64,000 nucleotides of DNA from TPA_inf: Saccharomyces (Eukaryota): the NCBI GenBank assembly GCA_000146045.2, contig BK006938.2, forward strand, positions 1,280,001 to 1,344,000, read 5' to 3'. A program made the position numbers and the translations under genes. The notes below the pieces were generated by a model that had not been told where the DNA came from, did not search any database, and worked only from the letters and a program-made list of their open reading frames with translations. Of the stretch, positions 1 through 64,000 are shown one piece after another; position 1 is the stretch's first letter; each line of letters opens with the position of its first letter.

Positions 1-3000
1 GTACCAGACGCTTTTCACCGTGGCAAGGATGAAAACGCCGCAAAATCGTATCAAGGGTGTTGATAGAGAAGCGTACGCCAATCACGTGACAGAAGTTGCA
101 ATGGCCACATATGGTCTTTCGCATACAAGGGACACCAAGGTCGGAAACGATCTAGTCAGAGGTGTTTCTGGTGGTGAAAGAAAGCGTGTATCCATTGCGG
201 AAGTCGCAATCTGCGGCGCCAGATTTCAATGTTGGGATAATGCCACCAGAGGTTTGGACTCTGCTACTGCTTTAGAATTCATCCGTGCTTTAAAAACCCA
301 GGCTGACATTGGAAAGACCGCGGCTACTGTGGCCATCTATCAATGTTCTCAGGATGCTTATGATCTTTTTGATAAGGTCTGTGTCCTGGATGATGGTTAC
401 CAGCTTTATTTTGGGCCCGCTAAGGATGCAAAGAAATATTTCCAAGACATGGGCTACTATTGTCCTCCCAGACAGACCACTGCAGATTTTTTAACTTCAA
501 TTACAAGTCCTACTGAAAGAATTATTAGCAAAGAATTTATCGAAAAAGGTACTAGAGTGCCTCAAACGCCAAAGGATATGGCCGAATATTGGCTACAATC
601 AGAAAGCTACAAAAATTTAATCAAGGATATAGACTCTACATTAGAGAAAAACACAGATGAAGCACGCAATATTATCAGGGATGCTCACCACGCTAAACAG
701 GCAAAAAGGGCACCACCTTCCTCTCCATACGTTGTCAACTACGGAATGCAAGTCAAATACTTGTTGATTAGAAATTTCTGGAGAATGAAGCAAAGTGCTA
801 GTGTTACTTTGTGGCAAGTCATCGGTAACTCTGTCATGGCTTTCATCTTGGGTTCTATGTTTTATAAAGTGATGAAGAAAAACGATACTTCCACTTTCTA
901 TTTCCGTGGTGCTGCAATGTTTTTTGCTATTTTATTTAATGCATTTTCGTGTCTTTTGGAAATCTTTAGTTTGTATGAAACAAGACCTATAACTGAAAAA
1001 CACAGAACTTATTCCTTGTATCATCCAAGCGCTGACGCATTTGCGTCTGTTTTGTCAGAAATGCCGCCAAAATTGATCACTGCTGTCTGCTTCAACATCA
1101 TCTTTTATTTCCTAGTTGATTTCAGGAGAAACGGTGGTGTCTTTTTCTTTTATTTTTTAATTAATGTCATTGCCACATTCACTTTATCCCATTTATTTAG
1201 ATGCGTGGGCTCCTTGACCAAAACATTACAGGAGGCCATGGTCCCCGCTTCAATGTTATTATTGGCAATTTCTATGTATACAGGGTTTGCCATCCCTAAA
1301 ACGAAGATTTTAGGTTGGTCCATTTGGATTTGGTATATCAACCCGCTAGCCTACCTGTTTGAATCTTTAATGATCAATGAATTCCATGACCGTAGATTCC
1401 CTTGTGCCCAATACATCCCTGCTGGCCCTGCTTATCAGAACATCACAGGTACTCAACGCGTCTGTTCCGCAGTTGGTGCTTATCCAGGTAACGACTATGT
1501 GTTGGGTGATGACTTCTTGAAGGAAAGTTACGATTATGAGCACAAACATAAGTGGCGTGGGTTCGGTATTGGTATGGCATATGTTGTTTTCTTTTTCTTT
1601 GTTTATCTAATTCTTTGTGAGTATAATGAAGGTGCTAAACAAAAGGGTGAAATGGTTGTGTTCCTAAGATCTAAGATCAAGCAATTGAAAAAGGAAGGTA
1701 AATTACAAGAAAAGCATAGGCCTGGAGATATTGAAAATAATGCAGGCAGTTCTCCAGATTCCGCTACAACAGAAAAAAAAATACTAGATGATAGTTCTGA
1801 GGGATCGGATAGCTCTTCAGATAATGCCGGATTAGGACTTTCCAAATCTGAAGCAATTTTCCACTGGCGTGATTTATGCTATGATGTTCCTATAAAAGGA
1901 GGTCAAAGACGTATCTTAAATAACGTAGATGGTTGGGTAAAACCAGGCACTTTGACTGCCTTAATGGGGGCGTCAGGTGCAGGTAAAACAACTTTACTGG
2001 ATTGTTTGGCTGAAAGAGTCACCATGGGTGTTATTACTGGTAATATTTTTGTCGATGGTCGTCTCCGTGACGAATCATTCCCTAGATCTATTGGTTATTG
2101 TCAACAACAGGATTTACATTTGAAAACGGCTACAGTAAGAGAATCTTTGAGATTTTCAGCTTATTTACGTCAGCCTTCGTCAGTTTCTATTGAAGAAAAA
2201 AATAGGTACGTGGAAGAAGTTATCAAAATTTTGGAAATGCAACAATATTCAGATGCTGTTGTTGGTGTTGCAGGTGAAGGTCTAAATGTCGAACAAAGAA
2301 AAAGACTTACTATTGGTGTTGAACTAGCGGCAAGGCCTAAACTTTTGGTTTTTTTGGATGAACCAACTTCAGGCCTGGATTCACAAACTGCTTGGGACAC
2401 TTGCCAACTTATGAGGAAACTAGCTACCCACGGTCAAGCAATTTTGTGTACTATCCATCAACCTTCTGCTATATTAATGCAGCAGTTTGATAGATTATTA
2501 TTTTTACAGAAAGGGGGCCAAACTGTATATTTCGGCGATTTAGGTGAAGGGTGCAAAACTATGATCGATTATTTTGAAAGTAAAGGAGCTCACAAATGTC
2601 CACCTGATGCAAACCCTGCCGAATGGATGTTAGAGGTTGTAGGTGCCGCTCCTGGTTCTCACGCTACGCAAGATTATAATGAAGTCTGGAGAAACTCAGA
2701 TGAATACAAAGCTGTTCAGGAAGAATTGGATTGGATGGAAAAGAATTTACCAGGCAGGTCAAAAGAACCAACTGCAGAAGAACATAAACCTTTTGCTGCA
2801 TCTTTATACTACCAATTTAAAATGGTTACCATTCGTTTGTTCCAACAATACTGGAGATCACCAGATTATTTATGGTCGAAATTTATTTTGACTATTTTCA
2901 ACCAAGTTTTTATTGGGTTCACTTTTTTCAAGGCTGACAGAAGTTTACAGGGACTACAAAACCAAATGTTATCAATATTCATGTATACGGTTATTTTCAA

Positions 3001-3799
3001 TCCTATACTACAACAGTATCTACCATCTTTCGTGCAGCAAAGGGATTTGTATGAGGCAAGAGAACGTCCTTCAAGAACATTTTCGTGGCTTGCGTTTTTC
3101 CTCTCTCAAATCATTGTTGAAATCCCATGGAATATTTTAGCGGGTACGATTGCTTATTGTATTTACTATTACGCGGTTGGATTTTATGCGAACGCCTCAG
3201 CTGCTGGTCAACTCCATGAGAGAGGTGCTTTGTTTTGGTTATTTTCTATTGCCTTCTACGTCTACATTGGTTCGATGGGTTTGTTAATGATTTCTTTCAA
3301 TGAAGTTGCTGAAACAGCGGCACATATGGGAACGCTATTGTTCACGATGGCATTATCTTTCTGTGGTGTTATGGCTACCCCTAAGGTTATGCCAAGATTT
3401 TGGATCTTTATGTATAGAGTGTCACCCCTAACTTATATGATCGATGCATTATTAGCCCTTGGTGTGGCTAATGTGGACGTTAAGTGTTCAAATTATGAAA
3501 TGGTAAAATTTACTCCACCATCTGGAACCACCTGCGGTGACTATATGGCATCATATATCAAGTTGGCCGGAACAGGCTACTTGAGTGACCCGTCTGCAAC
3601 AGATATATGTAGTTTCTGTGCGGTATCCACCACCAATGCCTTTTTGGCCACTTTCAGTTCTCATTATTACAGAAGATGGAGAAATTACGGTATTTTTATC
3701 TGCTATATTGCTTTTGATTATATCGCTGCAACATTCTTGTATTGGTTATCCAGGGTACCCAAGAAGAACGGTAAGATTTCCGAAAAACCCAAGAAGTGA
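1..3799 (+). CDS. PDR15: PDR-family full-size ABC transporter, C-terminal ~1265 codons (5' end lies outside the window)
   Basis: The frame is open to the left window edge; the track's M at position 20 is a GTG and there is no upstream stop. The protein shows a degenerate NBD1 signature VSGGERKRVSIAE, a six-TM block, NBD2 Walker A GASGAGKTT, an ABC signature NVEQRKRLTIGVEL, Walker B LLVFLDEPTSGLD and a second six-TM block. Its position upstream of TRS120 and ADE8 argues for PDR15 rather than the paralogue PDR5. The stop codon is at 3797-3799. Confidence 0.85.
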   Translation, partial: YQTLFTVARMKTPQNRIKGVDREAYANHVTEVAMATYGLSHTRDTKVGNDLVRGVSGGERKRVSIAEVAICGARFQCWDNATRGLDSATALEFIRALKTQADIGKTAATVAIYQCSQDAYDLFDKVCVLDDGYQLYFGPAKDAKKYFQDMGYYCPPRQTTADFLTSITSPTERIISKEFIEKGTRVPQTPKDMAEYWLQSESYKNLIKDIDSTLEKNTDEARNIIRDAHHAKQAKRAPPSSPYVVNYGMQVKYLLIRNFWRMKQSASVTLWQVIGNSVMAFILGSMFYKVMKKNDTSTFYFRGAAMFFAILFNAFSCLLEIFSLYETRPITEKHRTYSLYHPSADAFASVLSEMPPKLITAVCFNIIFYFLVDFRRNGGVFFFYFLINVIATFTLSHLFRCVGSLTKTLQEAMVPASMLLLAISMYTGFAIPKTKILGWSIWIWYINPLAYLFESLMINEFHDRRFPCAQYIPAGPAYQNITGTQRVCSAVGAYPGNDYVLGDDFLKESYDYEHKHKWRGFGIGMAYVVFFFFVYLILCEYNEGAKQKGEMVVFLRSKIKQLKKEGKLQEKHRPGDIENNAGSSPDSATTEKKILDDSSEGSDSSSDNAGLGLSKSEAIFHWRDLCYDVPIKGGQRRILNNVDGWVKPGTLTALMGASGAGKTTLLDCLAERVTMGVITGNIFVDGRLRDESFPRSIGYCQQQDLHLKTATVRESLRFSAYLRQPSSVSIEEKNRYVEEVIKILEMQQYSDAVVGVAGEGLNVEQRKRLTIGVELAARPKLLVFLDEPTSGLDSQTAWDTCQLMRKLATHGQAILCTIHQPSAILMQQFDRLLFLQKGGQTVYFGDLGEGCKTMIDYFESKGAHKCPPDANPAEWMLEVVGAAPGSHATQDYNEVWRNSDEYKAVQEELDWMEKNLPGRSKEPTAEEHKPFAASLYYQFKMVTIRLFQQYWRSPDYLWSKFILTIFNQVFIGFTFFKADRSLQGLQNQMLSIFMYTVIFNPILQQYLPSFVQQRDLYEARERPSRTFSWLAFFLSQIIVEIPWNILAGTIAYCIYYYAVGFYANASAAGQLHERGALFWLFSIAFYVYIGSMGLLMISFNEVAETAAHMGTLLFTMALSFCGVMATPKVMPRFWIFMYRVSPLTYMIDALLALGVANVDVKCSNYEMVKFTPPSGTTCGDYMASYIKLAGTGYLSDPSATDICSFCAVSTTNAFLATFSSHYYRRWRNYGIFICYIAFDYIAATFLYWLSRVPKKNGKISEKPKK

Positions 3800-4068
3800 T
3801 GACGTTATTTTCCTTTTTTTTAGTTATATTATCTTTTTATTATATTCTATTCTCTCTACTGGGGAGAAATTACTTAATTTTCATTTATATTAAAATAATA
3901 CCTACTGTTTCATACTTTCACTTTAACCACCATTTCTTTAAGCTAAAGTTTAGGAACGCTAAACATATCATTGTTTACTTTTCGAGGAAACATAACTTTC
4001 AACATCAGGCTCTTTTCGTTTTATATTATCTATATTCTATATAGTAGTTTATAGAAATGCATTTAACA

Positions 4069-7000
4069 CTAAATAACAGACAAGATAACGTTTTCAGAGT
4101 CGAACTGGATTATTCCATCTTGGTTGTTTGATTTGGAGATGCAAACGCTAAACTCGTACCGGCCTTTTTCAATTGGAATAATTTCTAAGTTAATTTCAGA
4201 AACTTTGGTTGTACTGATTGGTTTAGTTAACGAACCATTATACAAAATTCGTCTGTTCGATCTTGGTAATATTTTTGATGTCTTGCTGTCGAAAATCACG
4301 ATGTCCAAAAAATTTACAGTAGAATTTTGTTTTCTTCTACATGTACTAGTCGGCTCTGTTATTATCTTCAAGTTTATTATTTCCCCTACTTTGACTTTTG
4401 GCTCATCAAGCAATAGCTGCACTCCGTAAAATAATCTCCCGGGGTATATCGTGTAGACCATCTTGTGATCAAACTTTTCTATGAACTTATTGAAATCCAC
4501 CGAACCTGTTACAGATTGGTCTGTGGTTAATTTCCAGTTACATTTAAGCTTTGAAATGATATGTTCGCGACACCAAAATTTTTGTCTCATTTCTATAGTC
4601 TGTTCTTCGTTTAAACCACTTTGAATAAATTGTCGGCCTGGATAGATTCTTGGTATAGGTGTATTCTCAAAATTATACTTTTTGTAATCAATTTTTTTAA
4701 TAGGAACAATAATTCTCGAGGTATGGCTTGCCTCTACATGATACTCATTACTAGTGAAATCTTCAAATTGAACATTCAATTTTATTCCGTCAATCCAAGA
4801 ATTTCTGAAGTCTAATAATAACAATATAAAATCTCTAGAGTGGAGGTTAGATTCTGCACGTATTTTGCTCATTACATACTCAATCCAATCAACATTTTCA
4901 ACTTGCGAGCTGAAGAGTTCATTTAGCGGTATGATGTCCATACTTGGTACTTCAATTGTTCTTCTCAATGTTACTTCATATGGTATTGATAACTTTTTTA
5001 AATAAATGCAGGATTCATCAGTAGCGCTCATACCGTATTCGATCAATAAGTCAAATCCGGTGAAATTAAATGGAACAGCAGTATTATCTAATTCCAAATC
5101 AAATGTGATGGTTTCATTTGGCTTGATTACCGTTGGTAATTTAATAATACGTACACAAGACTTAGAGAGCCAATCTAGCTGTTTTTCCATGATGTACAAG
5201 TCATCTGGTGGCATTTTTTTCCAATAATCAGGTTTCAACATTTGCTCAATATTATTCATTGGTATGATCTTAATATGATTTATTGCACAGCTCAGTGATT
5301 TATTTCTCACCGTTATATGAAAATCAGTTTTGGTACCATCCAGCATCATCCATGAGTTTCTTGTCATCTTGGAAGTACTCAATAGTTCTAATTGTGGTTG
5401 TTCAGGCAGGATTTTAATTTTTAATTTTCCGTATATACATTTACTGTATTCTGCCTCTTCTTCAACAGGATTCGATCTTCTAGAATCGTTTATAATATCG
5501 AATTTCTGAAGCGGTAGTTTTAGGATAGAGATTTTTAGGCATGAAATCTCGTAGATTTTTTTGTATGTTGGCTTTTTAATAATCAAAGGCAATGTGATGG
5601 ATCTTATTGACTCGGCTTTAACATTATATGGCCCTGAATAACTTACAGCTTTTCTATCAATCTCACAAAATTCAGATATTTCCTCATCTAGTTGAATATC
5701 ATTGATCGTAAAATCAAATTTGAAAGGATTTTGAACCCTGCAGGTGAATTCAGCCTTATCGCCAACTAAAAATACTAAAATAGGAACTTTGGTGCTGTTA
5801 TTAGAAACAAAAGAAGTTGGTTGAACCCGTTTGAAAGGGTTGAAAACTTCCTGCGGATTAATATCCTGTGTCTTTTGTCTATTTTCTAGGCTTTCAAGGC
5901 TGCTAACATCTGACTCTAATGGGATTTCGTTTGAAGTGGGGTCACTATCCAATATTCTATTTATAACAACTTCCCTCAGAATGAAGGGATCCCAATAACT
6001 TGTGATAGACTCGTTGGTAATTGATGGTTGAATATATTCTTTAAACAAGGCATCTTGTTCCGACTGATTTAACAGATGCGTATATTTCGTAATTAGTATC
6101 GAGCTAAATTTAGCGACATATTCGAAGTCATTGATTTTTCTTGAAACTTTAATGCATAGTTGTAGGATCTTTTTCTGTAGGATCAACCAAGTAGATTGAG
6201 ACGGATCATCTACATTGATTTTGGCCTCGCTTTCATTGATGTTGAGGAGTTCTATGATGGTATCTATCAAGGTCCTGTAGTCAGGATGCCATGCTATCTT
6301 ATTCGGAGTCGCCAAAAGAGCAACCATCAGCAATCTTAACACGAATAATTGCTTTCTTTTGTATCCCAAAAGGCGATAAACTTCCGCCATAGTAGAGTAT
6401 ATTTTAATTTGAGCCTCAACTTGCATTTCCTTCAATTGTAATTCGAACAATTTATTGCTATAGAAATAAACTTCAAACCTTGGGAACATCGGACTATTAG
6501 GGATATCTGACAAGGCCCTGTGTTGGTTTTTCACAATATTGTCCAGAACGTCCTTTGAAAACTCTGAACTCTTATAACACGATGTCATGAAAGTTAAAGT
6601 CTTCAGTAAAAACTCGCAATAAACCACTTGCGGAGCATATTCACTATTGTGCATCAAACTTAAATCATAATAATACAAGACTTTGTCAGATATGCATTTA
6701 ATTAATAACGGGAGGTTGATGTTTTCTACATCAATATTTAATGCTGGGGCAGATAAAGACATAATGGAATTTCTAGGTGACTGCATAGCAGCTATAGATA
6801 TGCTGTTCCTTGGTGTGCTTGACGCCGTCGTGCTTGCTGTGGCTTTACTATTGGAATCTACAGGCGAAATCCCCGTTGAGCTAGATTCAAAATTGAGCTT
6901 CTCCACAGGACAAATGAGACTCACAATTTGTGGAATCTGGTATGACAAACCGAGATAAGATAGAAGTAAAAAGCAGATCGAAATACCGTCAAGAGCAGAA

Positions 7001-7938
7001 CCCAACCATAAGTAGTCACGCACTTTGTACAAAGTTGTGATCGCATCAACAAAGCTGTTCAACGCATCAACGTACCTTCCTGCCAGCAATTGGAAATTGC
7101 CCAAAATTTTCATTTGTCTGCCCAATGATTTTTGTTGAGACCTATTCTCAGATGTGGAAAGCGTGGTAGCTAGCTTTAGAGAAGCGGATCTCTTTAAACT
7201 ATTGGTAGTCATCTCAAAGGAAGATAACCTCTTAGAAGCAGTAGTAACTGAGCCTGCCTTCGATGAACTTGAGACGGAAGATTGTACCGCTGACATGGGT
7301 GTGCTGGATGACGAAGATGTGTAACTGTTCTGTCTTATTAGAGTTGTTTTCAATACCGCATTCCCACCAATCGCACCCGGCGACCTCAAAGTAACATGTT
7401 TATAGGAAGAGTAATAGCTGTTCAATGCGGTTAAAAAGTTCCTTGCTATGTCGCACATAATCGTTTCTATGTTTTTCTGCATATCTGGAGAAGATGCGAA
7501 TACATTTTCCATCGTATCTATGGTTTGCTCAAGCTCTTTAGTGGGTGTAGATGAAGCGTACACCAAATTCGGTGAAATCAAAGTTGGATACTTCTCCTTC
7601 ATGAAATTCAAATTGGTCAAGGGGTCACTGTAATCGTTTACCAGCCCAATAATGACAAATGTTTTCCGAAATGGCTCAAAATCATACAGAAACAACTCCA
7701 ATGCATCGTCATGATCTATGGTCAAGAAGTCGAAAAATAACTTCCCATGTGGAAAGCCTTGCGGTGTGAAGATAGGGCTGTCAATGGGGGTTACATCAGA
7801 CAGATGAATTTCGTTGAATTCAGAAAGTTTCTGTACCGCATTATTAAACTCTTTTCGCGTCCAATGGCCAATTGGTATCACTAAGGTCCTAATCTTAGAT
7901 GGGCCAACATAGCTTGGGAAATGCTTAAGAATATTCAT
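4069..7938 (-). CDS. TRS120: TRAPPII complex subunit (1289 aa)
   Basis: The track ORF 4069..7974 starts at a GTG. The first ATG (cat at 7936-7938) gives 1289 codons beginning MNILKHFPSY. A Ser/Thr-rich low-complexity centre is present. It lies between PDR15 and ADE8 as on chromosome IV. Confidence 0.8.
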   Translation of the reverse strand: MNILKHFPSYVGPSKIRTLVIPIGHWTRKEFNNAVQKLSEFNEIHLSDVTPIDSPIFTPQGFPHGKLFFDFLTIDHDDALELFLYDFEPFRKTFVIIGLVNDYSDPLTNLNFMKEKYPTLISPNLVYASSTPTKELEQTIDTMENVFASSPDMQKNIETIMCDIARNFLTALNSYYSSYKHVTLRSPGAIGGNAVLKTTLIRQNSYTSSSSSTPMSAVQSSVSSSSKAGSVTTASKRLSSFEMTTNSLKRSASLKLATTLSTSENRSQQKSLGRQMKILGNFQLLAGRYVDALNSFVDAITTLYKVRDYLWLGSALDGISICFLLLSYLGLSYQIPQIVSLICPVEKLNFESSSTGISPVDSNSKATASTTASSTPRNSISIAAMQSPRNSIMSLSAPALNIDVENINLPLLIKCISDKVLYYYDLSLMHNSEYAPQVVYCEFLLKTLTFMTSCYKSSEFSKDVLDNIVKNQHRALSDIPNSPMFPRFEVYFYSNKLFELQLKEMQVEAQIKIYSTMAEVYRLLGYKRKQLFVLRLLMVALLATPNKIAWHPDYRTLIDTIIELLNINESEAKINVDDPSQSTWLILQKKILQLCIKVSRKINDFEYVAKFSSILITKYTHLLNQSEQDALFKEYIQPSITNESITSYWDPFILREVVINRILDSDPTSNEIPLESDVSSLESLENRQKTQDINPQEVFNPFKRVQPTSFVSNNSTKVPILVFLVGDKAEFTCRVQNPFKFDFTINDIQLDEEISEFCEIDRKAVSYSGPYNVKAESIRSITLPLIIKKPTYKKIYEISCLKISILKLPLQKFDIINDSRRSNPVEEEAEYSKCIYGKLKIKILPEQPQLELLSTSKMTRNSWMMLDGTKTDFHITVRNKSLSCAINHIKIIPMNNIEQMLKPDYWKKMPPDDLYIMEKQLDWLSKSCVRIIKLPTVIKPNETITFDLELDNTAVPFNFTGFDLLIEYGMSATDESCIYLKKLSIPYEVTLRRTIEVPSMDIIPLNELFSSQVENVDWIEYVMSKIRAESNLHSRDFILLLLDFRNSWIDGIKLNVQFEDFTSNEYHVEASHTSRIIVPIKKIDYKKYNFENTPIPRIYPGRQFIQSGLNEEQTIEMRQKFWCREHIISKLKCNWKLTTDQSVTGSVDFNKFIEKFDHKMVYTIYPGRLFYGVQLLLDEPKVKVGEIINLKIITEPTSTCRRKQNSTVNFLDIVIFDSKTSKILPRSNRRILYNGSLTKPISTTKVSEINLEIIPIEKGRYEFSVCISKSNNQDGIIQFDSENVILSVI

Positions 7939-8214
7939 GGTTTTTGTCTCCCTGTAACAGGTTGTGAGCCGCACCTTAAACCAGTTATACTAGAACCGTT
8001 TAAACTACAATCTGGCCTGATTTTAGTTTTGCAATAACACGATTAAGCGTTTACACATGCACATTCATATATAAGTATACGTATTTACACACATTTTATT
8101 CGAAACCTTTAAGATCGTTTTGTCACAATCCATGATCATGATTTACGACGCGAGATGTTTCGCGCCTCACTTTGAAGAATGCCAAATATAAAAGTATAAA
8201 TATGGGAACTATTC

Positions 8215-8859
8215 TTATTTGTGAAGCTGCTGTAAAACCTTATATGTAGCTTCTACAATCGCGATGTGCTCAGCATCGTGTACCCTTTGCTCGTACTGCT
8301 CTAGTGTTTCTTCGCCAGGTATGATTTCTAGCTTTTTTACCACCAATGGCTCACCCTTGTCGACCTCCTCGATGACATAGTGCACCATGCATCCGGCCGT
8401 CAGAGGCTTGTTCTCGTCCTGACATTTGCGCCATGCCATTTCAATTGCGTGTGTGGTACCATCGAAACAACCTGGTAGCGCTGGATGCAGATTTAATATC
8501 GGCACAGATTGCAGTTGGCTCAAGAAAGTAGATCCAAGGATCAATAACCAGCCCGCGCAGATGATAACGTCAGGCTTTTCCTCGAGCACTAGTTTTGCGA
8601 GGTCGTTCTCAAACTGGGATCTTGCCTTGGCCCTTGCGGCTTTGTCCTCCTTCGCAATACCCTTTGTATATGGGTATAGCGAACAAACCTTTGTGGGGAT
8701 ATTATTGTCCGCTGCCCTAGTTAACCCGTATGCCTTCTTGCTGGAAGATATGACAGAGACAATATGAGCATCCTCGCCTAATTGGCCCTGCTTTTGGGCA
8801 TCGATCAAGGCTTGCAAGTTGGAACCTGAGCCCGAAATTAATACGACAATTCTGGCCAT
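8215..8859 (-). CDS. ADE8: phosphoribosylglycinamide (GAR) formyltransferase, purine biosynthesis
   Basis: The 214-aa ORF starts MARIVVLISGSGSNLQALIDA and carries the GAR-Tfase folate-binding region VIICAGWLLIL...NLHPALP. The size and sequence match yeast Ade8. Confidence 0.92.
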   Translation of the reverse strand: MARIVVLISGSGSNLQALIDAQKQGQLGEDAHIVSVISSSKKAYGLTRAADNNIPTKVCSLYPYTKGIAKEDKAARAKARSQFENDLAKLVLEEKPDVIICAGWLLILGSTFLSQLQSVPILNLHPALPGCFDGTTHAIEMAWRKCQDENKPLTAGCMVHYVIEEVDKGEPLVVKKLEIIPGEETLEQYEQRVHDAEHIAIVEATYKVLQQLHK

Positions 8860-9020
8860 AGCTTTTGGAAAGATTATTGATGTGTGTTGGCTCTCACCTG
8901 CGCTTGCTGCAAGTTAAATCATCAACCTTGAGGCTAGGAGCGTTATTCAACTTTAGAAGTGTCTTCTCTTCATAAACTACTCTATATAACTTTCCTCTTG
9001 CTGGAATAAAAAACAGGTCA

Positions 9021-9040
9021 GAGTCACTAGCAACGAGTCA
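9021..9040 (-). promoter_or_regulatory. two TGACTC (Gcn4/Bas1-type) elements in the ADE8 promoter
   Basis: The plus strand reads gagtcactagcaacgagtca, which is TGACTC twice on the ADE8 (minus) strand about 165-180 bp upstream of the ADE8 ATG. Purine-pathway promoters are known to use TGACTC for Bas1/Pho2 and Gcn4. Confidence 0.55.
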
Positions 9041-9405
9041 CTCATTCGAATCCTTGCTGACGCTTTTAGTCTTTATGCTGAAATCTATCTTCGAAGTCGG
9101 AAGGAAAATGCATTTTTAAACTATCACTAGAACTACCATTTTAGAGCGAGCAGAAGGTTCCTCTTTTCTTAAACAAGTATAATTTTCCTTTTTGGATTGT
9201 ACTTTATATTCTTACACTAAACGGCCCCTAGATGTCACCTGAGCTGTAGTCAATGTATACACCCATTCACCGCACCAGATAGTAAGTTGAAAAGTGTATC
9301 ATCTTTAATATGAATATGAAAGAATGAAGTGGAGTTCATCCATATTTCACAAGAAAAGAAGACTCCAACTCAAACAGTTGAGTGTTCCATATACATTCTG
9401 TTTCA

Positions 9406-12120
9406 ATGATAAATTTAGAGGATTACTGGGAAGATGAAACGCCTGGGCCTGATAGGGAACCGACTAATGAACTAAGAAACGAGGTGGAGGAAACCATCAC
9501 TCTGATGGAACTGCTGAAAGTGTCCGAATTGAAGGATATTTGCAGGTCTGTATCTTTCCCGGTTTCCGGTCGCAAGGCCGTTCTACAGGACCTTATCAGG
9601 AATTTCTTGCAGAACGCTTTAGTAGTAGGCAAGTCTGATCCTTATAGAGTTCAAGCCGTTAAATTTCTGATAGAACGGATCAGAAAGAATGAACCTTTGC
9701 CTGTTTATAAAGATCTTTGGAACGCTTTAAGAAAGGGTACCCCATTGAGTGCTATCACAGTACGTTCTATGGAGGGGCCTCCCACGGTGCAGCAGCAATC
9801 ACCTTCCGTTATTAGGCAGTCTCCCACTCAACGGCGGAAAACGTCTACCACATCTTCCACATCTCGTGCACCACCACCTACAAATCCAGATGCCTCTTCT
9901 TCTTCATCATCTTTTGCTGTACCGACAATTCATTTTAAAGAGTCTCCATTTTACAAAATACAAAGGCTAATCCCTGAATTAGTGATGAACGTGGAAGTCA
10001 CAGGCGGAAGAGGTATGTGCTCTGCGAAATTTAAATTGTCCAAAGCAGACTATAATCTATTAAGTAACCCGAATAGCAAACACAGGCTATACTTATTTTC
10101 TGGGATGATTAATCCATTAGGATCCCGAGGTAATGAACCCATCCAATTTCCATTCCCAAATGAATTAAGGTGCAATAATGTTCAAATCAAAGATAATATA
10201 AGAGGTTTCAAGAGTAAGCCGGGCACAGCTAAGCCGGCGGATTTAACGCCTCATCTCAAACCTTATACTCAACAAAACAATGTGGAGCTGATATATGCCT
10301 TCACCACGAAGGAATACAAGCTATTTGGGTACATTGTAGAAATGATCACTCCGGAGCAACTCCTGGAAAAAGTATTACAGCATCCAAAAATTATTAAACA
10401 AGCCACGTTACTTTACTTGAAAAAAACACTTCGGGAGGATGAAGAAATGGGCTTGACTACCACATCTACTATCATGAGTCTGCAATGTCCAATTTCGTAC
10501 ACAAGAATGAAATACCCTTCAAAATCAATAAATTGTAAGCATCTGCAATGTTTTGATGCATTATGGTTCCTACACTCCCAACTACAAATTCCTACGTGGC
10601 AATGCCCAGTATGTCAAATTGATATAGCTTTGGAAAATTTAGCAATTTCCGAATTTGTTGATGACATTTTACAGAACTGTCAAAAAAACGTTGAACAGGT
10701 AGAACTTACTTCTGATGGTAAGTGGACAGCCATATTGGAAGACGATGATGACAGCGACAGTGACAGCAATGATGGTAGTAGAAGCCCAGAAAAAGGTACT
10801 TCAGTATCGGATCATCATTGTTCTTCTTCACATCCAAGTGAACCGATTATCATAAATCTCGATAGTGATGATGACGAACCAAATGGAAATAATCCTCATG
10901 TTACTAATAATCATGATGATAGCAACAGGCATAGTAATGATAACAATAATAATAGTATCAAAAATAATGATAGTCATAATAAAAATAATAATAATAATAA
11001 TAATAACAATAATAATAATAATGATAATAATAATAGTATCGAAAATAATGATAGTAATAGTAATAATAAACATGATCATGGTAGTCGCAGTAATACTCCC
11101 AGTCATAATCATACTAAAAATTTAATGAACGATAATGATGACGATGATGATGATCGACTTATGGCGGAAATAACTAGCAATCACCTTAAAAGTACTAATA
11201 CAGATATTCTAACTGAAAAAGGTTCAAGTGCACCCTCGAGAACCCTGGATCCAAAAAGTTATAACATAGTTGCTTCAGAAACTACTACTCCGGTGACAAA
11301 CAGGGTTATTCCTGAGTACCTCGGAAACAGTTCCAGTTATATTGGTAAACAATTGCCGAACATTCTGGGAAAAACGCCTTTAAATGTGACTGCTGTTGAT
11401 AATTCATCCCACTTAATCTCTCCAGATGTTAGCGTATCATCCCCAACGCCAAGAAACACCGCTTCAAATGCAAGTTCGAGCGCTCTCAGTACCCCTCCCT
11501 TAATAAGAATGAGTTCATTAGATCCCAGGGGATCCACTGTTCCCGATAAAACAATAAGGCCTCCCATAAATTCCAACAGTTATACTGCATCGATATCAGA
11601 TTCATTTGTCCAGCCTCAAGAATCTTCAGTTTTTCCACCACGTGAACAGAATATGGATATGTCCTTTCCTTCCACCGTGAACTCAAGATTTAATGATCCA
11701 CGTTTGAATACCACAAGATTCCCTGATTCAACATTGCGTGGGGCAACTATTTTGTCGAATAATGGGCTTGATCAAAGGAATAACTCTCTACCAACAACAG
11801 AAGCAATCACGAGGAATGACGTCGGGCGACAAAATTCTACGCCTGTACTTCCCACGTTGCCCCAGAACGTCCCAATTCGTACAAACTCTAACAAGTCTGG
11901 GCTTCCTTTGATAAACAATGAAAACAGTGTCCCCAATCCTCCCAACACTGCAACCATACCGTTGCAGAAGTCCAGACTCATTGTAAATCCATTCATTCCA
12001 AGGAGGCCTTACTCTAATGTACTGCCCCAAAAAAGACAACTTTCTAATACATCCTCAACTTCACCCATAATGGGTACATGGAAAACGCAAGATTATGGAA
12101 AGAAATACAACAGTGGTTAA
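9406..12120 (+). CDS. SIZ1: SUMO E3 ligase with SAP, PINIT and SP-RING domains (904 aa)
   Basis: The track M at 9382 is a GTG, and the first ATG at 9406 gives MINLEDYWEDETPG. An SP-RING is present: CPISYTRMKYPSKSINCKHLQCFDALWFLHSQLQIPTWQCPVCQ. The C-terminal half is Ser/Asn-rich with a long poly-Asn run. Confidence 0.92.
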   Translation: MINLEDYWEDETPGPDREPTNELRNEVEETITLMELLKVSELKDICRSVSFPVSGRKAVLQDLIRNFLQNALVVGKSDPYRVQAVKFLIERIRKNEPLPVYKDLWNALRKGTPLSAITVRSMEGPPTVQQQSPSVIRQSPTQRRKTSTTSSTSRAPPPTNPDASSSSSSFAVPTIHFKESPFYKIQRLIPELVMNVEVTGGRGMCSAKFKLSKADYNLLSNPNSKHRLYLFSGMINPLGSRGNEPIQFPFPNELRCNNVQIKDNIRGFKSKPGTAKPADLTPHLKPYTQQNNVELIYAFTTKEYKLFGYIVEMITPEQLLEKVLQHPKIIKQATLLYLKKTLREDEEMGLTTTSTIMSLQCPISYTRMKYPSKSINCKHLQCFDALWFLHSQLQIPTWQCPVCQIDIALENLAISEFVDDILQNCQKNVEQVELTSDGKWTAILEDDDDSDSDSNDGSRSPEKGTSVSDHHCSSSHPSEPIIINLDSDDDEPNGNNPHVTNNHDDSNRHSNDNNNNSIKNNDSHNKNNNNNNNNNNNNNDNNNSIENNDSNSNNKHDHGSRSNTPSHNHTKNLMNDNDDDDDDRLMAEITSNHLKSTNTDILTEKGSSAPSRTLDPKSYNIVASETTTPVTNRVIPEYLGNSSSYIGKQLPNILGKTPLNVTAVDNSSHLISPDVSVSSPTPRNTASNASSSALSTPPLIRMSSLDPRGSTVPDKTIRPPINSNSYTASISDSFVQPQESSVFPPREQNMDMSFPSTVNSRFNDPRLNTTRFPDSTLRGATILSNNGLDQRNNSLPTTEAITRNDVGRQNSTPVLPTLPQNVPIRTNSNKSGLPLINNENSVPNPPNTATIPLQKSRLIVNPFIPRRPYSNVLPQKRQLSNTSSTSPIMGTWKTQDYGKKYNSG
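10850..11160 (+). repeat. coding (AAT/GAT)n low-complexity tract encoding poly-Asn/Asp within SIZ1
   Basis: The tract is made of AAT/AAC/GAT trinucleotide runs encoding, for example, NNNNNNNNNNNNDNNN. Both antisense and the shifted sense frame lack stops, producing the artefactual Ile-rich track ORFs 10828..11112(-) and 10865..11125(+). Confidence 0.85.
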
Positions 12121-12371
12121 AAACGAGGCTAAAATTGGACGGTTCCGTCCAGCTCTTTCATGAAATATTTTCTTTGTAATTGTGCATATGACCTTCATTT
12201 TCTATAATTTTCCGTTCGAAAAAGAAATATTTTCTTCTTTTCAATACTCAAAGGCAATATCACTGTTTGCATTCCCCTAGCATTTATTACCTACCAAATA
12301 CAGATGCACAAGATTAGATAAAATCTTACATAACACAAAAATCCAGTCCATAACTAACACAATCATTACTA

Positions 12372-13091
12372 TTATATAAAAGGTATTCCGACACCAACCT
12401 TATTCTTGTATTCTATGTATTCCGCGCTAAAGAACTCTATCAAATATTTTTCTTCCACACGAATTCTATCACTGAAAAATTTCCAAAGTACAAAAATGAA
12501 AATAACCAATGATAGGGGATTTAGAAGCAGTAGCTGAGTGCCAATTGCCCACCAAAAGAACCCAAGATAACTTGGATGTCTTGACCAGGAGTAAACGCCA
12601 GTTTTCACTAAAACATGATCGGACTCCTTCTTGGTCTTCACAATATGAGAAAAGGAATGTCCCGCAGTATGCATAGCAATAGTTCTGGTATATTGTCCCA
12701 GAATAACTAGAAGACATCCAAGTACTGTACAAAGCTTGGTAGCTAGAGAGTAGCTAAAAATTTTCAGATCAGGAAAAAGAAAGCTTTCTACGAGGCATTC
12801 CAGAATAGCAAAGGAATGTGCCGCCATGTAACTTTTGCCGTTGTTCAGAAGAAAGGACTCTGAATGTACCTTAAGAGGATTGTATTTAGCTGTAATATAA
12901 TACTCCAAAAAATGGAATAAGGACAGGGCAATAATAAAGAGGTTAAAATTCTTGAATCTAATTTGTGGAAAAAGACCAACAAATATACCTAAAAGAATCC
13001 CCAGTATGTAGGAAGTCATGGTCACCTCATGCAGCGGATTGCGTCTGATGTCTGGATACTCATGCTCGTCTTCTTGAAAATCTTGGTGCAT
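12372..13091 (-). CDS. STE14: prenylcysteine carboxyl methyltransferase (ICMT), 239 aa
   Basis: The track start at 13163 is a GTG. The ATG at 13089-13091 gives MHQDFQEDEHEYPDIRRNPLHE. It is a multi-TM protein with the ICMT C-terminal motif region HVLVKTGVYSWSRHPSYLGFFWW...EEKYL. Confidence 0.9.
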   Translation of the reverse strand: MHQDFQEDEHEYPDIRRNPLHEVTMTSYILGILLGIFVGLFPQIRFKNFNLFIIALSLFHFLEYYITAKYNPLKVHSESFLLNNGKSYMAAHSFAILECLVESFLFPDLKIFSYSLATKLCTVLGCLLVILGQYTRTIAMHTAGHSFSHIVKTKKESDHVLVKTGVYSWSRHPSYLGFFWWAIGTQLLLLNPLSLVIFIFVLWKFFSDRIRVEEKYLIEFFSAEYIEYKNKVGVGIPFI

Positions 13092-13368
13092 GTTGTGTTC
13101 AAAAACGGTGACCACAATGAAAGAGGAGGTAAAAAGAGTAATTATCTTGAAATCGATTTTCACTTTCTTATATAATTCATCAACACGAGAACCTTTCTAT
13201 ATACTGGTGGTATCATGTAAAGAATTGTTTTACCATAGTGGCCCATTTGTCAATTCGTCTTGAGTGATGTTTCATTATCAATCGGTTGCTATGCCAACGA
13301 AAATACTATGTCAGACTCTCTTGATGTATATAATGAATGGCAAAGTACATAGAAATAGATAAAAGTTG

Positions 13369-14394
13369 TTATTGTGAGTCGGAGGGGCTGTTTGTTTGTC
13401 CTACTCGTTGGCCGCGGCCTTGAAATTGGTTCAAATTCGATGGGCCACTTCTTAATTGACTTCCAGAAGCTCTGCCTGAATCTGTGCCACTGGTTTGAGA
13501 CAATGTTGCAGGGGCCGTACCCAATCGTTGACCTCTTCCACTAAAAGTTCTCGTTTCTCTTTGCGAAGATGGCACATTGGCAAAGTTGTTGTTGAATGTT
13601 GCAGTTTCATTGTGGGCACCCGTTATGCGAGCATATAGACTAGTAAACCACCATGGCGTTGAGAATTTCCCATTGGGCGAGATTCCGTAGGTTGGATCAG
13701 CTTTTCTGGATATCATCCCCCATATTGGCCCCAGTGTATGGGTATCTAAGCATGTATAAAGGTACCCTGTAGTAAAACCGATCAATGAGATTACGAAATC
13801 ACCCTCATTAAAAACGAAAGAGATAAACAATTGAATTAAGGGGAAGTACTTCCCCCAAACAGGAATCAAACCATAAAACATGATCTGCACGTTGGCATTG
13901 TCGATCGACCAAGTATATGTAATGCATGATATGAACCCAGAGGTGAGCACAACAGGGTAGTAGGACCCATAAATGATTGTAGTGGCCGTAGTGATGGCTA
14001 GTATACAAAAGCACAGGTAGTAGGCATAGTCTACTGTTACCATCGGTCCTCGTCTATTGGACAAACCGGGACCAAAATGCCCTCGCTCCAACTGTGAGGA
14101 CCTGTCATAAATACTATATAGTTCCATTAGCGCAGGCATGGCACGAGACGAAAGCATTACACAAGAAGTAAGAAGTCTCCATATCTGAACCTTCTTGAAC
14201 GTCAAATTCCAAACATAAATAAAGTACCACGGATTGATTAGATTCAACCGGCCGACGATCGTCATAACGATCGCTAGAGTAAATAAAGTTCTTGTTATTG
14301 GGGGGATATTTAACCAGAATTCTTTTGGGCCCATCACATCATTATTACGGCCTCCATTTCCATGTAATGTACGCACATTCCTTGGGCCTGCCAT
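13369..14394 (-). CDS. DFM1: Der1-like rhomboid-pseudoprotease ER membrane protein with two C-terminal SHP boxes (341 aa)
   Basis: The ORF starts at a genuine ATG (MAGPRNVRTLHG). It has four TM segments of the Derlin fold and two FxGxGQRxG Cdc48-binding SHP motifs near the C-terminus (FSGRGQRLG and FQGRGQRVG). Confidence 0.9.
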   Translation of the reverse strand: MAGPRNVRTLHGNGGRNNDVMGPKEFWLNIPPITRTLFTLAIVMTIVGRLNLINPWYFIYVWNLTFKKVQIWRLLTSCVMLSSRAMPALMELYSIYDRSSQLERGHFGPGLSNRRGPMVTVDYAYYLCFCILAITTATTIIYGSYYPVVLTSGFISCITYTWSIDNANVQIMFYGLIPVWGKYFPLIQLFISFVFNEGDFVISLIGFTTGYLYTCLDTHTLGPIWGMISRKADPTYGISPNGKFSTPWWFTSLYARITGAHNETATFNNNFANVPSSQRETRTFSGRGQRLGTAPATLSQTSGTDSGRASGSQLRSGPSNLNQFQGRGQRVGQTNSPSDSQ

Positions 14395-14554
14395 TATTTC
14401 CTCGAAAATAGTTTTTGATTTGACTTGGAAATGCGGAATTCACTGGTAATTTGTTGTATTTTGCCTTATATCCTTTGTTTGATACTCTTGTCTTATATTG
14501 AAGAGGACACGATTTCATGAGCCGCGAACGGGTAAGTAGGGACTTTTCACATTT

Positions 14555-14576
14555 GAAATTTTTCAAATGTGATGAG
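14555..14576 (+). promoter_or_regulatory. RRPE (AAAATTTTT-type) plus PAC (GATGAG) ribosome-biogenesis promoter elements upstream of RRP17
   Basis: gaaatttttcaaatgtgatgaggatc lies about 120-140 bp upstream of the RRP17 ATG. GAAATTTTTC matches RRPE and GATGAG is the PAC core. This spacing and orientation are typical of Ribi-regulon genes. Confidence 0.6.
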
Positions 14577-14692
14577 GATCGATTCTGCAAAGCAGCAGAT
14601 AATAGCAGATAAAAAATAGAGAGTTGCAATATTCAAGTTCCTGGTAGCTGCTCGAATCAAGAGGGGTGAATTAAAGGTTTTCGATTTTTGCT

Positions 14693-15400
14693 ATGGCTGT
14701 TCACACCAATAGGCAAATCCTTACAAGAGGCAAAAACTATGCTACAAAGCAATCAAAGAAATTCGGTACCGATGAGGTGACGTTCGACAAGGATTCTCGT
14801 TTGGATTATCTGACTGGCTTTCACAAGAGAAAGCTTCAAAGACAAAAGAAAGCACAAGAGTTTATTAAGGAGCAGGAAAGGCTTAGAAAAATTGAAGAAA
14901 GACAGAAGATTCGGCAGGAACGTAAGGAGGTGATGGAAGAACAGTTAAAGACGTTTAAAGAGAGTTTAAACTTGGAAGCTGAGATAGAGGATGCGAAAAA
15001 TGATAAGACGGAGGATTTGCAGGTAGAATCTGATGAATCCTGGCACGGGTTTGATTCTGATAAAGATGACGGCGATAACGACAATAATGAAAGTAGCGTA
15101 AAGCCTATTTTGAAGAAAGGAGCAATCACGGAAATATACGATGACTCAACTACTGTTGAATTGGAGACATTGGAACCCAATGATAACTTTGAATATTTAG
15201 CCCAGCTAAATAATGTCAAATTAGAAAAGGCAGAAAAAGTACTCAAACAAAGCATAAATAGAGCCACCAAATACGCGAAGTTTCTGGGCGTGGATGAGAA
15301 ACAAAAGAAGAAGCCAAGAGTAAAAAAGTTCAGATATTTGACCAAAAATGAACGAAGAATAAACCAAAGAAAGGCAAACGACAACAAGCGTAGGAGATAA
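14693..15400 (+). CDS. RRP17: Lys/Glu-rich nucleolar 60S-biogenesis factor (5' exonuclease family), 235 aa
   Basis: The 235-codon ORF begins MAVHTNRQILTRGKNYATKQSKKFGTDEVTFDKD and has a charged coiled-coil-like centre. Its location between DFM1 and ERD1 matches chromosome IV. Confidence 0.8.
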   Translation: MAVHTNRQILTRGKNYATKQSKKFGTDEVTFDKDSRLDYLTGFHKRKLQRQKKAQEFIKEQERLRKIEERQKIRQERKEVMEEQLKTFKESLNLEAEIEDAKNDKTEDLQVESDESWHGFDSDKDDGDNDNNESSVKPILKKGAITEIYDDSTTVELETLEPNDNFEYLAQLNNVKLEKAEKVLKQSINRATKYAKFLGVDEKQKKKPRVKKFRYLTKNERRINQRKANDNKRRR

Positions 15401-15597
15401 TGCAGTCGCATTATCGTCGGGCACCGCCTGGGGTTTCTTGACGCTCAAACAGTGTTTGATTTTTTTTTGGAAAAGTATATACTGTGCATATGTATTTTTC
15501 GTTTATTATATGTAATATATCGAATAAACCATTCTACGGGGAAAATAGAACAAATATTTACAGCATTTGCATGATTTTATATGGCTTGCCCAACAAA

Positions 15598-16686
15598 TTA
15601 TTTGCTTGCAAACTTAATATAATACTCTGCGTCCAATTTGAAAACGACCCATATGCCTCTTCTAATTACTTCGAAATACTGCATTTCGCCTTGGAAAAAA
15701 ATGTAGTCGCTATCTGCGGCAACTAATTTCAGATTCTGCGATAAATATACCCATAGCCACCAGAACCTCAGCAAAAAGTCAACGAGAATCGCCGAATGAT
15801 ACATTTTTTTCTTTAATGTGACGGCACTTTTGGATCTGGATCTTAAAGAGGTTAACGAGTCCAATGACCAATCCATCCTTACATCCCAAAATAACGTATA
15901 GGAAGAATTAATTAGCATAAACCATCTTTGAACGTGGTGTAGTCTTTCTTCGTTGATGGATCCCTCATACACTCTTGATCTCCAGGTGCAAAAAAGAATG
16001 GGAAGATTACAACTGTATTTCAATGCATTGAATAGTAAAGTTGCTTCGTGCAGTAAACGGTATTCTCTCAAACACTGCAGTAGTCTTACCAGTACAGGAA
16101 GAAGGGCTACGGATAGATCAAAATGTGTGAAGGGTTCTCTAAAAATTAGAGAGGTAAACAATGTGAAGTCTATCAATGGTTTTGCAAACGATGTCAACGT
16201 GTCAGAGATTAAAATGTAGGTATTCCTTAAGGAACGGGGGGAGGATTCTATCAACAAACATCTCCTAGTACAATATTTTATTATCTGGCACTCTTTCAAC
16301 AGAAACCAAAATATAGTGACACATTGGATCAATGGTAGAAAATATACGATGAGAATGATATTTTTGAGTGGACCTTCTATAATATTCATGAACTCAAAAA
16401 GGAACACAGTGGCAAAGTGGAACGGTATAATAATCCTTGTTATCTTCAAAGCAAAATTTCTAGCTGTTCTATGCAATTGCTGTAGAGTATAACCTGGACG
16501 TATATCGTGCGGTACTCTCGTGAGTATGACTTGGGATACGTCTAAATTACTATGCAAGAAGAATTTTAATATCCATGTCCAGATCCAAAGGGCAAGTATT
16601 ATGAGCACAATAAATCGCTGCGGAGGGGGAACATTTAATATATTTTGGAGATAAAGTCCTTCAGAATTACTTTCGCTTTTCTCCAT
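15598..16686 (-). CDS. ERD1: EXS-domain polytopic membrane protein required for ER-protein retention (362 aa)
   Basis: The ORF starts at a genuine ATG (MEKSESNSEG) and encodes a multi-TM protein whose C-terminal EXS-like region contains WVVFKLDAEYYIKFASK. Size and position match ERD1. Confidence 0.82.
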   Translation of the reverse strand: MEKSESNSEGLYLQNILNVPPPQRFIVLIILALWIWTWILKFFLHSNLDVSQVILTRVPHDIRPGYTLQQLHRTARNFALKITRIIIPFHFATVFLFEFMNIIEGPLKNIILIVYFLPLIQCVTIFWFLLKECQIIKYCTRRCLLIESSPRSLRNTYILISDTLTSFAKPLIDFTLFTSLIFREPFTHFDLSVALLPVLVRLLQCLREYRLLHEATLLFNALKYSCNLPILFCTWRSRVYEGSINEERLHHVQRWFMLINSSYTLFWDVRMDWSLDSLTSLRSRSKSAVTLKKKMYHSAILVDFLLRFWWLWVYLSQNLKLVAADSDYIFFQGEMQYFEVIRRGIWVVFKLDAEYYIKFASK

Positions 16687-17036
16687 ATTTTGCGGCCCAA
16701 CTTGTTGCAGAATTGAAAACTTTGTATAATACTAATAATAATTTATAATAATAACAATAATAATTTATAACAATAATAACAATGCCAAACAATTTATATG
16801 GGTAACCAGTTTTTGGTACTGTTTGCCATCAATATTGCGACTAAATCGGGAGCGGTTAGCGCTGGCTTGCACTTTTTGCAACTGACTCTATTTCTTTCAT
16901 TGATTATGTTATTTTCAGATGACGAAATACGCCAAAAAAATTCGGGAAATAAATACTAGCGTGATATCGGTTTAGGTATATTACAAAAGAACACCAAGGT
17001 AAGGCATCATTAGTTATGTATGCATATTACTGACTT

Positions 17037-18161
17037 TTACCAAGCGGACCATGACCCGAGTTCAATGATTACCCCTAATACAATTTTTGTGTGTTCCGCC
17101 ATATGAGCGAGACTTAATCTGTCCAAAGTATCCATGGTGCTGTGAATATACTTGTTAGTCTTTTTGAACTCACTTTCAATCACGAAGGAGCCTGGAAATC
17201 CGTTTCTGGTGGCACTCCCATGATCGCTACAAGCATAGCCACATTGTGTATCCCTGTAAGGAATGGATAGATAAGAGTTGATAATTAGTTTTATAAAATC
17301 AGTTAATGCGGGAGTAGTGTAGTCGGTGACAATCCCCACATGTTCATCTTCTGGATCAGAAACATATCCCGTCATGTCTTGCTGAAGCATCGCTCTCACA
17401 TGCTTTTTCTGTTTGGCATAAGCTGTAAAAACATCAAGAGAACCCAACAATCCCCCCTCTTCGGCGGAATAAAAGTGAAATTCCACAGTGTTGTTAGGTC
17501 TAAATCCTCTCTTCAAAAAATTTTCCGTATATAATCTGAGAGCCTCCATATTAGTCACCGTGCCTGACCCATTGTCGTCCGCACCTGGAGCTGCCATTAT
17601 GGATGGCAGTAGCAGATTGATAGAATCTTGATGAGAACCAATTATTATAATATCTTCTGGCGTAGTAGATCCCGTGACACGGACTATAATTGAATATTGC
17701 TTCCATTCTTTGTGATCAAAATGTTCAATAGTCAACGTATCTTGCGGAATATCTTTTGTAATATTAGCGATAGTTGCAGCTAACCACTCGGCAGATTCAA
17801 AGCCGTGATCGGACTTGTAGTAACGGGTGTAAAAACTTGTAAACTTTGCCAAGTTCTTGTGCATAGAGCCCTTGTCTATATTCTTAATCGAATCATCCAC
17901 TACTTCTTTGTTCGATATCTCAGGAGGATAGTTATACGTTGGTACTGTTGGCTCTTCCTCCTTGTTAAAGAAAGGTAAGAAAGAAGTGTGTTTGGTCACA
18001 TCAAAGAATTTGACACCTCTTCTTCGTAAGTTTAGCTTTTCTGATTCGGGAACCTCCATTACCTCATTCTCTCCTACTTGTAAAACCCTTAAAGGCTCAT
18101 ATGGATATGACCATGCGATGATGGCAACATTAAATAAAACAAAAAGCGACTGTATCCTCAT
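17037..18161 (-). CDS. secreted/vacuolar M28-family zinc aminopeptidase-like protein (374 aa)
   Basis: An N-terminal signal-like segment MRIQSLFVLFNVAIIAWS is followed by the M28 metal-ligand motifs HQDS, APGADDNGSG and FHFYSAEEGGLLGS. This corresponds to the uncharacterised YDR415C. Confidence 0.8.
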   Translation of the reverse strand: MRIQSLFVLFNVAIIAWSYPYEPLRVLQVGENEVMEVPESEKLNLRRRGVKFFDVTKHTSFLPFFNKEEEPTVPTYNYPPEISNKEVVDDSIKNIDKGSMHKNLAKFTSFYTRYYKSDHGFESAEWLAATIANITKDIPQDTLTIEHFDHKEWKQYSIIVRVTGSTTPEDIIIIGSHQDSINLLLPSIMAAPGADDNGSGTVTNMEALRLYTENFLKRGFRPNNTVEFHFYSAEEGGLLGSLDVFTAYAKQKKHVRAMLQQDMTGYVSDPEDEHVGIVTDYTTPALTDFIKLIINSYLSIPYRDTQCGYACSDHGSATRNGFPGSFVIESEFKKTNKYIHSTMDTLDRLSLAHMAEHTKIVLGVIIELGSWSAW

Positions 18162-18431
18162 ATTGTGCTAATCAGCGGTTGATTATGTTACTTACTTTTT
18201 CGAATAAAGATTTTGTATTTCTTTAGCTTCGAAGATTGATAATTATTGAATATCAAGTTTCAGTTTACTATAGCGGTCCGAACATATGAAAGATTTTAGT
18301 AAAGACGCTGGCAAGCTTTTCAGTCAAAATAATACAAAAGGAAATAGATAGAAAAAAAGGAAATAATCAGGCCTCCATATTGGACTCAACTATCCTTCAG
18401 TACCGCAAAACTTATTGTGTCCATATATCCT

Positions 18432-29200: not shown

Positions 29201-31675
29201 AAGAATACTGAGACCAGTGGCAGATCCACAGTTGTTTCGAATTTCCTATACACATCTTCCGCGGCGAAACCAGACAATGAAAAGTTTTCCGCTACTCCTA
29301 CAGAGATAACTACAATTTCAAGTAGCTCGCACGCATATTCTTTATCTATTCCAAGTTCTCATAATTCTGTGACTGGACTATCACATAACTTTGTCGATTC
29401 GTCAAAAAGTGCAACCTCATTTGGCTACTCATCCTCATCAATATCTTCAATAAAACTTTCAAAAGAAACAATACCTGCAAGTAAATCTGTTTCAAACACA
29501 CAAGAAAGAATCACAAGCTTTACATCAACATTACGAGCAAATAGTCAGTCTGAAAAATCCGAAGGGAGGAATTCTGTAGGTTCTTTACAAAGTTCACATA
29601 TTTCATCTAACCCATCGCTCTCCACAAATACAAAGGTTGATTCGAAAAGTTTATCCAGGAAAGTATCGAAAACCATGGGCGAAAATGGCGAGGAAACCGG
29701 CTTAACCACAACAAAGACGCAATACAAAAGTTCTTCTGAAACCAGTGGGTCATATTCTCGGTCTTTTACAAAAATCTCAATTGGACCTGCTACGACTGCA
29801 GTTCAAACTCAGGCAAGCACTAATTCAGTATTCACAGCCCCTGCCTTGTCTACCTATCCTACTACTCCGTACCCCTCTCCAAATAGTTACGCATGGTTAC
29901 CTACCGCTATTATAGTGGAATCATCCGAAACGGGCCCCACTACCGCATCATTCAATCCGTCAATCACTGGTTCACTTCCCAATGCAATTGAACCGGCCGT
30001 CGCTGTATCGGAACCCATTAACCACACTTTAATTACCATCGGATTCACGGCCGCTTTGAATTATGTATTTTTGGTTCAAAATCCATTATCTTCGGCTCAA
30101 ATCTTCAACTTTTTACCTCTCGTTTTGAAGTATCCCTTTTCAAACACCTCATCAGAACTGGACAATAGTATTGGGGAATTATCCACTTTTATTCTTTCAT
30201 ACCGGTCTGGGAGCAGCACAACTACCCTTTCCCCAAAATCCATATCATCATTATCAGTTGTCAAGAAAAAAAAAAACCAGCAGAAAAAAAATGCCACGAA
30301 GTCAACCGAGGACTTACATCCTCCACAAGTCGACACATCCTCAATAGCGGTGAAAAAGATTGTTCCCATGGTAGACTCTTCTAAGGCATACATTGTATCA
30401 GTTGCAGAGGTATATTTTCCAACAGAAGCCGTAACATATCTTCAGCAATTAATCCTTGATGAAAATTCGACTCTTTATAGCAATCCTCAAACCCCACTGC
30501 GAAGTTTAGCTGGTCTAATAGATAGTGGGATCCCATTAGGGGGATTGACGTTATATGGCTCTGGAGATGGTGGTTATGTCCCTAGTTTAACCTCATCAAG
30601 CGTCTTGGATTCTTCAAAAGGAAATTCCCAAAACATAGATGGAACTTACAAGTATGGAGCTTTGGATGACTTTATCAATTCATTCACAGATTCTGCATCT
30701 GCAGGAAAGTATGCTGTAAAAATAATCATCTTTTTGATTGTTTTAACTATTGGCGTACTCTTGTGGTTATTCGTTGCATTTTTTGCTTTCCGTCATAGAA
30801 ATATATTATTGAAAAGACACCCAAGGAACTGCATAGGGAAAAGCCTCAATAATGAGAGGGAACTTGAAAGTACCGAGCTTTCCCGCTCTTCTTCTGGAAA
30901 CCAAGTTTATAATGAAAAGCCGCCAGAATCTGAAAATGAAAGTGTTTACTCTGCGGTAGATGATCATTATATTGTGACTGGCGAAAACACAGTCTATAAT
31001 ACTATTCACAGATTACATTATACCATTAATGATGACGGTGATCTATTGTACAGGGACGCAATCCCCCTCGATTTTGATCAAACCAATGGGGATGATGGTT
31101 CGGGAATAGACAGTATAGTAAGAGACTGCGTGTATGACAAAAACCAAGATGCTACGGAAGCCTTCTTGAATGATGAGGAGTCCATATCAGGCATTCTAGA
31201 TGTTGATGAAAATGGTGATATTCGATTATACGACAGTTATTCTGACAATGAAGAGTCAAACAGTTTTCACTTGCCAGACGAAGTTATTGAAAACTATAAC
31301 AAGAACCATTTGTGCGAAACTAAACTTCATGGACTAGGCACTGAATCATGTACTACAGATGATCCCGATACTGGAAATCAAATTACGAATGAGTTTTCTA
31401 CAGGGAGTCAGACATGTTTGCCAAGTACCGCTTATACCACACCCCTTCATACAAATTCGATTAAACTTCACACATTACGCTACACAGAATCTTCACTACC
31501 AAAGCCAAATCAGACTCTTTTCTCTAATCTTGAAGATTTAGAAATAGAGGATATTGACGACAATGGTAGTGTTTCAGATGTACATATCGAGGAGCTGGAT
31601 GCTTTAGACGAAGAACTTTATAAGAGAATGTCGAAAGTTATAAAACAACAGAACCATCAAACGACAAAAATATAG
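26267..31675 (+). CDS. HKR1: mucin-like type I plasma-membrane osmosensor (1802 aa) with Ser/Thr-rich tandem-repeat ectodomain, single TM and cytoplasmic tail
   Basis: The track start at 26198 is a TTG. The ATG at 26267 gives MVSLKIKKILLLVSLLNAIEA, a signal peptide. A very long S/T-rich region contains a 14-aa tandem array, and a TM segment KIIIFLIVLTIGVLLWLFVAFFAF lies near nt 30720. Confidence 0.9.
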   Translation: MVSLKIKKILLLVSLLNAIEAYSNDTIYSTSYNNGIESTPSYSTSAISSTGSSNKENAITSSSETTTMAGQYGESGSTTIMDEQETGTSSQYISVTTTTQTSDTMSSVKKSTEIATPSSSIVPTPLQSYSDESQISQTLSHNPKSVAESDSDTTSSESSSSVIISTSDSSAVPREISPIITTDSQISKEEGTLAQTSSISETTRIAQMVTRVSQISSITAASTIDGFSSESTQTDFSNTVSFENSVEEEYAMSKSQLSESYSSSSTVYSGGESTADKTSSSPITSFSSSYSQTTSTETSESSRVAVGVSRPSSITQTTSIDSFSMSEVELSTYYDLSAGNYPDQELIVDRPATSSTAETSSEASQGVSRESNTFAVSSISTTNFIVSSASDTVVSTSSTNTVPYSSVHSTFVHATSSSTYISSSLYSSPSLSASVSSHFGVAPFPSAYISFSSVPVAVSSTYTSSPSASVVVPSAYASSPSVPVAVSSTYTSSPSAPAAISSTYTSSPSAPVAVSSTYTSSPSAPAAISSTYTSSPSAPVAVSSTYTSSPSAPAAISSTYTSSPSAPVAVSSTYTSSPSAPVAISSTYTSSPSVPVAVSSTYTSSPSAPAAISSTYTSSPSAPVAVSSTYTSSPSAPAAISSTYTSSPSVPVAVSSTYTSSPSAPAAISSTYTSSPSVPVAVSSTYTSSPSAPAAISSTYTSSPSAPVAVSSTYTSSPSAPAAISSTYTSSPSAPVAVSSTYTSSPSAPAAISSTYTSSPSAPVAVSSTYTSSPSALVVLSSTSTSSPYDIVYSPSTFAAISSGYTPSPSASVAMSSTSSSSPYDIVYSLSSSASRSSIATYEFSPSPSTSLPTSSTYTYFSSAYAFEFSSERYSTTSTIAPTQIHSTLSRITDFLLQTSMAIQSIVSQQISTSSTLNDEIHSSALSVFNPSASNLVETSLIISSTQASITSPKNSAKISSLQSQLSSSTKNPYDTANKNTETSGRSTVVSNFLYTSSAAKPDNEKFSATPTEITTISSSSHAYSLSIPSSHNSVTGLSHNFVDSSKSATSFGYSSSSISSIKLSKETIPASKSVSNTQERITSFTSTLRANSQSEKSEGRNSVGSLQSSHISSNPSLSTNTKVDSKSLSRKVSKTMGENGEETGLTTTKTQYKSSSETSGSYSRSFTKISIGPATTAVQTQASTNSVFTAPALSTYPTTPYPSPNSYAWLPTAIIVESSETGPTTASFNPSITGSLPNAIEPAVAVSEPINHTLITIGFTAALNYVFLVQNPLSSAQIFNFLPLVLKYPFSNTSSELDNSIGELSTFILSYRSGSSTTTLSPKSISSLSVVKKKKNQQKKNATKSTEDLHPPQVDTSSIAVKKIVPMVDSSKAYIVSVAEVYFPTEAVTYLQQLILDENSTLYSNPQTPLRSLAGLIDSGIPLGGLTLYGSGDGGYVPSLTSSSVLDSSKGNSQNIDGTYKYGALDDFINSFTDSASAGKYAVKIIIFLIVLTIGVLLWLFVAFFAFRHRNILLKRHPRNCIGKSLNNERELESTELSRSSSGNQVYNEKPPESENESVYSAVDDHYIVTGENTVYNTIHRLHYTINDDGDLLYRDAIPLDFDQTNGDDGSGIDSIVRDCVYDKNQDATEAFLNDEESISGILDVDENGDIRLYDSYSDNEESNSFHLPDEVIENYNKNHLCETKLHGLGTESCTTDDPDTGNQITNEFSTGSQTCLPSTAYTTPLHTNSIKLHTLRYTESSLPKPNQTLFSNLEDLEIEDIDDNGSVSDVHIEELDALDEELYKRMSKVIKQQNHQTTKI
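27621..28590 (+). repeat. coding minisatellite of about 22 tandem copies of a 42-bp (14-codon) unit, organised as an alternating 84-bp A/B super-repeat
   Basis: Unit A is tcttcaccatcggcacctgttgcagtatcctcgacgtacacg (SPSAPVAVSSTYTS). Unit B is tcttcaccatcagcacctgctgcaatatcctcaacgtacacg (SPSAPAAISSTYTS). Both are near-identical at the DNA level. The array is stop-free in all frames, which explains the artefactual ORFs 27423..28610(-), 27691..28620(-) and 27693..28907(+). Confidence 0.95.
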
Positions 31676-32039
31676 CGAAAAATGATTATTGACTGTGCAA
31701 TAAACGCTGCTGGAAGGGGCGCTTGCAACAAAAGATGATCACAAAAATTGATACCCATTAATACACATAGGCTCACGCCATTACTATTATTATATATATC
31801 ATCAAGTATTGCATTTGTAATTTTATGAGTCCTTCTTAGTAATACATGAAGGCTTTTTTTTAATATTTTCGGAATCAACGAGAGTACACTATTCTATCCG
31901 ATGATAACCGAGATAAATGAAGATAGTAACTAACCAATGAAAAAAGAGCGAGAATAAATTAAAGCAATAATATCAAGTTAGTCGTGGGAATATATGATCC
32001 ACGCATAATAAGGTTACATTAAGCACTGCTTTATCCTCT

Positions 32040-34892
32040 ATGTCTGCTAAGAAAAGGCCTTCGGGAAACGCAGCATTTGAACTTCCAAAACGGAGAAGAA
32101 CCTACCAAGCTTGCATCAGCTGCAGATCAAGGAAGGTGAAATGTGATCTTGGTCCGGTTGATAACCCACACGACCCACCGTGTGCACGTTGCAAAAGGGA
32201 GCTAAAAAAATGTATTTTTAGCTCTAATAAGGGAACTTCGAACGACTTGCCTCCTAATTCGATTAATGCAATAAGTCTGCCATCTCTAGGTAAGAGTAAG
32301 CAAGAGATACAAAATGACTCAACGAGCCCAATTTTATCGGATGTACCTTTGTCAAGAAAAGGGATTAGCAGTGAAAAATCATTTAAATCAGAAGGGATGA
32401 AGTGGAAGCTTGAACTTTCCTCCATGCAGAACGCCCTAGAGTTTCTGGCCCAAGCTGCTGGAACTGTAGCAAAAGAAGGCGCAAAAGAAATCATAAAAGA
32501 GAAGTCCACAACACCGAAACCACTGAAAAGTTCTTTGGATGCGACAAATAAATCTGCTACGGACGAGGGGTTGAAACGACTTTCAAAAAGTGACAGTACT
32601 AACACACTTTACGAAAATACAGCAGATATGCTTAACCACACGCTGAATACGAATAGGAAAACATCACAATTAATGGAAGAAATCGGGAAAGTGAGACCTC
32701 CACCTACCCGGAAAATTGACGACTTCGATTACATCGGTCCAGATAGCTTGCTTACTAAAGAGGAGGCGATTGAACTCATAGAGGCATTTTTTCTCACGAT
32801 GCACCCATTCTTTCCCAATATCCCACTTCAATTGCATGATCCGAAAGAATTAGCAGAATATCCAATTTTGTTTTGTGCAATTTTGACTGTTTCTGCTCGC
32901 TATCATCCTTTCGATACTTTAGGATTAGACAATGGAGAAGATGGGATGAGACACATTGAAGTTCACGATAAATTATGGGTGTATTGCCAGAAGCTTATAT
33001 CTCAAACAATTTGGGCAGAGGCTAGTACTAGGTCAATTGGCACCGTGCTTGCTTTCATAATTTTCACGGAATGGAACCCAAGGAGTATCCACTATAAATG
33101 GTCTGACTATGCAAATGATCCTGAGTTAAATAATGTCAACGCTAGAGGAAGTAAGAATATTAGTACGAGGAAGGACGAAGAAGGATTGACCGGTGTCGGC
33201 GCAATCCGTAGAAGCGACCGAATGTCATGGATGCTGACAGGGTCTGCAGTAAGGCTGGCGCAAGATATGGGATTCATTGAAAACAGCTCAAAAGTATTCA
33301 TTGTCACTCATATATCTGAGACTACCAGTGCTATGAATATGAATCAAAGATCCTTATTAGCAGAATCATTCAGCGTTTTAAACTTGAATTTAGGAAAAAT
33401 TGAAAACGATGGAAATGAAAGCAATGAGGATTACCTTGGGAATGAAAAATTTTATCTGAATGAGATTTTGCCTGATGAAGAAAGTAAACTAAGGTGGAAG
33501 AGAGTTTTTGAAAACTCAGAAAATGACCACGACAACGAGAAAAATTTTTTGACTGATTGGGAGAGGGAGTTTTTAAACGATGAGTATGTTCTATATTATT
33601 CTAATAAAAAAGATGATACTAATCTAGCACAGAATCACATACCACCATTTCCACTAAGATTCTCATTCGCCCAAAGAGCAAAAATAGAGATCATTCGAAT
33701 CCTATCCATAGCATATGAGACGATTTACTGTGAGAAGAATAAGAGGAAATTGGCAACGACAGATCAGAGACACAACCTCTCTGTCCTAAGTGTTTTTTCT
33801 CCCTTGATAGAGGGCTGGCTCAGTAACTACAGAGAGCTTCTTGTACCCCTTTCTGATGTCCCTTTCTCACTAGCAGATAGGAAGAACAAAAAACAAATAT
33901 TTGATAACATCGATAGAATAAATGGTGAAAGTATTATCACAGATTTCAATTATTGTCAACTTTATATCTTTTCCCTCGCACTGCAAGTGGATGGGAAAAC
34001 AAGCAGATTGAATATGAATGAAATTGTGACAAGCGCGAGGTATGTGGAATTAGCATACAGATCTGCAAAAGAAATATTGAGTTCTGCAAAGCGAGTTTCA
34101 AGGCAAGGAATGCTAAAATACATGCCCGTAAGATGGGTAATACGAATAATTAGATCCATTGCGTTCATAGTAAAATGCTACCTAACACTTACTGGTAGTG
34201 AACTGGCAACAAATCCAGATGCCAGAAACATTTTAAAATTAAGTGCAATATCGGTTGACGAAACATTCGATATCATCCGTGACACTGCGGTTACTTTGAA
34301 AGAAGCTACACCAGATGAATTACATCTATGTCAAAGATACGCAGCCATATTAATGTACTTATGTACAGAGATGAAACTTCGAAAAAAATCTTACTTAGAA
34401 CGACCACCCTTATTAAGAGATGGCACCACTCCTCTAGAGAGCAATCGCGAATCCTCACTGGAGGGACAAGACTTAACTAAGAAGCCAATATTCTCTAAAC
34501 GTATTGGATATAATAAAACCGAGACTACTTTTGAACCCTCGGAAAGGCCTTTGACGGAGGAAATTAATAGCAATTCTCAGAATTCAAATGATACATCTTC
34601 TAAAGGTATCGTTGATCCTTTTGTTGAACAAAACAACGATATCACAACAGCGTTACTGAACAATGAACTCTTCCAAGGTCCATCTCTATCTGACGAGGTT
34701 ACAGATTGGTTCGGTGCTAGTGAAGATATCGGGCTTGAATTTGTAGAACCATGGACAGAACTTATTGAGCAACGATATATGCAATGTGGAGATGGTGATA
34801 ATAATAATTTCGAAAATTTATACAACTTGTTCGTGAATAGTAATAACATCAATAATGATATTAATAACTCAAGGCCAATAACGCGTAAATAA
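32040..34892 (+). CDS. ARO80: Zn(II)2Cys6 binuclear-cluster transcription activator of aromatic amino-acid catabolism (950 aa)
   Basis: An N-terminal Zn2Cys6 domain is present: [35 protein letters not shown] fungal-specific transcription-factor middle domain follows. Size and position match ARO80. Confidence 0.88.
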
Positions 34893-35325
34893 GTAGATAT
34901 CAAAGAATTACGTCATCAACCAAGACAACCGCACTATTCGTAAAAATGATTTTAAATACAAAGACAGAATAACAGGGGAAGATGGAGGTATATAATAATG
35001 CGAATGCTTCATAATACTATGACTGGTTTTCCATTGGGCATATGAGATGATTTTACGGCTCAATCACTACTTATATATGATTTCTATAACAAAGCAGGCC
35101 ATTACACATTAGGAACGGCTATCTATTACATAAGAATATGCAGCAAATTCGTTGGATATGTTAAAGTATATTCCACGCATGCTGAGAAGTGGATTGCCAG
35201 AAACGTGACGTGAAATACCTACTAGAACAAAAAAAAAAGGAATGCAAACGTTCTAGGAGCCATAGGAATCAAAAAGAAAAAAATTGAATTAATAGAGTTC
35301 GTGAGAATCATTGCGAATTGAGATT

Positions 35326-37773
35326 CTAATTACTGATCTGAGACTTTTGTGTTTTATAATAACAAGGTGCATAAACTACTTGAGTGATAAATTTCCCCTC
35401 ATATCTAGTAGTGCAAGCTACGCTGATTATTTCATCTCTAATACTGCTTGTCAGTAAATGGTTCAAATTCACGTGGGGTATAATATGATTTATCGCACCT
35501 TCATCCCTCTCATGTGATTCTGAATTCTGATTGCTTTGGTTTAGTATTCTGTTCAGATAGGATGAATTCAGGTATATGGGCAAGTCAGGAACTGGGTATC
35601 TACTTAGAAAAACCGCCTCTGCTGTTTCTGCATCAATATTACCGCCTTGCTGTAAAGTAGCAAATAAATCATCTTGATTACAGTCAACAACTCTATGTGT
35701 AAAGCTGGGAGGTTCTTGGGGATGCACGTCATCAGAATCTCCTTTTACAGAAATCGTAGAGCCGTCACCTATATTAAATAAATTTGGTATTTCGTTCGAA
35801 TACACCAACCTCTCAGGCTTGACCTCGGCCATCAAATCCAAACTGCTAGCCTTCAGACGTACAAATGAGTCACGCATATTTATTGAACTGGACCTACTTA
35901 AGCCTCTATAATCTGAAAACGGTGTACTTGGCCTTTCAACACCCTTAGCAGAATAGTAGGAAGATTTTCGAGAGGAAGAAGGAAATCTTTTAAGTTCCGG
36001 TCTCTTGGGCAATTCTTCATCCAGTGTTGGCTCTACTTGCGAGTCGATGTCTGCTTCGTTTCTAAATGGCTCGATCGTATGATAACCGGGCAATACTTCA
36101 AACCAGTTGACAAAATTGCCTTCTGAATCCGTAGCTGTAGGAAGAAAATTTGAGTGAGTCAATATACCATTGATGGAGAATTGCAGTCTATAAATTCCTG
36201 CAGGCAAAAAAAGATCTGGAACAAACCATTCCTTATGCACATCATCATAAACCATGCGGATCCTAGGATTTAACTGTTTTTCTGAGTCTAAACTTGCATT
36301 CTCATCCAAGGTAAGCTCTCTTTGCTCTTTAAGAGCAGAAGCAATATCCGTGCTTACTATAAAGACTTCCGTGGTTGCAGCCACGGTACCATCGTCTTTC
36401 CATTTTAGAACAACTAAAGTATTTTCGGTGGAGTTTGTTGATGATATTGAAGACATACTCGACATGGAATTAGAGTGATGCGATATTTCTCTATGCTGCG
36501 GTGCAGAGTATTGACTTTCATTGTCGTTAATAATTGGATGTAGTGGATGCAAAGGCTGCAAATTCAAACCGTTTGTTAAGATACTCTTTCTTGATTGTAA
36601 AGAATGCAAAGAAGCAAATGAGGATCTTCTCGAATTTGAAACCGACCTTATTTTTTTATTCTGGGCTTTCTTTGTCTTATTATGGTGCTTATTTAAATCT
36701 CTTTCCATCAAGGTCTTATCACCGTACAGTTTCATCATCATTTTTGCAGTAGCAGATATAGGTGCGGTAAAATCGTCGTTGGAGCCTCCCGCGTTTCCCT
36801 TGTTACGGGTGTTATTTTCAATATTTCCATTGTTATTAGCGTGGCTTATCCTTTCTGCAGTATACATTGAATTAGAGGAATTCACCCTTGAAAGACGTTG
36901 CATATCCTTTTTTAAAGCATTTTGTAAAAGAGACTGGTTCAAAACCATATCTTCACTTTGAAGTACGCCTGCTTCTGCATCTACACTATCACTGTTTCCC
37001 TCTTTATCCATTTGAGAGTTCTCAGAAAATGTTTCGTCGTTATTGAGATATTGATATTGGTATGCATGGATAGATGGTTTCTTTGAATAGGGTTGTCTTA
37101 CAGGAATATCAATGGAATCCGTCTTGGTCAAGGCGGGAAGTGATGCTGAATGCACCGATGAAGACCTCGTTGGAGAAGGGGAAGCAGTAGCTGAACTTTC
37201 TAAAAGATTTTTTTTCAAAGCTATGATGCTTGAGCGATGCCTTTCATGGTGTGGTTTGTCGTTTCTTTCATTTTCTGTTGTTTCGTCAACCATGGTGTAA
37301 TTCAAAGTAGACAGATCATCCAGATCACTTTTAGTTCGTTTGACAGTGGCCATTGATGGACCTGGGCTCAAAAACGACGGAGATTTCACCTGCTCTTCGG
37401 GTGCACCCACATCGTGATCATCACTTAAAGTCAAATTGGCCAACGTAGTGTCATTTACGTCTGCGGCAGAGGACAAAGAATAATCCTTTTTGAATAGATG
37501 GGACGGGCCCTTATCGATAGTAGTATCACTGCTCATGCGCCCATCACAATCTGTCGATGGATCGTGAGATGCAAGTAATTGCATTCTAGGGGGAATGGCA
37601 CCATTATGTTCGCTAGTATGACTGGCGCGTCTCTTATGAGTACTCTTCCTATTGTTAAACAGTTGAGAGGTTATGCTTCCCTGACGATCTTTATTGAATG
37701 CATCATGAAAATGATGTCCATGCTCCTTTTTGGTTGAATGCGATGGATCCTGAGTAGAAGGACTGTTTCCCAT
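35326..37773 (-). CDS. SIP1: Snf1 kinase beta subunit with N-myristoylation motif, glycogen-binding and ASC domains (815 aa from the MGNSPS start)
   Basis: The ATG at 37771-37773 gives MGNSPSTQDPSHSTKKEHGHHF, an MGxxxS myristoylation consensus. The C-terminal KIS/ASC region resembles Gal83 and Sip2. A second, genuine in-frame ATG lies 144 nt upstream at 37915-37917 (see findings). Confidence 0.85.
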   Translation of the reverse strand: MGNSPSTQDPSHSTKKEHGHHFHDAFNKDRQGSITSQLFNNRKSTHKRRASHTSEHNGAIPPRMQLLASHDPSTDCDGRMSSDTTIDKGPSHLFKKDYSLSSAADVNDTTLANLTLSDDHDVGAPEEQVKSPSFLSPGPSMATVKRTKSDLDDLSTLNYTMVDETTENERNDKPHHERHRSSIIALKKNLLESSATASPSPTRSSSVHSASLPALTKTDSIDIPVRQPYSKKPSIHAYQYQYLNNDETFSENSQMDKEGNSDSVDAEAGVLQSEDMVLNQSLLQNALKKDMQRLSRVNSSNSMYTAERISHANNNGNIENNTRNKGNAGGSNDDFTAPISATAKMMMKLYGDKTLMERDLNKHHNKTKKAQNKKIRSVSNSRRSSFASLHSLQSRKSILTNGLNLQPLHPLHPIINDNESQYSAPQHREISHHSNSMSSMSSISSTNSTENTLVVLKWKDDGTVAATTEVFIVSTDIASALKEQRELTLDENASLDSEKQLNPRIRMVYDDVHKEWFVPDLFLPAGIYRLQFSINGILTHSNFLPTATDSEGNFVNWFEVLPGYHTIEPFRNEADIDSQVEPTLDEELPKRPELKRFPSSSRKSSYYSAKGVERPSTPFSDYRGLSRSSSINMRDSFVRLKASSLDLMAEVKPERLVYSNEIPNLFNIGDGSTISVKGDSDDVHPQEPPSFTHRVVDCNQDDLFATLQQGGNIDAETAEAVFLSRYPVPDLPIYLNSSYLNRILNQSNQNSESHERDEGAINHIIPHVNLNHLLTSSIRDEIISVACTTRYEGKFITQVVYAPCYYKTQKSQISN

Positions 37774-38045
37774 GGCGGCTGCAACAACTATATAATATGA
37801 CAGTTCAACTTTCCAAGATGTCAGTCCACACGCAAAAAAAGAAGTGCAAATGAAAGAAACACTAGGTAAGACACCTTGTTTATGTAGGTATCCACTTGTA
37901 TCGGATATATCTACCATTGTTAATTGTCAATAGTATTCCATCAGAGACAATGGTAAAAAGACAAAAAAGGTATAATCATCGTACAAAGCGATCAATATTA
38001 CATGCTCTCATCCAACATTATGTATACTCAAGATATGTTTATATG

Positions 38046-39275
38046 CTACAGGAGCTGTCTAACCAGAGCACTCTGTAAGTCGCGAGCTTTGACTACTATT
38101 TTGCAGTCATCTGTACATTTTGCCTTGATTATTAATTCGCTGCATAAATCATCTATGTCCAACGATGAATATTTTGGTAGGGAGGAGATCTCTTCGAGAA
38201 TGTGGTAGCAAGACGCTTTTCCATTCGATATGGCGCTGCTAATGTGTTCAATTGCTTCAGATTGGGTTCGAATTGTTTTAGTATGAGAAGCAGCCACCGG
38301 AAGCACCGAAGCTAGAGATTTCTGATTCAACAGGTGGCTTGTTATTAAGTCGCATTTGATCTCCTTATTTGAACATGGTTTGGTCCCGATACACTTGCGG
38401 TTGCAAATATTATTACACTGGCTCCCTACAGCAAGGGGAAGCACGCTGGGGAATAAAGTATCATCTTCTGTCTCGTATGGAAGATACTTTTGGTCAATTT
38501 CACATTGACATGCTGACGTATCTATTTTTTCAGCGGTCAGGCGTTCAGAGTGCTGAGGAAAGTAGTTATGAATGTCGTAATCTAAAGCTTCTAGACCAGT
38601 CTGTCTATCATTGGAGACAAGATCGAGACTGAAATCTGGCATTTCACTACCATTAATACTTTCGTCACCGATGGTAACGGCACCTGTTCGATTTCCGGGG
38701 GGAGAATCCCACGAATTGGTTAAACTGGGAGCGTTCCATGAGCCTATGTTCCACATAACTTTCTCATTCTCTTGAGTGTGCGGCTGTACTTCTATACTTG
38801 TGTTCACAGTCATGTTTTCATCTGAATTAGGCGATGGCAATTCCTTTGCAGCCTTGCTAACTGCTGTACTTGTTCCTTTTTCGTTTTCCCTTTTCTGTTG
38901 TTCTTGCAGATCATCGAGGAAGGCTAATATTCTTTCATCATCAGAATTCTTAGCTCTATATTTTGTAATTTCCGACAGTAAACTTTTTAAAGAACATAGT
39001 AAAAAGTCCGTGGTAGTCTTATTCTGCGCATCTTTCTGTTCTAGTAACTCTACCCTCTCTTGCAAACTCTTCATTTTGGCTTCTTTCCTATCTCGGAACG
39101 CTCGTTGAGCTGCCCTATTCTGGGCAGTCCTCCTACTCTTAGCTTCAGAGTCAATCCTTTTTCTGCCTGGTCTGCCCACCTTCCTCTTAGGTGTTCCATC
39201 TTTATTTAGCAACATTTGCTTCTTCATGTCACCTGCTAAATATATTTGCTGACCTTTCCGAAGGATATTGCCCAT
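38046..39275 (-). CDS. CAD1: AP-1-like bZIP transcription factor (409 aa) with C-terminal Cys-rich domain
   Basis: The ORF starts MGNILRKGQQ. The bZIP basic region is SRRTAQNRAAQRAFRDRKEAKMKSLQERVELLEQ, and a Yap-type C-terminal Cys-rich domain follows (CSEL...KAKCTDDCKIV). This is YAP2. Confidence 0.9.
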   Translation of the reverse strand: MGNILRKGQQIYLAGDMKKQMLLNKDGTPKRKVGRPGRKRIDSEAKSRRTAQNRAAQRAFRDRKEAKMKSLQERVELLEQKDAQNKTTTDFLLCSLKSLLSEITKYRAKNSDDERILAFLDDLQEQQKRENEKGTSTAVSKAAKELPSPNSDENMTVNTSIEVQPHTQENEKVMWNIGSWNAPSLTNSWDSPPGNRTGAVTIGDESINGSEMPDFSLDLVSNDRQTGLEALDYDIHNYFPQHSERLTAEKIDTSACQCEIDQKYLPYETEDDTLFPSVLPLAVGSQCNNICNRKCIGTKPCSNKEIKCDLITSHLLNQKSLASVLPVAASHTKTIRTQSEAIEHISSAISNGKASCYHILEEISSLPKYSSLDIDDLCSELIIKAKCTDDCKIVVKARDLQSALVRQLL

Positions 39276-39297
39276 TTATCTTAACTGGTCGTTCCAT
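39229..39297 (-). promoter_or_regulatory. CAD1/YAP2 leader uORF2 (23 codons, MERPVKINGQYPSERSANIFSR*), out of frame and overlapping the CAD1 start codon
   Basis: The minus strand reads ATGGAACGACCAGTTAAGATAAATGGGCAATATCC...AGGTGA. It starts 22 nt upstream of the CAD1 ATG and ends 47 nt inside the CAD1 ORF in the +1 frame. This matches the described inhibitory uORF2 of YAP2. Confidence 0.75.
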
Positions 39298-39313
39298 TGC
39301 TTATATGTCGTCC

Positions 39314-39331
39314 TTAAAAGTAACACCCCAT
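39314..39331 (-). promoter_or_regulatory. CAD1/YAP2 leader uORF1 (6 codons, MGCYF*)
   Basis: The minus strand reads ATGGGGTGTTACTTTTAA, which ends 39 nt upstream of the main ATG. It matches the described short uORF1 of the YAP2 leader. Confidence 0.75.
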
Positions 39332-39386
39332 TCGTATGAAAGTATAATAGTAATTGATTATCGATTAACTATTGAAGAAACACTAT

Positions 39387-51236: not shown

Positions 51237-52841
51237 ATGTCCAATGCAAATCTAAGAAAATGGGTTGGTTTTTGCTTTGTTGCCATTTATCTCTTTTTAG
51301 GTGTTCCACTGTGGTACAAGCTAACTACAGTTTATAGAGCATCACTACCAATAAATTACATTGAGTCACTTCAAAATAACAAATTCCAAGATATTCATCT
51401 CGTAATACCGGTGTATGTTAAGTCAGATACTTACAGATTTCCTGACGTTCATGACGCTATCCAAGTACAAGTTAACCATTTATTGAATTCTCAGGAGCAA
51501 CGGGTCCCTTGGTCTTTACAAGTTCTTCCATATAATGAGACTATTGAGCAGATGGAAAGTGAAGGCAACCAGTTTCATGTCGTTACTTTGAAGTTAGACG
51601 AATTTATTGGTTACTCATCAGCTTACGACACCAAAGAAACACTAGTATATTACGACGATGCTGCCGTTTTAAGTAATGATCTACCGTTTTTTGTTGCTCA
51701 AACATTGGTAGAGCACACTTTCCAATTGGAATGGACGCATTTGAATAAAACGTGTGAAGGCGTTTCTACAAACAACGATGTCGCAATATCTTATGATCCA
51801 AACATTCATTTAAGTGTAACTTTATTGTCAGGTGATGGGAATCCTGTTGCATGGGAAATTGAGCCTACATTAACTGACTACTTTTCACCTTTTAGGAAGT
51901 TCTTATCACCACTGGTAAATTTTACAGTAGATTCATCCATTGTTTATCATAATGATTTGAATTTGCATTCATTAAATGGATCATGTACAAGCGTTACGTG
52001 GTTTGATCTCTCTCATACTATTGATCTTTCTGAACTTTCTTCAATGGCCTATTACCCAGAAGATTCTGCACTGAATTTAGCCATAGTCTTTCCTAGTGCT
52101 TCTTCAAGTCCCGATGGTCTGGCGTTCATTAATGGCACTCGGATTTCAGACGAAATAACCACATTAGATTGGAATAGTTATCTAGTTCCTCAATGGGGGG
52201 TTATAATAATAAATAAAATGCCGTTGAAGCCAAATTCAGTCATTAGCGAAGATTATTTAGAACCTATGATGTACCGTTTTGCGACAGATATTTTTCAACT
52301 ATTGGGATTAACGGAGGGCTCGCAAGATTTGTTATCACCTTATATTACCATAGATTCATTCAAAAGGTTGACAATTTTACAGAATCTAGATAAAGCTACG
52401 GAAACATTATGGTCGTTAGTGAAATTAACTCAACAATTTCAGGGCATGTCTATCCCACGCGAAGTATCGGATAATGTTATCGAAGCTTTAGACTTAAGGC
52501 TACAGATTATTGATTTATTAAATGATCCTGGAAAGGGTGGAGATATCGTCTGGAACAATGCCCTGCATCTAAGTAATGAATTGGTTAAACTATGCGAAAA
52601 GGCATTTTTCAATGGAGAAATGGTTCAACAAAATTTCTTCCCACAAGAGCACATGATAGCTGTGTATTTACCTTTATTAGGCCCAATATCGGCAGTCATG
52701 TTCTTTGGTTTCTACAACGTGATGAAGGAAAAGAATCAAAAGAGTAAAAAGAATGGAACCGAGAGAGAAGTTGCTAAAGAAAAATTAGAGTTGAAAGAGG
52801 CTCAAAAATTACATGCTATTGATGGTGAAGATGAATTATGA
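51237..52841 (+). CDS. GPI17: GPI transamidase subunit (PIG-S homologue), 534 aa, TM segments at both termini
   Basis: An N-terminal TM WVGFCFVAIYLFLGVPLWY and a C-terminal TM YLPLLGPISAVMFFGFYNVM flank a large lumenal domain with several N-glycosylation sequons. Size and position match YDR434W. Confidence 0.8.
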   Translation: MSNANLRKWVGFCFVAIYLFLGVPLWYKLTTVYRASLPINYIESLQNNKFQDIHLVIPVYVKSDTYRFPDVHDAIQVQVNHLLNSQEQRVPWSLQVLPYNETIEQMESEGNQFHVVTLKLDEFIGYSSAYDTKETLVYYDDAAVLSNDLPFFVAQTLVEHTFQLEWTHLNKTCEGVSTNNDVAISYDPNIHLSVTLLSGDGNPVAWEIEPTLTDYFSPFRKFLSPLVNFTVDSSIVYHNDLNLHSLNGSCTSVTWFDLSHTIDLSELSSMAYYPEDSALNLAIVFPSASSSPDGLAFINGTRISDEITTLDWNSYLVPQWGVIIINKMPLKPNSVISEDYLEPMMYRFATDIFQLLGLTEGSQDLLSPYITIDSFKRLTILQNLDKATETLWSLVKLTQQFQGMSIPREVSDNVIEALDLRLQIIDLLNDPGKGGDIVWNNALHLSNELVKLCEKAFFNGEMVQQNFFPQEHMIAVYLPLLGPISAVMFFGFYNVMKEKNQKSKKNGTEREVAKEKLELKEAQKLHAIDGEDEL

Positions 52842-52982
52842 GTTGATAACTAAACTACAATTACCAATATTTTGAATGCATGTAGTGTAAGTACAGGTAT
52901 ATCTATATATTATGTATATGTAAGAGTACCATATAAACGGTAAGCATATTAAGATCAAATTAGTTGAGGCTGTAAATAAAAA

Positions 52983-54065
<1,083 letters not shown>

Positions 54066-54820
54066 TCAGCCTTTGAACCCAGGCGCAAGGCGCAATTGCC
54101 CAGAACTCAATCCCCTTGCTTGACCATCTGATGAACAGATAAGTACCTCTTATCTGTGCGTTCTGCTCAGAAGTTTCGCTGCAGTTTTCATTGATTGATA
54201 ACATAGTGTGCTGCTGACGGAATCGCCTTAAAATGCCTGTACGAAGTAAAATATGGCAGCCGCTGCACTAAACCTTGTAGTGCTCGCTCTTACTTTATTG
54301 CGATTCCCACAATCCAAAATTTGCAGTCGCCGCTACGATGGTGTCTGACAACTTCTTCCACATACCAATGTACGTCTTGCCTTCACACCTTACTGCTTCT
54401 TATGGCATCCCATATTGGATCCCCCACGTCGCCGCGACAGGCCTTGGACGCCAGCCGTTGCGTTGCACTTGCCAAAGTAACTCACTTGCCAGGGTCTCAG
54501 CGATGCACAGAAGAAGGCGGTCCCTTCTTGGAAGAGAGAAATTGTTTACATAACTATATAGTATCTCACAGATACAAGCATACGGTAGCCATAATATACT
54601 TCGCAAACCGTACCTTTTTGCGTAAGAAATACACATATAGTAGGTTTTGTCGCCTCCTCTTCCCCCTTTGTCTCAGCATAGCATTAACATAGGTGCCTCA
54701 GAGTGACAAAGAGAGAAATAGTTAACTAGAATACGGTGCAAATTCAGAGAAAAAATATCAGATTCTATTCTATTTACCCCCCCTATAACTGCAGAATCGT
54801 ACATTTGATCAGCAAGTACC

Positions 54821-56953
54821 ATGGGTAATTCCGGTTCGAAACAACATACCAAGCACAATAGCAAGAAGGATGACCACGACGGTGACAGGAAAAAGACACT
54901 AGATCTCCCACCACTGACAAAATCGGATACTACACATTCGCTGAAATCGTCAAGGTCGCTGAGGTCGCTGCGGTCGAAACGCTCAGAGGCGTCGTTGGCA
55001 TCTAATGTTCAAGCTCAAACGCAACCCCTCTCCCGCAGATCGTCCACTCTGGGAAACGGCAATCGCAACCATAGGCGATCAAACAACGCCCCAATCACTC
55101 CTCCTAATAACCACTACCTAACCTCACATCCCAGTTCGTCAAGAAGACTCTCTTCCTCTTCGAGAAGGTCGAGCATGGGGAATAATAACAATTCAGAATT
55201 GCCCCCGTCAATGATCCAGATGGAGCCCAAATCACCCATCTTGAAAAATAGTACAAGCATGCATTCCACTAGCTCTTTCAACTCTTACGAAAATGCGTTG
55301 ACTGATGATGACGACGATAGGGGGGATGATGGCGGCGAGAGCCCCTCAATGGCCAAAGTTACTCGCATCAACACTAGTTCTTCCGCAGATAGAGGCTCCA
55401 AGCGTACTCCTTTAAGACGTCATAATTCATTACAACCGGAAAAAGGTGTAACAGGATTTTCCTCGACTTCATCGAAATTACGCAGAAGATCAGACAATAC
55501 TCTGCCAGCAAGTTATCCTTTAAATGCAGAAGCAGGAGGGAATGGCAGCGACTATTTCTCAAACAGATCAAACTCGCATGCATCATCCAGGAAGTCGTCA
55601 TTTGGCTCCACTGGGAATACAGCTTATAGCACACCACTGCATTCACCTGCGTTAAGAAAAATGAGCTCGAGGGACAACGACGATAGCGGAGACAACGTCA
55701 ACGGTAGAGGCACCTCACCTATCCCTAATCTAAACATAGACAAGCCTTCGCCGTCAGCGTCGTCAGCGTCAAAAAGAGAATATTTAAGTGCATATCCAAC
55801 ACTAGCTCACAGAGATTCATCATCTTCACTTAGTCCGCGGGGCAAAGGACAACGGTCTTCATCGTCTTCCAGTTCCAGTCAAAGAATATATGTTTCCCCA
55901 CCATCTCCCACAGGTGATTTCGTACACGGGAGTTGTGCAGACGGTGATAATGGATCTAGGACTAATACTATGGTCGAAATGAAAAGGAAAAAACCAGTTC
56001 GTCCAGTGGACATAGATGAAATTATCCAGAGATTACTAGATGCCGGCTATGCCGCAAAGAGGACCAAGAATGTTTGCTTAAAGAATTCCGAGATTATTCA
56101 AATTTGCCATAAGGCTCGTGAATTATTCCTTGCCCAACCTGCTCTCTTAGAATTATCTCCCTCGGTAAAAATAGTGGGTGATGTTCACGGCCAATATGCA
56201 GATCTTTTGAGACTTTTTACCAAATGCGGTTTCCCCCCCATGGCAAATTACTTATTTTTAGGCGATTACGTAGATCGCGGTAAGCAGTCCCTGGAGACCA
56301 TTTTACTATTACTATGCTATAAGATTAAATATCCTGAAAATTTCTTCCTCTTAAGAGGCAATCATGAATGTGCCAATGTTACAAGAGTCTACGGGTTTTA
56401 TGATGAATGTAAACGACGTTGTAATATCAAGATTTGGAAAACCTTTGTTGACACGTTCAACACGCTACCGTTAGCAGCCATCGTCACAGGAAAAATATTT
56501 TGTGTTCATGGTGGACTATCACCTGTTCTAAATTCCATGGACGAAATTAGGCACGTTAGTAGGCCCACCGATGTACCCGACTTCGGCTTAATTAATGACC
56601 TTTTATGGTCGGATCCTACAGATTCATCGAATGAATGGGAGGATAATGAGCGTGGAGTTAGTTTTTGTTACAATAAAGTGGCTATTAATAAATTTTTAAA
56701 CAAATTCGGATTCGATTTAGTGTGTAGAGCACATATGGTGGTGGAAGATGGTTATGAATTCTTTAATGACAGAAGCTTAGTTACAGTGTTTTCGGCTCCC
56801 AACTATTGTGGTGAATTCGATAACTGGGGTGCTGTCATGACCGTTAGTGAAGGCCTACTCTGTTCTTTTGAGTTGTTGGACCCACTGGACAGTACCGCTT
56901 TGAAACAAGTGATGAAAAAAGGCAGGCAAGAACGTAAATTAGCCAATCGCTGA
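54821..56953 (+). CDS. PPZ2: PP1-related Ser/Thr phosphatase of the PPZ family (710 aa) with a myristoylated Ser/Arg-rich N-terminal half
   Basis: The ORF starts MGNSGSKQ, a myristoylation consensus, followed by about 370 residues of Ser-rich disorder. The catalytic PPP domain carries GDVHGQ, GDYVDRG, GNHE and HGG motifs. Confidence 0.92.
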
Positions 56954-57351
56954 AAAACTAGATATTAATGTTGCAGTTAATAAGCTCATTGAAAACTTTC
57001 TTTGGTTGTTCCTCTTCCTTCTTTTTTTCGCCGATAAAGTTGTCGTTATAGTTTCACTTATATCTTACGAGAATCTAAATAAGTAAATATTAATATTATT
57101 CAATTTCTCATTTCCTTTCCTCTGGGTTTTTTGAGAGTACGAGTTTTATTGCTCGCTTTTTGTATTTTCACTTTGCCGGCTTTTTCACTATTCCCTATTG
57201 TCTTAATAAAGTTCCTGCTTGGGCCCAGTAAACTTTTAAAATTTATGTGCTGAAAGAAAGTTGAAACAATCACAAGAGGAGAGCAGATTTGCCAAAAAAA
57301 GAATCTGAGCTGTTTGTTCCTGTCTAATACTAAAAGATATAAATAAACAAT

Positions 57352-57774
57352 ATGTATACAAAAGAGTACTACTGGTTTTCACAATATATGATAATAACAA
57401 GCACTTTGGTGCTCACCATAATATGGTCCATCTTACCATCATCGCTGGGTGAGGCTGCACCAAAGCAGTTTATCAACACGCTATTGGACATCTTCCCACA
57501 AAGAAGATGGATTATTACCTTGGAGAGCATAATGCTGATGGGCATGCTATGCACATACATCGGCCTTCTGATGTACAATGAAGATACATTAACACCGCCG
57601 CTAGATTCTCTATCTACAGTAACGGATGCCGGTGGTCAACTTGTAATAGAGGACGACCCGGACGTATTCGTTAAGAAATGGGCCTTTAAAGAAACAAGTG
57701 GTATTTACGATCTGTCTCTGATGGATGCCTGCCAACTTCTCTACCTATATGATAACGACCATACCAGCACATAG
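57352..57774 (+). CDS. GPI19: GPI-GlcNAc transferase small subunit (PIG-P homologue), 140 aa, two TM segments
   Basis: The 140-codon ORF MYTKEYYWFSQYMIITSTLVLTIIWSILPS... contains two hydrophobic segments. Size and position match YDR437W. Confidence 0.8.
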   Translation: MYTKEYYWFSQYMIITSTLVLTIIWSILPSSLGEAAPKQFINTLLDIFPQRRWIITLESIMLMGMLCTYIGLLMYNEDTLTPPLDSLSTVTDAGGQLVIEDDPDVFVKKWAFKETSGIYDLSLMDACQLLYLYDNDHTST

Positions 57775-58273
57775 CTTTTCTCAGCACCTGTCCAGAGACA
57801 TAACATCACAATCACATCGCCCCAGTAAATGCATACGCAAGATAAGATACAAACTGGCTACGGGAACACTACGCCAACGTGATTGGCAATTGTGCTCTAA
57901 TAGTTACTCTATTATTGCTGTTAATTGACAATGTTTAGTCACGTGCAACACAATTCAAGTCACGTGGAAAGGCCTTCACATGGTGATCCATCTTCTACAT
58001 CTTCATCGGTCCTGCATAAAGTCATAATATGGGGCTACTGGAATGTATGCACTTAACAGTACTATTATATGGTGAGGCTGTAATGCTTACCGTTTTGTGG
58101 CTATTCTCGTATTCTGTAGGCCCCCCCATACACATTTTTCGGTAACTGCGGCATATAGATGAAAGTTGAAATGAATATTCAAAAGAATATATATAATAAT
58201 GCAGGAGATCAAGGAAGAATTAGATATGTATAAGAGTGATGGTAGAGGCAAAAAATAAAAAGTAAGCAGGAGA

Positions 58274-59386
58274 ATGAATCGTGTTGGTATAGACGTAGAT
58301 CATATGATAGGGGTCCTGCTTCTGGCCGTAGTGGTGGTGTTTTGGGTTGGCGCTTCGTGTTTGACTAATGAATTGCTCGAGACAAACGCGTACAATAAAC
58401 CTTTCTTCCTTACTTATCTAAACATATCATCGTTTGCTCTTTATTTGACGCCAGATCTATGGAGGATAATCCAATCAAGAAGGAAGAGCTTGCAGGAACG
58501 GACAGAACGAACATTACCTATTCACACACAAGAATCTTTTTCAGAGTTCCTACCTTTACTATCTTCAACTCCTTCTACTTCTTCAAATTTGTCTTCGATA
58601 GCGGACACGAAAGTGAAGGATACAATGAGGTTGAGTCTGCTATTTTGCGTCTTGTGGTTCGTGGCAAATTTGGCGGCTAACGCTGCTTTGTCGTATACCA
58701 CAGTGGCTTCGTCAACAATTCTTTCATCGACATCCTCATTTTTTACCTTATTTCTTGCCACTAGTCTAGGAATAGAAACTTTTTCGACAAAAAAACTGCT
58801 GGGGTTATTTGTGTCTTTGTTTGGAATTATCTTAATTGTGATGCAATCCTCGAAGCAACAGGATTCTGTGAGTGCTTCCTCCTTTTTGGTAGGTAACACT
58901 TTAGCACTGCTGGGGTCATTGGGTTACAGTGTCTATACAACCCTTTTGAAATACGAAATATCATCCAAAGGTCTCAGACTAGACATTCAGATGTTTCTTG
59001 GTTATGTTGGTATCTTCACGTTTCTGTTGTTTTGGCCAATTTTAATAATCCTGGATATAACACATATGGAAACTTTTGAACTACCAAGTAACTTCCACAT
59101 TTCTTTTCTTGTCATGTTAAATTGTATCATTATCTTTGTTAGTGACTATTTTTGGTGTAAAGCCCTCATTTTGACATCACCCTTGGTGGTTACCGTTGCC
59201 TTAACTTTTACTATCCCGTTAGCCATGTTCGCTGATTTTGTATGGCGAGAGGCATTTTTTACGCCTTGGTATATCATTGGTGTTATTTTCATTTTTGTTT
59301 CATTCTTTCTAGTTAACCATCGGGGAGAATCTGCTGTTGAAAAGGACTGTGCTGCGGTTGAAAAAGGACCTATCTTGGATGCCTAA
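58274..59386 (+). CDS. THI74: multi-TM EamA/DMT-type mitochondrial transporter (370 aa)
   Basis: About 10 predicted TM helices are present (for example VLLLAVVVVFWVGASCLTNELL and GLFVSLFGIILIVM). Size and position match YDR438W. Confidence 0.8.
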   Translation: MNRVGIDVDHMIGVLLLAVVVVFWVGASCLTNELLETNAYNKPFFLTYLNISSFALYLTPDLWRIIQSRRKSLQERTERTLPIHTQESFSEFLPLLSSTPSTSSNLSSIADTKVKDTMRLSLLFCVLWFVANLAANAALSYTTVASSTILSSTSSFFTLFLATSLGIETFSTKKLLGLFVSLFGIILIVMQSSKQQDSVSASSFLVGNTLALLGSLGYSVYTTLLKYEISSKGLRLDIQMFLGYVGIFTFLLFWPILIILDITHMETFELPSNFHISFLVMLNCIIIFVSDYFWCKALILTSPLVVTVALTFTIPLAMFADFVWREAFFTPWYIIGVIFIFVSFFLVNHRGESAVEKDCAAVEKGPILDA

Positions 59387-59675
59387 CGTGATTATTTCTT
59401 CTTTTTATGCAATTTTTCACATAATATAATTATATGTCTCCCATTTTTATATATTCAAAAGTTAATGTCTATAAATGCCCTATCTGACTTATTGTCTTAT
59501 TTTTTTGCATGGTATGTATATCTTAGAAGCTTTTGAAAGGAAAAGTAAAACAAATAAAAACGGTTCAAGAAAATGATGTGAACCTGATAGAATAAAGTTG
59601 AGGGAGAAAACATATAATTTACTGTGTAACAAGAAGGTTATTAAACATTTCTATTAGGTGCTTCTTCTTTGCCGC

Positions 59676-60719
59676 ATGACAACTTTATTACAGCTCTTGT
59701 CAAATTATTATAAGGCTAAATTAGATTCAGAACGAATATACAATGAATATGTTCAGTCGCAGTATGAGTTTGCATCTTTAGACAAGTTGAACAACAATAA
59801 AGGTGACCCAAAGAAAGTAGTTGATGAGACATTATTTTTGCAGAGGCAAATTGCCCAGCTGAATAAACAGTTACAACTTTCATTTCAAGAGAATGAAAAA
59901 CTATTAAGCGTACAGAAGAATCAAAAAGCTCTTTATCAAAGTAAGTTATCCAGCAAGGATGCATTCATTGATGATTTGAAACTCAAACTGAAAGTCGAGC
60001 AGATATCTGTAGACAAACATAATAAGGAACGGACACCTTCAACAGGCCGTGATGAACAACAGCGTAATTCAAAAGCGGCACATACATCAAAGCCCACAAT
60101 TCATCTTCTTTCGCCAATTGTAAATCGTGATAAGCCTAATAATCAAACGAACGACAGGGGTGGCAACGATCCTGACTCGCCTACATCACAAAGAAGATCA
60201 AGAGGACTGAGATCTTTATTGAGTTCAGGTAAAAATACAATATTTGATTCAATATCCAAAAATCTCGACGATGAGATAAATGAAAATGCGCATATCAGAA
60301 ATGATACCACATCTTCCAAGATAGCTGGCAAATCGCCATCAAGATTATCTGCGCTGCAAAAATCTCCAGAACTGCGTAAAGAAAGGAACAATATGATATT
60401 AAAGGAACACATACTGCGTTCAAAAGATGACCAAAATATCACGTCATCTAGAAAACTGGATAATATCGAGCTATCTAGTATTGGTGACTCTACTGCAATG
60501 ACATCAAGGAGTTCTACCGTTAATGCAAATGACATCTTGGGAAATGAAGAGAACGACGGGATTACAAAGCTGAAAAGAGTTAACAAGTTAACCAGCTCTC
60601 CAGTTAAAAGGGATTGCAGTACAAACAAGAAAAGAAAACTCACAAAGCAGCGAATTGCCACGTTACCCAACTCAGATGAAGAATTGAGTAATAATTTAAA
60701 TGTTGACGAGTTTGTATGA
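59676..60719 (+). CDS. LRS4: monopolin/cohibin subunit, nucleolar rDNA silencing (347 aa)
   Basis: The track start at 59658 is a GTG. The ATG at 59676 gives MTTLLQLLSNYYKAKLDSERIYNEYVQSQYEF. An N-terminal coiled coil is followed by a Ser-rich tail. Confidence 0.8.
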   Translation: MTTLLQLLSNYYKAKLDSERIYNEYVQSQYEFASLDKLNNNKGDPKKVVDETLFLQRQIAQLNKQLQLSFQENEKLLSVQKNQKALYQSKLSSKDAFIDDLKLKLKVEQISVDKHNKERTPSTGRDEQQRNSKAAHTSKPTIHLLSPIVNRDKPNNQTNDRGGNDPDSPTSQRRSRGLRSLLSSGKNTIFDSISKNLDDEINENAHIRNDTTSSKIAGKSPSRLSALQKSPELRKERNNMILKEHILRSKDDQNITSSRKLDNIELSSIGDSTAMTSRSSTVNANDILGNEENDGITKLKRVNKLTSSPVKRDCSTNKKRKLTKQRIATLPNSDEELSNNLNVDEFV

Positions 60720-61044
60720 GTAACAGCTATCTACGTCCCTGCCCTTCCCTCTCTCTTTTACATACCAACAGTTTAGCATTTTTTTTTATATAAATTACCA
60801 TAAATACTGCCTCAGGCCGCTCAGCTTATATTTTCAAGTCTCTCCATTTGGCTGTTTGAGGTACCCAATTGTTGTATTCTTGATACGGCTGTTTCAACTA
60901 TTCACATAATAAGTGTAGTCTAGTCTCTTCGATGAGCCTTTTATGCACCAAGGGAAATTAAATGAATTTCTACCAAACCTTATTCATTTTGAATTATGTA
61001 GCTCTGACATTTTGTTGTTTTCCTTGCGTGCCCAATGTTGCCAG

Positions 61045-61080
61045 CGTAAAAGTTATCGTAAACGTTATCGTAAACGTTAT
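61045..61080. repeat. three tandem copies of a 12-bp unit cgtaaaMgttat
   Basis: The sequence cgtaaaagttat cgtaaacgttat cgtaaacgttat is followed by a degenerate copy. It lies in the LRS4-DOT1 intergenic region and creates the spurious KRYRKRYRKRY ORF 60943..61146. Confidence 0.8.
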
Positions 61081-61641
61081 CCCCGTTTTGTAAACTTTAT
61101 TGTCTTCGTAAAAAATAGAAACCAACACTTAAAATTGGTCCCATAAAAAATTGAGTCAGTTCCTTCATCGTGGTACAGTCAGAGTATTCTAAATTAATTA
61201 ATTTACTGATAATTTAATAACATGAAGAAGAAAGATTGGATATTGAAGTTATCCACCAGGCACATATAACGCTCTAAATAATATTTGGATGTTGCACTAA
61301 AGTCCACGATGAAGAATAAAAAGCATCACTTGATCGTTCAATGAGCCAATCTTGGAAATTTTGACACCTCTATTAACCAGAACATCCAGCTTGTTGAGAA
61401 CTGTTGGGATAATTCAGAAATGTAACTTTGAAACTCAAATAACTCAAGGAACGGGAGTCTTTCAAGATTTTGGAATAATTTGACCACTTTGTTTTTAAAC
61501 AATTCGAGTGAAGGCCATGCGCTTCTTGTAAGCTTTGTTAATGAATCTATCTTTTAGTTAAAAACATTTCTTTCTTTATCCAATTGAATTATGCCATTCG
61601 ATATTAAATACGACAACAGGAACACTGAAGAACGGGATACT

Positions 61642-61652
61642 CCCCCCCCCCC
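61642..61652. repeat. C11/G11 homopolymer
   Basis: The sequence tcccccccccccttg forms an 11-nt homopolymer, which is rare in AT-rich yeast DNA. It lies in the LRS4-DOT1 intergenic region. Confidence 0.85.
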
Positions 61653-62459
61653 TTGTGAATGTGCTACAATAAACAGAATATCGCCACCCGGTCACTTCTT
61701 CTCTCCAATTCTTACTAAATTAGCGATAAATTCTACCCTTTCCATAACTGGCCGTTCTTCTGCAAGAGAATTTTTCCTACTTGAATAGGCATACTTGAAT
61801 CTGAAAAGTAGTCATAGATAGTGAAGTCTGCTTTATTAATAAAATTCCAGGATGTACTCTTGGAGATCGAATCAAGTTCCTAGAAATCCTTTGAGAAAGA
61901 AGCGGTGAATACCCGTAGGTAGGATTTTTTCACGTAATTAAACCGCCTTATCTTATTTGTTGCCAGAAAACTAGAGGATGGAATAAACATATTCCCTAAT
62001 GGTGTGGCATTTACCTGTCTGTCTAGTTTCTGTTAGTGCATTCCAATGTCAGCTGCTTCGCTACATTGTTTCCAATGAAAGCTTGTATTTTCAGAGTCGA
62101 AAGCGTCGTCGCCTCTTTTTATGGATGAAAGAGCTCTGGCATGAATTTTCTCTGTAGTGAAAAAATGTTACGGCTAAAGACCGTAGAGTGACTTTCTTTG
62201 TTTTTCTGTTCTTGAATTTAGACACTTACTTCACAATAGTATAACAAGCCAGAAACTAAGTAATGATTTACGTGCCATTTTTTTTAGCAATATATGCATA
62301 ATCCTGCTGACGCCTTCGCACGCGTCAATGAAAAGGGACATTGAAAAATCGACCGGTAAGTGCTTTCAATGAGATAAACATAATTCGAATATAGGGCATC
62401 TCGTCGTCTTAATTGCCTTGAAAAATAACTGAGGTCCTCATCAAGGAGGTCACCAGTAA

Positions 62460-64000
<1,541 letters not shown>

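Follow-up and report, generated by a model that had tools for sequence, protein, structure and literature searches.

The window analysed here is a 64,000-nucleotide stretch of Saccharomyces DNA that carries, on its minus strand at 38046..39275, the coding sequence of CAD1 (also known as YAP2; YDR423C), a 409-aa AP-1-like bZIP transcription factor. The product contains the Pfam domains bZIP_1 and PAP1, the latter C-terminal and cysteine-rich; an identical 409-aa protein is encoded in several chromosome-scale assemblies of S. cerevisiae, including chromosome IV, and the homologues in other yeasts carry the names CAD1 or YAP2. The genes around CAD1 follow the order SNX41-DYN2-CAD1-SIP1, with the neighbours being a PX-domain protein (Snx41), the spliced dynein light chain gene DYN2 and the AMPK beta-subunit protein SIP1, and this order is retained out to Nakaseomyces and Maudiozyma. 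DYN2 lies upstream of CAD1 on the same strand. Its last exon (39387..39557, minus strand; Pfam Dynein_light) ends in a stop codon at 39389-39387, 55 nt from the first upstream ATG of CAD1 and 111 nt from the CAD1 ATG itself, so that the DYN2 3'UTR must overlap the region that precedes the CAD1 start. We are highly confident that this region is the S. cerevisiae CAD1/YAP2 5' leader with its two characterised inhibitory upstream open reading frames (uORFs).

Both uORFs can be read directly from the minus strand, which runs across the region as ...ttcatacgaATGGGGTGTTACTTTTAAggacgacatataagcaATGGAACGACCAGTTAAGATAAATGGGCAAT.... The first, uORF1 (39331..39314, minus strand; ATGGGGTGTTACTTTTAA), encodes the peptide MGCYF in the codons ATG GGG TGT TAC TTT TAA, that is, five sense codons plus the stop, which is the "6 codons" of the literature; its start context is acgaATGg, with C at -3, and, measured from A to A, its ATG lies 56 nt upstream of the CAD1 start codon. 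The second, uORF2 (39297..39229, minus strand; MERPVKINGQYPSERSANIFSR), consists of 22 codons plus TGA, 23 in all, starts in the context gcaATGg, with G at -3, and lies in the -1 frame, with its ATG 22 nt 5' of the CAD1 ATG. The annotated CAD1 start codon (39273..39275, minus strand; context ataaATGg, with A at -3) is thus contained within uORF2, which spans it and has a TGA ending at 39229, 47 nt inside the CAD1 ORF. Only 1 nt separates this stop codon from an in-frame ATG of CAD1, that of Met17 (39225..39227, minus strand), in the arrangement TGAcATG. The spacers are short, 16 nt from the uORF1 stop to the uORF2 ATG and 38 nt from the uORF1 stop to the CAD1 ATG. No ATG other than those of uORF1 and uORF2 occurs in the 217 nt that precede the CAD1 start codon, the next one being at 39493 (-218), within DYN2.

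The original prediction, which was made from the DNA letters, had named the gene CAD1/YAP2 and placed in its leader a uORF of 6 codons and another of 23 codons that overlaps the CAD1 start codon and terminates 47 nt inside the coding sequence. The name is borne out by the domains, by the exact protein match in S. cerevisiae and by synteny, and both uORFs are exact to the base, the interval 39229-39331 running precisely from the end of uORF2 to the start of uORF1. The same prediction had staked itself on where the transcript begins, naming a CAD1 transcription start site (TSS) downstream of 39314 as the observation that would count against it, and this is contradicted by the published leader of 157 nt (39276..39432, minus strand, with the 5' end taken from the literature). 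The entry in Additional file 2 of Cvijovic 2007 reads "YDR423C 157 uORF(6) -57 / uORF(23) -23"; in our numbering uORF1 is at -56 and uORF2 at -22, a one-base difference of convention. The plasmid table of Munzarova 2011 gives the YAP2 5' sequences as -101 to -9 relative to uORF1. According to these two sources, the CAD1 mRNA 5' end is at about 39432, 101 nt upstream of uORF1, and both uORFs fall within the published 157-nt leader and would thus be part of the CAD1 transcript. The first 46 nt of that leader overlap the DYN2 coding end and stop codon. The last exon of DYN2 would contain the TSS and promoter of CAD1, and the DNA of the CAD1 leader also serves as the end of the DYN2 coding sequence and as the DYN2 3'UTR. 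This gene is mentioned neither in the supplements of Spealman 2018 and Waern 2013 (as YDR423C or CAD1) nor in two preprints (as CAD1), one from 2025 on NMD and one on truncated isoforms.

The uORF pair exists as described, and it is not a new find (Vilela et al. 1998 NAR 26:1150; 1999 EMBO J 18:3139). Munzarova 2011 (PMC3131280), citing Vilela 1998/1999, describes YAP2 uORFs 1 and 2 as blocking ribosomal scanning, with rapid mRNA decay ensuing, and reports no activity from a YAP2-lacZ fusion that retained the native leader. YAP2 5' sequences put in place of those of GCN4 uORF1 supported background reinitiation only (Munzarova 2011, PMC3131280). Another paper states that both uORFs strongly inhibit Yap2p production (PMC6755093), and a Yap review gives the same layout, with uORF2 overlapping the main ORF at -1, along with termination-dependent mRNA decay. 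The original prediction had claimed that the two uORFs lower CAD1 translation and destabilise the mRNA, which matches the accounts of Vilela 1998/1999 given by the citing papers. The response of the gene to stress is also on record: in a 2024 ribosome profiling study, CAD1 translation efficiency rose 2.6-fold on SM (sulfometuron; eIF2alpha phosphorylation), which the authors read as bypass of inhibitory uORFs (PMC10945734).

The 10 nt that follow the uORF1 stop, GGACGACATA, are 50% GC. A G/C-rich context after the stop codon is said to favour ribosome release, and the decay of the mRNA is reportedly largely UPF1-independent. As a separate observation, a 2021 paper from the same laboratory as Munzarova 2011 places YAP2 uORF1 among the uORFs that allow efficient reinitiation (REI), and this listing of uORF1 as reinitiation-permissive conflicts with the laboratory's earlier account.

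By sequence alone, the two upstream ATGs are no more than chance gives. Mononucleotide shuffles of the 111-nt intergenic stretch yield a mean of 2.3 ATGs, with P(>=2) = 0.69, and those of the 157-nt leader a mean of 3.0, with P(>=2) = 0.83, so the two ATGs observed in the CAD1 leader are no enrichment over the shuffles. Compared with shuffles, the leader also contains no unusual RNA structure (z = +0.40), and a search of it against Rfam gave no family match, only two sub-threshold chance hits. The two upstream ATGs could, accordingly, be read as chance occurrences in an AT-rich intergenic stretch that have no regulatory effect, in agreement with the 2.3-3.0 ATGs that shuffling produces in a stretch of this size, with the absence of a structure signal in the leader and with the absence of the uORF2 ATG from all seven related loci described below. 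We give this reading hardly any credence, given that several independent papers attribute strong repression and destabilisation to precisely this uORF pair, that CAD1 translation efficiency responded in the profiling study, and that the uORF1 ATG is kept in five of the seven related loci. Reporter and half-life experiments, as far as the published accounts relate them, already contradict it. Genome-wide data point the same way: of the yeast leaders that have been mapped, under 15% have a uAUG at all, significantly fewer than expected, and the presence of one goes together with poor translation and NMD (Arribere & Gilbert 2013, PMC3668365). The two CAD1 uATGs are notable because uAUGs are rare in real yeast leaders and because published experiments support their function, and these two lines, the second as related by papers that cite Vilela 1998/1999, support the view taken in the original prediction that the arrangement is not noise.

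The history of the module can be followed in an eight-way alignment of the leader that comprises S. cerevisiae and seven related loci. These loci come from S. mikatae IFO 1815 (L002), two S. kudriavzevii assemblies (L007, which is VIN7, and L012), S. eubayanus (L013), S. uvarum and an S. uvarum-like assembly (L014 and L008, respectively), and a locus denoted L001 that is S. paradoxus-like, being 86% identical over 6.7 kb, approximately the divergence that we would expect for S. paradoxus. Across the leader, four further S. cerevisiae assemblies do not differ from the window. The uORF1 ATG is found in five of the seven related loci (L001, S. mikatae, both S. kudriavzevii and S. eubayanus) and reads ATT in both S. 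uvarum-type loci. The uORF2 ATG occurs in S. cerevisiae only, one of the eight aligned leaders; elsewhere the position reads ATT, ATA, ATA, AAG and AGG. An ATG homologous to the annotated CAD1 start is shared by S. cerevisiae and L001, the other six loci having TTG, and in L001 it is out of frame and opens a 12-codon uORF. The Met17 ATG (39227) is present in S. cerevisiae, L001, S. mikatae and S. eubayanus and is replaced by AAG in S. kudriavzevii and ACA in S. uvarum. In both L001 and S. mikatae, gene callers begin the CAD1 protein at the equivalent of Met17, which is the start used in these two loci.

As judged from this alignment, S. cerevisiae is the only sampled species that has uORF2 and in which the annotated start is in frame, and the conserved CAD1 start is Met17. 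The presence of two uORFs ahead of the start persists in S. cerevisiae, L001 and S. mikatae, with uORF1 as the only homologous one by alignment. L001 has two uORFs, namely uORF1, extended to 18 aa through a 1-nt insertion, and the 12-codon one mentioned above. In S. mikatae, uORF1 (MGCYL, stop) is accompanied by a non-homologous 10-codon uORF with a TGA that overlaps the start ATG (ATGA). The uORF1 peptide itself is MGCYF or MGCYL in two species and is frameshifted in L001 (18 aa) and in the VIN7 locus of S. kudriavzevii (19 aa). The entry of Cvijovic 2007 for this leader records two of two uORFs as conserved in three of three species; the non-homology of the second uORFs qualifies that entry. 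Farther out, the Nakaseomyces and Maudiozyma/Kazachstania orthologues keep the synteny and have longer intergenic regions with non-homologous uATGs.

Conservation is uneven along the leader. The best-conserved part comprises the ATG of uORF1 and the 16 nt beyond the uORF1 stop, which are 95-100% identical to L001. The annotated codons 1-16 are the least conserved, with nucleotide identities of 67% to L001 and 39% to S. mikatae and with frame-breaking indels. In S. kudriavzevii, S. eubayanus and S. uvarum, CAD1 is split across reading frames and lacks a gene call; even with CAD1 broken, these species still conserve the stretch between the DYN2 stop and uORF1, and the uORF1 ATG survives in two of the three (S. 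kudriavzevii and S. eubayanus). Given that the DYN2 3'UTR has to cover the uORF region, this persistence could mean that the conservation around uORF1 reflects mainly the 3'UTR and terminator of DYN2 and that the uORF1 ATG has been kept only incidentally, an explanation that is compatible with uORF function. As an account of most of the conservation, we hold it to be rather improbable. In S. uvarum the ATG reads ATT and the flanking TTTCATACGAAT is intact, which is the pattern of relaxed selection after the loss of CAD1, and the experiments, in the form in which they are reported by the citing papers, show that the uORFs act on CAD1 expression. Part of the conservation of the uORF1 block nonetheless probably belongs to the DYN2 3'UTR, and the loss of the uORF1 ATG in S. 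uvarum only is compatible with relaxed selection following the decay of CAD1.

The ancestral, and possibly still used, start of CAD1 might be Met17 (39227), with the annotated ATG (39275) being a recently captured in-frame upstream ATG. If so, uORF2 would, relative to Met17, be a non-overlapping uORF with its stop 1 nt ahead of the start (UGAcAUG), and reinitiation by ribosomes that have completed uORF2 could give Cad1 that lacks residues 1-16. Several of the features described above fit such a scheme: the homologue of the 39275 ATG is out of frame in L001 and reads TTG in the six remaining loci, L001, S. mikatae and S. eubayanus share the Met17 ATG, and the intervening 16 codons form the least conserved segment, with the low identities and frame-breaking indels already given. 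Furthermore, the non-homologous second uORF of S. mikatae ends in ATGA, overlapping the start, and in the YAP2 orthologue of Nakaseomyces the N-terminus ahead of the basic region is likewise short. However, the in-frame ATG at 39275 of S. cerevisiae precedes that of Met17 and offers the best context (A at -3), and subunits leaking past the uAUGs should therefore use it. Reinitiation following a 22-codon uORF is, moreover, generally inefficient in yeast. The YAP2 uORFs in particular are reported by Munzarova 2011 (PMC3131280) to be non-permissive for reinitiation. On this evidence, we consider it doubtful that Met17 is the ancestral start and that the annotated one is a recent capture.

These observations can be joined into a scheme of start-codon turnover, in which two uORFs would have been maintained upstream of a Met17-equivalent start across S. 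cerevisiae, L001 and S. mikatae, with uORF1 alone being homologous. In S. cerevisiae, a 1-nt indel would have fused a third, out-of-frame uORF of the L001 type to the CAD1 frame, yielding the 16-residue N-terminal extension, and a new ATG would have created uORF2, with its stop located 1 nt before the ancestral start. Two forms of Cad1 could then result, the 409-aa protein via leaky scanning and a form without residues 1-16 via reinitiation at, or leaky scanning to, Met17. This scheme, taken with all its parts jointly, is a possible course of events, albeit an unlikely one.

The preferred reading is that of the established inhibitory pair acting on the annotated start, and the geometry of the leader suggests how it may work. 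Scanning 40S subunits coming from a cap ~101 nt upstream would first meet the uORF1 AUG (39331), which is in a weak context (C at -3), then the uORF2 AUG (39297), 16 nt past the uORF1 stop, and only last the annotated AUG (39275). Ribosomes that translate either uORF are reported in the literature to terminate without efficient reinitiation, and 5'-proximal termination at the uORFs is reported to accelerate decay of the mRNA. Because uORF2 crosses the annotated AUG out of frame and does not terminate until 47 nt farther on, a ribosome initiating at uORF2 would be lost to the synthesis of full-length Cad1. Given this geometry, full-length Cad1 would be made mainly by subunits leaking past both uAUGs. 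Phosphorylation of eIF2alpha is reported to lift the repression in part.

Since 1998-1999, the two uORFs of CAD1/YAP2 have served as a standard case of an inhibitory, mRNA-destabilising arrangement; the pair appears in reviews and in uORF training sets, and it accordingly carries little weight as a discovery. What is mildly new is the lineage specificity of uORF2 and of the annotated start codon, together with the overlap with DYN2. Where the leader serves as a model or as a benchmark of a "conserved functional uORF", the comparative detail is of modest use, namely the specificity of uORF2 and the start, the Met17 position and the DYN2 overlap; the decay of CAD1 in three sister species is also relevant to the use of the leader as a benchmark.

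Comparison with other uORF systems, in yeast and beyond, helps to delimit the CAD1 module. The nearest resemblance within the GCN4 leader is to uORF3 and uORF4, which are likewise short and from which, according to published work, ribosomes that have terminated do not efficiently go back to scanning. The CAD1 pair differs from these in being tied to mRNA decay as well, in the accounts cited above. The GCN4 leader, moreover, adds the permissive uORF1 and uORF2 and long spacers that bring about delayed reinitiation, whereas the CAD1 spacers measure 16 and 38 nt. Delayed reinitiation of the GCN4 type was considered for CAD1 and rejected on account of these spacers, which are too short for the ternary complex to be reacquired, and of the reported background level of reinitiation.

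Mammalian ATF4 offers a parallel to the second uORF: ATF4 uORF2, like that of CAD1, runs out of frame over the main start, and its translation excludes initiation at the main ORF. Repression by ATF4 uORF2 is reportedly relieved by eIF2alpha phosphorylation. ATF4, however, achieves delayed reinitiation by means of a permissive uORF1 and a long spacer, an architecture that is absent from the CAD1 leader. The arginine attenuator peptide uORF of CPA1 is likewise inhibitory, at ~25 codons, and the translation efficiency of CPA1 also goes up under SM (PMC10945734), but CPA1 acts via a conserved nascent peptide and the CAD1 uORF peptides lack conservation. Peptide-dependent stalling of the CPA1 type was rejected for CAD1, whose uORF peptides are not conserved and whose uORF2 ATG is found in none of the seven related loci.

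The leader of YAP1, which encodes a paralogous AP-1-like factor, likewise contains a short uORF (7 codons) in a long leader. Both leaky scanning and reinitiation can take place at the YAP1 uORF, whose effect is minor, in contrast to the YAP2 uORFs, which the available accounts describe as strongly inhibitory. The module of Vilela 1998/1999 is the same locus with the same layout, that is, a 6-codon uORF1 and a 23-codon, -1 overlapping uORF2 in a 157-nt leader. Gene identity, the lengths and positions of the uORFs and the -1 overlap all agree, and the arrangement in S. cerevisiae does not differ from the module as published.

The lowest conservation in the locus falls on the annotated codons 1-16 of Cad1 (39228-39275, minus strand), where nucleotide identity with the S. 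paradoxus-like locus is 67%, and with S. mikatae 39%, and where indels break the frame. The conserved start of CAD1 is Met17 (39227), and the stop codon of uORF2 (39229-39297, minus strand), the upstream reading frame that spans the annotated ATG, lies 1 nt ahead of the Met17 ATG. S. mikatae also carries a second CAD1 uORF (MKPSMSGWRQ*, L002:2971-3003), which is not homologous to uORF2 of S. cerevisiae and whose stop codon (TGA) and the CAD1 start codon overlap in an ATGA stop-start arrangement.

The published 157-nt CAD1 leader (39276-39432, minus strand) begins about 43 nt upstream of the stop codon of DYN2, the last exon of which occupies 39387-39557 on the same strand, and hence the CAD1 transcription start site and promoter lie within the DYN2 gene. 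As a result, the CAD1 leader and its uORFs must share sequence with the 3'UTR of DYN2, which runs along the same strand; coverage by short RNA reads across the uORFs cannot be assigned to a single gene, CAD1 or DYN2. As for the function of uORF1, opposite accounts have come from one laboratory, both citing Vilela 1998: the YAP2 (CAD1) uORF1 is reinitiation-non-permissive according to a 2011 paper (PMC3131280) and was "shown to allow efficient REI" according to a 2021 paper (PMC8421214).

On the other side of CAD1, the SIP1 frame remains open for 48 codons (37774-37917, minus strand) upstream of the 815-aa start, yielding an 863-aa ORF (35326-37917, minus strand). Among S. cerevisiae assemblies, gene callers report 815 aa in L003 and 863 aa in L004 and L005.

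The Cad1 protein of S. cerevisiae, encoded on the minus strand at 38046-39275, is 68% identical to its S. paradoxus-like orthologue and 56% identical to that of S. mikatae, an unusually fast divergence when set against the adjoining Snx41 (40064-41941, plus strand), for which the respective values are >90% and 87%. CAD1-homologous DNA is also present in two strains of S. kudriavzevii (L007:1500-2200; L012:1500-2200), in S. eubayanus (L013:1030-2210) and in S. uvarum (L014:1040-2200; L008:1110-2270). In these five loci, the Cad1 matches are only fragments scattered across different reading frames, and the interval from SIP1 to DYN2 has no gene call; CAD1 thus looks like a pseudogene in all three species. 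Such pseudogenes may have been on record since Scannell et al. 2011 (PMC3276118), given that the words CAD1, pseudogene and kudriavzevii all occur in that paper.
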